Shown one piece after another: positions 1 to 64,000 of a stretch of 64,000 bases of DNA. The stretch spans positions 171,306,001 through 171,370,000 of the forward strand of contig NC_042998.1 in NCBI RefSeq assembly GCF_006345805.1. The letters run 5' to 3'. Source of the DNA: Octopus sinensis. Taxonomy: Eukaryota. Both the position numbers and the translations under genes were made by a program. The notes beneath the pieces were generated by a model. It had not been told where the DNA came from. It did not search any database and saw only the letters and a program-made list of their open reading frames with translations. Within the stretch, counting starts at the first letter, position 1; each line of letters starts with the position of its first letter.

Positions 1-26
1 AGATATTAGATTAAATAATTATAAAA

Positions 27-72
27 TCCATGGACATGCTCGTTTCTGTATTTTGTACATCTTCAGTATGGA
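27..72 (-). ncRNA. Type I minimal hammerhead ribozyme motif (likely in a PLE terminal-repeat remnant)
   Basis: Minus strand reads UCCAUa-CUGAAGA-UGUA(caaaa)UACA-GAAA-CG(agca)UG-UC-cAUGGA. Full core, 4-bp stem II, short stem III, GUC triplet, 5-bp stem I with one A-C mismatch next to the core. Confidence 0.75.
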
Positions 73-1014
73 GTGATGGAAAAGTAATTATTGAATTAAT
101 TAATTATAGTTTATTACCCAAATAAATGTCTTTATTTTAAATAATAAAGATAAGAAAGAGAAAAAAATTAAGAAGAGTCACACATAGTTTTAGCGATAGG
201 AGAAAATTTTTTTAATATTTTAAATCAATTTTCTTTCTTTGCCAAGCCAAAAGCAATTTTAATTCAAATATACAAGGGAAATTTCCATTGATATAGTTTT
301 GATTTAGAATCAGTAATACTTTGTGTGTATTCGGTCTAAACGGGCTAATGAGCTACGTACAGCTGGTATTCCCCTGTAATTTCTAGACCTAATTTGCGGT
401 GGCTATATTACAACACAATTCGTCATGTGAATGACGACCTCTCACTACAGTAGTTGGCCCATTTATATTTCTCTATGCAAGCGTTTGTGTGCGTGTGTGT
501 GTGTGTGTATTTTGGCGATGTATATTGGCGAAGGATGTGAACATAGAGAGAAAGTAAAACAGAATTCAGTACTCTTTAAACAAAGACCTTTGCGATATTT
601 ATTCCGCACCAAGTTACGAACACTCACTTGTCATCTCCAATGAAATTGCACAACACATGGTGATATAACACAAATAGAACCATAAATAGTAATTATAAAA
701 GAAAAAAAATGATCAACTATAGATGACTGAAGAGGTTGAAATATCTACAATGATTTCATCGATTAATAATGAAATAGCTTAAGAGCTAAAACACTATATA
801 AAAATTAACTAATCATTTAAAAAATACTGCTCATTTTAAAGGAAAACAGATCACTCAAATATTGATGTCGCTTGGATTAACACTACCATCGGGTATTTAA
901 ATATCTTTAGCTCTATCAACTCTACTAAGCATCCGAGCCGGGTCTCCGATTGGAAAAGAATTTCCCCCCCTCCTACCAACCACTGCGTCTTTGAAAATGG
1001 TCATGATTCCTGAC

Positions 1015-1044
1015 AGATACAAAGAAGATTTTATGAGAGAGAGG

Positions 1045-1096
<52 letters not shown>

Positions 1097-1111
1097 GAGA
1101 GAGAGAGAGAG
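1015..1111. repeat. (GA)n microsatellite
   Basis: Direct reading. Confidence 0.95.
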
Positions 1112-2253
1112 TACTATCGAAGCATTTACTGTATTGCTAGTTTTGCATTATTGAACTAGGATGAATGACAAGTAAAGTGGATTCGGGCGCGATATTGAAA
1201 ATCGTTTGAATGCTGACAAAATGCTTACGGCGTTTACTTACGGCACTTATGCCATGTTTAGCATTACTTTAGCTAAACAGCAGCTCAAATCCCGCCATGG
1301 TCAACTGTGCATTTGATATTTCTGGGGGCTATGAAATAACGAACTAGTCAAGAATTGGAACCGTTTTAATATTCCTATAAAGCCTCCTAGATGTGAATGG
1401 AATCATAAAAGAATTTTGTACCATTTACTAAGCAAGAACTGCCAAGCTAAATACGACAGAACAACTTTGAATCTATAGATTGAGTCCACCAAATGATGAA
1501 ATGCATTATTGAACCAGATAATAGTTGAACTTCGAACCGAAAGAGATAATTCTGAATACTGAAAATTAGATAAGCTACTTTTAACATAGTTAATGTAGGG
1601 AACATTAAAAAAAACAGGGGAAATATCCATGCAGTGGGGAGAATACAACAATTGCTCAATGGCTAATAATATTTTTATAATTTTAGTGAATACGGAAGAT
1701 AAGTCCATTTCGATAATATTAGATCTCAATTGTGAAGAGTAAACTTCACTGACTCATGGCGAGTAGTGATGAAGAAAAACACTACGCATTACTGAGAAGG
1801 CATTAGAAGACTGAAATATATCCGGTCTTTCGAATTTATTATAAAGATTACTGTATTAATAGTAATTGAACTACTATTGTCTTATCCTTACTGCATAAGT
1901 ATTTCTCTTTGTATATATTTTTTATTGCTCATTAATTAGATTAACTATTTGCATATCCAGCTTTCCCTCTTTCTCTCTTTCAGTTTGAAGTTCAAGTATT
2001 ATCAAGTTCAAAACTGTATTTCATAAATTTGTGTATCACTGAAATAAGTACTGGCAATACGTTGAAGAAGATTCAGCCGACAGCCTTTTAGCAGAACGTG
2101 TCAATTTTTTTCTTTGACGAAGACAAACACACAGTATTTTGTAGGGAAATACAAATAGAGGGTTATAATATTCTGGTCTCTTTCTACGACATTAGAGGGG
2201 TAGATGGAATGAAATAGCTTTAACCTGAATTGGCCTCAGCGAGTAGAAAACTA

Positions 2254-2697
2254 GGATCTTTTCGGTTTGAACGGCAGTTTTTAACATAATTTCTAGGTAA
2301 CTAAAAAATTTTAAACTTCGTATACTGGTAGAATGTGTTTATAAAACATCTTTTTCTCTTGGCTTTATTGAGAAAATTCTATAGTTTGTAAGATATTTGT
2401 TGTTTTTTTCTTCAATTTCTGCAATTTCAACCAATCACTGACGTCCATTGAGGTAAACAACATTCTGTGCCGTATGAATATGTCCCTCGTTTAAGAAACA
2501 GATTGGGTTTATTTACATTTCTGAAGAAAAAAAGATACTCTTCCCCCCACCTCTAACCCTAACCGTAACCCTAACCCTAACTAACCATAACCCTAAAAGA
2601 GATTGAAATGCAATAGATCGATTCTAGGGTCATAATTATGGGTGACAATTTCATATGACACCGCTAGAAAAAACTGCCGTTCGAACCGAGAAGATCC
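2254..2697. mobile_element. Non-autonomous TIR element (MITE), Merlin-like, with internal (TAACCC)n-type repeats
   Basis: TIRs GGATCTTTTCGGTTTGAACGGCAGTTTT and AAAACTGCCGTTCGAACCGAGAAGATCC. Exact 8-bp TSD GAAAACTA at 2246-2253 and 2698-2705. Imperfect CTAACC repeats ~2553-2596. GG termini with an 8-bp TSD fit Merlin; superfamily not verified. Confidence 0.85.
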
Positions 2698-3431
2698 GAA
2701 AACTATGAGAGGAGTTTACAACTTGATTTACGACGCTCGTTACAAGTTCATACGAAATCAATGTAAAGTTAAATAATGCATGATACGCCTTCTCTGTATT
2801 GGCGAAAATGTAATCTCCGAAGACAAACAAATGAAATGAATGAAAAATTATACAATAAATTTTATCTCTGTGATTTTGAAAGGATTCAGAATTTGTTGGA
2901 AAATCGATGCGTTTCGTTAACATAGTTTAAGAGGTAAATATGGTAGAGCATAACGCTTGCCTATTATAATTTCAGAAGCACACGGTTTACATATAATAAA
3001 ATATTTGTTCATGTCGACAAGCATTCAGAATTTTGACTTAGTGAATTGCAATTTTGAATGAAATCGTATATAGCATTTTTATCTTAGGAAGCAAAAAGTA
3101 AACTAGAGAATTCTTGTTTTTCTGCACGAAGTGGCGATATAATAGCATCGACAACAATAGCGAATCAGATTCGTTTGACACGATATTTGAAAAACAAAGG
3201 AAAATATATAGCACTGTCTTCAATCCTCTTGTTCATGTTCCATCTAAATACTTTCCAGTTTTCAACGACGCACATACAAATCCCTAACCCACCACACATA
3301 CTACTTAATAGCTTTGTGTACCCATGGATGCTAAGTATGTTCTACATGAAGTATGATATAGACGATATAATCATGATGATGAGGATATTATAAACAACAA
3401 CTGTTTACTTCGAAGTATCACTGATAATGGC

Positions 3432-3795
3432 CTCTCTCTCTCCCCTTCCCCTTCCTCTCTATCTTTCTCCTTTCTCTCTCTCTTCCTCATTTCTCTCTCT
3501 GTGTCCTTTTCTTTCTCTCTCTCTCTTTCTCCTTTCTCTCTCTCTCTTCTCCTTTCTCTCTCTCTTTCTCCTTTCTCTTTCTCTCTTTCTCCTTTCTCTC
3601 TCTCTCTTTCTCCTTTCTCTCTCTCTCTTTCTCCTTTCTCTCTCTCTCTTTCTCCTTTCTCCCTCTCTCTCTCTCTTTCTCCTTTCTCTCTCTCTCTTTC
3701 TCCTTTCTCTCTCTCTCTTTCTCCTTTCTCTCTCTCTCTTTCTCCTTTCCTCTCTCTCTCTTTCTCCTTTCTCTCTCTCTCTCTCTTTCTCTCTC
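3432..3795. repeat. Polypyrimidine compound repeat (CT-rich, ~21-bp period)
   Basis: Repeated TCTCTCTCTCTTTCTCCTTTC units, which generate the spurious LSLSLFL and ERERRKR ORFs. Confidence 0.95.
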
Positions 3796-3819
3796 ACACA
3801 CACACAGCTTTTATCGTTC

Positions 3820-4198
3820 CTTTTTTACTATTTTCGGTCATTGGTTTGAGAGTATGCCGCGGCACCGTCTAGAAATGTTTTGGTTAAACAAATCGATCCC
3901 AGTACTTATTTTGTTAGCCCTATACTTATTCTAACGGACTCTTTTGCTGAATCGCTTATATACGAGGACGTAAACAAACCAACATCGGTTGTCATCAGGT
4001 GGCGGTGGGGGACAATCATGAACACACACACACACACACACACGACAGGTTTCTTTTGGTCTCCCCTAGAAAATCCACTCACAAGGCTTAGGTCGTCCCG
4101 GAGATTTAATAGAAGAGACTTGGTCATGGTGCCACGCAGTGGGTATGAATCTGGAACCATATGGTTGGAAAGCAAACCTCTTATCCCTCAACCGCGCT
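3820..4198 (-). mobile_element. tRNA-derived SINE, family B (diverged copy)
   Basis: Reverse complement matches the 32682-33088 copy (head, internal (TG)n, AATAAGTACT segment, tail). Confidence 0.85.
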
Positions 4199-4984
4199 TA
4201 GATACATACATACATACACACACGCGCGCATATACACGCGCATATATATAAATAGAAAGCCAGAAAAACAGAAAGAGGTGTACATAATGTATTTATATGG
4301 AAAGTTGCTTATGCAAATCGCATAATGTAATCATGTCTTATCTGCATTGTTCTTACAGATAATTGATGACTGGTTGATATAACTGCACATTATGCAAAAA
4401 AAAAATACTAAGTCGTTGTTGTAGCTACACATAAAACAAAGGAAACTGTCAGCGAGCATCGATATTGATAGCTCCGTGAAACGAAGTCACGATATTCCAT
4501 CAGAAGAATCGGGTGCACCCTCCTTACCCACAGAGTTTATACAGTTTCACACACGGATTTTATACAGTTTATTGAAACTAAATGTTTATCTTATAACTCG
4601 AAGTTCACGCCATCGCGATCATTCAGGCGAGAACTATAACAGCTTGGGCTGTTTGTAAATTAATATTCATCGGTGTTGGTGTTGTTCCTTGTCCATATCT
4701 GTTCATTGGTTTGCTCTTTACATCCGTTGGCTGGATGTTATTTTTGTGTCCTTTCATTGGTTAGTATTTGTGGCTTGGTGTTTACTTTCTTTGTACTTGT
4801 TGATGAGCAGTCCGCTTTTGTAGATTGTTATCTTTTCTTTGTTATTTATTTACGGAATTTATCAGTTAATCAATTAACGCTGTTTTTGGTCAACACTGTT
4901 TCGATGTGTGTCGTGTTTGCAAATATTAATGGTATGTACATTATTTACATTTGACTGATATTTGTCCTCATCTTGTTTGTTGTT

Positions 4985-5030
4985 AACACAACGTTTCGGC
5001 AGATATACCCTCCAGCCTTCATCAGGTGTC
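4985..5030 (-). ncRNA. Type I minimal hammerhead ribozyme motif (PLE-type)
   Basis: Minus strand GACAC-CUGAUGA-a-GGCUG(gaggguauau)CUGCC-GAA-ACGU-U-GUGUU. 5-bp stem I, stem II with one U-U mismatch, palindromic ACGU stem III. Lies downstream of a minus-strand PLE fragment. Confidence 0.75.
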
Positions 5031-5744
5031 TTGGGGAAATTTCGAACCTGGGTGGTTTATTAAGTTTGCCCGTTAAGCTAATCAAAGGTTCTTGTTTATT
5101 TTATTGGAGAATCTGGGACGACTTGTTGTTCAGATTTTTGTTTCTTTGTTTATGTGTGTATATGTATGTTAGTCTGTGTCGTGGTCAAGACTTGTTTTTA
5201 CCTTGTGCTTTGATATATGTAGTTCAGTGTGCTTGTTTGTTGTATATGAGGCAAGGCTTGGTCTTAATTTGTCTTTGTGTATGTGTGGTGTGAGATGTGT
5301 TTAATTTGGGTTGGCTCTTTGTGGTTCTGTTCTTGCAGATCTCAACTATTTTATGAAGATGATTAAGAGTGCCCTATATAGTAAATGTTTTACCATGCTT
5401 GAATGGCTTTTGCTATTGAGTTTTGAAATTTGTTTTGGATAAGAATAAAGAGCTTCAATGCTTCTTTATGGGTGAAGTTGTTTGCTTTGGTTTATTGAAT
5501 TTGTTTATTAAATAATTTAAAGAAATTTGATTGTTTCTTTGGAGAAAACGGAAACTGGTTTTTAATTATAAACCGAGCAACGGCGGCGTCAGCAGCGGAA
5601 CAGCGCGCGACTGATGAAGCCGGCTGCGACGACCGGAGGCGCTGATGAAGCCGGTCGCGACGACCGGAGGCGCTAGCCGCCGGCAGACGCAGGAGAGGAA
5701 GGAAGACTAAGCGAAAGTGAGGATCGTGGTGTGTTTTGTCCAAA

Positions 5745-6570
5745 ACGTTTTAAAATTCTCTTTCATGTCTATTTGGGGCGTTCGTTATATTTAACTTAGA
5801 TCGGCTGTTTATAGTTCAACTAAGTTTTTGTGTCTGTGTCTATATGTATATGGTATGTTTAATTTGGACAGATGTTTGTTTTTAGAATCTTGTCGATGTA
5901 AACATTTTGCATGCGCGCGTGTGCGTTTGTATTTAGGGCGCATACGTGCGTAATTTGGTGTTTATCTTATCATGTTTGTTGTTCTGGACATTTTTTTTAA
6001 GGTGATATATAGCACGATATCATTTAATTTCAATTTTAAAGCGAATGTGTGTTTTGTATGATCATGTAGTATTTTTTGTGGTACTTAGGGTAAAATTCCG
6101 GAAAAATTCATGTATGATTGTGTGCTGTCTATTTCTCGCTGTATACTTGCGGTTATATTGTTTTATTATAACTCGCAGATATTTTTAGACAAAGAAGTTG
6201 CATATATTTTGTAATATATGTGTTGTGTATATCTGCCTTTGAAGGCTCCACTAGTAGCATCGATGTCAATTTTTCGGTAATACTGTTGTTCGGTTGACGA
6301 TATTAGTTTTTGGGCAGTTTCCATGTAACAAGGATATTCTTGTTCTGATGCAGTTGCATTAATTGCGACTATGTGCAGCGTGTTCCTTAGTAAGTTTTAT
6401 GCTTTTTTGTGCAGCCTTAGCTAGCTAACTTTTGCATTGTTTCTGCAGAACAGTTTATCATATTTATGTTTTGTTGAGAAGTGCTTGCTAATTACTACTG
6501 GGAAATATGTGCGACATTTACTACGTTTAGACTTAAGAGTAGGTTGAATCAAATTATGCCTCTTTTTCAT
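5745..6570 (-). mobile_element. Degraded Penelope-like element, RT-endonuclease linker and GIY-YIG region (Neptune-type)
   Basis: Minus-strand remnants KRGIIxFN..., CNC.......GNC..TNIV, FKGRYTTH, with many stops and frameshifts. Confidence 0.6.
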
Positions 6571-6679
6571 TGTTCATTTGTGGCGTCCTGTGTGTGTGCA
6601 TGTGTGTGTGCGTGTGCGTGTGAGTGTGTGTGCGTGAGCGCGTGTGTGTCTATATACTGTAAGATAAGTAATAGTCCAA

Positions 6680-7030
6680 GATTTGGTAGTTCGAGGTCTT
6701 CGGAGAGAGGTAGAGGAAGATGATGTATTTGGAGGAGTGAGGGAAAGATAATTTTAGGTGGAGTAAATAGAAGACTTTGTTGTTCATAATCAGGTGAGTC
6801 GAGTGAATGGTGGGCAAGCAAAACGTGTAGTCTGGGTAGCTGAGATGAACTACCGATAACGGTTGAGGGATTGAAGAGGAATAGGATGTGGGAATAGTAA
6901 GGTGATGTATAGAGTCTATGTTGGATTGGAGGTCATTGATTTTAGAGATGAAGAGGAAGAATTAATCAACGGCTTTAGTTTTAGCTTTTAGTATCTGGGG
7001 CAAGTGTAAAGGGTGATGGTGTATCGAGTG
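6680..7030 (-). mobile_element. Possible degraded PLE linker fragment
   Basis: Translation (...KIIFPS...PNL) and composition resemble the linker at 14240-14490. Confidence 0.35.
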
Positions 7031-9509
7031 GTCACGGTACTTCCTGCCAAAAGTCTGGTTCGAATACCTTCAACAAAGCGCCCATGAACCATGTAACGTG
7101 TCCAACCGGGCGTCGTCATGTGCTTACTACATAAATACAAATTTTTTTAATGGGAGTTTGATGGATTGGGTGGGACGAAGTATGACTGATTTTATTTTAT
7201 GGATTCAGAAATGCGGGAAGACGAAAACTAAAGATGATCTCATTGGGACTTGAACTAAATATGGCAAAATATTTAATACGTCACTTTACAATTCCTGCCG
7301 AGCACACCCTCACTAATCTTCGCTCTAACTCCCTAAAATCTTACAACGCAATCTTTATAGTATTTATAATCACATAGAAATAGTGTCATAACTGAACGAA
7401 AAGTCGAAGGTTCGTACTTCGTTACTGGCAATGCAGTATGTTCACACCTAAATCACTTTCTAGCTAAATAGCTGTAATACATTTAAGTAGGCTCAACCAA
7501 TTCCATTCCATTCTGTGCAAAAAGTTGCTTCATAGTTATTCCAACACGTATATTACAAAATGTCTACAAAATAAATACAACTTCTCTGTCTAAAAACTTC
7601 TGTGAAACAAAATTGCAATCACGAAACGAAATTGCAACCACAGTTCAAATTTATAACATAACCATAATGAGACATGTTCTCGCAGCCAGAAATAAATCAC
7701 ATATTTTAAGTTCTTCTCATTTATCAATGTTTGAAATGACAGAAAATATATATTTTTTTTATTTCTTTGGAACTTTTCCGATTTCTTACAGCAGTTTCCT
7801 TGTAGGGGAATCTTCACTTTCATTTGATTCATGTAAAAATCAAATAACACGACCTGTTGGAGACAGCTTTCGTGATTATTTTTTATTCCAGCTAAACATT
7901 TATTAATACTTTTTCTCCTCTCCTATATCTGCCAAAGGTTTAAAGATTCTTAATCATTCTTCATTGTCAAAGATCTGATAAAATATGCTTGGCCTGAATT
8001 TTTGAAAATATTTTTTCTTTTATTAGTTTTATTGTCACCTATTTATTGATCATTTTATAATATTGAAAATAAATAAATTTGAATATTTGTATTAAGTCTT
8101 ATCTCGCAGTGATTCTCAAAAGTTCTCTTATCTGTAATCTTAATTAGTCATACATTTCTCTTCCAATGAAGAAAAAACATACTCTCCACTTTTCAATTAT
8201 GTTCATTTTATTTTTCTTTCATTATTTCTTATTTCGTAGTTCTTCAATCATTAATATTAAATAACACTAGGTGTTGAGAATAATTGGGAAGTATTTCATC
8301 ATAATATTCACTTTGATTTTTATCTCTCTAGAGATACGCGCAAGTAATAATTGAAAGAGGGTTATTTAATTAAATGTTGGTAGCACATAAGTTAACATAT
8401 AATTATTCAATAAACACAATGTATGGCGATGTGTTTGCATCACTTCAAGGTTTTAAAAGAAGTTTAAATGAAAGGTTTCGACTTCACACCTCTTACAGCT
8501 CGGAACTCAAAGTTGTTTCAAAGAGTCAACCGCAGGAAGCTAATAAAATACCTCATTCCATAGATCAGTTTGTGATGAACTCCATCTAACTTTAAGCAGC
8601 GTAAACATTGTCAGTAAACGTTTGTGAGAGGATAACTGGCGCTTCGCTGGTGTAGCTCTTTCAGAAACACTATAGACAATAACCGGTTAGCAATGAAGAG
8701 TTATTCTAGTAGGGTGCAGCGAATAGATAAATAGACATCAGGAGTAGTGGTAATTCCTGGAGCAGTTGCCACTATGTCTGGTTCGTAATTCCATTTTTAT
8801 CTTAAAGTTTGCAACTGGTATCCCCCTTCTGCTAATATAGTATTCAAGCAGTAAGAGGATCTTAACGTTTCATCAATTTTTACACTGGTCCTTCACAAAA
8901 AACTAACATAAGTCAACGAACTCTCTACAGTGAGCAAACTCATTATACAATACGACACACAAAGACATTTTAAACACTAATAAACATTTAAATCTAACGC
9001 TTATTTCAGCCACTTCTTAAATTGAAAACATTACATATTCATGCACGAGACGCATATTTTACTTTCTATTCTTTCTCCTGAATAGGATACTACTTCGAAT
9101 TTTTACTTAAGTTAAGGAGCTTTGACCTTACAAAACAAATTCTCCTTTTTACCAAACTTAACTCAGATTTTAGAAACAAACACTTGGCTAACTTGTCTAA
9201 GAGCTGAGAAGATGCGCCGTATATGACTACTGGAGCCGTTAAAAATGACAACCAAATCTCCCTCATATTTAAAAACTTCTCTGGGTGTTCTTGCTTCACA
9301 TGCTCTACTCCAGTTAGAAAAGAAACCCAGATTTATGAACCTTTAGTTATATATAGAAATCACCAGACTGGGCCGATATTTCTGTTATAACCCTTCTCTT
9401 TAATTTGTCACTTGTGTCACAGTGAGAAAAACCAATGTTTGCTTTTCAAGACTGATATAGAAGAAAGCACACTACGCATTTTCAAACGACAATATTGACT
9501 CTAACCGCA

Positions 9510-10045
9510 ATAGATTACTTGTACGTATTTCATCGACACCCCACTCCGAAAGCATGAAAAGCAAAGTCGACCTAGGCGGAATTTGAACTCAGATCGTTGA
9601 GAATTTTGCCCGGCATGTTAACGATTCTTCCAGATCGCTGCCTTATCTCAAATTTTGGCACAGGGCCAGCAATTTCAATAGAAGGAGCTAGTCGATTACA
9701 TCGACCCCCAGGTTTTAACTGTTAGTCATTTTATCGACCTCGGAAGGATGAAAAGCAAAGGCGACCTCGATGGAATTTGAACTTAGAACATAAAAGCGGA
9801 GGAAATGGCGCTAAGCATTTTGCCCAGTGTGCTAACGATTCAAACGAGCTCGCCTCTTTAATCTTACAATAGAATACTGATTTCAAATTTTGACACTAGG
9901 CCAGCTAGTTCGGGGGAGGGGTAAGTCGATTACACCCGCCCCAGTCCTGGACTGGTATTTATTTGATCTAACTCGTAAGGATGAGAAGCAAAGTCGACCT
10001 CGGGAGAATTAGAATCCAGAACGTGAACACAGGTGAAACGTCACT
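9510..10045 (-). mobile_element. Head-to-tail cluster of three family A SINE copies
   Basis: Three copies of GCAAAGTCGACCTCGGCGGAATTTGAACTCAGA-like cores at ~9560, ~9755 and ~9988. Confidence 0.85.
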
Positions 10046-10466
10046 AATCTCACAGTAAAATATTCACTTGATTGTATCTACTGTTGAGCGTAATTATTTA
10101 TTTGGCGCCAGCAGATCAATCATCAATGCATTGCAATGTATAAAGAATCTAATATTGTGTTCTTTGAATCGTGAGAACATAAAGAATTCTTATGAAACAC
10201 TTATTTCTAATTTCCTTTATATAAGAACTTACATTGGAGTAATTCATTTTCTCAAATCCAATGCAGAGACATAACTCTTCTCTTTTAAACTCTAGAATAA
10301 GAAAACGGGTTTGTTTGTAGTTCTCTTGCTTTCGAGTTCGACACATATATTCAAACGAAATATCGAATACTTATTGTACCGTGGTTTTCAATTTATCTCT
10401 TCAAGATTCATTCGTATTAGTTACCTTTCTTCAATATAAATCGAACTTTAATGTCATGTGTCTTTA

Positions 10467-11040
10467 GACGATGGTGAGATGGCAAAATCATTAGCACGCC
10501 GGGCGAAATGCTTAGCGATCTGCCGTTACGTTCTGAGTTCAAATTTCGCTGGGGTCGACTTTGCCTTTCATCTTTTCGGGATCGATAAATTAAGGACCAG
10601 TTACGCACTGGGGTCGATGTAATCGACTTAATCCGTTTGTCCTCTCTGTGTTTATCCCCTTGTGGGTAGTAAAGAAATAGGTATTTCGTCTGTCTTTACG
10701 TTCTGAGTTAAAATCCACCGACGTCGATTTTGACTTTCATCCTTTCGAGGTCGATAAATTAATTACCAGTTGCGTATTGGGGTCGATCTAATCGACTGCC
10801 CCCCTCCCCCAAAATTTCAGGCCTTGTGCCTAGAGTAGAAAACAATCATTAGCACGCTGGGCGAAATTCTTAGCAGCATTTCGTCCATCTTTACGTTCTG
10901 AGTTCAAATTTCGCTGGGGTCGACTTTGCCTTTCATCCGTTCGAGGTCGATAAAATAAGTACCACTTGAGTACTGGGGAAGATTTAATTGACTTGGCCCC
11001 TCTGCCAAACTGCTGGCCTTGTGCCAATATTTGAAACCAG
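10467..11040 (+). mobile_element. Trimeric family A SINE array with three different 3' tails
   Basis: Three bodies (TTACGTTCTGAGTT(C/A)AAAT...GTCGACTTTG...TTTCATCC...GTCGATAAA). Tails: TGTGGGTAGTAAAGAAATA, GGCCTTGTGCCTAGAGTAGAAAA, GGCCTTGTGCCAATATTTGAAACC. Confidence 0.9.
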
Positions 11041-11255
11041 TATCATGCATCTTCATGTATTTGATTATCAGTGAATTCGAAATTTAAATAGTTGTCTCGA
11101 TTCTATATACCAAGAGCAGTCATATTCTTTCTATATAGAATCTGTCATCAAAATTTGACACCCATCAAGAACTGTTTCTATTCTTTTACAGACAGTATTG
11201 CAGAAAACAAACTAGCTCGTTAAGAAAATCTCTTCGCAATATTTATACTGAGAAA

Positions 11256-11444
11256 GGCGGCGAGCTGGCAGAAACGTTAGCACACCGGGCAAAATGCTTA
11301 GCGGTATTTCATCTATCTTTATGTTCTGGGTTCAAATTTATCCTTTCGGGGTCGATAAATTAAATACCAGTTGCGTACTGGGTAAGTTTTAATTGACTGA
11401 CCCCGCTCCCCATAATTTCGGGCCTTGTGCTTAGAGTAGAAAAG
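11256..11444 (+). mobile_element. Family A tRNA-derived SINE with 18-bp TSD
   Basis: Head GGCGGCGAGCTGGCAGAAACGTTAG (A-box-like) and GGGTTCAAAT (B-box-like). TSD AATATTTATACTGAGAAA at 11238-11255 and 11445-11462. Internal deletion in the body. Confidence 0.9.
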
Positions 11445-11578
11445 AATATTTATACTGAGAAAATCTCTTAGCAATATTTATACTGAAAAGTACACTGCTA
11501 GTTGCAAAACCAGTGGCTATGTAACACTGTTATATTGCAAGCTGGAGTAGACTGCCATTATGTCTAGCAGACAAGTGT

Positions 11579-11625
11579 CCATCACTGAGGATGACCAAAA
11601 TAAGATCGAAATCACGTGAAATGGC
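11579..11625 (+). ncRNA. Degenerate type I hammerhead-like motif
   Basis: CCAUCA-CUGAGGA-u-GACC(aaaauaa)GAUC-GAAA-UCACGUGA-AAUGG. Core intact and stem III is a perfect palindrome, but the NUH triplet and stem I junction are damaged. Confidence 0.5.
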
Positions 11626-12624
11626 TATCTCCAAGGTAGAATAGTACGGGTTCTCTCCCCTCTTGCAATATATATCGAGTGCTAAGTTCACTGAATAACC
11701 AGAGGGAGAAGGCGTCCTCCTGGGTTAAAATAGTAGTATCGTCTGTTCTTATAGAACACACACCGTCTATTGCAAGCTGAGCCTATCTGAGTTTTGCCTG
11801 CCCGTGTTGGCTGTCTACAGGCCGCCTCTAGCCGACCCCCAGGACGATGCTCATCTACTCGAGGCTCAAATACTGCACGTAATTTAATTTAGAGCTCTAA
11901 AGTGTCCGACATCTTCAGTGTCATTTTATCACAAAGATAACCATGTGGCAGCATGGCAGGAAATTTTCTAGACAACTAAATAAACTTCGTATGCAAATAG
12001 TGAGACAAAGAAGAATTTTAAAGCGTTAAATGGCAGTCATGTTAGGTGTCATGTTAGGTTTTGTGTTTCTATTAAGGTTGTTAAAAGTAATGTGGTGAAA
12101 GCGAATGAGAACCGTTACTAGTGATGTAAAGAGACATCAGTAGGTACACGAAAAGATCAGTTAAAATAAGCTACTAGCTAAAATCATTGACATAGATCAA
12201 TCAATCATCGTTAATTTACAACACAAAAAACGATATTAGAACAGACGATTGGTAATATCAGACTATCAGGGTAATATTTCACTTTTATTTCCATCTGTTG
12301 ATCGAAAGAGGATAAATTGTAGCCTCCAGACAGCAATTGCTGAAGGTTTTAGTTGAAAGAGGTGGTGTTGCAAGTTAATAAACAGAAATGGAAACGATAT
12401 TTGACAGAAATGATATAAAGGTTTAAGAATTTATATGCTGGGGTGTTTGATAAAAAAAAAGGGAAAAACTTTCGACTATCATTTCAGTTTGTATGACGAC
12501 ATCGTGCAAACATTGAGATTAGATATTAGCAGCAAAAATAACATCAATGAGCACAAGATGTCATGCATATGAACGACGGTGACGATAAAATTATAATTCT
12601 GTTCCTCTCATATTTGGTTGTTAA

Positions 12625-13681
12625 GTTATTCCTATCAAGGCATTTGACTCGGTTGACAGGGATGTGCTCTGGAAGATCCTGGAGATGAGAGGTACACCAC
12701 CCCGACTGGTTGAGCTTATGACGGCCTTGTATACTGGAACAGTGAGCACAGTTCGGTTTGGGGCTCAAACATCTGACATTTCTTTCTGGTTAGATCTGGG
12801 GTCCTTAAGGATTGTGTTTTGGCTCCCACTCTGCTCAATGTCTGCATAGACTGGAAAGCTAGCCGGATGGCTCGATCGAGTTGTGGAGCGCTCATTGGTG
12901 AAACTAGAGTTACTGATCTAGATCTTGCTGATGATGCTGTTATTCTTGCAAAGTCTCTGGATGTCTCAAGATGTGCTCTCCTTTTACCAAGTGAGGTAGA
13001 GGAACTACTTGGCCTTAGAGTTTCTTGAATCAAGACAAAGCTAGTCTTTTATTGGCTTCATGGTGGACTCCAGCTTGTCTGCCTCTGTTGCGGGTGTGAA
13101 TGTCAAAGTTGTTTAGCTCGGCAGTATGATCCATACCAGCATTTTCTGAGTCTGAAGTCTTAAAAAGATTAGGACCTGCTAGTATAGGTGGGAAATCACT
13201 GGACAGGAGTGTTTGGCTCTGCCAATATCTGAGCAGAAGGACAAATGTTCGGATCTCTGATTTTCCCTAGCTTGCTCTACTGTCCGAAGCTTTAGGAGCC
13301 ATCTGAACTCCTTTGGTACCAGGACGGTTCACAGGATTATGGGTTACCATTAGTACGATTTCGTATCCAACCAACGACTCTACCCCAGAAACTTGGCTGC
13401 GTCCTGTTACTTGTATGATTCGGCAGCATCAGCTCAGACTGTTTGATCATGTTGCTCGATTTTTTCGAATTGGATCCTCCTCTCTGAGGATTTGGCTGGA
13501 GTGACGGCTCGAGTTGATCGGCCACATACCACATTGTCATGGTGGATAAATTAGTATCTCCTGGAGATGAGGACTGACTGGGATATCGTTGGGAGGGTTG
13601 CCCGGGACGATCCTAGCAAATACTGATAAATGGTAGATGCAGTAATGCGCTGCAACGGCGCATGCTCCCATACATGACCTG
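12625..13681 (+). mobile_element. RTE-clade LINE, 5'-truncated and degraded
   Basis: KAFDSVDR..LWKILEMRG, GCVLAPTLLN, DLDLADDAVILA, RQHQLRLFDHVAR. Frameshifted. Confidence 0.85.
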
Positions 13682-14239
13682 AATTTATTCCTACAAAAAT
13701 ATTTATGAGTGTAGGTCATTATATACCATTCCTGTTGTTTTATTTCCAATTAGTGCGCTAAATTTATCAATTTCAATGATATTCCTTCTTTTGGCTAACA
13801 TTTCAGATCATTTGTACTTTCTTACCATATCTAATTATTATATTCTATCATGGTATTTTCTTATACTATCTATAATGCAAACGAAAACAATTTCCCTATA
13901 ATATAAATTACATTTATTATCTCTAATTTATTATTACAAAAGCCCAGCGGTGTTAATTTATTGAATATTCTATTGTTTAAAAATTACGATATTTTGGCAT
14001 ATATATAAAACAAGAGTAATTCAAAACCCACAAAGGAATCGGAAACCTGTCTGAAATTAACTATAGATGTCATTGTAGAAATATGGAAATTAATATTTCG
14101 AAAAGAATGTGAGAAAAAAAGATCAAACTTTGAAGTTAAATAGCGATGTTTTGAAAAAATAGCTGGGGGGGGGGGCGACAACAGGCAAAAGATCGAAATT
14201 AAGTGGGGAAAGGAGCGAAAGAATTGTGCATCAGAAATC

Positions 14240-15410
14240 ACACAAGTTGTGGTCTCATCTGAAGGAAGGGTGAGGATATTCTGGAAAGATGTGGGAGGTA
14301 GCAGGTTCGAGCGACTGTAGAGTTGAGAGGTAGAGTATCGGGATGGAAGTGAGCGGGGAACGAAAGGCTTGAGGGTAGAAATAGTGTGAAGTTATGGCGC
14401 GAGGAAGAACGGTGTCCACGGCTGGTTGGGGGATAACTTTACTAGATGTTGACTATTTGCTGGATACCTGACTTCAAAACTCATGTTTTGGTTATACGAG
14501 GTGAGTCACGGTGCTTCTACTGCATTGACTGGGCTTTGGTCTCTGGATCATAATGATGGACCCAGGTTTCCTCCTGTGTAATCAGTCTTTTGAAAAATTT
14601 TGACTCATCTTCTTGGCACATCTCCAAATTCATCCTCGAGCACTCGACGCGTTCTTGCTTCTGGAAAGGTGTGAGCAACCTGGGAATCCATCTGGCAGAC
14701 ACCTTTTGCATATGCAAATGGTCATGAATGATAGTTTCCACAGACCCGGTACTAATCTTGACCTCATGGGCTATTTGGCGAATAGTTATGCGTCGATCTT
14801 CCAAAATGGCAGCTAAATTTCAGCTAGATCAAACAACTGCAAGTGGGTCAGGGGCATTACTTATTGAACGTCCCTCGTAGAGGCAGTGGAGGTTGATTTA
14901 GTGTGACTGAAGTGGGATGATGCAAATTCAAGGCAGGCATGATAATCGAAAGGTTTATAAAATATGGTGATGGGGAAGTTGGAGATAAATTGAAGTAGAT
15001 ATCTAAGAAGTTTATTGAGTCGTCGGAGATGTGAATGTAAAGCAGCAGGGTGGGAGGAGTTGGAGTAAACGAAGGCGGTTAGCTGTTTGTGAGGGAGAAA
15101 AGTGGCACTGATACAGCCATCGATGTAACAGTCATATAGCTTTGGGATGGGACCAGGGAACTGGGCGATATTTGGGGCTCAGAGTAACCAACAAACAAAT
15201 TAGTGTGGTTGGAGCCCAATCTTGGTGCTTATAACCACTGCATTAATATGTTGCTAAAAATCACCGGAAAAGAAGATCAGTTGAAGGTGAGAACTAGTTC
15301 GACGACGCAAAGAATAGTTGGATGCTGGGATCGAGCGTAGAGTGATGGCCCAAGAAGAATTCGAGGGCCACAAACCTTTCATCGCGTAAGATAATTGTAT
15401 AGACAACACG
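14240..15410 (-). mobile_element. Degraded PLE reverse transcriptase and linker, interrupted by a mariner relic
   Basis: Minus-strand remnants LYT.I...ALEFFL, VELVLTFN, FPGPIPKLYDCYIDG (decayed YIDD), SHIFPEYPHPSFR. Confidence 0.75.
14497..14877 (-). mobile_element. Internally deleted mariner element
   Basis: TA at 14495-96 and 14878-79. Right end TTATTGAACGTCCCTCG. ORF EDRRITIRQIA...KVSARWIPRLLT...ITQEETWVHHYDPETK. Confidence 0.9.
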
Positions 15411-16369
15411 ACAAACCTATATTTTTCCAGTTTACTATGTCGTTTGTAATTCTAGCTGTTGCCACGTGCTGTTTGAAAAATTCAACATAATGTAAGGAAA
15501 TGCTAAATTGCCATTTCCATTTTTTGTATTTCAATTCTTAATTGTCTTCAAATTAGAGACGATTCATAAAATAACCTCTCCTTGCCTACTTCTGTTATCG
15601 TAACTTGATAATAAAAAAGACCCCGCCTCAATCTATTAGCTATTTCTTGTAGAATTATATTCCTCTAAAATATTTCTTATTTTATCAGCAGCTAATGGTG
15701 ATAACAATGATCATTTTGATGAGGATGATGGGAAGTTTTATGTGATAATGCATTCATGGCAAATGCAGTAGACTGATGTATAATCATATTTACAATTGAG
15801 CTAGTATTAGAATGCAATCACAATGAGCCTCTAGGTTTTAAGCTCGTTTCTTTAGTAAAATAACGAATTTAAAATATTCTTGAAGCAAATATATATAAAG
15901 AGATATGAATTGAAAACATATAAAAGAATTTTTAAAAAGGAAAAGCGCAAAGAAAGAGAGGCAAATTGAAGAATATGTTTAGCGGAAAAGGTTTTATGTT
16001 ACTTTTCAGTGACTAATTTACTTTATACAGCTCCATTTCTTACAAATGATTATTGATTTCATTACTAATTCTTTTGTGAAAAAAAAAACTATGTAAATAT
16101 ATCAAGATATTCACATGAATGAAACTGGATATAAGCGACACTAATAGAAAAATAGTAATTTATGAAGTGAGATCCAGTTGCAACCCGAGACAAGAAGAAG
16201 GAAACAATTTTATATTTAATATCATTGCATACTTCCTCTTGTTTTTTTATAGTTTATTCTTTTACTTCAATTCCCAATACTTAGAGTCTAACATATTTTT
16301 ATCTTCAATTTGATGCTAAGAGAAGGTTGTGTTATAGAAGTGATTAATCATCAATATCACTTCTGTTGA

Positions 16370-16640
16370 TTTACACACTGGCTGTGTTGTTACGTTATCG
16401 GACGACTTGCTCATGCTTCCTACGTTGAAATCAATAGTAACTCGACTTGCTAGAAATAGCTGTCAAATCTCTCGCATCTCACTCTAGTGTCTTAAAAAAG
16501 AAAGAGGGAGATAGAGACGTAGAGAGAAAGAGAGGGAGAAATTGGATAATATGTCCTCTAGATATATTAAAAATAACTGTATGTTCAGGGTCAGAACTCC
16601 TTTGACCATAGACTAGAGCTGATCTGGGGTTAAACAAAAC
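16370..16640 (+). mobile_element. Probable short interspersed repeat, family C
   Basis: Shares TAGAAA(T/C)A(G/A)C...AAAT and GA(T/C)CTGGG..TAA.CAA segments with 35630-35812. Confidence 0.45.
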
Positions 16641-16944
16641 ATCCCCCTATATCTGTGGATGGAATACATTATTCCAACTGTTTCCTTTTACAGAACTTCC
16701 AGGAATAGGTGTAAGAATTTCTGAGAAAGTTACTTGCAATCGTCTAATCTCATGTCCAGTTGAAGATTCGTTTGCTGTCTGCTAAAAATCATTGATATCA
16801 GTGAAGTATCTATTCTAAGCTTCTTTTAACTTTTTACAATTAATACTGATTTTACTTCTCTTTGTATTTAACATACATACATACGTACGTACGTTCATAT
16901 CTATATAAGGATAAATATATAACGTCTGGATTTTCTTCATATTC

Positions 16945-16999
16945 ATACATACATACATACATACATACATACATACAACATACATACATACATACATAT

Positions 17000-17089
<90 letters not shown>

Positions 17090-17111
17090 TATATATATAT
17101 ATATATATATA
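16945..17111. repeat. (ACAT)n-(AT)n compound microsatellite
   Basis: Direct reading. Confidence 0.95.
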
Positions 17112-18003
17112 CCACGCATGCATGTATATAAACTTGCAAACACATATGATTGATAATTGCTTTATCTTGTCAGATGCTAGCCATCTCATTATTCATTGTT
17201 CAAAAGACTCTCACTTGTACCGCGCAGACATGTGACTATGTGCTTACAAGTAGTTATGTCTGCACAAGTCATGACTCCTCCATCACCACAAGACTTTTGA
17301 AAGAAGAAAAAGAACGATCAAGATGAGGTGACGATATATCTGTACATAAATGGTTCATGTAATAACATCCTTGTATGACATGTACTAATATCTCTAATAT
17401 CGATATTTAAATAACCAGTGACAAGCAAAAGTAGGATGACTAGTAGCTATTTCAACTACAGATTTCATACGCATGGGTCTTGTCCTAGACTTTTCCAATA
17501 AAAGGTTACTTAGATGTTTGAAAGTATTTGATTTTGAACTTTTCCTTCATGATTTAGCTTTTTTTAAATCATATTTTTGCTCAGAAAATTTAACTTCTGC
17601 GTATGTGTTGAATTATTTGAAGCAAAACACCGATCTGTTATTTAGCTCCGCAGAAATAATATCTCTCCTTCCCTCCATCTTTCTCTCTCTCTCGCTCGCG
17701 CACGCACATTCATGCACACAGATGTACCTTTACCAACTTGCTAACGCGAGCTTACTCAGTTGATGCTCCTTTTCTTCCCAAACATCAATTTTTAACACGG
17801 AGAAGCCCTCTCCCCTATCCAAATTCTAGGTAACATGCTCTAAATGTTAACCGGGTGTCATGAATAATAATGACGATGAAATGTTTTCTCTGATTTACTA
17901 TTTCTGTGGGATGAGTAAGCTCGGTTTGAGCTAACCGGAGCTACCAAAATTCTAATATGAACGGCATTAACATTAACTTAAATAAAAACGAATAAAAGCT
18001 TAC

Positions 18004-18597
18004 CTAGAAGTTTCAAAACGGATCCTCGTGTATTTGATATCGCTTTGCTTCGCCTGCTGTTAGCCAAGTTACTTCGTCCGCTACTGGATATCGTTGAAAT
18101 AGAAGTCAACCTTCTTTGATTATGTGACGGTCGTTGAACAGTAGCTCTGTTTACTGTGATAACAATCAATGTGTAGAGGATAATGAGCACAAACAGTGGC
18201 GTGACGAAAAAGAGGAATGTTGAGATCTTGAACATGATTGTCATACCGTCTAAAAACTCCTTGGGAATGGTGCATTGGAGAGAATCAGTGAGCGGTTCTC
18301 CAGTCTCTGGGTTGCTCACTAGGTAGCTCAATCGTGTGTACAGTGGATATGGAAGTGCTATGAGTATAGAAGTTATCCAGATACCCAATATCACCTTCAG
18401 GGTTCGGCTCAGTGTTGATACTGTATAAGCCCAGAGAGGGTGGCAGATTGCCATGTAACGTTCAACGGTGAATGCAGTAATGGTTAGAACTGAAGCATAA
18501 GATGTTACCTCTGACATCATTGATTTGAAGAAACAGTAGATGAGTCCAAATGGCCAAGGGTAAGCACTCCAAATTCCGTAAATTTCTGAAGGCAAAC
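18004..18597 (-). CDS. Internal coding exon (end of TM2 to start of TM6) of a class A neuropeptide GPCR, pyrokinin/CAPA/PRXamide/neuromedin-U receptor-like
   Basis: Uninterrupted frame (G)LPSEIY..W..YPWPFG...C, SEVTSYASVLTITAFTVERYMAICHPL (ERY variant of DRY), TM4 W, ECL2 Cys, TM5 FFVTP...LY, ending SVLKLL. Acceptor ...tttctttaatttatttcaatag| at 18598; donor |gtaagc at 18003. 594 bp, phase 1 at both ends. Confidence 0.93.
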
Positions 18598-19136
18598 CTA
18601 TTGAAATAAATTAAAGAAAAAAAAAATTACATGGTACCAAATGTTACATCATGCACACATATACAGGCGTATAGAGACGCTCATACACACACAGACACAA
18701 ACATACACATACACACATACGCGCGCGCATAGTTAGTATTTCTTGAAGTATAAGTTTATAAAGAAAGAAGTACATATATAGAGGTAAATATATCGGTATA
18801 GGATTGCAATTAATGCATAAAATGACAAATGCACATTAACCAAGGGGACCTTCAATATGGAAAGTATATAGCTAAGAACAAACCAACGTAGTTTATGTAG
18901 CGAACCAAAACTAATCTTTAATCAGTTGAAATTACTTTCTTAAGGAGAAACATCATAATTCTCTTAATATCTTTGGCTGACTTTTCAAATCAGTTTCAAT
19001 TTCAGTGATGTGCAGCTTGCTTTAATTCACAAAAAATATCATTATGATAATGACTTTCAGTATAGTAATTATTATTAATGGATTAAACAATTCCTTTTGG
19101 CTCACTACCCTATGCTTATCTGCATTTAATTTTACG

Positions 19137-19397
19137 TATGTATGTATGTATGTATGTATGTATGTATGTATGTATGTATGTATGTATGTATGTATGTATG
19201 TATGTATGTATGTATGTATGTATGTATGTATGTATGTATGCATGCATGTATGTATGTATGTATGTATGTATGTATGTATGTATGTATGTATGTATGTATG
19301 TATGTATGTATGTATGTATGTATGTATGTATGTATGTATGTATGTATGTATGTATGTATGTATGTATGTATGTATGTATGTATGTATGTATGTATGC
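19137..19397. repeat. (TATG)n tetranucleotide microsatellite
   Basis: Direct reading, ~260 bp. Confidence 0.97.
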
Positions 19398-19624
19398 TTG
19401 TTTGCGTCTGTATGAACGTGTGTATTTGTGTTTGGCCGATCTGAGAACTACTGCTAATATGTAATCTGCCACAGGTCGTGAGATGATCGGGTCGTTGGTA
19501 ACTAGACCTGAATATCCACCAGGCGTGCCTAGTGAACGAATGATTGCTTGAAACATTAGAATAAAGACAAAACTTATCAAAAAGTCGAGTGAATCCAGCA
19601 AAGTATCAACGACTGTTTAATGAT

Positions 19625-20831
19625 AGCGCTCGAAGTAGTAAACAAGCGCACCGCAATATTACTTTGGGTGTGATGAAACCTGAGTTCTTATCAGAATATT
19701 TGCCCAGGAGAGGAGTAGGTTGGGTAGATAGTTACAAATGAGGTGACTTATCTGCCCTACCTACTGTCTTATAGGTAAGTCCAGGAAGACAAAAGTTAGC
19801 ATGAGAGAAAAAGTATTGTGGCTGTCAGCTTCAAGTATTTTACGACAGATTGGATTTCTGGTAACCTCCTGAAGCTGGGAGGCGGCATCGTACTTACGAG
19901 AAAAAAATTGGAATCATTTTTTAACTGTTTTACAATTGCGTCAAAATTTTGGCCTGGAGTACCGAGTGGCCTTTGTTGTGTTTTGAACTGTTGCTTTCTC
20001 TTCATCTATCTTTTATTAAAAAAACTCTTTGTTAAACTGTTAATTTTTTTCTCTCCTTCCTTTTTGTTTGGACTTTTTTCCTCTTCTTTCTTTTTCCTTA
20101 ATTATTTTATATTTTAAGAACTGTATTTTTGGACTCTTTTTTTAAAAAAAACATGGCAAATAACAATGAAAAGTTGAAGTGGGAAATTACCCCCCCCCCA
20201 AAAAAAATGGTTAAAAGAACTTGAAAGTAAGACGGAGCCATGGCGCCGGAGTGTCACGGAGCCTCGTCGGTTGTGCCACCGGATCGGGGGGAAACATCAT
20301 TGGCGGGAATTGTGCCGTCAACGGAAAAATTAACCCCCTCGGACCCGAATGACGATGAACTGTTGGTCTTTTTTTATAAAGGCGGAGAGGTGGAAAAGGT
20401 AGTGAAAGAACACTACGAGGGAATACCTTTGGCCTTCACACAGGATCTCGAATGGCCTCCGCAGGTAGCTGTGGAGGTCATAACGTTGTGCGTGTTTCTG
20501 AAGCTGAAGGGACTAAAAGAGGAATATCGCTCGTGGCCGGGTGACGCCAACTCGGAGCTCGCCTTGATTTTAAAGGAAGCATGGGCTATGGTGGACGGAC
20601 ACAAGCGAGGATGAGGTGGAAAATTGACAAGAGGTTGAAAAGCCTCAGTGTTATAATGTGTAAGAGGTTCAGCGCCTCATTTGTAAATGGACTAGTGTCG
20701 ATTGTATATTGAATATTTTATTGTATGTTATTGCATGTTATTATTTATAATGGACTATTGAGTCCAATAATTGTAAAAACTGTCGTGAGAGGTTCAATAC
20801 CTCATTTTGTTTATTCTGTTGGAAAAAAAAA
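19625..20831 (+). mobile_element. Unclassified poly(A)-ended retroposon-like insert with a short ORF (20240-20614)
   Basis: GC-richer than its flanks. 124-aa ORF without a recognisable domain, repeated GAGG...CCTC hairpins 3' of it, A9 run at 20823-20831. Left boundary approximate. Confidence 0.35.
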
Positions 20832-23800
20832 GAACAATGTTTTAGAGAAGCAGAAAATCGGCGGGCGTTTTTTGCCTTCTCTCATCAATATCATCCTTGT
20901 TTCATCATTCATCTCATCAATATATGTCCAGTCCGCAAGCTACTCTTTGTAATGCCTTTATGGCAAATCTTAATGAAATAAAGTTTTGGGTATAGGAACT
21001 TTATTGAGCAAGAGTCTTACCGAAATTTAAGGAAACTGTGTTCTTGTGTCTTTTAAAACTATTTTGAATAAAAGGGCGAGAATACAGTTCCTTGATCATC
21101 TTGAGTCTCCGGGTTTTATCTTCAATTAAAGAAGTGAAAATATTCTCTTGCTAAGATATATCTCTTTGTTTTCCTTTTCTCTTTTCAGTCTCTGGACTGA
21201 CAGACATGCTGCGGCATCGTTGGTAACTAAAGATTTTAAAGCTCTTTGTTTTGTTGAAACTGTTTATCTTGACATGTCCCTTATGTCGTATTTGGGGAAA
21301 GTAATTTCAGATACGTGTATATATATCGAAGTTTTACTGCATTATTCAGATAAATATTATCTTGCTGGAATAATTTTAAGTGCTCTTATTGACTTTGTTT
21401 ATTCCTCAGCAGATAAAGAGCAAATAATCTGAAGTAAAAATGAAAGCTATGCAATGCGGTGCTCATACTAACTGCATTGTGATGTGTTTTTGATACTTCA
21501 TTTGACAATGTTCCTCTGTTAAATATCACTGTGAAGAAGCCCTTTACTCTGAATAGCTAAACAAATTCAAAACATGACATAAAGTATATGTATTTAACAT
21601 TATCTAAGTGCAACCCTCAAAGAGCTATTTCTGTGCAACGAACACTGTAACTTTGTTTACGTGTAACTTTTAAATTGATCTGTGGAAATGTTTTAAATGA
21701 TGAAGTTTGAGAAGTATACACTGAACAATTTTTAGCAGATAAGCTAATAGAAAATGAAATGCAGTTAGAGTCGGTCAGAATTTGTGTGATTGCTTCCAGC
21801 TAATAAGACAAAACTGGCTAAATAACTATAATCAACAATTCAGTAAACCATCAATTCTAATTTCACTTGGTAATTCACGGCACGAAATAAATTAGTAGAA
21901 TTAAAGAAGATTAGTAGAAATGGTAAATGGTAATAGGTTTTAAAACTGCGTGAAAAGACAGGTTGTAAGAAAAAAAAATATTTATATTAAATTCGGAGCA
22001 AGCTATAACCTTATGGCACAAGTTCAAAGAATATCACCAGTAGAATTTCGAATAATATTAAAAATGCAATCTTATAATATCAATTAGTTTTTAAACAGGA
22101 GGTAAGTATTCACATTAAAAACCTAATTAGAAATAAATATTCATTGAGGAAAGAAAAAGTAATATTATCCAACCATTATCATTATTTTCATTGAATTGAA
22201 AAGTAGAGGAGAAAGTTCTGGATATGTCTATTAACATGTAAAAGATGCTATAAAGTTTCCTCAGAAATTATATGATATTGGTCAGCTCAGAACGATCTAT
22301 TTATAGTTGCTGCTTCTAACAAAAGACGTACATCTATTAGACTCGACAATACGTCTATGAAGAAGTGAGAATGATCTTCCATTGATTGAAAAATAAACAT
22401 AAAGCAGTAAAAGAAAATCTTGGATAAAGAACTAGATCTTCACAAAACGTCGAAAGATTAATTCTAATTGTAGAACAATTTCAATCATTTTGCCATGTAA
22501 TTAATTTGGGTTACAGACAATTAAGATTCTACAGTTAAATTAGTAATCCAAAGAAACTTTTTAATAAAAAAATGATTAAAGATTACTTCACAGCGTAGAA
22601 GATGAAGCATACTATCACTACATCTCCGCCTCTCAGAGACTTATTGATAACATCAGATTGTGAACACAGCCAGAATATGGTGTTGAAAAATAGCAGATGA
22701 TGAGTCTTTGTCAGATATGTCTAGCACAAGATTCTAGGATCGAACAGTAAGCACACTATTAAAGTTATATGGTCTTTTGACATTTTCTTTGAAAACCTGA
22801 AAACTTTGACTAATTTGAGATTCTATTCACTGTAGTTAACGGAAAATGAATCTTATTCAACAATAAGGCTGTGAAGAGGCGAAGATCTTACATTAACAGA
22901 AAAATAAGCTCAGAAAAAAAAACAGAGCATAACAAAAACTTGGGTAAAATTATTCTTGAGTAGGAACTAAGACATTCAACCCTCCAGAACGTGGTCAGTT
23001 CATATTGATTCGCTGTCAGCAAGCCCACCAATCTTCCTACTGAATTTCTACTTTAGCTACAAACTTCTACATATCCAATATGCAACGAAACACGGTATGT
23101 TAATATATAGATAATTGTTATTTTAAAAGCAAAATTATGTTCTTATCTTCTAATTACTTATACGTTCACTTTGACATAACTGATAGAGTGTAGTCACAGG
23201 GTAAAAGAATACAATTAAAGGAACATGAAGTAACGTACTACAAAACAAAATAAGCAACCCTGCCAAAACAAAATGAAAAATGATGAAAATATTATCCACC
23301 CCTCCATATCCAAAGTTAGAAGAGTAACACATATTTGGAAAGTAAGGAGGAATAGGTGGAAAACATTACAGGGTCGGAAATCAACGAACTGGTCACAGAC
23401 AAAATGCGATTTCTAACAACAACACAAGGACAACAAAGTGTTATATAAAACGTGGAAATCTATGTCTCATTTTTAAGATTCCAGATAGGATAAAAGTCTG
23501 GATAGTTCCACTGGAAAGACTGTAATTCTGTGGAAAATGCATACAAATTGATTCAGCAAATAGAAAAGTTGACTAATCGAAGTCAGCATTTAGCAGGAAA
23601 ATAAAGAAGTACAAGTAGCTAACAGTACATTGACCATATACATCAGGAAGATTCTGAATGTAATGTTTTGACGCAGAGATTCGAGACAGCATTACAGAAC
23701 TAATGACAAAAATCTTTTAATGTCGGTTAATATGTAACTCTAAGAAAAAAGCAGTGGGCGGGTCGCAGACGGAAAACTGGAGAAATCCGTTATAGTCACG

Positions 23801-24662
23801 ATGTAAATAATAGAATCAGACTATATTACAGTGTGACAAGTTCTGAAAGTTGTTAATAATGGAAGACTTTTAGATGTTTACAGATCAAATGAATAGTTTA
23901 GTTGCTATTCACAGTAAAAAGAGAAAACATCTATAGCAGAATTAATTCCTAATAAATAAAAAGTATCGACTCGCAGCTTGATGTGATGCAGAATAGAGTG
24001 CTTCTATAGTCTGTGATTTAGATGAACATCATCCGTTCCATATCTTAAACAACTGCTGCCACACTGTCATATTATGCTATGTATATCTGTTCCTAATAAA
24101 AAAAAGCTATAGATAAAAGTTATTTCAAGGAATTGTCTACAGATCCTTCCATGATAATTCCTGACATCTGTCAGATTTACGTTGACTGCTTATTCCAAAC
24201 TTAGGTTCAGTACTAAAAATACAAGTTAATCGCTGTCAATAATCGTTACAGTTTATTGTTTATAATTTATCGATATCGATATCCCCATTAAGTAGTTTAC
24301 TATCAATATTCAGTTGCTTTAGAACTGTTAGCTGTCAGAAGAAACAGTGAAAAGATGATTAAATAACATAGAGTTTAATTTAGACCGTACGTTCTGTGTT
24401 CAAATCCGCTATGGTTGAGTGTGGTTCTTATGAATCTGGAATCTACAATAAAATCATATTGCACGATGATACTCACGATTGAAGTTTTGTGTCTGCAAGA
24501 GTAAAAATATGAGTTACATTTCTGAAGAGAAAGAACCGGGAAAAGAATTTAATATAAGATATAAGAGACGTGATATAAGGATAAGAGGACAAGAAGTGGA
24601 AGGATGAGTGGTTACACTCCGATCAATTCTTAAAGGAGTACTTCGTCAGTCTAAGGCATGTA

Positions 24663-25833
24663 TGAGGGAGAGTCAAAAATTATACTCACGCCTGTTTTTT
24701 CAAAGTATTTACACAAAAGCAGGGGATAAAAAAGCACGTCATTTTTCTATATAGTCTCCCTCCTTTTCGGTACACTTGGTCCAGCGGTCCACAAGCTTGC
24801 GTATTCCCTCCAAGAAGGTTTTCAGTTGGTAGTTCAACCACTTATGCACCGCTTCTTTCACATCTTCATCCGTAGGAAGTCAACGACCTCGTAAACCATC
24901 TCTGAGCGGTCCAAAGATATGATTGTCGGAAGGGGCGAGATCTGGGCTGTAAGTAGGGTGTGCCGGCACCTCAAAACCCAATTGGTTAATGGTTTCAATG
25001 GTCGACAATAGGTTTCAGCGTTTGGGGCGAATTGCTAGCTTCAGTTTGTTGGCCAGCAAAGCCCTGTATCTTGCACTGTTGATTGTATACCCCTTTTCCA
25101 GGTAGTCTTCCAGTATAGGCCCTTTTGAGTCTCAAAAAAGGGTTAGCACCACCTTTCCCATGTAAGACTGAGTCTTGAATTTCTTCGTCGCTGGCGAGCC
25201 AATATGTTTCCACTCCATACTCTATCTTTTGGATTCTGCCTCATAAAGATGGACCTACGTTTCATCTCCTGTGACTATTTTGCTCAAAAATTCTTCATTG
25301 TTGTAGTGATCGAGTAAACGTTGGCAGGCCTCAAGACGTTTGTGCTTGTGCTCTGCAGTAAGCTCCCCTGTCACCCATCTTGCACAGACTTTATGGAAGA
25401 CGAGCTCATCCTGGATGATTTGATAAACAGAACCATGATTAATCTGCAGAGAACGAGCTACCACATCGATAATTACTCGCCGGTTCACCATTAACATCTT
25501 TAGAGCTTGCTAAATCTTCTCGTCAGTAGTGGAGGTTGACGGGCGTCCTGCTTCTTCTTCGTGCATCACGCTTGTCCAATGAATTTCAGCACCTGACACA
25601 CCTTCCGTCCAACGAAATCGAATCACTGCTCTTTGTTTTTCTATAGCGCACATTGCTAGAGGGGCGGCCATTCTTACACAGAAAATCCAGAAAGAAAAAT
25701 GGCGGGATCAGGCTCAAAAATCAATCACGTGACCATAATAATACGAACTATAAGCACGCATGCGCAGAAGGCAGTGTGACAATAATAAAGATATGTTATG
25801 GCGAAAATGCAGATAATTTTTGATTTCCCCTCG
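24663..25833 (-). mobile_element. Near full-length mariner (DD34D) relic, pseudogenised transposase
   Basis: TIRs (T/C)GAGGG(A/G)..TCAAAAATTAT, TA flank on the left and CA on the right. Motifs KVCARWVTGELT, IVTGDET, YSPDLAPSD. Confidence 0.93.
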
Positions 25834-25891
25834 CATTTCAAATAGGTATGTTATAATCACCACAGAGTGACTAACAATAACAATAATTTTG

Positions 25892-25934
<43 letters not shown>

Positions 25935-26107
25935 CATATATACATATATATTAATACATACATTTAAGTAAATATGAGTATACACACACATGCATACACA
26001 CATACACACACACACACACATATATATACATACACATCCCCCTCACATATATACAAACACACACACACACACGCACATACACATATCTGTATATACACAC
26101 ATACATA

Positions 26108-26555
26108 CGAGGTGGTATCAGAAAGTTCTCGGACTAGTTCTGTAGATGGCAGCACACGGTTGCGTGCGTAGTGAGAGCTAGCAGTGACTTTTATGAGGCA
26201 GTGTACCGAGTCATATATCTGTGTTTACTTTGCAAGTTGTGAAATTTTTGCTTTTGTGATCACTTGTATGATGTAGTCTGCAATTTTGTCGTGGACAGAA
26301 AATTGGAACAAAAAACCAATGGGAAATTCTGCGTTAAACTTGGGAAGTCGACTACAGAGACATTGAGTATGCTTCAACGTCCCTGGAAGACGCTGAGCGA
26401 TCTGGAAGAACTGTCAAGAGTGCCAATGTGGTATTGTGCATAGTGAATTCGTCCTTCGGGGCGAGACTGTCAATCGAGCGTTCTACTGCGATGTTTGAAG
26501 CGTTTGAATTCTTCAAACGCTTCATTCGACAAAAGCGATAGGATCTGCGGATCCG
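26108..26555 (+). mobile_element. Truncated mariner fragment (left TIR plus HTH remnants)
   Basis: TA-CGAGGTGGTATCAGAAAGTTC end; DRKLEQK...KFCVKLGKS remnant. Confidence 0.75.
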
Positions 26556-26556
<1 letters not shown>

Positions 26557-26628
<72 letters not shown>

Positions 26629-26686
26629 GTATATATATTTATGCATATGCATATATACATATATATATACATATATATATATAATC

Positions 26687-26777
<91 letters not shown>

Positions 26778-26868
26778 TATACATATATATATATACATAT
26801 ACACATATATATGCATATATATATACACCTTTATGTGTATGTGTATATATTTATATATATATATATAC
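26557..26868. repeat. (TA)n-rich microsatellite
   Basis: Direct reading. Confidence 0.95.
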
Positions 26869-27644
26869 ATTTCATGTTTGACAATACGTTTTATCGACAA
26901 AAATCCGGAATTCCCTTGGGCAGTAGAGCAGCCCCAGTCATTACGAACCTAAAAATGGGCTATCAGGAAATAGTAATATACCAGGAATTTTTATCTATCT
27001 TTCCCAATACATAAAAGAAAATTGGAAAAGATTCCTAGACGACTGTTTCATACGCTGGAATGAAAGCACAGACAAACTTCTGAAATGCAAAAGACTATTG
27101 AACTGCGTCAACCAAAACATACTGTTCATAATGGAGTACAACCAAAAAGAGCTCCTATTCTTGGATTTACTAATTAAAAAGATAAACCTAAAAATAGAAA
27201 AGTACATATTTTACAAAACCACAGACGTCAAACAACATCTACTATTTAATTCATGACACCCAAGACACACCAAAACAAAATCCCCTTCAACCTTACAAGA
27301 AGGATATGTGCAATAGTGTCAGAAAAAATACCAGAGACTTTAGACTGCAAGAACTCAAAAACACCCTAATTGATAGATACTACCTAGTTCACCTCATAAA
27401 GGATGGAATCAGACGTGCAACACAAATCAACATAGAAACCTCAAAAAAAGTTCAACACAGCAACACACCTTCCCTGAAAATACTGCCGTACATATCCTCA
27501 TACAACCCCAGAAGCAAAGAAGCCTTCGCCATCATCACCCCAAATTTACCAATGCTACATAAGGACCTCAAATTAAAGGAAATTTTACACACACATAAGA
27601 TCATTAAAAGCCATAAATAACCGAAATCACTAATAAAGATCCTC

Positions 27645-28120
27645 ATAAAGGATATTTAGGCGACGCTCTTGGCGTGTGTATGGCGCCCAAGTCTCACTTC
27701 CATACAGTAGAGTGCTAAGTACACCAAAGCTGCTGAGGATCATCAAATCTTTCCATGATGATATGCAAGGCACCATACAGCACAATGGTTCAACATCAGC
27801 CGCCTTCCAAATAAAAAAAAACGGCGTAAAGCTCCTACATTATTTGGCATTTTCTCGCTGCTGCTGTCACATGCCTTTGAGACATCAAATGATGGAGTAT
27901 TTCTGCGCAGTAGAAGTGACGGGAAACTGTTCAGTCACTCGTGTCTGCGTGCCAAGACCAAAATCAGAAGCGTCCTGATCAAGGAAATGCTATTTGCTGA
28001 TGATGTCGCTCTGGTATCACACACAGAAGAAGACCTGCAAAGGCTCATCAACTGTTTTAAGCAAGCATGTAGCGACTTTGGCTTAGTTATCAGCCTCAAG
28101 AAGACCAACATCATGGGTCT
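27645..28120. mobile_element. RTE-BovB-like LINE fragment with inverted junction, nested in the PLE
   Basis: Plus strand 27722-28120: PKLLRIIKSFHDDMQG...EMLFADDVALVSHTEEDLQRL...GLVISLKKTNIMG. Minus strand 27645-27721: LSTLLYGSETWAPYTRQERRLN. Confidence 0.88.
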
Positions 28121-28754
28121 ACAAACAACCTAAATCACTTAAAAAGATTCTCACAAAGGCAAAATTGTCTTTTGATATTACGGATGCAAAAGTAAAAAAA
28201 ATGTGGTAGATCGAACTGTGCAACATGTCCAAACCTGCTAGAAGGATCAGAATTCCTCTTTAAAGAGGGACAGAAATTCAAGATCAAATCTAACTTTACT
28301 TGTGCCTCTGAAAACATAATTTATGTCATAAAATGCTCGGGCTGCCACCAAGACTACGTGGGATCCACGGGACTATCACTCAGACGTAGATGCACACTGC
28401 ATCGACAACAGATTGCATTCCCAGAATACAGAATGATACCTTTTAGTGAGCACATTGAGAAATGCGCAAAGCAACTACTACCACAATTTTTAATCTTTCC
28501 ATTTTACCAATGTGCTATCGGATCATCAACACAAATTAGACTAAACAAGGAAACATTCTTCATTGAAAAGTACAAGCCCAGACTTAACCATCCCAACATA
28601 CTGATACAGAGAAATTAACACCAAGGGAAAGGAAAAAAATTTTAAGCGATTATCTCCCTTACACAGGAAGAAATCACTCATTACCTCCCCTTATTTAGAA
28701 CTCTTTTGAACATAAACACAACGATAACCCTGTTCAACATAAACATAACGTCGC

Positions 28755-28793
28755 AAGAAATTTGAAAAGCTAAACGCGAAACCGGTCTTTCTT
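28755..28793 (+). ncRNA. Degenerate hammerhead motif at the PLE 3' end
   Basis: AAGAAA-uUUGAAAA-GC(uaaac)GC-GAA-ACCGGU-C-UUUCUU. Perfect 6-bp stem I, palindromic stem III and GUC, but the CUGANGA box is mutated. Confidence 0.55.
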
Positions 28794-28906
28794 CGAAATT
28801 ATGTCATTATAAGAGAAAAAATTTTTTTAATATTCTTCAGACATATTGACGCAAATATATATATTTTAACATTTAAGCTTCTGTAGTTTTTTCCCTTTTT
28901 ACTATT

Positions 28907-28908
<2 letters not shown>

Positions 28909-28991
<83 letters not shown>
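28909..28991. repeat. (AT)n microsatellite
   Basis: Direct reading. Confidence 0.95.
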
Positions 28992-28995
<4 letters not shown>

Positions 28996-29153
28996 AGTAA
29001 TTGAATGAATTATCTTATTAAGGATAATTCGAAAGATAACCGATACCTGGGTAGCAAATTCACATCAGAAAGAACACGGATTATCGCCATGGCTCCTTGA
29101 GAGCGGTCAGCTGAAAGTTTTTTGTGCATTTTGATGTCGACGTAAGTTCCTTG

Positions 29154-29238
29154 ATTTTCCTGATGAGAAATCTGCATAATGTACTCCTTATTCATTCGGA
29201 ATTAGGAATATGCACCCTTCGAAACATATGTCGAGAAT
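29154..29238 (+). ncRNA. Type I hammerhead ribozyme motif with intact core and extended stem II
   Basis: AUUUUC-CUGAUGA-[GAA..UGCAUA...UAUGCA..UUC, 54 nt]-GAA-ACAUAUGU-C-GAGAAU. 6-bp stem I (one G-U), palindromic ACAUAUGU stem III, GUC site (cleavage after 29232). Confidence 0.85.
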
Positions 29239-29292
29239 AAAGGATATTTGTTAACTAGTCGTTCAACTCCATTCTTTCATATACTTATAATT

Positions 29293-29620
<328 letters not shown>

Positions 29621-30299
29621 TAAATATGATATAAAGCATCGAAGTATTCAATATAACTATTTATTGGAATAATGTATGCTATGTCCATTTACCTGAGGGT
29701 TCAATACTCTCCTCTTCACATGATGCTTGGCCACAAGAAGATTAACAATCAATTCCTGGTAGTACTAATTGTATTCAGTCTACTTATTGTTAACTCCCAG
29801 TTGCTAGTTATACTTTTCTGTTGAATCGTCAAAAATTAACCACTCAGAGTGGGCCTTTGTTCGATTAGCCTTTTGGTCAATTGTACACGTCAGTAGGTTG
29901 GACAAGAATGGAATGGAATGACTTTAGGTGGATCATGTATCAGTGATAGCGGACATTGGATAATGTCATTTTGCGAATTCTAAACTCATGCTCAAATTCT
30001 TCATCTGGAATGATGTAACAACGGGCTTAATATTTTTAATCATAAATTCATTTAATTCCCGTAACTGTTCTTCGTTTATTGTTAGCGTAATTTATCTGCA
30101 TACTAAAAGGGGGAAAACAACAAAAAATGTTTTATCAGATACAATATATTTCCCATGATCTTTGCTCGCTATTACACAAACGTAAAGGATTAATCAGAAA
30201 ATGAAAAAAAAAACCCCTCATAAAACCAATCAAAACCCCCATAAAACCAATCAAGTAGCCTTCAATATGACATGATGCATGAGTGTGTATGTACTTATA

Positions 30300-31566
30300 C
30301 AGGGTGATTCAAAATTAAGGCAACCAACTTCTTTCAATTTTGCTAAAGCAAAATATAGTTATATTTCAGGCCTGAGCGTTGCAATGCAACGGTAAAGGAA
30401 ACACAGTTATGACACTACCACATTTATTCGATATGACCTCCTCTGTTTCGAATCACAGCCTTATATCTAGGTACAAATGCCTCACACGCAGCGTGCAGCT
30501 GGTTTTGCCGAATCGAATCCCATTCCTGGTATAGTTTTGTCTTCAAAGCGTCGAGCAAAGCATGAGTGCTCGAGACCCTCGTCTCAAAAATGGACCAAAC
30601 AAAAATCCAACGGGTTGAGATTGGGGGTTCTTGAGGGCCATACATCCTTGCCTATGAACGACGGAATGTTTTTCTGAATCTTTTGTTGTGTCTGTTTCGA
30701 GTTGTGGGATGATGCCGAGTCCTGTTGGAGGTATTCCAAGGTGACTCATTCACTCATGGAAGCAGTTCAGCTCCCAGAATGTCGCTAATGTATTGCTGGG
30801 TGTTAATTTTAACACCGGAGGGTACAAAAACGTGGGGAGACCTTCCAGTAGTTGTCACAGTCACCCAAACCATAACTAACTGTGGATTTTGACGTCGATT
30901 TACAAGTGTATCCTCAACGGAGCCAGATACACTCCAAAGTCGGTCATTCTAGTGGTTTACTGTCCGTTCGATGTCAAATTTCTTTTCATCAGTGAACACC
31001 AGGTCGGGAAGCATGTCTTCAGCAAACTGACGCAGGATAAGACGACTTCTCTTCAGTCACATGGCCTTATAAACACCCGTGAGCGCATGATAGCGGATCA
31101 TCTTGTAGGGATGGGTCCTGAGATCCTCTTTCAGCACTCGATACATCGATGTTCGGCTTATTTTCGCTGTGGCTACAAGTTTTCTGATGAAACGACGAGG
31201 ATTTCGCCATATTTTTTCTCTGGTACCGTTGATAAGCCGAGGGGTCAGCATACTTCTTTTTTGGTCACATCCTAGTCATTCAGCGGTCGAACAATTCATT
31301 TGAAATTTCTTGTCAATTTTCCAGACTGTTTTTCGGTTAATTTAAAGCTTTTTTGCTATAACTGTTTTACTTTAGCCTCCTTTGTGGGGGTTATGATTGT
31401 ATTTCGGTCTATAGGCATTATTTATTTTATAAATTTGAGTTTATTTAGTCTGAAACAAAAAGAAGACACACTAAGCTTTTATAATGATGTATAATTTTCA
31501 TATTTTATCACATTTATTGAGTTATTAAAACCCGAAGCTTCGGTTGCATAATTTCGGGACACCCTG
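30300..31566 (-). mobile_element. Tc1/mariner superfamily relic (DD37D/maT-like)
   Basis: TA-CAGGGTG...CACCCTG-TA ends. Motifs VFTDEKKF, QQDSA, WPSRTPNLNPLDF, KAVIRNRGGHIE. Frameshifted. Confidence 0.9.
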
Positions 31567-31599
31567 TATATAATGTGTCTGGAATGGAACGACAATGCA

Positions 31600-32591
31600 C
31601 TATATTAACAACAATGGACTATAAAGACTGTTATAATTTAATCATCCTTTGATATAATATTTCGGCATACAAAAATTCCTCCTTCAGATATCCCTAGAAA
31701 TTGATCGAGTCACTGCTATAATCGGTTTTCCAACGGTTTTTTTTCTCCCAAAAGCGCCTCTGCAGTGGTCTCACGAAGTTCCTTCCGGAATTCCTCATGA
31801 GAAGTGCGTGAGGGCGGCCATGTCTCAAACTCGTGTGTGTTGGCACATCCGTAGCGCTGATTCTAAGTTATGTATTATACATGCAGTTTCCTTTTTTATA
31901 TTTTTTATTCTCTCTTTTATTTTATAAACAATATATGAGCATGTTATCAGAAATGAACCTACATGCATTCAGATGTAGCTAAATAATATATTGGGGACCT
32001 AATCTGTCTATGAGGATACCTTCCTTAATTCTTAGATTACCCAGATTTCTTTCATTGGCCTCAATTGTGACTGTTATGCTTTTGTCGGTATTCTAGCATC
32101 TGTTTAGATGTTTTCTAAAGGAGGAGGCTCTCGTGTTTAGATGTTCATTGATGCGAATGTGTAACGGTCTTGTTGTGCTACCCACATAGAACTTGTTGCA
32201 TTTGTTACACTGTATTCTATACACATTTACCCGTAGGCATAAGTCTGTGTCACAGACGGGGCAGTTTGCTAGTGTGCATTGATGGCTGTCCTTTGCTGTT
32301 TCTTTGCGAGGTGTCTTCTCAGAGAGAAAACCAACGGGTACCCTATATCCATTGTAAATCGGCTTAAGTACCCAAGACGACAAACACGCCGAACACAAAG
32401 AAAACCCAGCAACACATGCTTCCTTAAAATACCCCATTTTAGCCATAAGAAGAGAAGAACTAGACATACAACTAGCCCACTCGGGCCCCTCTCTCAGAAG
32501 ACACCTCGCAAAGAAACGAGCAAGGGACAGCAATCAATGAACACTAGCAAACTGCCCCGTGTTACACAGATTTGTGCCTACGGGTAAATGT
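31600..32591 (-). mobile_element. PLE 3' fragment (GIY-YIG plus terminal repeat) with an inverted 5' segment
   Basis: NVYRIQCNKCNKFYVGSTTRPLHIRINEH on the minus strand. Plus-strand linker NGYP...FLKIPHFS. Inverted repeat 32223-32326 / 32489-32591. Confidence 0.85.
31651..31692 (-). ncRNA. Type I minimal hammerhead motif, partly degenerate
   Basis: Minus strand GAUAU-CUGAAGG-a-GGAAU(uuuugu)AUGCC-GAA-AUAU-U-AUAUC. Perfect 5-bp stem I and palindromic AUAU stem III; A9 is replaced by G and stem II has one mismatch. Confidence 0.65.
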
Positions 32592-32681
32592 TGTTATAGT
32601 GCATTGTTGTGCCATTCAAGACACATTATATTTTACAAACAATACACAATGCTCCAAGCGAACTACAATACTCTCCTATAT

Positions 32682-33088
32682 AGGCGTAGGAGTGGCTGTG
32701 TGGTAAGTAGCTTGCTTGCCAAACACATAGTTCCGGGTTCAGTCCCACTGCGTGGCACCTTGGGTAAGCGTCTTCTACTATAGCCTCGGGCCGACCAAAG
32801 CCTTGTGAGTGGATTTGGTAGACGGAAACTGAAAGAAGCCCGTCGTATATATGTGTATATATATATGTGTGTGTGTATATGTTTGTGTGTCAGTGTTTGT
32901 CCCCCCAACATCGCTTGACAACCGATGCTGGTGTGTTTACGTCCCCGTAACGTAGCAGTTCGACAAAAGAGACCGATAGAATAAGTACTAAGCTTACAAA
33001 GAATAAATCCTGGGGTCGTTTTGCTCGACTAAAGGCGGTGTTTCAGCATGGCCACAGTCAAATGACTGAAACAAGTAAAAAAAAAAAG
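32682..33088 (+). mobile_element. tRNA-derived SINE, family B (well preserved)
   Basis: A-box-like TGGCTGTGTGG, B-box-like GGTTCAGTCCC, GGCACCTTGGGTAAG segment, internal (TG)n, A-rich tail. Homologous copies elsewhere in the window. Confidence 0.9.
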
Positions 33089-33232
33089 AGATATATATGC
33101 TTGTGCGCGCGCGCGCACATGTATGTATGTTCGTATGTATTTATCTATATATGTTATATGGATCATTTTGCGAGTACCTGGATGTGGTTCAATGACTGAA
33201 ACCAGCAAGAGAATAAAGTCATAAAGTATATA

Positions 33233-34463
<1,231 letters not shown>

Positions 34464-34689
34464 ATCACATTTTAATTATAATTTGGTGGCTTTTGCTCAG
34501 TTTTTGTTGTTTGATTCTAGGCCCACTCTGACTACCGTTCCACCACAAAATACTACGTATTTTATGTATGTATATGTGTCTAAGTTCTTGTGAGTGTTTG
34601 CCGTGTTTGTCCAGGTGTGTTCGCTATTAGATGTCTGTGTTTCATACGCACGTCTTTTCTATGTCTAAGTTTTGTATGTTTTATCTTTA

Positions 34690-35077
34690 ATCATTTACTT
34701 GTGTCAGTCATTAAAATGCGATCATGCTGGGGCACCGCCTGGGGAAATCTTAGTCGAAGGAATCGATCGCAGTACTTTTTTAAAGCCAGATACTTATTCT
34801 ATCGGTAAATTTGGTTGAACCGCTAAGTTACGCGGACTTAAACACACCAACACTGATTGTCAAGAGAAGGTGGGAGACAAACACAAAGATACACAGATAC
34901 ACACATATATACACGACAGGTTTCTTTCAGTTTCCTTCTACCAAAAACACTCACAAGGTTTGGTCGGCCCTCGGCTATAGTAGAAATGACTTGCCCTAGG
35001 TGCCACACGGTGGGACTGAATCCGAAACTATGTAGTTGGGAAGCAAACTGCTTACCACACAACTACGTCTGCGCCTA
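34690..35077 (-). mobile_element. tRNA-derived SINE, family B
   Basis: Reverse complement of 32682-33088. Confidence 0.87.
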
Positions 35078-35629
35078 TGTTTACTATGTTCCTCAGCTTG
35101 GCGGTGTGTGTGTGTGTTTGCGTGTATTTTCCTGAATATTTCCTTCTACTTACACTCGTTATTTTTCATTGTCTGTTGGGCTTCAATGGAGAGAAGCTAT
35201 TTTTTCCGCATTGATATAATAAAGAACAAAATTTCCCTGTTTTGAGCTTGGTAGTGAAATACCCTTTAGGTAAAAAGGCTTGAGTACATTAATCAAAATA
35301 GTCTATCCTCACAATCGGCAGATTTTGCTAAAATTACGGTACACATAAGCAGAAAGTTTGACAATAAACTTTAGTATCCATCTATCCGTCCGTCCGTCCT
35401 TATGACTTCAGACAAAAGAACGACGGCAGCAACTATAACAACTAGAGCTCCGAATGGTTCATCATTTCCCGGTTGTCCGGTCATTTGGTTGATGTGAGTC
35501 AGAGTGCACGTGGTGGAAGCGAAAGCCCCCGAAAGTTGTACTGCGTACTGATCCAGCTCATTTATATGGTGCTTTGAAACGCCTCTGCCATTTAACCTTC
35601 AGTAACATCTCGAGCTTTCACCGTCGTAG

Positions 35630-35812
35630 TTTGATTGGTTCTAACGAATAACAGCAGATCACCCCAATTCTATGGCTGATTCTACACGATCGTTGGATTA
35701 TTAGAAACAACAGCCAAATTACGTCCTATCATCTTAAATGTGAACATTGTATTGATAGCCGAGAAGTTTTACAAATCTGCTCAACCAAGATTGACCTGGG
35801 TTTAAGCAACCA
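35630..35812 (+). mobile_element. Probable short interspersed repeat, family C (diverged)
   Basis: Patchy similarity to 16370-16640. Confidence 0.35.
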
Positions 35813-37171
35813 CTTTAGTCGGTCTTAACAAATATCTCTCAATTAAGCTCCTTAGCCAAGCATTACTCCCTAGAATGTAACACATTTGGAATTTCTGCCC
35901 CACCACATTTCCGTTGCAATCTGGAAGGATCCAAGCTTGTTATGAGCATTGTATTTGCATTTGCAACCAAAACAAGCTGTCTCTGTGTCTCTCTGTCTGT
36001 CTCTTATCAAAACTGATAGCTTAAAGTGGCAGGTAAGTACTGAAGTCAATATAATCCACTAACCTCCCCATAAACTGTGTGTGTGTGTATGTGTGTGTGA
36101 AAGTGTGTGTGAAAGTGTGTGTGTGAGCGCATGTACCATCATATATAGTGATGATCGTGTGTTTATATGATTATGCAAACTAGTAAATTATTCGTTAACT
36201 TTTGTTCATTTAGCACTTTGCTAACTTTAAGTAAGAAAAATGATATAAAGCATACCGACATTTCAAGAGTGCTTCCAAAAAGAAAAACTAATTGCTAAAT
36301 TCCCGAAAATAACAGTATACACTACATTCATAAATTATAAGCTGATGTCTTGACGCTAAATTAGGCTTTCAAAAACTTAGCATGATAAGATTGTTAAGAA
36401 TATATCTGTTTTTTCTGATTGGTTCAGTGCTGTGCTCATTTTGCTCAGAATACAACACAAAGTAACGGCATTCAAATAAACGATTATTAAACAGAAAGGA
36501 TAGGAAATATATATAATCGGTTATGCAACTGAAGACATTTCACTCACAGCAAAATTGTATTTATGGTTCTAGTCTTTTCCTTATATTTGATGCTATCTAT
36601 TGCAACAAAGGAAGTTTTAATGCTATGTAATCCAAGAATAGCAAAAATTCCTACAAACTGAAGCTTGTAGTTACAATGGTTTGCAGAAACAGTTTATGAA
36701 TCAAGAAAGGAGTACTGTAATCCATTGTACTCGATTGCATTATGATAACGGTGCTTAAATTGGACAATTATTCATCACCATAATAACAATTTAATGCTTA
36801 GATGGATTGGTTTGTTAAGAGTTGTGTATTTGTAATCGAGATAATACAAATCTCTGGATGAGATATAGGCTGTAAACTGTCTTGACCGATAGGACAGTGC
36901 TCTCTCAGTTTTACCAGTTGTGCAAATATACATAATTTCAGTATTGATATTATCATCTAAAGCAAAAATAAACCCAAAGGTACGAATGCTTGAGAAATAT
37001 ATTGATGGATCTTTGAAACACACATAAAACATTATTGTGTTTCAACTTTACCAGATTATATTCCTTAGTTTATGAACTGGATTTAGACTTTAAAAGAGGC
37101 TTGTGTATGAAGACATTAATAGAATAGGTGGAGAGAAATTACTATAATCGGGAATTATTATTATTATTATT

Positions 37172-37725
37172 GAGTGAGAGAGCAGTTCATGCCATCAAAG
37201 TGACACTGGGGTAAAATATACGAAGCCCAATATACCCATCATGACTACCCGTCTGATAAAGGTACACCAGGCACATGCATCACAACCATATGTGCGCGAC
37301 ATGGTGATCTCATATCAAGATAAACAACACATGACCTTGCAGGTGGGGCCCAGTTAGAATTTTCTTCAGGTTGAGTAACCCATCCTGCTCAAACGGTCCC
37401 TGAATAAGGGTTGCTTTAGGATGTTGAACGAAACACCTATGTTTCCAGAGGTGAACCATTCAAACTCCAAAGAATCCCTCTCAACACATGGCCATGATGC
37501 TCCCCCACTACTTCTGCTCGTGATCAGAGATGCACATATCGTCAGCCACTAAGGGACATGCTCAACTGGTTAAGGTCAAACAACTGACAAGCAAACCTGT
37601 GGTATTGAGCAGAATATTTGCTGTAGCCCATCTTTTATACCAAGACAAAACAATGTACATGATAACGCTTCCAGTCAGTTAAGATCAGAAGCCATGAGAG
37701 CCACTGCCTGGTACTGCATCAGGGC

Positions 37726-37727
<2 letters not shown>
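37172..37727. mobile_element. Non-coding ~555-bp insertion within an (ATT)n tract
   Basis: GC-richer block bounded by (ATT)n on both sides (37154-37171 and 37728-37914). No ORF or TIR recognised. Confidence 0.55.
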
Positions 37728-37800
<73 letters not shown>

Positions 37801-37814
37801 CATCATTATCATTA

Positions 37815-37849
<35 letters not shown>

Positions 37850-37874
37850 GTTATTATTATCATTGTTGTTGTTG

Positions 37875-37914
<40 letters not shown>
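37728..37914. repeat. (ATT)n trinucleotide microsatellite with ATC/GTT variants
   Basis: Direct reading. Confidence 0.95.
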
Positions 37915-37916
<2 letters not shown>

Positions 37917-38279
37917 TATTAGTGCTCAAGTTGTTTGCTTTTAAGCTTTCAAGGTTTCTTCCCTGTCGTTTCTTGAGAAAATAAAACTACAGTTTCGACA
38001 CCCTACTGCCTGACGTAAAGTATAAACCAGCGTCAAACCGAGTGGCCATTTGGTAGGAATAGACAGTAATTTATCAACAATCAAAGAATAAATGGTTATA
38101 TAACTCCTATTATCTCCTATTCTTGAACTAGCAATAGAATCGAACTCGGAGCCTCATGATATCGAACCTCACATTTCAATCATGAGCAGTAAAAATATGA
38201 ACCTACAAAAATCCCATTATGATTTTTGTCGTTATTGATATTGTATCATTTAACACGAACTTTAACTCCCAACTGTTAC

Positions 38280-38995
38280 TGTAGCCGAAACGGGTGATGA
38301 GGTCTCGTGGGTCGGATAGTCTAGATTCACTAATGGCTGCAACATCTACAAGTGACCTTGTTTCCAAGGCGACCCGAGGTCCCTGACATTTATGAGACCT
38401 ACTCTGAGCATCACCATACCAAGGTAAATTTAGATGGCGGTGCATTGTGCGTTGGGATGACAAAGTCTTCCATTGTGGTATTTGTGTTTTCTCTAATGTG
38501 TGTAACAAACTCTATATTGTCTGTGTTGATGGCTGTGTGGTTGGCGGTGTTTGTGCAGTCTGTTTGTGTTGTGCATTGTGTTGGCGTTTGAGGTGGTAGT
38601 GATAGTGTTGTTGGTTCTTGTGTGTTGTTGCTGTTAGGAAGTTCCTCTTTTTTGTGCCACCCCTTTTATCTTCAACTGTCTTTTTCTTTTTTGGGGGTGG
38701 GGGTGGGGAGAGTGGGATGTCTGCCACTCCCTCCTCTCGACCTCAGTACTTTCTTTTCTCTCTTCCCCCTCTTTTTCAGGAACAATAGTGGTGATTTCTT
38801 GGTTTTCTTTGTTGTTGCTGATAGTGGTGGTGGTGTTGGTACTGCTGTGTGCGTGCTAGTGCTATGAAGAGGGGGAAAATCAACAATGTACTGGCTGTTG
38901 TAACAGCCAGAAACACTCCCCTCCGCAACAGAGTCTATATTATTTTTCGTCAAAACGAAAATCAAACACAGTTTTTTAAAATTTCTTTTTAAAAA
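38280..38995 (-). mobile_element. L1/Tx1-like LINE 5' fragment (ORF1 remnant plus start of the AP endonuclease)
   Basis: Minus strand NVRDLG...VDVAAISESRL resembles the AP-endonuclease N-terminus. The upstream part is a K/T/P-rich low-complexity ORF1-like remnant. Confidence 0.55.
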
Positions 38996-39000
38996 AGGGC

Positions 39001-39200
39001 GGATCTTTTCGTTTTGACCGGCAGGTTTTTAAAATAATTTCTTTGTAACTAAACACTTTTAAACTTCGTATACTGGTAGAATGTGTTTATAAAACATCTT
39101 TTTCTCTTGGCTTTCTTGAGAAAATTCTGTAGTTTGTAAGCTATTTGTTGTTTAATTTCTTGCATTTCGGCAATCAATGACGTCTATTGAGGTGAATACA
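39001..39200. mobile_element. Truncated second copy of the 2254-2697 MITE
   Basis: GGATCTTTTCGTTTTGACCGGCAGGTTTT...AAACTTCGTATACTGGTAGAATGTGTTTATAAAACATC, nearly identical to 2254 onward. Confidence 0.9.
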
Positions 39201-39249
39201 ATTTCTCCGAATCTTTGTCAACAACAATTATTTGCAGTGTCATTTGAAT

Positions 39250-39812
39250 TTGGCACTGTTACTTATGACATATTTCATTTTGATTAGCGTACAGGAGGGC
39301 ATCAACAGTGAAAGAAGAAGCATAGCAGAATATTTGATAAACAGCAAACAAGACATGCTACAGTATGCTGCTAATGCAGAAGTATTTACCAAAAATGGAC
39401 TTGAGAGTGCTCATGAATTCCTATCACGAATAGCCAACGATGGAATTACATGATCAATTCACCGTGAAACTTACAACTTGAAAGACTAGGAAGCATCATG
39501 GAGGTGGCTCAGCAAGGGTGACCTAAAAAAGAATACTGTAAACCTAATCTTCGCTCCCCAGGATCAAGCATTGAATACCAACTTAATGAAAAGAGATATA
39601 TACCACACAAGTGCAACGAACCCCTGCAGAATATATGATAAAAAGGTCGTAGGGGCATTGTAAAAATCGGCATTACTTGGAACTGCACGCATATTACGTC
39701 AAGTACTGTCTGTCTGTGGTCCTTGTTGTGACTTGACAGAGAGTACAAGCCCCCGGTAGACACAATATCTTCAATCAACAACATCACGATATTGGATACT
39801 GTGCGACGTCTT
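39250..39812 (+). mobile_element. Degraded RLE-type (R4/Dong-like) LINE 3' fragment with (TAA)n tail
   Basis: SWRWLSKGDLKK...LIFAPQDQALNTN, homologous to the next element. Followed by (TAA)n. Confidence 0.7.
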
Positions 39813-39876
39813 AAATAATAATAATAATAATAATATAATAATAATAATATAATAATAATAATAATAATAATAATAG

Positions 39877-41077
39877 TGGTGGTGGTAGAGGCGTTATACA
39901 GCTGGAAAACTACTATAAAATAACCACCATAGAACTGCAAAAATATGTACTTCAGAAGGAAGGAAAACTGATACAAATAGCGGCAAAACACGAGCAAAAC
40001 AAAAAACTGTTCTCAGTATTTAAGGAAGCTGACAAATACAAACAAGAAATCATACCACCTAACAAATATGAAGAAGAAGAAGAAGAAGAAGAAGAAGAAG
40101 AAGAAGAAGAAGAAGAAGAAGAAGAAGAAGAAGAAGAAGAAGAAGAAGAAGAAGAAACAACAAAAGCTATAAAACAAATGAAATCCAAACTAAAAATAGA
40201 ACAGCAACGAACCATGATAAAACGATGGCAAGAAAAGCCCCTCCATGGCAAATACTGGACTAAACTAAATGCAAAAGAAATAGACAAAGAAAAATCCCAA
40301 CAATGGTTGAGAAGCTCAGGACTCAAAGCAGAGACAGAAGGATTTTTAATTGCAGCACAAGACCAAAGCCTCCCCACCAGAAATTACCAAAAACATGTAA
40401 TGAAAAGAAATATTACAAGTAACTGCAGAATATGTGGAGATGGACACGAAACAATAAATCATATTATCTCTGGCTCCCCAGTCCTGGCTAAGAAGGAATA
40501 TATTCACAGACACGACAGAGTTGGTTCCTATATACACTGGAAAAAATGACAACATTATGGAATAACAACAGAAAAAAGATGGTATAGGCACACACCAGAA
40601 AAGGTCACAGAAAACGAGAAAGCAACCATACTCTAGGATATGCCAATACACACAGATAGAGAAATTAAGGCCAACAGACCAGATATAGTTGTCAGAGATC
40701 ATGAAGAAAAAAATGTTTTCTAATTGATGTATCAATACCAGCGGATGACAACGTGTCTCTAAAAGAAATGGAGAAACTTTCAAAATACAAAGACCTGGAA
40801 ATAGAGGTAACCAGAATGTGGAATCTAAAAACAGAAACAATTCCTATCATAGTAGGTACATTAGGCATGATAAAAAAATATTTAGAAAAATACATAACAA
40901 AAACACCAGGACTTACAAACACATAACGTACAGACTACTAGGCACTGCACATATCCTACTCAGAACACTTTCCATACAATAACCGTCAGAGCATCACAAC
41001 AAATCACAGCACATACCCAAGGCACACAGAGCTGTGCTCGGTAGTGAAGTGAAAGCACGATATAAAAAAATATACTA

Positions 41078-41080
<3 letters not shown>
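39877..41080 (+). mobile_element. 5'-truncated R4/Dong-like non-LTR retrotransposon (zinc knuckle plus restriction-like endonuclease)
   Basis: GGRG, WQEKPLHGKY, LIAAQDQSL, CRIC....ETINHIISG, YIHRHD, ANRPDIV, LIDVSIP, EKLSKY.DL, PIIVG. Flanked by (TAA)n on both sides, with an internal (GAA)n at 40069-40155. Confidence 0.92.
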
Positions 41081-41130
<50 letters not shown>

Positions 41131-41299
41131 TATTTTCAAAAGATTGAGGTAACACTTCACAATCCTATACTTATTGAAAATAAAAATAATGACGATCGAA
41201 TCTGGCGTAATTGGATTGAAAAGAATTCCAATTGGTATCCAGATAAAGTTCGGGATGGACGTTCACAAGCACTACTGGAATTTTTTGAATCTTGTCAGA

Positions 41300-42850
41300 C
41301 AGGCATTAGGGAAAGCTTAAAAACAAGCGGAAGTTCTGGAACTGGAATTCCCAGCGTTTCGCGCTCCGTCGTCCAGCTAAAAAATGATTCTATTGTTATT
41401 AAAAGGGCAGATAAGGGCGGCGCTGTTGTAGTTATGGACAAAAGTAAGTATATTTCGACTTGTGAAGAAGTTTTAAGTGACATTTAATATGAAGAATTAC
41501 CTGTCGATCCAAATCCTAATTCATTAATAAGGCCGAATGCAGAATTTTACGGTCAGAAAGAAGAACACTTGTATTTTATAGTCTCTCCAAAATACACAAA
41601 AAGTTCGAAATTTCAGAGTGGCTAGATGGCTTTCTACTCTCTGTCGCAAAAAGATCGGGATACTTTTCCTGTACTAAGAATACTTTTGATTTTGTGTCTA
41701 AAATCAACAACTTCTTTTTAACTACGGAAGTTATGTTGAAAACTGTTTTTTGGTAACCATGGATGTTTCTTCCTTATATCCCAATATTGATCACGATGAA
41801 GGGGTAGAAACATGCATGGACGCCTTCGAATAACGGTCATACAAAAGTATTCCGTCTAATTTTCTCTGTAGGCTATTGAAGTTTGTGTTACAGAGTAACA
41901 CAATGAAGTTTGTACAAAACTTTAACCACCAGACGAGATGCTGCGCCACAAGTATCCCCATGGGAGTCAATCTCGCTGTCTTCATGATAAAATTCGAGAC
42001 ACAGTTACTGAAAATATTCAAATCCCGACATGGTCATGAACCAATACTCTGGTTACGATTCATTGATAACGTCTTTTTTTTTTGTCTGGGAAGGATCACA
42101 GGATAGTTTAATTGATTTCTTGCATTTCTGTGAGTGTTATACTAAAAGCTATGGCTTTAAGTCCAACATAAAATTTACGTCTAGTTTTTCAAAAACTAGC
42201 GTTGAATTTTTGGACACAAGATTTAAGTTTTCTGGAGGCTGAATAGTAACAGAGTTATTTTGCAAGCCCACGTCATCCCACATTTTCCTCCACCGCCTCT
42301 TCGATCATCCACATCATATAATTCGATGAAATCCCAAATCCCAATTTTTGAGGATAAAGCGGATTTGTATTGACATAGAGGATTACAGGACATATGCAAA
42401 TGCTTTTCTACATCATTATGTCAAGTGCAGTTATAGCGAATCATAATTAAAGGAAATCGCAAATGACATAACTAAGTTTATCAAAGAGAGTCAAACTTTC
42501 CCGAATAATTTTAGCAAGCAAATTACAATATGTGACAGAATTCCTTTAGTGATTAACTGGCACTTAAATTTCGCTGGCATTTCAAAAGTGTTACATGAAA
42601 GTTTCCCGCATGTTGCGGAAAAATTCCAAACAATTATTTCCTCAGTCGTCTATTGTAGCCTTTAGATGGAATAACATATGAAAACTATTAACCTCTACTT
42701 TTGACTCCAAGAAAACTACCATTGGAGTTTCTGCTCACCGTACCTTGAGAAACGGCGGCAAGACGGTTAAGCCCTGTTCATTGTGCAACAACATGAGTCA
42801 AGTCGATTCTACCAGGAATCATAACAGAAATGTTATGATTTACACGGAAG
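41300..42850 (+). mobile_element. Degraded PLE reverse transcriptase and linker
   Basis: IVIKRADKGGAVVVMDK, VTMDVSSLYPNIDHDEG, PMGVNLA, LWLRFIDNVF, VEFLD, KPT, PKSQFLRIKRIC. Confidence 0.88.
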
Positions 42851-42859
42851 GTGTACACA

Positions 42860-43350
42860 GAAAGAATAACTAAAAGAGTGCATTGGGATGCCGAGTGTGT
42901 AACTTCGAAATAACACGAAAGTGGTATGAACACAAACAGAGAATGAAAATTAATGGATATGATGAAACTTTCCCTTCAGCTCTGACCATACTGTTGAAGC
43001 AAGGAAACCAGATATGACTATTGAGGACAAAATACACTGTTCAAGATCATGGGCTTTGCAATTCTCTATGATGATAGAATCGGTACGAACGAAATTGAAA
43101 AAGTTGAAATATAAAAAAAAAGGATCGAGCCAGAGAGTTGAAGAAATTGCGGAAGAGAAAGACAATAATTATTCCCGTGGTAACTGGTGCACACAGCACA
43201 ACACCCAAATTGCCACTCAAGAGACTGAAAGATATTGAAATTCGCTTTGTTAACTTGTAGAAAAATACCATCTTATACTCTGTAAGAATCCAAAGGAAAA
43301 TGCTTGACGTTTGAGGATATTTGTCACCAAACCTCAAGCTAACAGTCCTG
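42860..43350 (+). mobile_element. Degraded R4/Dong-like RLE fragment
   Basis: VHW...KWYEH...DHTVEARKPD...IIPVVTGA. Followed by (TGA)n. Confidence 0.7.
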
Positions 43351-43375
43351 CTAATTAAATTAGCATGAACTAGCT

Positions 43376-43410
<35 letters not shown>

Positions 43411-43479
43411 CTGATGATGATCATGATCATCATCATCAGCATCATCATCATCAATAACAACAAAAATGTAATAATCCTT

Positions 43480-43689
43480 TCTACAAAAGGCACAAGGACT
43501 GAAATTTTGAAGGAAAGGACTAGTCGATTACATCGACGCCAGGATTCAACTGGTACTTAATTTATCAACTTCGAAAGGCTGAAAAGGCAAAGTCGATCCC
43601 GGTGACGTTTGAACTCAGAACATAAAGTCGGGCGAAATACCGCTAAGCATTTTCCCGAGGTGCTAACTATTCTACCAGCTCGCTACCTT
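43480..43689 (-). mobile_element. Family A SINE (diverged)
   Basis: AGGCAAAGTCGATCCCGG...TTTGAACTCAGAAC...CGAAATACCGCTAAGCATT...CCAGCTCGCTACCTT. Confidence 0.85.
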
Positions 43690-43726
43690 ATTATTATTAT
43701 TATCATTAGTAGTAGTAGTAGTAGTT

Positions 43727-43796
<70 letters not shown>

Positions 43797-43822
43797 GGAA
43801 TATCAATGGTATCAATTGTTCA

Positions 43823-43864
<42 letters not shown>

Positions 43865-43870
43865 TATATA

Positions 43871-44774
43871 CTAGCAGTATTGCCCGGCTTTGTGTGACTA
43901 TTAATCGCACTGAGGAAAATCGATTAATCTGCGAGTGAAAAATCAATACTTTCTTACACAATGTACGTACGTGCGCTCGTGCGTTTTATGCACGCGCGAA
44001 TTAGCTAAACTTGGATGAAGTTCAATCAAAATTCAATTATTTTGGTTTTAAAATCAAGCATTTAATGCCCTCTATTTTTGCGCTTATGTGTTCCATTTTC
44101 TCAATAGGAAGTATGTAGAAGCGTTTCATAATTTTTTGTTGATCAAATAATTGCATTGTTGAATTATTCCTTTAGATCAGTATTTCTCAACGGGGATTTC
44201 AGGGGAGAGTTTCAGGGAGTCGCTGGCGATGTATCGTGATGATCAAAAATCCGGCCTGCTAAAATTTGGTTAAAGTGATTCAAACTGCAGACTCAACACA
44301 AAATGGTCACATTTAATTCAAAGCGTTAAAAATGTTATGAAAACAATTGGTATGTGTTCACAAAGTCCAAACGATTAATACGAAAAAACCCTCCAGGCTA
44401 CATCCCGAAAATTAATTTCTTTGCCGAATTTCTACAATGTTTACGGCGATTCGTTTTTATATCTTGATTTTTTTATTTTTCATGCAATTTACGCATGCTT
44501 GCACGCGTGGTGAACACAGTTCACATCAAACAGCTGACTGAGTAAAGTTCACTATTCAATACATGGGATAAGGCCTAAACAAACACATTATCGATTTTTG
44601 CACTTGCGAGATGAATTTCGGAACAGAAATAGCGCAGTTCAATTTTCATTCGTCTAAACTTTAAGTGACCCATTTTTGGTGGTTCTACGATTTGTTGGCT
44701 AGGAGGAGATGTGCCGGGAAGTTAAACACACAGACACATACACAGATACACAAGTTGAGTTTTATATATATAGA
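43871..44774 (-). mobile_element. Non-autonomous Helitron
   Basis: Minus strand starts TCTATATATATAAAA and ends ...GCCGGGCAATACTGCTAG (decayed subterminal hairpin plus CTAG). Inserted between A and T, no TSD. Confidence 0.75.
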
Positions 44775-44809
44775 TTTATATATTGAACAATTGATACCGT
44801 TCATATTCC

Positions 44810-44863
<54 letters not shown>

Positions 44864-44890
44864 AATAATAAGGCAGCGAAAGCGAGAGAG

Positions 44891-44954
<64 letters not shown>
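44810..44954. repeat. (TTA)n and (GA)n microsatellites
   Basis: Direct reading. Confidence 0.9.
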
Positions 44955-44957
<3 letters not shown>

Positions 44958-45664
44958 CACTGGCTTATGTAGTCTGAATTCTTCATTTACCTTCAAAAAG
45001 CAATTTATCTGAACAGGATAAATTAAGCGAACGGACATTATTCAGAGTTGTTAGGAGAAGCTCATACAGCGATTACCATTAGAGAAAAAGATTGTTAGCA
45101 ATTGATCAAAGTGAAAGAAAAAGAGAACCCGCTTATATCCTATAAGATGGAGTTTTCATTGGATACAACTGTATACAGTTAATGATGCCGTATAACATGT
45201 GAGTCAGATGGCTCAATGAACAGTCTAGTTTTTGTCAAAGAAACCATCACACGATGAGATTAAGAGTGATCAAATCTAGTATCTAGTCATGACGACAGGA
45301 AAGTACGGTATAGATAAAAAAAAAATTATAATAGTTGGTGACATAAGAGCGATCGAAATAATTTCTTATCGCTCCCCACCGCACAAACATACAGGTTGAG
45401 GAACAACTCGCAATAACCGGTCCTGAGCATCGGTCCTGCAGAATCACTTTCTGTTCATCTCTTACCCGCGTGTGTCGACTTGCAATATTTTAAACGGAAC
45501 GTTAATAGCATGACTCTCACTCGTCCCGGAAAGGCTTGTAAAGGCCATGAGCTCTGACTCTTACTCCAGACCCTGCAAAATACAAAATATAGAAGACACA
45601 AGACAAAACAAAAAACAATAACAGCAAAAAATTACCCGTAAGCACACAAGCAAATATGCAAATA

Positions 45665-47513
45665 CAGTAGTACCTCGGTTTTCGAACAATTTGTTTCTTT
45701 ATTGCCCACACGGGGACAACATAAACGGGACAATACAGCCTGATTTGGGGTCAGACACACAAAATGAGATATAAAAATTTACAACGAATTCGAATGGAAA
45801 ATCGGATGGTAACACAAATTACGAAACAAATTGACAAACATGAAATGAGGCAGGGGAACAGGTTTTAGGCCTGACTCCACGAGCTCTGTTCCACTACCGA
45901 CACTTTTTGCTAAGCTCTATGAGATGTTCACGCAGTGTCTTTCACACACAGCATTCGTGCAACACGTGCCCATCTATCTTTGTACATTCTCGCTGACAGG
46001 CATCTCCTCTCCAGCCCCACTTTCCTTTTCAGGTGAAAGGGGAAAAATCTCATCAAACCGAGACCAGAGATGAAGCTGCCCGTCACCAATCATTTCATTC
46101 TCGACTTCCATATCACCTCTTTCGCGATTGCTACTACCACGACAAAACAATTCTTACCTTCTTTCGTAAGGAAATCCGGGGGTCAATTTTTAGAATTTAC
46201 TCAGAAGACAGTTGTACTCTTCTTGCATCTGACAACAGGTGTTCTGCATAAGTCCACACTTCTGACACTTCCGGACAGTGACCAATAGCGTGCAGGACGG
46301 TTTCCCAGTCCTTCTCGCATCTTGAACAGGCCGATGGGCCGAGATGGCCGTGTCTAGTGAGCTTATCCCGAACGGGTAAGGCTCTTCGGTAACACTGCCA
46401 AGCCAGAGACTTTTGGGAGTTATCCAGTGTCTTCGGCCGAATATCCTTTGGAACATACTGTCTAACTGATTATTATCGAGACTCAGGGTCTGCCCAGGGT
46501 CTGCCCCAGGGTGTCATCACATCCACCCTCTACCAACCTGCTATAAAAAGATTCGGTTGTACCAAAACCGCTGGCATTGCCCGAGCGACGGAACTGTACG
46601 AGAGCCTTAAGGCATTCTGTATACCAAGTACCCAACCTCGATCTTCGACGAAACCGGCTTTCTCATCCACCAAAACTAGTGAACCTGGGAAACATCCGTT
46701 TCGCAAGCGGAGACCACACTCGTTCACCATCCAGGTAAAGCCAGTGGTGCCTCAACCTCAACTCATATTTGCGCATCAACAGACAAGGAATCCCTAGCCC
46801 ACTCTTTAACAGTTTTTGACAACAGAGAGAACGTCTCGCAAGTGGAGTCGAGCCCTTCCACAAGAAGCGGAAGATCTGTCTCTCCAACTTGCTCAACCAC
46901 GAATCTGGACAAGGAACGACGGTTAAGCGGTAAATGATGATCGATGCGATGAATACATTAGCACCTCCTCCCTCCCTTTCAAGGAGAGCCACCGCCAAGA
47001 CCAGGTCTTGATTACGAGTGTCACTTTGTTCGATACCTCCGTCGATCCTTTTCTACCTGGAGATCTGGGCCAAACCAGACACCTAGCAACTTAACCGGAC
47101 CCTCTGTCCAATGTCTCACGACGCTATTCGAAGGCATCGACTTGCCCCTCCAGGTGCCGAGCTGCAAGCCGACTGATTTTTCCCGGTTAACCTTTGTTCT
47201 TGCCACCGTCTCGTAGGCATTAATGGTTTCACCTACCCTCTGTAGGTGTTCCATCTTGGTCACGATGATGGTGATGTCGTCCGCGTATGCTGAAACTGAT
47301 CCTCCACAACTTGGAATCGTCGGGATGTCACTCAGCTTTAGCAGCAACGGCTCAAGAGCCATCACGTACAAAAGTAGAGAGAGTGGACATCCTTGGCGAA
47401 TTTTTATATCTCATTCTGTGTGTCTGACCCCAAATCAGGCTGTATTGTTCCGTCTATGTTGTCCCCGTGTGGGCAATAAATAAATAAGTTGTTCGAAAAC
47501 CGAGGTACTAATG
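45665..47513. mobile_element. Composite element: Tigger/pogo-type ends with 115-bp inverted repeats enclosing an L1/Tx1 fragment
   Basis: TA|CAGTAGTACCTCGGTTTTCGAACAA... at 45665 and ...TTGTTCGAAAACCGAGGTACTAATG|TA at 47513. Inverted repeats 45665-45779 and 47399-47513. Confidence 0.85.
45690..47398 (-). mobile_element. L1/Tx1-clade LINE ORF2 3' portion (RT, zinc knuckle) and 3' tail, pseudogenised
   Basis: RQGCPLSLLLYVMALEPLL, VSAYADDITI, VNREKS, VKLLGVWFG, IFRFLWKG, CSRC....ETVLH....C. Tail ...GTGGGCAATAAAGAAAC. Confidence 0.92.
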
Positions 47514-48089
47514 TATATGTACAAGTACACACACACGCACACTCACACATACATTCATACATTCGCGCGCGTGCACACACACACAAACACACAAACCACA
47601 CAAAACCGCACATATCAATATCAATAGCCAAATCTGACTAAATTTATTCAGATGTCAGACTACTGGACGAAATGTTCGCAATGGAGACTGTTAGACGAAA
47701 ATATCCTTAGTGGAATTGCTATGAATCGCATATAAAGAAACGTAATCTTTCTTTATTAGTCTAGCTTCATTAACTATAATGAAAAGAGATTAAATTCATA
47801 GTTGTAGCAATCTATAGCTGATGAGGTTTTTGTTAGTTCGAGAAGATCAATTAAATTTTTCAGTTTCATTTTTTTACATGCAAATGTTTATATCGTCATT
47901 GATTTGGCGTCAGCATTTCGTCCACACATTGATAATTTTCTCACGTACTTTAATGTTTTGTCATCACCAGTCTATTTAAATGTTTTGTATTTGTATTGCT
48001 ACTAAAACAAAAATATAATGATGATAATGTTGGTAGTGGTGGTGGTGATGACGACGACGACGACGAGGATATTTGTCATCATCTTTGCT

Positions 48090-49080
48090 AATATTTGCTT
48101 TCCACAGAGAAGCCATGTATCATTCAGCGGTCTGGAAGTTGTACAATATCTCTCAGACAACACCTGCTACACAATAGCAGCAAAGTTGAATACATAAACC
48201 TACGAGACTTGAAAACTAAGCGAACAACATCTTATGTATTGGCAGTGAACAACTTAGGAAGTATTTTCTTCCCGTGACTTCCCAGACCACCTAAAACAGC
48301 GGCACTAATATATTTCACAGAAGATCTAATATGAAATGTTCAGCAAATAAAAACAAAACCCCAAAAAACTATGCGTGGTATGTTTCCCCAAGACACGAAG
48401 TGCAGCTTCTCTTGGACTCGTGACCACTACATCACATAACATTTTGAAGGCTATGTATTTGCAACCCTCTTTTTGTTATGAGGTATTGCTACAAAATACC
48501 TAAAAAAAAAAAAGGCAGTGAAACCATTGAAGTCCTAAGATGCAATCGAAAATGTCGATTATGTCGCATTTCTGTAAAATACCACATATGTGATCAGTAG
48601 CTGCCCCCCAAAAACATCAAAGTACTACCTCCCAATGATGCTGTCGAGAAAACAATATACAATGATATTGGAAAAAAAAAAGGCTGATCTGGGATAAATA
48701 TAGAAAACACCAAATATAAACACAAAGAATATTGTCGAGTGTAAACATAACAGGACGGATATTGTTGTTTGGGACAGACACAAAAAGTATGTACCGTGAT
48801 AGAAGTCAGTTGCCTTACTGATGTGAAAATCAAAGAGAGCGAGGATAACTGCGACCAACTGTTTTGAAACCTTTAGCTTTTCTGCCCAGATTATAATTTC
48901 ACATTTAAACCAATAATAATTAGTGCCCTTGGTTTTGTTAATAAACGCCTGAGCGAATATCTGGGAAAGCTAGGGTTTTCAGAGAAAGAAATCAACCAGC
49001 TAACACGCACATTACATGTACAATCTGTAAATGGAACAGTAAAAATATGCAAGGTATTTCTCATGTTCAAAATCTAACAT
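48090..49080 (+). mobile_element. Degraded RLE-bearing non-LTR retrotransposon (CRE/NeSL-like) 3' fragment
   Basis: KCRLC...ISSCP, CKHNRTDIVVWD, CTVIEVSC..D, PIIISALG remnants. Confidence 0.7.
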
Positions 49081-49202
49081 TGTTTTTATTCTAAATATTC
49101 CGGCAGAACTTTGTATCTTTGTTAGAAAGCAATTCCTTTCTTACAGGGAGAATTCAAATGATTAAAAACAGAACAGTACATACATACATTATATATAAAA
49201 TA

Positions 49203-49990
49203 CAGGAGTCCCTCGCGATACAGGTGTAACGAGTACTGGAAAACTCGCTGTAACGAGAAGGCCGTAAAGCGAAGTTAATTTTCCCATTGATTTTAATATT
49301 ATATAGTGATAATGCTTCTATAAAAACAACAAAAGTAAGCAACACGGCCATTTTAATACATGAAAAAAAAACCCCAACATCTAATAATACACAGTGCAAT
49401 ATGTATACATAAAATATTTGCAAGATGGTGGATTTGAAAAATTTGCAGACCTTCCCTTATAAGAGTCAACTATAAGTACCAACCGTTTAGTAATATTCTC
49501 TAAATCAATTTAAGTGGAATTGGCGGACTATCTGCATACTCATCTGTTTTCTCAGCTTAGTCTTGTTCTAACAAATCGAGATTATTCTTAAAAAAACTTT
49601 CTGTATGAGACATTAGCAATTCAACTACATCATCTTCTATGGCTTTTACAAACTTTACATGATTTGCAAATGTCAATATTTTTCTGAATTTGATGTAGAC
49701 TTTCTAATTGTGGCAAACTTACAAAGTAACAGACATAATATTGCCATATATTTTTCCAAGGACCATTCAAACTCATTTCACTTCTTTCCATGACTCAGTT
49801 ATCCGCCACATCAATAATATCGAATTTTTCCAGAAGTCTCTAACTGCAGGCTTATCCTCACAAGTTACTTTAATAAGTTGTTTGAAAGTTCTTAGATAAC
49901 CTTGAAGTTTGTTGCTATCACACCTCTGTCCATTGTCTGGAGCAAAGAAGTTGTATTCTTGAGGTATAATTTACTGTCACATTATCAGAA
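49203..49990 (-). mobile_element. Tigger/pogo transposon fragment (one TIR plus DDE C-terminal part)
   Basis: TA-CAGGAGTCCCTCGCGATAC end. Minus strand NTTSLLQTMDRGVIA..FK (cf. PPNTTSLLQPMDQGVI) and DFWK...ESWKEVK. Confidence 0.8.
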
Positions 49991-50039
49991 AGCTCAATTA
50001 AGTTCACTGATTGGCTTGGTGCAATGTATATTGCGCCTT

Positions 50040-50215
50040 TCTACTCAGAACAAAAAGTGTTTGTAAACTACTCACATCTCTTTATGTCCCGAGTTCAAAT
50101 CTCACCGAGCCGAAATTTTCTTTCTACTCTTTTGGAATCGATAATATAAGGTACCGGGGTCAATTTAATCGATAATAGCTATCTCCAAAATGAGACTTTG
50201 TACAAATGTTAGAAA
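50040..50215 (+). mobile_element. Highly diverged family A SINE
   Basis: GAGTTCAAATCTCACCGAG...TCGATAA...GTACC...GGGGTCAATTTAATCGA. Confidence 0.6.
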
Positions 50216-53200
50216 AGTCTCTTTGATATCAAACTATACAGTTGTGATTCTTTGAAATTCTCTTAGGTAGAATGATTCTTAACTATTTAGCCAATGCAAG
50301 TAAAGGATTTGATCTAATTTTCTTTGTCTTTTTTGGTCAACAACTGAATGGAGAAAATATCCCCGATTGTTTCCCCACCTATTTCCGAAAAATATTTTCC
50401 TTTTTGGAACTGGCGGATGGGTTGACATTTCTGAAAATATAGCAACGTTACTCTTGTTTATAATCCTCATTTCAGTCATGGTTCTGCAATCATATGATCA
50501 AAAGTGTTTCCTGCCGTGGTCATCTCACCATTTTCAAGGATAGTGTACGTAGGACTACATTATTTAATGTTTTTAAATAATCATGAAGAGATTACATCGT
50601 TGACTTGTCATGCATTACACTATTATACATGTTTCACTGTTATTGAGTATACATTAATCGTACTACTACAGAGGGAAGTAATATATTATATCATCACTAT
50701 CATGTTTAACACCATTGTTCTGCTACACCAAAGATAGTATTTCGCTGTAATTGTAGCACTATTGTAAATTTTGTATCACTATTCTGCTATTCTCATCAGG
50801 TCTATCATCTCCATGATCGATTTCTATAAAAAAGTTTTCATTTTGTCTTCTTCGTATTTTTCTTGTGTGAGAGAAGTATTCGAACTCAACAACTGAATTC
50901 ATCTAAATATTAATATTTTTCCAAAAGCCATTCATCAATATTCAGTTCAGGTCTCCCTGAAGCTTAGCAGATGTTTATTTCTTCTATGACAGAACATTGT
51001 AGCAAGTAAATTTCATCGTTAATTCAACTACTCATTCCCCTCAGATAAGTTAGCTGAAACCACGAAGAAATACTTATTCAACATAGAAACATAGTAAACC
51101 ACCTGGAGTAGTGTTCAACCCACTCCTCATGATCTTGTTCAATATCATACCCGCTTTGATATTTCATTTCCATCTAACCTGTTAAACCATTCATTTCCTG
51201 TTGGTCGGCACTTATTCCTTCTCCGGTTGTTCTATTTTTATTCTATTGATACGCATGTGAGGAGGAAAAATAAATATATACAATGCTGCGCCGATGGGAG
51301 AACGCGGCATAAATCTTCTTTCGATATGGAAACTATTTGGCCAATGCAAGTAAGGGATTTGATCTAATTTTTTTTTTGTCTTTTTTGGTCAACAACTGAA
51401 TGGAGAAAATATCACCGATTGTTTCCTCCCCATTTGCGAAAAATATTTTCCTATTTGGAAAATATCCAATCGGCCATTACGAATCCAACTTTCCTCATGA
51501 AATTGTCAATAAGAATTGTTCGGTCGAAAACTGTTTTGTTACATAATTATATTCAACACAACTATAGTAGCAATTAGTAAAACGACACACCCTCTTTGTT
51601 TTTACAGACATCAATAATGACGTTTTGCTATAATAAAATGGTTTCTATTTGATGTTTTTGTGATGTTTGTTTTACGCCAATAAAAACGTCATTGGGTACA
51701 ATAATATGAAAATTAAATAATTTTAAATGAAAAAAACAACAACAGAAAAACAAAAACAATCAAACAATTCGTTCCATTTTTAGTTTTCTCGGTTCACAAT
51801 TTTCTGTTGCTAGATTTTGGTGTTTCCCTTTTACTCTCTATTCATTAAATAAATTTAGAAAAAAATTCTTTCAGAGTAGACGTTTCTGTAGTTATCGATG
51901 ATATACTTTCAATCAATCACCGCTGTTGACAATAAAATAAACATCTTTCAACACAAGCGTCCTCTAATTAAAATGTTCGAAACTAGAAAGAAAACAAAAT
52001 TACAAAAATTTTCCTACGGTGTTTTCAAACTTTATTTAACAACTAATGATAAAAAGGATAAACGAATATGAAATTCAAAGGAAAACATGAAAGATGCAGA
52101 AAGTATTGAATCATTTTAAATGAAAAACTGTATGTAAATGAATAAATTGTAAACAAGAGTTTTGATCATGAAACCAAAATAAAGCAAATAATTTTTCTGT
52201 ACTTTTCGAGACTTTATGGCTACATATAAATCCAAATTTAAAGGACAATATTAAATCTATTTATTTGCACTATGTCACATCACCTACTACCAGTTTCTTG
52301 TGCTAAAGATATACAAAACGCCATCAGTTCCGTCTTATTCGTGTCTCCTATTGATTGTCTTTTTACATGCTTTACTCAGGAGCTGGTATAGTCAATAGAA
52401 TTGGTCTCATATTATTAGTATGTTTTATTAAAAGAGTGGACCCAACAAATCCTTCTTGTGTTGTTCGAGAACACGTCATGGCAAACGGCTTTACCATATT
52501 CTCCTGAACAGGAAGCCTAACGACTTATCTAGACATTATTGTTTATTTCATTTACCCCAGAGTTTTGGGGGATAAAATATATGAATTCTAGGATTACCAG
52601 ACACTTTCATACTGTAAATTTTAGAACAATTTTTAAATCGATAAAATCTTTCCTTGTTAGCCTTTAAAGCGTGAAGACTATGGGATTTCTCATATTTCGT
52701 TAAATTACTTACCACTGTCCTGAATTATAGCACATCCAAAGAGCGTATTTTTTTATATCTGCAAAATACAACTCAACAAGTTCTCCACTTTTTTTACATT
52801 GTCTCACTTTGCGAACAATTATTTTTTTTCTGGAAGATAACATTTATCATTTCTCTGTGTGTGCCCACCTCTCCCACGTTTTCTTTTTAATTCTTCTTCT
52901 TTTCTTAGACTCAACAGCTGCTGCTGAAGTCAAGCCAATCTTGCTTTAAACGTTCTTTTCTTTTTCTCAGCGAGAACGATGCCGAGTTTACTCGTTCAGT
53001 TTGTATTCTAACAGAAGTAATGAGCTTTCTTCCATTTACCTCGTTACCTTTTCCCTTCTTCTGCCTTTTTGTTACCAGCTTTCACTGACACTTTTTCTTT
53101 TCTACTCTCTCACGTCATCTGTTTAATCTTACTTCTATCCTTGCACTCTGCTACTGCACCAATCCCATCACGCCTTTCCTTCAATCTGTCTTTTTCCCCG

Positions 53201-53926
53201 TCGGCATTTGTTTTAATTCTAGTTAGTATCTACTTTGATTCCTGTCCTTTTAACTTGTATTCCGAGGAAAATCATATTTCTATTTTTTTTCATTCACGCT
53301 TGCATTTTTCTGTTCCCTTTCTCTGTCCACTCGAAAAATTACAATTTATTTTTGCTGAATAGTTTTACATATAAATGTCTATAATTTTTCGTCTAATATG
53401 TTTTTGGCTGCCATACTTTAGGTTTTTTTCTATGCATTGCGCACTACCCCAGCGATGTGTATAAACACTGCTGCATCTACAATAGTACAATTGGATTAAG
53501 TCTTCATAGTTTAAACGCGCCAAAACTACGCTGATTCAGGACCTAAAAACTGACTAGAGCTTTTCCATGTTTAATTGTGTTTTTAATCCATATAATTTCA
53601 CTTTGATTTTTTATACTACTACATATTACAGTAAATTTGTGGTTGGTGCATATATAATACATACATACATGCATACATACATATGCACTCAAATACACAT
53701 GCATATATTGATATTATTTAGTCTATAACGAAGTTGACTTATTCTTAAAGGCGTTCCAGTTGTCAGCATCCAATCTTATTTTTAAACTCCTTGTGTCTAG
53801 GAAAATACGCCCCGATGTATCTTTTCGGATTTTGAGATAGCAGCATGAAATTTGAAGGATATTTGGTTACTATTTCTAACTGGAAAAACAACCTCGTAGA
53901 ACCTCCCTCCTTATATTCTATACGTA

Positions 53927-54803
53927 CAGAGTGCGATGGGTAAATTGTCAATATTTTATATTTTTAATTTCGTTCATGCACATACCTTGTTTTTTATTTT
54001 GTCGACTACACAGTAGAGTAGGGTTACTTGGGCACCGTCTGTGACAAAAACAGCTCCATGACGCAGTTCACTCTACCAGAAATTTGGAAACGACATGCTG
54101 TACTGCTTGGTATTCGCGCCGGAAGCTCCAACACGAACATTTCAGAATGTTTGGGTGTCAGTCTGAAGATATTGCATGTACCGAGAGTGATAAAAATCAA
54201 ACATCCAGTCAACATCATGGTGTTTGGAGTGATCACTACTGATGGCGACGTTATGCCTCCATTCATTTTCCCACACGGCCTTAGACTCAACACGGAGGCC
54301 TTCATTAAGTGCCTGCAGGAGGTAGTGCTGCCCTGGGTCAAGAGGGTGGCTGCTGGAAGGCTCTATGTCTGGCAGCAAGACTCTGCACCATGTCACACAT
54401 GCAGGAGAACCCAGTCATGGCTGTCAGACAATTTCTGCGACCACACCACCCCTAACAACTGGCCACCTGATTCCCAAACTGCAACCCCCTCCATTAATAT
54501 GTGTGGGGCGCAGTTGAGCGAGAACCCAACAAAATAAAAACTCCTTTTAACACTAAAGATGAACTGAAGGCAAGGATTATGGCAGCATTCACTAACTTGA
54601 ATAAGGAAACCGTTCAGAAGAGTTGCAGGAGATTCCAAAGTCGTCTGGAGGTTGTGATTGACGCCAATGACGATTTTATTGAATACATTTACTCTTTAGT
54701 ATTTCAAGATACTTTAATGTAATTTTGGTAAATATATCTGTTAAAATGAGATGTCAGTGTCATTTCTGCATAATTTAGACGATAGTTTATTCACCGCACC
54801 CTG
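53927..54803 (+). mobile_element. Internally deleted Tc1/mariner relic (DD37D/maT-like)
   Basis: TA-CAGAGTGCGATGGGTAAA / TTTATTCACCGCACCCTG-TA. Motifs KHPVNIMVFGVI, YVWQQDSAPCH, NWPPDS, RFQSRLEVVIDANDDFIE. Confidence 0.92.
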
Positions 54804-55677
54804 TACATGTACACATGTACAAATATAATCTAAATATGCCACATAACTCTTTGCATGCCATGTGAATTTACAAATATAGAGAAAATATAATCAATAAATG
54901 TACATTGGCTAATAACGCACACATGTGCATGTATGTTTGCTTGTATATTCGTTTGTTTGTATGTATCAGTATGTATGAATGTAATGTGTGTGTGTGTGTA
55001 TGGTGTGCCGTGTCAGTTTCATAAGAGTATTGCGATATAGAAGGTCCATCAAAGCCTTAGCCTTCAAGTAGCATATATGAAAAGAGTCACCTTGGCGGAC
55101 TCCATCAAAATGGAGCGTAAAGATCCTTGATTAAGGAGAAAAAAACAACTCGTGTATTCGTATAATCGAACTGATTTGAGGAAGAGGCCACAACTTAAGT
55201 ACATTGCTCAATCACTTTGATTCTAAAGCTGTCAAATGCTAATTGAACCACTGCTTGTTACCTCTGCTCTGTCTACTCTTTCACTTGTCAAAGGCTGATG
55301 CCAGTTTAGTTGACATATTCAATAAAAAAAATCTTATTCACCACCTGACTAAAAATTGAACGATAATTCAAAAAGAATTTCAGGAATACGCTCGGCAATA
55401 TTTGTTAAACACACACAATACATACACACAGATGCACGTATATATTCCATTTGATAAATAAAATATAATCCAGTACCTCTATAAATTACTATATTTTTGC
55501 AATATTTCATTTGTAGAATTAAGACAACCTTGCCGCCACCGCGCCTGTCTTGCCACCTGAACACCTAAACCAGCAACATCGCCACCATTAACACCATCAC
55601 CTCCATAATAAGAAATGTAGAAGCAATTTAGTACATTCAACTGTCACTTCCAAGCCACTATGGCTTGGTGACATGTA

Positions 55678-56084
55678 AGGCGGCGAGCTGGCAGAAACGT
55701 TAGCGCGCCGGGCGAAATGCTTAGCAGTATTTCGTCTGCCGTTACGTTCTGAGTTCAAATTCCGCCGAGGTCGACTTTGCCTTTCATCCTTTTGGGGTCG
55801 ATAAGTTAAGTACTAGTTACGCACTAGGGTCGATATAATCGACTTGTCTGTCCTTGTTTGTCCTCTCTGTGTTTAGCCCCTTGTGGGTAGTAAAGAAACA
55901 GGTATTTCGTCTGTCGTTACGTTCTGAGTTTAAATTCCGCCGAGGTCGACTTTGCCTTTCATCCTTTCGGGGTCGATAAATAAAGTACCAGTTTCGCACA
56001 GGGGTCGATGTAATTGACTTAATTCCTTTGTCTGTCCTTGTTTGTCCTCTCTATGTTTAGCCTCTTGTGGGCAATAAAGAAATA
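55678..56084 (+). mobile_element. Family A SINE, dimeric (one head, two body+tail units) within one 19-bp TSD
   Basis: TSD TATGGCTTGGTGACATGTA at 55659-55677 and 56085-56103. Young, near-consensus copy. Confidence 0.93.
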
Positions 56085-56509
56085 TATGGCTTGGTGACAT
56101 GTACTATAATTTCGTTAATTATTTTGAGCACTTTTTTGGGAGCGAGAAGACATAAATACCTTCTCGATCCCTCACATTTAATTTTGAGAAGCATTCAGGA
56201 CAAGACACCTGAGGCGAAAGAAGGCTGTACAATCATCCTGTTGGTACTCATTAGAGCTGAGAGAATGGAGCAATGTGAAATCAAGTGCTATGTGGAAGAT
56301 TACAGCTCATTTGCCGCTCCATGTAATTGAACTTACGTCTTTATGGCCACGAGCCGAGCATCCTAATTGTTAGTCCAGGTGGCTTCTCACGCAGAAACAA
56401 ATATTGCTACAAATCGAATATAAACTATGAAAGGAAATAACCTTTCCTTCCTTAACCAAAGAATAAAACAAAACCAGTGTATAAAATTAGTAGATCATGA
56501 TAACGGTTT

Positions 56510-56720
56510 GATTTAGGTACAGGACCAACAATTTGCGGGGAGGCGGCGTAGTTGATATCATGGACCCCAGAACTTGATTGGTCTTCTATTTTATCCACCC
56601 CATTGGGGTGGAAGTCGAAGTTAACTACGGCTGATTTGAACTCAGAACGTAAAGAGACGGAAGAAATACTGCAAAGCATTTTCTTCGACGCTCTAACAAC
56701 TTTTTCAGCTAGTTCCCTGA
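56510..56720 (-). mobile_element. Diverged family A SINE
   Basis: GATTTGAACTCAGAACGTAAAGA...GAAATACTGCAAAGCATTT. Confidence 0.75.
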
Positions 56721-57639
56721 GCAGATTATGATAATGCTCTATTATGAAGATATTGCTCAAGGCATTGTTAAAATAAATTGGAAGCAACTAACACATGCGT
56801 ATTTATATAATCAGATTATGGTTATTTATGTACAGAATGTTTTTATTGATTTCTTTAGAGGAGGAACAATGACAGTTGTTTTGGGGGAATACGTGTCGTT
56901 AATTGAATTGTATCAAAAATATTTTATCGATAATCCCCCTCCCCATCCCCAGGATTGTGAAACTTAAAAATTTGAATACACATAAGATAGAAAGATGTAG
57001 AAATACGGTAACAGACACACACTCACACGCGTGCATGAGCATATATAATATGATAAAATATACAATGTGTGTACCATACAGATGACAGGAAAAAGGTGCA
57101 GCACCACCAACGGGAATCGAGACGCCTGTTTGGCGCAAACAAAATTCTACCTCAAAACGACACTAATTCAACTGTCCATATTACACACACACACAAAGTA
57201 AATAGAAAACTGGTTTCGGAGAATCAAGTAAAATGCCCTGTAAACGTTTAAGCAAGTACCGGTCATCAGTTCACGCAGCAGCTAATGTAATTTAACATGT
57301 CCTTGCATCTGGAAATCTATGAAATATTTCCACAAGGAGTACATAATCAGATGTAAAAAGCGAATACAGGTTTATTATTTCCTTATGATTACAGCTGTTT
57401 CGTGCTTTTCTTTATGACACCCAAAATTATATGCGCACATGCACACATCTGTATGCACATTCAGCATTATGTAATACAGTTGTATATTCGAATACAGATT
57501 TGCGATGGAAAAAACTCCTCCCCTGATTATATAACGGAGCACCTTTGGTTCATGTAGAATTTATCTCTACTACATATACAAAATCAATTCTATTTATACG
57601 TGATGTTTGGAAGGCCAAAATCGAAAATGAGTAGAGTAA

Positions 57640-58070
57640 CTATTCTCTCGGTTTTCCAATTCTGTCGAGTCCTCGTAGCTTGTGACATATTATCTCGTGC
57701 TTTTCAAAAGCCTTTTCAAAATTGAGGTATTTCACATCCACGTTTGATGTAAAAATCATGTAAAAGATATTAAAAGAGATTAGTAAAATTATATTCTTTT
57801 CAGAAGAATATCCCTTTAAATACATCATATAACAGCCCAATTGGAAACATTGTTAATTCTCCAGGAAAGCTGAAGATACATCCGAAAATGTTAATTTTTG
57901 TCACTCATTAAGATAAAATCAAAAATGGCAAGACACGATTGAAAACACGTCAATCAACATTTATGGAATCACCTCAAAAATAAAGAATGGAAACGGTCAA
58001 GAGATAAAGTGAACCAAAAGCGAAAGGAAGATATACTGGGGTGGAAAGGAGATAAGCCAACTTTAGACAG
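57640..58070. mobile_element. CR1-like LINE scraps
   Basis: Minus strand VDVKYLNFEKAFEK...KL...IGK (cf. VDVIYLDFxKAFDK). The adjacent plus-strand part is only weakly LINE-like. Confidence 0.55.
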
Positions 58071-58319
58071 ATATAAAGATCAAAAGCAAGAGGAACTTAA
58101 TTCACATATGAATGTTTTCGAAAGCCCTGTCGCCAAACTGTGTATGAGTTCAGCATACTAGCCACACAGGTTCAGCAAACTGTGCACAAGCTCATCAATC
58201 CTATCCATACATAGCACAGCCAAATATTTCTACAGAAACCAGAACTATTCCACCGCACCCACGCCGCCCACATATACATGTACACCTATACTCATATTTA
58301 TCCCACTATAGATTATACG

Positions 58320-58360
58320 CAAACGCACATACACAAACACACACACACATACATACATAC

Positions 58361-58408
<48 letters not shown>

Positions 58409-58422
58409 CACACATACACACA

Positions 58423-58462
<40 letters not shown>

Positions 58463-58510
58463 CATACACACATACACACTCATACATACACACATGCACA
58501 CATACGCGTG
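58320..58510. repeat. (CA)n/(TA)n compound microsatellite
   Basis: Direct reading. Confidence 0.9.
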
Positions 58511-58619
58511 CGCGCGAGCAGAAGTAGGCGAAGTCTCTGTTTCACAAATAACACGGCGCTCATCCATAATGTTTATGTGGCATCAAGGATTTTCTCGGAA
58601 CATAACTTGGTAAAACTAA

Positions 58620-59525
58620 CAATGTAATATCCGAGAAAATCTATAGACACGCAGTCTACTAGAAGCACCTGACTCCTTCCCAGCATCAATGTTCATAAAG
58701 CTAATTGCAAAAGCATTCAGAAAGAAACTCTGGGGGATAAAATGGTTTGCCAGTGTCTCTACGTAGGTTATTGATATAAACCTACAACATTTTAAAGCTA
58801 TCATGCAAGACATATGCAGTAAGTTTGCTCCAGAGAAAATGTCAAACGGACAGAAAAACAATTTCCAGAGATAGAAAAATTCTAATGAGATGGAGATCAA
58901 GTATCTCAAATCATCTAAATGAGCCATCAAAGGATGGTGAAAAATCCCATCTCACACGAGCACTGGTTGAAATTGAAACTGAACTGAAACATTCCCATGG
59001 AAAGGAGAGGACAGAAAAAGAAACCAGGGCTGTAAAAATGTAAAGCCTTCAATAGATTTGCAATACAGTATAAGGTAGAGCAACTGTTCGAAGAAAATGG
59101 GTCACTGACTGTGGACCCCCAAAAGATAATTAAATACTAAATGTACAATACAAAAGTGTTTTCACATCTCTGTTGGGATGCTTGTAAATAAATATGCCGG
59201 ACGAATTCTGTGAAGCTACGGCTCTACACAAAGGGATGATTATCGATTACATTAAAACAGAGGAAACTGATGTAATGTCAGCCATTGATGGAATGAACTT
59301 AAACTCAGCCACTACTCCTGATGAATTCCCAGAAATCCTCCTAAAAATGCAAAGGGACCCTATGAAGATCACAGCAGATTTTCTTCCAAATTTTCTTTAC
59401 TATTAGTAGACTTTCAAGAAAATTAAAGGAAGGCATAATATATCCTATTCATAAAGAAGGCCTGTCTCTCTAACCACACATGTCAGCAATGTCATGGAAC
59501 GAATTGTCAAGAGGAAGCTGACCAC
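58620..59525 (+). mobile_element. CR1/L2-group LINE fragment (endonuclease-RT linker to RT start)
   Basis: RDRKILMR, NGSLT.DPQKI, QYKSVFT, NSATTPDEFP..LLK, IYPIHK.G, PVSLTTHVSNVMERIVKR. Confidence 0.8.
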
Positions 59526-60060
59526 GTGGGGGAGGGGCATACAATTCGTGTGTCGGTGGAGGGACGTAGGCCCAGGTGTTTTAAGTGCGGGCAGAAGGGT
59601 CACGTTTGCTCTACTTGCACGAAGAAAAAAAAACTGTTGAGCCCCCCCCCCCAAAAAAAAGAAACGTTGAGAAAAATACAGAGAAAAAGAAACAGGAGAA
59701 CGCAGCACTAACAAAAGAAAATAAAGAAAAACAGCAAAACGAAAAACAGAAGGATGGAAAGAAACAAAATGAAAAACAGAATGAAGAACAAAAGGACGAA
59801 GGAAAAACAATCGAAAGAAATTGAACAAGTAGATATGGATTACACAACAGTTACATACAAACGGAAAAAAGAAAGCACCTCGAACTCTCCTCCCCATGTA
59901 AAAAGAAAAACCATAAATACCAACGAACAACGCCAAAACATTCCCCAATCCCACCCAGCTAGCACTACATTTGTAGGACAGCGTTTCAATAAACCCCACC
60001 CCAAAGCTAAAAGGTTTAAAAAAACCCGACAGGATTGTTTCTTTTAATGCTAAAAACGAA
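59526..60060 (+). mobile_element. LINE ORF1/gag-like fragment with CCHC zinc knuckle (L1/Tx1-like)
   Basis: IRVSVEGRRPRCFKCGQKGHVCSTC (CX2CX4HX4C) followed by a K/E-rich low-complexity tail. Confidence 0.75.
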
Positions 60061-60712
60061 AAGGTGTTATGTTTTATATGTATATATGTATGTATGCATA
60101 TATGCATGTTATGAATGCATATATGTATGTATGAATATATGTATGTGTATATGTATATATCTGCGTACGATTGATCACCTGATGTGACGTTTGAAATTAG
60201 TTGGTGGATCTCTACAGCAAGCCCATCAATCTCACGGAAGAGAGTCGGTGCCTTCACAGTATTAAATTTATTACGATTTTTAAATCTCATCGATAGTAAG
60301 AGAGTCCATTATCTCAAGGATAATATCTTCCTGAAGCTCATTATTTTCATCAATAACCGCGATATTCTAAAAAATATCTGTGAAGTGCTCATTTTTCTCA
60401 TGATATCGCCATGAGGCTTAAAGAACAACGAACTGTCTTTAGATTTGAGTGGTATTACAAATGAAAACTGAGGACTTGTCTGATATGGGAAATAGCGTTT
60501 TCGAATCTTTACAGGGGAAAGCTTTCTCTTTCTCTCCCCCCTCTCTCCCTCTCTCACACACACGTTATACATCGTAATACAAAATACCTGCAACATAGAA
60601 TATAGCTAACTCTTTGGTAATCTTTTGAAAGCTTTTTTGTTGTAGATATTGAAATGATGTGAAAAGAACTTGTTGTTTTCTTAAGTAAACAATAATAATT
60701 GTGAGATCTGTT

Positions 60713-61965
60713 CAGGGTGCGTAAGGTATTTGAGGACATACCTTTTTTGGGTCATTGCTGCATTTTTTGCCAACTCTGTATAATCTTTGTTTCAGAAAAT
60801 AATAATGGCAGACCCTCATCTTACTCAAGAAATGAAGAGGTATGCTGTTATTGTGGTTTTAAAGGTTGAGCAAAGCGGTTTAGAAATATCTCAATTTTTA
60901 AAAGTTACCAGATCTTTCGTCTACAAAGTTCCCAAGGAGACTGAAAATGGAAACGTGTCACCAGTATTAAAGCATGAAAAGCATGCTAAATGTTCTGAAA
61001 TCACCAGAACACTTGAATTTATCCAGCAAGTTCAACAGACGATTGTTTGCAATCTCAGAAAGTCCATGAGGTCGAGTGCAAAAGTTCTCCACGTGTCAGA
61101 AGGAACAGTCAGAAATGTTGTCCACGAAGACATCAGATATAAGTCTTATATGACGAGGAAACGTCAGTTTGTCAGAAAAAGCAAAAGAAAATCACTACAT
61201 CAGATCTAAAAGGTTCTTAAACTGAAAAATCTAGCAGAAGAAGATTTGATTTGGTTTTTCTCAAACGAGAAAAACTTCGACCGAGATCAAAACGTTAACA
61301 GAAGAAATGACAGATGGTTATGTGCAGACCCTTCTGAATTTCCAAGTGTTATGCATAAAAAATTTCCTGCAACTGTCATGGTTTTAGAAGATGTCAGCAA
61401 TGAAGGACATGTGGTGCCTCCTTACCTCTTTCCACAAGGCCTTAGAGTTAACTCTGCTGTCTACGTTGAGGTCCTGGAAACAATTTTAAGCCCTGGATAA
61501 ACAGTGTATGCAATGGAAGGCCATATGTGTTTCAGTAAGAGTCTGCACTATCACACGTGGCTTTAGTAACACAGGAATGGATGGCTGAAATTTTTCATGA
61601 TCACACAACCCCTAACATTTGGCCTCCTAATTCCCCAGATCACAATCCATTGGACTATTACATGCTGAGCGTTGTTGAGAGAGAGGTCAATGAACATGCC
61701 CATAACAGCAAAGATACTTTGAAAGCTGCCATAGTCAGAGTGATGTCCAAAATGAACCAGGACCACTTGATTCGAGCATGTAGATGATTTAGATCTCATA
61801 TAGAAGCAGTTGTTGAAGCTGAAGGTGGCTTTATTGAATAACGTTTTAGATAAGAAGGTTTATTTTTTATCCTCATAGCATTTTTTGATAAAGTTATCAT
61901 CTGTTATTATATATTTGTTTTTTTTTTATAAACATAATTTGTACTCAGATATCTTACGCACCATG
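60713..61965 (+). mobile_element. Near full-length Tc1/mariner relic (DD37D/maT-like)
   Basis: TIRs CAGGGTGCGTAAGGTATTTGAG / CTCAGATATCTTACGCACCATG. Motifs WFFSNEKNF, KFPATVMVL, WPPNSPDHNPLDY, VVEAEGGFIE. Stops and frameshifts. Confidence 0.92.
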
Positions 61966-62859
61966 TTGAAGAGTGTAAAACACTTTCTCACTTTCCCGAG
62001 CGTCAAACTAACACACCTGCTTGTTGTTCATACACCTGTCTTCGTCTTTTGTTTTTCTGTAAATTTCTACTATATATATATATCTACATTTAAAAAGAAA
62101 ATATATATGTGTGTAGTTCAAATGTACAGAAAACAAATGACAAAGACAGGTGAGGGAACTATAAGCAGGTATATTAGTTTCATTATATAAATATATACAT
62201 ATAGTTTGACGATATGTATATATTTATATATACAGTGTTTGTGTGTATGTATTTGTGTGTGTGTGTGTGTGTATGTGTGTGTGTGTGTGTTTGTATCTAA
62301 TACCATTGTAGCTGAGATTGTATGAATATTATTAATAAGAATTTAATTTGATAGACATTAGGTAACATTTTATACAAGAGAAAATAAAATCGATGGAATC
62401 AATATCAATTATGTCGCTGCTCCGTAGGTTATCGATCTTAGAATCGATGGCGAGATGGACCTTAGTCTGTTGCACCAAATTAATTTCAGAACAAGAAAGA
62501 TTGTGAACTACATACTGTATGACATTTAACAATATGACCGAGGGAAAATACAACAGTGTACTAAATACAAATGTAGTCTTACATACATAACATAATGAGC
62601 TTGAAAATTTATTGTAATCACTCTTGTAATTAACAGAAAATGTAACCCCACCTACTTGAAGGGTTTCAAACTCAAAAACAGTAAACAATGCGACTTTTTG
62701 ATAGAAATATTTGGACAACATATATAATGTAAATTAGGGTGGAACTAGGTTTTAAATCCAAACGGTGAAAGCAGTGTTACTAGACCTACTCGGTGAAATA
62801 CTTTCTACTCACATAGGAAGACTATATAAAGTAATTACATACTATACAGCGACTATATA

Positions 62860-63330
62860 GAGTAGTTACATGCTTAAGCCTTTCGCTCCATATGAAGCAT
62901 AGGCCATCGCTATTTTTCTCCACTGTTCCAGATTCTGGGCAGTCTTTTCTGCTACTCACAAGTTGGATTCCTGCTTATTTCGTTCTGGCTATGTATCTCG
63001 TCATCAGCTATTTTTAGGGTATTCTGTTTTCCACTCCCCTTGTGGGTTCCAGATCATATGTTTCCCTGAAGTAAAGACTTTCTCAACCAGATCTTGCAAA
63101 TTAAGTAGACTATTCTTCATTGAGAAGGCCTAATAAAACTAAAATCTGTCCGTTGTTTTCACCAGCTGGTTTTAAAGACGAGAGCTACTTCAATGTACAT
63201 TATCTGCATAGTCCAAGAAGTTTGATCAGCTTTATTTTGCTTGTTGTTTTTAGATTTTCAACATCACTTAAAGTAAGCTTCTGTTTGTTAATTGCTTGGA
63301 ACAATTCTACTTGATTTTTAACAAGCTGTA
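62860..63330 (-). mobile_element. RTE-clade LINE 3' fragment
   Basis: Minus strand WNPQG......PKN (cf. WNPQGKRKRGRPKNTW) and AQN..QWR...AYA remnants. Confidence 0.65.
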
Positions 63331-63374
63331 CTGTACTTATAAGGCCCTATCATACTTAGTGAAACAGACTACGG

Positions 63375-63560
63375 GATTAAGACGAAGCATTGATGCACGC
63401 AATGCTGTGTAGTCAAGAAATTTGTTTCGCAGTCACGATCTCATTGCGCTCAAGTTGGAAAGTACTTTTTGACGGTGGAATTTGATAAATGGGAAATGTG
63501 GAGGTGGAGCATCTATATATATATACACATGTGTGTGTACGTGGATTGGGGCGTAAAATC
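63375..63560 (+). mobile_element. Highly diverged family B SINE fragment
   Basis: GCTGTGTAGTCAAGAAATTTGTTT...GTGGAATTTGATAAATGGGAAATGTGGA resembles the family B head and body. Confidence 0.5.
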
Positions 63561-63891
63561 TATCTATCTATCTATCTGCAACAGGTGTAATAGAAGGCGA
63601 ATAAATTGAAGAGCGGTAATTTCAGATAAAAGTGCTTTACGATATTTGTTTCTCCGGATTAGATAATTCCCTGTTTACTCTGGCTGTTAAGTATTTTAAA
63701 CCGATGATTCGAAATCTGTAACCAATGATGCTATTCTTCACTTCTGGTGGTACAACAACAACAAAAATTATACAAGTACTTGTATTTAAGTATTGTGAAA
63801 GATGACCCTGTGAGACCCTTGATAACAGGTTGTTGTCCGTTCTTACAGAATTAGCAATTAAAATTGAGAGCTCTGAGAAGTGAAATGTATC

Positions 63892-63892
<1 letters not shown>

Positions 63893-63940
<48 letters not shown>

Positions 63941-63957
63941 TAATAATAATAATAATG

Positions 63958-63990
<33 letters not shown>
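63893..63990. repeat. (TAA)n microsatellite
   Basis: Direct reading. Confidence 0.97.
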
Positions 63991-64000
63991 TATAGTAACA

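What the first reader, a model, noticed from the sequence alone, without database searches (positions are those of the whole stretch)
28992..29292. ~300-bp non-coding unit in (TA)n carrying an intact hammerhead ribozyme with an unusually long stem II
Seen: at 29154-29238 a complete type I hammerhead with CUGAUGA, GAAA, GUC, a 6-bp stem I and a self-complementary ACAUAUGU stem III. Stem II spans 54 nt and folds as GAA/UUC, UGCAUA/UAUGCA and a distal UCCU.AUUC/GAAU.AGGA hairpin. The unit is bounded by (TA)n on both sides, has a 5' hairpin (GAATTATCTTATTAAGGATAATTC) and no ORF. Established: PLE terminal repeats and metazoan non-LTR retrozymes carry type I hammerheads, often with palindromic stem III that works as a dimer, and retrozymes yield small circular RNAs. 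Inference: a solo terminal repeat or retrozyme monomer of a family that may target (TA)n. It differs in sequence from the hammerhead of the adjacent PLE at 28755.
Basis: partly seen in the sequence, partly recalled or inferred. Interest (0 to 1): 0.75.

Follow-up and report, generated by a model that had tools for sequence, protein, structure and literature searches.

The report
Two-armed Penelope-element stump with hammerhead
The 300-base unit is a dead-end fragment of an abundant Penelope-like jumping gene that lands in TA repeats: an 88-base backwards piece joined to the element's terminal repeat, which carries a hammerhead ribozyme motif with an unusually long arm. It was likely made when both cut DNA strands primed copying of the element's RNA, which is a known kind of insertion.

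Summary
A complete type I hammerhead (HHR) lies at 29154-29238(+). Rfam RF00163 scores it 29.2 bits, below its cut-off of 34, and finds it only when 131 nt are searched. Stem II is 54 nt, the unit has (TA)n on both sides, and it holds no ORF.

The unit is not a discrete retrozyme monomer or solo repeat. It is one insertion of a Hydra-like Penelope-like element (PLE: RT plus C-terminal GIY-YIG) that targets (TA)n, and it has two arms.
- 28992-29079 is 88 nt of the element's leader ("tail"), in antisense.
- 29080-29292 is the HHR-bearing pseudo-LTR, in sense.

The ten copies colinear with the window all have different arm junctions. In a sample of 30 termini, 17 are two-armed, and every partner arm ends at a second fixed site 157 nt away.

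This matches the known PLE signature: an inverted 5'-truncated copy, a "tail" at one end, and two internal RT start sites used on both DNA strands.

Two features are less ordinary. Stem II is 54 nt, against 10-25 nt in 16 HHRs of related elements, and it is kept in two subfamilies with one compensatory pair. The tail is long, conserved and predicted to be structured. This copy is probably inert. Overall it is ordinary, with a modest variant.

The parts
28911..28991 (.). (TA)n tract, the target microsatellite on the left of the insertion
   Evidence: Sequence. 30 of 30 sampled family termini of this type abut TA/CATA repeats.
28992..29079 (-). Antisense arm. It holds 88 nt of the element's leader ('tail'), read backwards. 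It starts at terminus E2 (TTTGAG..., the reverse complement of ...CTCAAA) and ends at the arm junction ...GAACACGG|ATTATCGCC.
   Evidence: 100% match to L031 1215-1128 in reverse (L054). In 7 of 7 copies with the 5'UTR, this stretch lies in sense between the 5' pLTR and the ORF. Junctions differ among 10 of 10 colinear copies.
29007..29030 (-). 8-bp stem-loop (GAAUUAUC/GAUAAUUC) close to terminus E2. The stem is identical in both subfamilies.
   Evidence: Sequence. All 8 pairs are predicted in the F1+F2 alignment; 7 are kept in 8 of 8 sequences and one is broken in 1 of 8. No covariation.
29080..29292 (+). Sense arm: the pLTR from the clustered 5' end (the A of an Inr-like TCATT) to terminus E1 (ACTTATAATT, merging into (TA)n)
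   Evidence: Matches L031 4355-4586 at 91.5%. 17 of 17 determinable partner arms end in this E1 zone. Sense-arm starts cluster at L031 4355-4410 in 9 of 19.
29149..29243 (+). Type I hammerhead motif: stem I 29149-59/29233-43, CUGAUGA 29160-66, 54-nt stem II 29167-29220, GAAA 29221-24, palindromic helix III 29224-31. The predicted cut is after C29232.
   Evidence: RF00163 at 29.2 bits, E 8.9e-6, on 29154-29238; own descriptor; pair counts on 59 copies. This copy carries a G-to-C change that breaks one stem II pair, 29172/29215.
29293..29590 (.). (TA)n-rich tract on the right of the insertion
   Evidence: Sequence.

Best explanation
The unit is a truncated, two-armed insertion of a (TA)n-targeting, Hydra-like Penelope-like retrotransposon, and it was likely formed by target-primed reverse transcription on both nicked strands of the microsatellite.

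What is shown:
- The family's reference copy (L031) reads: (TA)n, an inverted arm, the 5' pLTR with HHR, a 157-nt leader/'tail', the 5'UTR, an RT-GIY-YIG ORF, the 3'UTR, the 3' pLTR with HHR, then (TA)n.
- Copies end next to TA repeats at only two places. E1 is the end of the pLTR. E2 is the end of the tail, 157 nt further on.
- In the window, 28992-29079 is the last 88 nt before E2 in antisense. 29080-29292 is the pLTR up to E1 in sense.
- The junction between arms is different in every colinear copy.

What is inferred:
- One DNA 3' end annealed at the UA-rich E2 site of the RNA, and the other annealed at the UA-rich E1 site.
- The E1 cDNA ran through the hammerhead to the RNA's 5' end, near an Inr-like TCATT.
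- The E2 cDNA stopped after 88 nt, and the two cDNA ends were then joined.
- The hammerhead belongs to the parent element's transcript. There, two pLTR copies would pair through the palindromic helix III to cut as a dimer.
- This fragment lacks the promoter-like TATAAAG and TGACGTCA motifs, which lie just upstream of its start. It is therefore probably inert.
For: Abundance and architecture
- The unit is a high-copy repeat: 2337 first-look candidates and 60 scored matches. In most copies, query 69-291 is inverted relative to query 1-85.
- L031 is colinear with a 803-aa relative, P0001 (residues 1-784), with in-frame stops and a frameshift.
- L031 has the DKT motif and YRDD, and a weak GIY-YIG hit (E 0.006).
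- Relatives carry DKT, CxCX5C, CxxC and CxH. These are the traits Craig et al. 2021 list for the Hydra clade, together with canonical HHRs and (TA)n insertion (PMC8557442 section 11, read).

Arms, junctions and termini
- All 10 colinear copies have different junctions.
- In a position-ordered sample of the first 30 of 124 exact E2 termini: 30 of 30 abut TA/CATA repeats; 17 have an abutting sense arm and all 17 end at E1; 2 more sense arms run off the locus; 8 (window included) have an antisense arm shorter than 157 nt.
- In a sample anchored on the pLTR (L011-L030; the partner ends of L015 and L030 read): 9 pairs are mixed E1/E2, one more is probably mixed (L014, left end cut by the locus), 1 is E2/E2 (L023) and 0 are E1/E1.
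- In subfamily F2 (74-79% identical), 11 of 30 loci have abutting E2+E1 arms.
- In 7 of 7 copies with the 5'UTR, the tail lies in sense upstream of it.

Literature
- Craig 2021 sections 6 and 15 (passages) describe the inverted 5'-truncated copy and a tail often at one end.
- Frangieh et al. 2024 (PMC11167929 main text) show that a PLE protein cleaves and extends both strands, and starts RT at two internal RNA sites whose interval is the 'tail'.
Against: - No RNA data. No run on record as RNA holds the unit, so the RNA 5' end, the RT start sites and the cleavage are all inferred from DNA copies.
- Many junctions are nearly symmetric (L037, L042, L058 and the F2 hairpins). A snap-back of a single cDNA would explain those as well.
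- One E2/E2 pair exists (L023).
- Frangieh et al. saw RT starts that were not homologous to the target and found no strand difference in start site. Here both sites are UA-rich, and the two arms of one insertion use different sites.
- In F1 the 5' ends are spread over about 55 nt rather than at one base. The TATA-to-TCATT distance (15-21 nt) is short for a TATA-driven start.
- The Hydra assignment rests on motifs, not on a tree. The linker cysteines are absent from the decayed reference copy.
Confidence: 0.8

Rival explanations
1. Same element and same two termini, but made by one cDNA. RT primes at E2 on one strand, the nascent cDNA snaps back or switches template to make the sense arm, and the far end is captured at the AT-rich E1 zone by the other (TA)n end.
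For: Near-perfect hairpin junctions in several copies: F1 L037, L042 and L058; F2 L074, L082, L083 and L089. The sense arm always stops at the first TA-like stretch, E1.
Against: In 8 of 30 sampled copies, the window included, the antisense arm is 50-150 nt and does not contain the pLTR. It cannot have templated the sense arm. Both-strand extension has been shown in vitro for another PLE (PMC11167929).
Confidence: 0.12
2. A non-LTR retrozyme monomer or other non-autonomous HHR element with its own fixed ends. It would be transcribed, self-cleaved and circularised, then re-inserted into (TA)n.
For: An HHR with a palindromic helix III, small size, no ORF, and many copies. Animal retrozymes are reported to derive from PLE pLTRs (bioRxiv 10.64898/2026.07.22.740005, abstract only).
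Against: Junctions between the two parts differ in 10 of 10 colinear copies. The left part is antisense to the right part in the parent element. Adjacent HHRs are 32 on opposite strands against 5 on the same strand, with no short-period arrays; a 420-bp same-strand pair in L088 was not examined. Ends are E1/E2, not the HHR cut site.
Confidence: 0.04
3. A solo pLTR left by recombination between the two pLTRs of a full-length copy.
For: The sense arm is roughly the pLTR.
Against: Sense-arm starts vary from copy to copy. The arm is fused to an antisense tail piece of variable length. Only 7 copies of the 5'UTR 36-mer exist against 124 of the E2 40-mer, which points to 5' truncation at insertion rather than later loss.
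Confidence: 0.03
4. A chance hammerhead-like motif in AT-rich repeat DNA.
For: The Rfam score is below the gathering cut-off. The MFE fold is not HHR-shaped. Within each subfamily the core is no better kept than the flanks.
Against: The same motif sits at the same place in two subfamilies that are 74-79% identical. Their cores differ only at the free positions N7 and H17, and one stem II pair is compensated: UA in 33 rows, AU in 25. HHRs occur beside the ORF in related elements, with 16 hits in 13 of 77 loci and 0 in shuffles.
Confidence: 0.01

Closest known systems
Insertion units of endonuclease-positive Penelope-like elements: pLTR, adjoining inverted 5'-truncated copy, and a 'tail' at one end (Craig et al. 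2021, PMC8557442; Frangieh et al. 2024, PMC11167929)
   Same: An RT plus C-terminal GIY-YIG parent, an HHR in the pLTR, heavy 5' truncation, an inverted arm, two alternative termini with the extra stretch at only one end, and an AT-rich/microsatellite target.
   Different: The interval between the two termini is 157 nt (F1; 155 nt in F2) against the 30-40 bp reported. It is a conserved, predicted-structured leader. Both termini are UA-rich like the target, whereas the in vitro starts of the anole element were not homologous to the target.
Hydra clade of PLEs (Craig et al. 2021, section 11)
   Same: DKT motif, C-terminal GIY-YIG, CxCX5C/CxxC/CxH in intact relatives, a canonical HHR, and insertion into (TA)n. 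The clade is reported from aquatic invertebrates including arthropods.
   Different: The unit is about 3.5 kb between the two HHRs, against 'generally <3 kb'. No tree was built. The reference copy is decayed.
Metazoan PLE/type I hammerheads with short palindromic helix III that act as dimers (Cervera and de la Pena 2014, PMC4209133)
   Same: Type I, an open 6-bp helix I, G10.1-C11.1, a palindromic helix III (ACAUAUGU), and HHR pairs on opposite strands 100-700 bp apart.
   Different: Helix II is 54 nt (12 proximal positions with a 2-nt internal loop, an asymmetric loop, a 9-position distal hairpin). That paper-8 bp 'larger than usual', and I measured 10-25 nt in 16 HHRs of related elements.
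Non-LTR retrozymes (animal HHR tandem repeats giving circular RNAs)
   Same: An HHR of pLTR origin, small and non-coding.
   Different: No tandem head-to-tail organisation, no fixed unit, and ends not at the cut site.
Twin priming of LINE-1 (recalled from memory, no call)
   Same: Two target 3' ends prime on one RNA and give an inverted 5' part joined at a variable point.
   Different: Here both priming sites are fixed internal sites of the RNA, and the enzyme is a GIY-YIG PLE protein.

Membership tests
Hammerhead ribozyme, type I (Rfam RF00163) | Catalytic core C3-U4-G5-A6-N7-G8-A9, G12-A13-A14, A15.1-U16.1, and H17 not G | tested here: met
   All are present in the window copy. 51 of 59 aligned distinct copies keep the core.
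Hammerhead ribozyme, type I (Rfam RF00163) | Three helices around the core, with helix I open | tested here: met
   Helix I is 6+4 bp, helix II two segments, and helix III 2 bp plus an AUAU loop, or 8 bp as a dimer. 90.1% of cells pair, against 34-46% when partners are slid. The structure was derived from these same sequences.
Hammerhead ribozyme, type I (Rfam RF00163) | Score at or above Rfam's gathering cut-off (34 bits) | tested here: not met
   29.2 bits. It was found only on a 131-nt search. The 50-nt insert in stem II costs score.
Hammerhead ribozyme, type I (Rfam RF00163) | Covariation supporting the helices | tested here: inconclusive
   There is one compensatory event (pair 34-71, UA 33 / AU 25), two pairs gained in F2, and U-A to U.G in stem II. 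All lie between just two subfamilies. 59 of 72 distinct sequences were aligned.
Hammerhead ribozyme, type I (Rfam RF00163) | Self-cleavage after H17 | not testable with these tools
   No RNA run on record. Contigs cannot show RNA ends.
Penelope-like element, Hydra clade | [quoted passage not shown] | tested here: met
   L031 is colinear with P0001 over residues 1-784. GIY-YIG is weak in L031 (17.3 bits, cut-off 22.6) and passes in relative P0026 (23.6 bits). No such ORF lies in the window itself.
Penelope-like element, Hydra clade | DKG modified to DKT; CxCX5C linker; CCHH absent | tested here: inconclusive
   DKT is present in L031 and in relatives. CxCX5C, CxxC and CxH are in P0001 and P0002, but the cysteines are lost in the decayed L031. 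Absence of CCHH was judged by eye only.
Penelope-like element, Hydra clade | Canonical HHR in the pLTR and insertion into (TA)n | tested here: met
Penelope-like element, Hydra clade | Placement in the clade on an RT phylogeny with Repbase references | not tested
   No reference Hydra sequences were at hand.
Non-LTR retrozyme | Head-to-tail tandem repeats, each with an HHR, and unit ends at the cut site | tested here: not met
   Adjacent HHRs are 32 on opposite strands and 5 on the same strand. Of the 5, one is the 3516-bp pLTR pair (L031), two are one place fetched twice with two different families (785 bp, L066/L069), and two are family-2 pairs not examined (420 bp in L088, 1690 bp in L071). 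Ends are E1/E2.
Non-LTR retrozyme | Circular RNA of unit length | not testable with these tools
   No RNA reads.

The most novel reading that the evidence does not exclude
Every insertion of this element is made by one RNP that primes both strands of the cut TA repeat on a single RNA. It uses two fixed UA-rich start sites that bracket a conserved, structured 157-nt leader, one site per strand. Both cDNAs run back to the transcript's 5' end inside the pLTR. The thousands of mini fold-backs would then be a genomic record of the element's transcription start and of both RT start sites. The expanded 54-nt helix II would be part of the RNA platform that the protein holds.
Probability: 0.3. Interest if true: 0.55.

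Novelty: new member of a known kind. Interest (0 to 1): 0.3.

Why it matters
How PLEs insert is still poorly understood; one in vitro study exists, on a vertebrate Poseidon element. This invertebrate, Hydra-like family gives a natural data set that fits the study's two-start-site, both-strand model and adds two details.
- The two arms of one insertion almost always use different start sites. All 17 partners of E2 arms end at E1, 9 of 10 further pairs are mixed, and 11 of 30 F2 loci show the same E2+E1 arrangement.
- The 'tail' between the sites can be a 157-nt conserved module.

For ribozyme annotation, an HHR with a 50-nt insert in helix II escapes Rfam's gathering threshold and its filters. 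For this window, the practical result is that the unit is a repeat fragment, not a gene or an independent RNA element.

Tried and rejected
- Rfam at gathering on the whole window and at E<=10 on 1.1 kb gave no hammerhead. Only the 131-nt search did.
- The MFE fold of the motif is not hammerhead-shaped and is no more stable than shuffles (z -0.89). Cofolding predicts a more stable dimer (-39.6 against 2 x -16.3 kcal/mol), but through an extended palindrome that also buries GAAA. No weight was given to this.
- Pfam found no RT domain in the element's ORF pieces or in intact relatives. Homology to 660-800-aa relatives was used instead.
- RNA evidence: no RNA holder is listed. Logan contigs of four runs were laid on L031 880-1300. 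They are short unitigs and cannot show expression, starts or cleavage. In the large run of unknown kind, loose ends that run into TA repeats sit at 1059 and 1225, the two termini. That run may be the assembly's own sample.
- A strict TSS reading of the 5'-end cluster was tested. F2 inner ends are tight: 8 of 20 truncated E2 arms fall within 12 nt. F1 ends spread over about 55 nt. I therefore keep 'RNA 5' end' as an inference only.
- Selection within copies: core positions vary as much as the flanks inside each subfamily. Individual copies decay neutrally, and only the between-family comparison speaks for constraint.
- A tblastn of the element's protein and of relatives against the window gave no hit. 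The adjacent repeat is therefore not the same family.
- Earlier notes of this scan on this genome: none.

Full report
**1. The observation**

The sequence at 29149-29243(+) has every part of a type I hammerhead:
- Helix I pairs C29149-C29159 with G29233-G29243 (6 bp, one G.A mismatch, 4 bp).
- CUGAUGA lies at 29160-29166.
- Helix II is 54 nt, at 29167-29220.
- GAAA lies at 29221-29224.
- The palindrome ACAUAUGU lies at 29224-29231, followed by C29232.

Rfam gave nothing at its gathering thresholds on the whole window, and nothing at E<=10 on 1.1 kb. When only 131 nt were given, RF00163 matched 29154-29238 over the full model at 29.2 bits (cut-off 34) and E 8.9e-6, with 50 nt where the model has 10 in helix II.

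The TA repeats on both sides, the hairpin at 29007-29030 and the lack of an ORF are also as described. The minimum-energy fold is not hammerhead-shaped.

**2. The unit is a repeat, but not one module**

The 291-bp unit has 2337 first-look candidates in the 2.7-Gb genome. Sixty matches were returned from the 40 candidates scored. In most of them, query 69-291 (B, holding the HHR) is inverted relative to query 1-85 (A), with 72 bp between them.

Ten copies are colinear with the window. Aligned, each has a different A/B junction: A ends anywhere from about 60 to 110 nt, and B starts at different bases. These are therefore independent events, not copies of one 300-bp element.

**3. The parent element**

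A reference copy, L031 (G000:C30:3483000-3489500), reads as follows:
- (TA)n
- A(+) 233-315, spacer, B(-) 388-612, 3'UTR(-) to 922
- B'(+) 924-1059 with the HHR
- spacer 1060-1127
- A(-) 1128-1212, ending ...CTCAAA
- 5'UTR
- ORF from 1266
- 3'UTR 4045-4354
- B(+) 4355-4586, ending ACTTATA
- (TA)n

The ORF is broken. It is nonetheless colinear with an intact 803-aa relative over residues 1-784. Relatives of 660-800 aa, 32-44% identical, lie on contigs most of which are 2.3-4.5 kb.

L031 has a DKT motif and YRDD, and a weak GIY-YIG match. The relatives P0001 and P0002 carry DKT, CxCX5C, CxxC and CxH. Craig et al. 2021 give these traits for the Hydra clade, together with canonical HHRs and insertion into (TA)n in almost all families (PMC8557442 section 11, read whole). 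I call the family Hydra-like. No tree was made.

Only 7 copies of a 5'UTR 36-mer exist, allowing one mismatch. The terminal 40-mer of A has 124 exact copies. In 7 of 7 of the 5'UTR copies, A(-) lies directly upstream of the 5'UTR. So B is the pLTR, and the spacer plus A is a 157-nt leader between the 5' pLTR and the ORF.

**4. Two termini and two arms**

Copies meet TA repeats at two places only. E1 is the end of B (L031 1059/4586, a zone up to about 1081). E2 is the end of A(-) (L031 1212).

I took the first 30 of the 124 exact E2 termini in genome order.
- 30 of 30 abut TA or CATA repeats.
- 17 have an antisense arm of 50-370 nt directly joined to a sense arm, and all 17 sense arms end in the E1 zone.
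- 2 more have sense arms that leave the fetched stretch.
- 4 are single truncated arms.
- 5 are antisense arms longer than the stretch.
- 2 are complex.
- 8 of the 30, the window among them, have an antisense arm shorter than 157 nt.

A second sample was chosen by similarity to B (L011-L030; the partner ends of L015 and L030 come). Pairs with both ends readable are 9 mixed E1/E2, 1 E2/E2 (L023) and 0 E1/E1. One more (L014) is probably mixed, but its left end is cut by the locus. The two termini are about equally common there (15 and 14 arms by my count). With independent choice, 9 or more mixed pairs out of 10 would have a probability of about 0.01 (computed by hand).

A second subfamily, F2, is 74-79% identical to F1 and has 2544 first-look candidates. 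It shows the same pattern. 11 of 30 loci have abutting arms, one ending at E2 and one at E1. 3 more have the two arms separated, and 1 has a partner arm that stops short.

**5. The window copy under this scheme**

28992-29079 is the last 88 nt before E2, in antisense. 29080-29292 is the pLTR from L031 position 4373 to E1, in sense. The junction reads ...GAACACGG|ATTATCGCC.

**6. Inner ends**

Sense-arm starts in F1 cluster at L031 4355-4410 in 9 of 19 two-armed copies. In F2, 8 of 20 truncated E2 arms and 4 of 14 partner arms end within F2 335-346. Several junctions are near-perfect hairpins.

In both subfamilies an Inr-like TCATT lies there. A TATA-like box, and in F1 a TGACGTCA, lie just upstream. 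The window's sense arm, and those of two other colinear copies, start at the A of TCATT.

I infer that both cDNAs tend to run to the 5' end of a transcript that starts in the pLTR. This is not shown. F1 ends are spread, and the TATA-to-TCATT spacing is short.

**7. Mechanism**

The published picture fits.
- Craig et al. describe heavy 5' truncation, an inverted 5'-truncated copy next to the unit, and a 30-40-bp 'tail' often at one end only (passages of sections 6 and 15, and the legend of fig. 2).
- Frangieh et al. 2024 show that a purified PLE protein cleaves and extends both strands, and starts reverse transcription at two internal RNA sites whose interval corresponds to the tail. They also show that the HHR is protein-assisted and not needed for insertion in vitro (main text).

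Here E1 and E2 play the part of the two start sites, and the 157 nt between them play the part of the tail.

A single cDNA that snaps back cannot make the window-type copies, because an 88-nt antisense arm holds no template for the pLTR. Priming on both strands is therefore the better model. Snap-back remains possible for the symmetric copies.

There are two differences from the in vitro system. Both sites are UA-rich like the target. And the two arms of one insertion use different sites.

**8. The tail**

An alignment of 3 F1 and 5 F2 tails is highly conserved. RNAalifold predicts a long imperfect hairpin plus the 8-bp stem-loop beside E2. Of 44 predicted pairs, 2 have compensatory changes, and the terminal stem-loop does not covary. 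Its role as the RT recognition or start module is an inference.

**9. The hammerhead as such**

59 of the 72 distinct HHR sequences found in the fetched loci were aligned (34 F1, 25 F2). The 13 left out were shorter than full length or had indels. Some of them have core changes, for example L048 and L076.
- For my structure, 90.1% of cells pair, against 34-46% with partners slid.
- One pair is compensated between the subfamilies (UA in 33 rows, AU in 25).
- Two internal-loop positions become G-C in F2 (20 and 10 rows).
- One U-A becomes U.G.
- Helix I has U.G in 31 rows and U-A in 27.
- The core differs between subfamilies only at N7 (U or A) and H17 (C or A), the two free positions.
- 51 of 59 rows keep the core.
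- Inside each subfamily, the core varies as much as the flanks.

So single copies decay freely, and any constraint acts on the source elements.

The window copy differs from the commonest F1 sequence at two bases. One lies in loop 2. The other breaks the pair 29172/29215.

Helix III is the usual metazoan form, 2 bp plus a palindromic AUAU loop, which is expected to work as a dimer (Cervera and de la Pena 2014, passages). That paper also reports HHR pairs on opposite strands 100-700 bp apart. In my loci, adjacent HHRs were 32 on opposite strands (128-1490 bp apart) and 5 on the same strand (some loci overlap one another).

**10. Is helix II unusual?**

77 metagenome loci encode relatives of the ORF. 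In them, my descriptor allowed about 8-95 nt between CUGANGA and GAAA and required a perfect 5-bp helix I. It found 16 HHRs in 13 loci and none in 5 shuffles.

Helix II was 10-13 nt in 11 hits and 23-25 nt in 5. The HHRs lie just before or after the ORF. The descriptor is strict, and many contigs barely exceed the ORF, so 64 loci without a hit mean little.

Cervera and de la Pena-8 bp 'larger than usual'. The 54-nt helix II is thus an outlier, and it is kept in both subfamilies here. I did not open the supplementary HHR lists of either paper.

**11. Rivals**

The retrozyme reading fails on the variable junction, the antisense left part, the lack of tandem arrays, and ends that are not at the cut site. 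The solo-pLTR reading fails on variable starts and the fused antisense piece. Chance is excluded by conservation across subfamilies and relatives.

**12. Verdict**

This is an ordinary, dead-on-arrival stump of a known kind of retrotransposon, correctly spotted as hammerhead-bearing and TA-targeted. The long helix II and the long structured tail are modest variants. The one-site-per-arm rule is a useful detail for people who study PLE insertion.

Earlier notes of this scan from other genomes describe the same kind of mini fold-back PLE insertions. They are AI notes and not independent evidence.

Noticed in passing
window 28119-28916 (older part 26868-27651): Another abundant repeat (2347 first-look candidates, copies 93-97% identical) ends at the same (TA)n tract. 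Other loci of it show inverted arms. One locus (L109) has a weak hit to the C-terminal endonuclease part of Hydra-type proteins, so it is probably a second PLE family.
   Followed up: partly
window 28755-28800: The 'hammerhead of the adjacent PLE' gets no Rfam hit at E<=10 on 141 nt. By eye the motif reads AAGAAAU-UUGAAAA-GCUAAACGC-GAAA-CCGG-UC-UUUCUU. That would be the U3/A8 core variant described by Cervera and de la Pena 2014, with a 2-bp helix II. It is conserved in the 11 other fetched loci (12 occurrences).
   Followed up: partly
window about 4990-5025, minus strand: My hammerhead descriptor gives a second hit (CUGAUGA, 20-nt helix II, GAAAC). Rfam reports no hammerhead there at E<=10.
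   Followed up: partly
L031 4343-4375 and L066 306-342: Promoter-like motifs lie in the pLTR just upstream of the clustered 5' ends: TGACGTCA in most F1 copies, TATAAAG or TATAGATAG, and TCATT. The window copy starts at the A of TCATT and so lacks them.
   Followed up: partly
L031 1060-1212; L066 561-715: The 157-nt leader between the two termini is more conserved between the subfamilies than its surroundings. It is predicted to fold into a long imperfect hairpin with 2 compensatory pairs.
   Followed up: partly
L023 (G000:C25:17556184-17559402): This is the one two-armed copy in which both arms end at E2, an exception to the mixed E1/E2 rule.
   Followed up: no
L031 1168-1170: Contigs of public runs diverge here into variants of the terminal stem-loop with other loop or stem letters. 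This suggests further subfamilies in this and related organisms.
   Followed up: no

Follow-up and report, generated by a model that had tools for sequence, protein, structure and literature searches.

How can the 3′ tail of a LINE come to stand at both ends of a single element, in opposite orientations and joined each time to the same base of a transposon terminal inverted repeat (TIR)? This question is raised by positions 45663 to 47515 of the window, the stretch of 64,000 nucleotides of Octopus sinensis DNA analysed here, where two inverted arms enclose part of a LINE. The explanation that we prefer, with a probability of about one half, is that one insertion event involved priming by the LINE at its preferred site in each of the two TIRs of a MITE, whose interior was deleted in the process.

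Structure of the Composite Element

When aligned in inverted orientation, the left arm (45665-45779) and the right arm (47399-47513) were identical in 108 of 115 positions and differed by substitutions only. Apart from microsatellites, they were the longest inverted repeat between 43000 and 50500. Each arm combines 27 nt from a Tigger/pogo-type MITE end with 88 nt from a Tx1-like LINE tail; the TIR parts are 45665-45691 and 47487-47513, with two of the mismatches, and the LINE tail parts are 45692-45779 and 47399-47486, with the other five. The boundary between the 27 and the 88 nt was fixed by the 16-bp target duplications found at sister loci. The features are as follows.

45663..45664, no strand: TA at the left end, a target duplication that probably dates from the insertion of the MITE; most copies in the TIR family are bordered by TA
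45665..45691, plus strand: left TIR, outer 27 nt, Tigger/pogo-type MITE (122 pattern matches, control 0)
45676-45691: target site of the LINE, the inner 16 nt of the left TIR part (from the 16-bp duplications at loci C6 and C12)
45692..47400, minus strand: 5′-truncated Tx1-like LINE, its 3′ 1.7 kb, with the second half of the reverse transcriptase (RT), the C-terminal region with zf-RVT, the 3′ UTR and a short A-rich tail
46197..46469, minus strand: zf-RVT zinc-binding region of ORF2 (profile match)
47021..47400, minus strand: RT remnant from the QGCPLS motif onward, YADD present (positions 119-204 of 205 of the RVT_1 profile)
47399..47400, no strand: microhomology AA, 2 nt, between the long LINE arm and the inverted tail copy; the junction is unique in the assembly
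47399..47486, plus strand: second copy of the final 88 nt of the LINE, pointing outward (arm alignment)
47487..47513, minus strand: right TIR, outer 27 nt, with the third base of the terminal CAG altered (arm alignment)
47514..47515, no strand: TA at the right end (read from the sequence)

At this locus there was no 5′ target duplication, and nothing of the MITE interior was left. A tblastn comparison of 30 DDE_1 proteins of the same genome with 42 TIR-bearing loci, the focal one included, detected no transposase inside the composite. The initial annotation had described 115-bp inverted repeats with TA at both ends, outer ends of about 25 bp with the form of a Tigger/pogo TIR, some 90 bp of LINE tail fused to the TIR on each side, an enclosed minus-strand L1/Tx1 RT fragment and the absence of a transposase; all of this was borne out, with the lengths corrected to 27 and 88 nt.

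Another inverted repeat of the window, about 1 kb wide, pairs 43680-43843 with 44763-44879. It is made up largely of (TAA)n/(TTA)n tracts and holds a 79-nt pair with 94% identity.

The MITE Family

The 27-nt end belongs to a multicopy TIR family with a CAGT start, paired ends and TA flanks, as in Tigger/pogo-type elements. In all the other loci that were read (n = 29) the TIR ran on into MITE sequence, and none of the 29 carried the LINE tail; the tail is thus not native to the TIR. The MITE copies measured mostly 130-580 bp and commonly had a TA-rich microsatellite in the centre. Considering that the native inverted repeat was 23-74 nt long, mostly 40-60, and thus longer than 27 nt, the composite keeps only its outer part. 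A 132-nt copy of the MITE was predicted to fold as a near-perfect hairpin (z -16.6), which would bring the two LINE sites to about 80 nt from each other.

Four stretches with MITE ends (L234-L237) contained no transposase. L234 (G000:C4:76018463-76022525) is a two-ended copy of the focal MITE, the central microsatellite of which holds a different L1/Tx1-type LINE of about 3.7 kb with EN and RT; it is a TIR-bounded RT carrier produced by plain nesting. Inverted copying of the flanks beyond the MITE ends was seen at 2 of 20 distinct two-ended loci. In L041 (1468-1669) the outer flanks were mutually inverted over 35/35 nt, and in L235 over 207/211 nt, the latter being part of a roughly 5-kb fold-back in a small contig, perhaps an assembly artefact.

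The LINE Fragment and Its Relatives

The minus-strand cargo gave an RVT_1 match with an E value of 1e-10, confined to positions 119-204 of the profile, and a zf-RVT match with 1e-9; two of the three frames tested were positive. By comparison with a natural ORF2 stretch of 801 aa in a sister copy, the cargo begins at residue 328 and has 3 stops and 4 frameshifts, the endonuclease and the first half of the RT being absent. A functional RT cargo is excluded by the half RT domain together with these lesions.

The relatives of the LINE carry PF03372, PF00078, and PF13966 (endonuclease, RT, and C-terminal zinc region), and the ORF2 of the sister copy matched human L1 ORF2p with an E value of 1e-49 and R2 with 2e-23. 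Judging from these protein matches, the LINE is a member of a large L1/Tx1-type family whose ORF2 is nearest to L1 ORF2p. Its best named protein relative comes from an octopod, and no named Tx1 reference was among the database matches of the LINE relatives; we call it Tx1-like, tentatively, from the domain order and the target preference. Each of the sister LINE subfamilies had its own recurring 3′ flank, as expected of target-preferring Tx1 elements. At L020, a sister LINE stops about 30 nt upstream of an apparent histone H3 start, the 3′ flank encoding the peptide MARTKQTARK, which we take to be the beginning of histone H3.

A 24-nt motif of the LINE tail had 19,603 matches in the assembly. 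Thirty of them were inspected: 17 lay in a SINE-like repeat, 8 in one tandem array and 5 in LINEs. The SINE-like repeat (L107, L110, L112-L125, L135) is abundant, has its last 45 nt or so in common with the LINE family, and its 3′ flanks mostly start with GATA or TATA; this likeness suggests that it is mobilised by the LINE family. The array (L126-L133, G000:C1:44750713-44751009) consists of eight 39-nt tandem units, each with the LINE/SINE tail motif.

Two pairs of truncations nearly coincide. An independent LINE copy with an 18-bp duplication is truncated 3 nt from the focal 5′ breakpoint (L002:3207-3210), and the truncations of L008 and L018 lie within 1 nt of one another. They may hint at RT pause sites or at alignment ends.

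Target Preference inside the TIR

Two patterns for the junction of LINE tail and TIR, with up to 2 and up to 3 mismatches, gave five matches each and together six junctions at four loci. According to the patterns and to the alignment, the breakpoint was a single base in all of them. Outside the focal locus the junction was present at three loci, with one arm apiece. At C6 the MITE is complete and its right TIR holds a LINE that has an internal deletion and lies between 16-bp duplications; C12 has a tandem of two different LINEs at the TIR base, with 16-bp duplications, within a MITE; and in C1 a short LINE tail adjoins the identical base. A pattern for the 5′ junction had four matches, two genuine (C6 and C12) and two unrelated. 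There are then independent insertions with target duplications at one TIR base, in C6 and C12, and the same base was used in C1 and in the focal element. Of the 13 distinct LINE loci tested, 4 had clear target duplications, 16-18 bp long.

The LINE was also searched for with a query free of TIR sequence (best 40 of 521 candidates scored, 30 loci fetched). Of the 10 nearest copies whose 3′ end was intact, two were in the TIR site, the focal one included (2/30 of the loci fetched), and eight sat outside the TIR; the 3′ flank started with AG in 8 of the 10. The assembly of 2.7 Gb has 692 intact TIR target sites, and the probability of finding at least one of the 9 other copies at the TIR by chance was about 0.008, given a 6-mer target and three times that number of sites. 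PMC4494074 takes more than 20% of flanks in one repeat type as its criterion for a target-preferring Tx1 family; the share of 2/10 is at this threshold, with a small n, and far above chance. No junction between the SINE-like repeat and the TIR was among the matches of either tail/TIR pattern. A second near-full 5′ end of the LINE, at L167, follows a similar motif, with no recognisable copy of the focal MITE there. Taking these flanks into account, the LINE subfamily is one that prefers the TIR site without being confined to it.

The identical junctions at both ends of the composite can be explained because the LINE subfamily itself inserts at that base of the TIR, and the palindromic MITE would offer the target twice, with both nicks priming inward. 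The initial annotation had proposed that TIR and tail were copied from one end to the other; the three other loci make such copying unnecessary for the identical junction, and template switching is kept below as a possible, less likely route to the second arm.

Copy Number and Mobility

When the best 40 out of 4385 candidates were scored, only the focal locus matched the whole element. The inner junction, searched through the assembly with up to 3 mismatches, had one match, which was itself, and the focal locus was the only one of the four junction loci with two inverted tail/TIR junctions. Thus, of the two junctions for which a genome search had been recommended, the one between TIR and tail recurs at four loci, and the one between RT and inverted tail does not recur. 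With one inner junction and one two-armed locus in this assembly, we reject a mobile family or multicopy Pack-TIR, and the Pack-TIR class is also excluded by the cargo, which is wholly LINE and not non-TE host sequence.

The composite might still be a non-autonomous Tigger derivative that was born elsewhere and arrived by cut-and-paste. Both ends retain 27 nt of TIR and a TA flank, and pogo/Tigger transposases are abundant in the genome (150 DDE_1 matches scored, the best 150 of 3257 candidates), with TA-CAGT-type TIRs on 13 of the 30 DDE_1 elements checked. Against this, the single copy largely refutes the idea; the focal TIR was on 0 of the 30 top DDE_1 loci checked among those best 150; the native repeat has lost its inner half, and the terminal CAG on the right is mutated; and the TA flanks would be inherited from the host MITE under every model. 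We regard arrival by transposition as very improbable. The initial annotation had envisaged a mobile Pack-TIR-like unit and an autonomous Tigger with this TIR: the first found no support in the copy number, the dead RT and the transposase loci, and no example of the second appeared in those 30 loci. From its sequence the composite looks like a dead single-copy fossil rather than a mobile family, and no function is evident for such a lone, dead copy.

Relation of the Two Arms

An assembly error was considered, in which the right arm would be an artefactual fold-back of the left. Among the 32 matches listed (8876 more existed), no contig piece bridged 47398 or the right end, and a likely fold-back exists elsewhere in the assembly, at L235. 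Nevertheless, two positions that are derived in the left arm have the family-typical base in the right one, so that the right arm is no erroneous duplicate of the left. The differences between arms are substitutions only, the loop is 1.6 kb of non-repeated sequence, the right flank is unique, and contigs that run from the left flank through the TIR into the tail exist in two studies (X6 45000-45755; X8 45439-45756). A fold-back artefact is hence scarcely credible.

The arms share two variants, each of which was present in 1 of 20 other LINE copies and which occurred together in none of the 20; once L067 is included, only one shared variant is private to the arms. In a tree of the tails with 18 rows (4 of 22 were left out as truncated or short), the arms were a sister pair with support 84/74, modest, unstarred values obtained from 88 nt. 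Both arms, according to these sequence comparisons, are derived from one template lineage, so the common origin that had been proposed for the two tails held. The stem common to the arms was 0.012 and their end branches were 0.011 and 0.048, the median for independent copies being 0.048. Given end branches comparable to the ones of independent copies, and a short stem, the arms would have split at about the time of the LINE insertion. The divergence between them was 6/90, with a wide interval (2.5-14%) that leaves room for a lag between insertion and copying.

Origin of the Second Arm

One route to the second arm is copying after insertion. A single LINE insertion in the left TIR would have come first; the subsequent repair of a break or stalled fork close to the 5′ part of the LINE would then have switched template to the left arm at 2 nt, copied 88 nt of tail, and returned at the 27-nt TIR homology. 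This accounts directly for the variants shared by the arms, and it has parallels in the inverted flanks of L041 and L235 (the latter with the reservation made above) and in single-copy Pack-TIRs, the usual origin of which, as presented in PMC8277862, is gap filling with short microhomology. It also requires that a 2-nt switch span 1.6 kb, and the short stem of the arms (0.012) relative to their end branches leaves little time for a lag. In addition, the copy with the clean 18-bp duplication is truncated 3 nt away, which hints weakly that the RT fell off at the breakpoint (a coincidence with a probability of about 0.1, roughly estimated). Later copying is a possible origin, though we think it unlikely.

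Alternatively, two separate insertions from the same source lineage, one per TIR, could have been followed by deletion between the head-to-head copies. The TIR base of C12 was struck twice, the end branches of the arms resemble those of independent copies, and long inverted repeats are prone to deletion. The shared variants speak against it, as both together were in 0 of 20 other copies, and with junctions at 4 loci compared with some 700 intact sites, a double strike at opposite ends needs a local hot spot. Two insertions and a deletion seem doubtful to us, the more so than copying.

Priming at both TIRs remains as the favoured reading. The first nick would fall 27 nt inward of the MITE end with its 3′ end facing inward, as derived from the 16-bp duplications of C6 and C12 and standard TPRT. 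If the TIRs were both nicked, on opposite strands, the two resulting cDNAs would be made tail-first and would converge, one of 1.7 kb and the other of 88 nt; their ends would be joined at the 2-nt microhomology and the MITE interior replaced, which amounts to a target-site deletion. Three forms of this process are equivalent in outcome: two RNAs of one source, one RNA primed twice, or the fold-back of the first cDNA. Priming at both TIRs would leave a tail pointing outward on either side, remove the interior, create no 5′ duplication and join two cDNA ends, which is the structure observed. Classic twin priming was rejected, for it does not duplicate the 3′ end of the LINE.

Target preference, geometry, single copy, shared variants and microhomology are observations at this locus and its sisters; that both primings took place within one event we infer. 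RNA 3′ ends primed at an endonuclease site are found at both ends, with microhomology inside, a pattern that the competing explanations also predict; microhomology at the internal join is a prediction made for dual priming in PMC2837659. Besides the modest tree support and the wide divergence interval, further points count against this reading: in C12 one MITE was struck twice in succession, flanks were copied by fold-back at 2 of the 20 distinct two-ended MITE loci, the target preference is partial, and no ancestral or intermediate allele was seen. In a check for an empty site, a run with another organism label (X14) covered the right flank, had one contig with TIR and tail, and showed no depth over most of the left flank.

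A broader scenario has a slim chance of being right. A Tx1 family may have evolved to cut inside the TIR of a MITE, where the palindrome would give symmetric cuts at both ends and its own cDNA would replace the interior; this would yield TIR-bounded pieces of retroelement that a Tigger transposase could still move, as well as a predictable natural substrate for proving dual priming.

Comparison with Known Systems

Transposon-targeting Tx1 elements and two-tailed LINE bridges are known already, and the focal element is a variant of both. In literature searched outside subscription journals and repeat databases, we found no published description of a LINE that targets a TIR, or both TIRs. The passages of PMC13282606 that concern L1-Tx1 families give their counts only.

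The Tx1-clade LINEs described in DNA transposons in PMC4494074 are Tx1L in Tx1D of Xenopus, the crocodilian Tx1-Mar and SINEU in Mariner-N4_AMi, and Tx1-9_AMi in Harbinger. Like our LINE, they have a fixed site in a non-autonomous DNA transposon, duplications of about 16 bp, and tandem insertions that sandwich the duplication, as at C12. In contrast, the sites reported there lie away from the ends, at about positions 240 and 830 of Mariner-N4_AMi and near 300 of Harbinger, whereas the site of the focal LINE is inside the TIR and so occurs twice per MITE, in inverted orientation.

Dual priming of L1 was proposed in 2010 from 39 primate loci (PMC2837659), in which, in the account given there, the second arm was poly(T) only and the process was inseparable from twin priming. 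Those loci and twin-priming variants resemble the focal element in their opposite tails at both ends, one very short arm and a microhomology predicted at the internal join. The focal element differs from them in that its second arm includes 88 nt of unique 3′ UTR, the preferred site of the family is at both ends, and a target deletion is present. In the two-tailed L1 bridges that arise in tumours by synchronous insertions (bioRxiv 2024.08.27.596794), two truncated LINE pieces likewise meet at their 5′ breakpoints, and both ends have a tail and an endonuclease site. As reported, those bridges are somatic, join distant breakpoints and involve human L1, while the focal element is fixed in an animal assembly, local, and would be placed by a palindromic target. 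Single-copy Pack-TIRs, according to the part of PMC8277862 that deals with them, originate mostly by gap filling without transposition and have non-TE cargo. TIR ends around foreign sequence, a single copy and short breakpoint microhomology are common to both, but their breakpoints are biased to the interior, and the focal element has a TE as cargo and the LINE target site at either breakpoint.

Long TIRs with a LINE tail can arise without transposition, and annotation should take this into account. With 88 nt of unique 3′ UTR in the second arm at a preferred target, this is a type of locus able to separate dual from twin priming. A TIR-targeting LINE meets its site twice, in inverted orientation, which makes dual priming testable in vitro on a defined palindrome, beyond what could be distinguished at the primate L1 loci.
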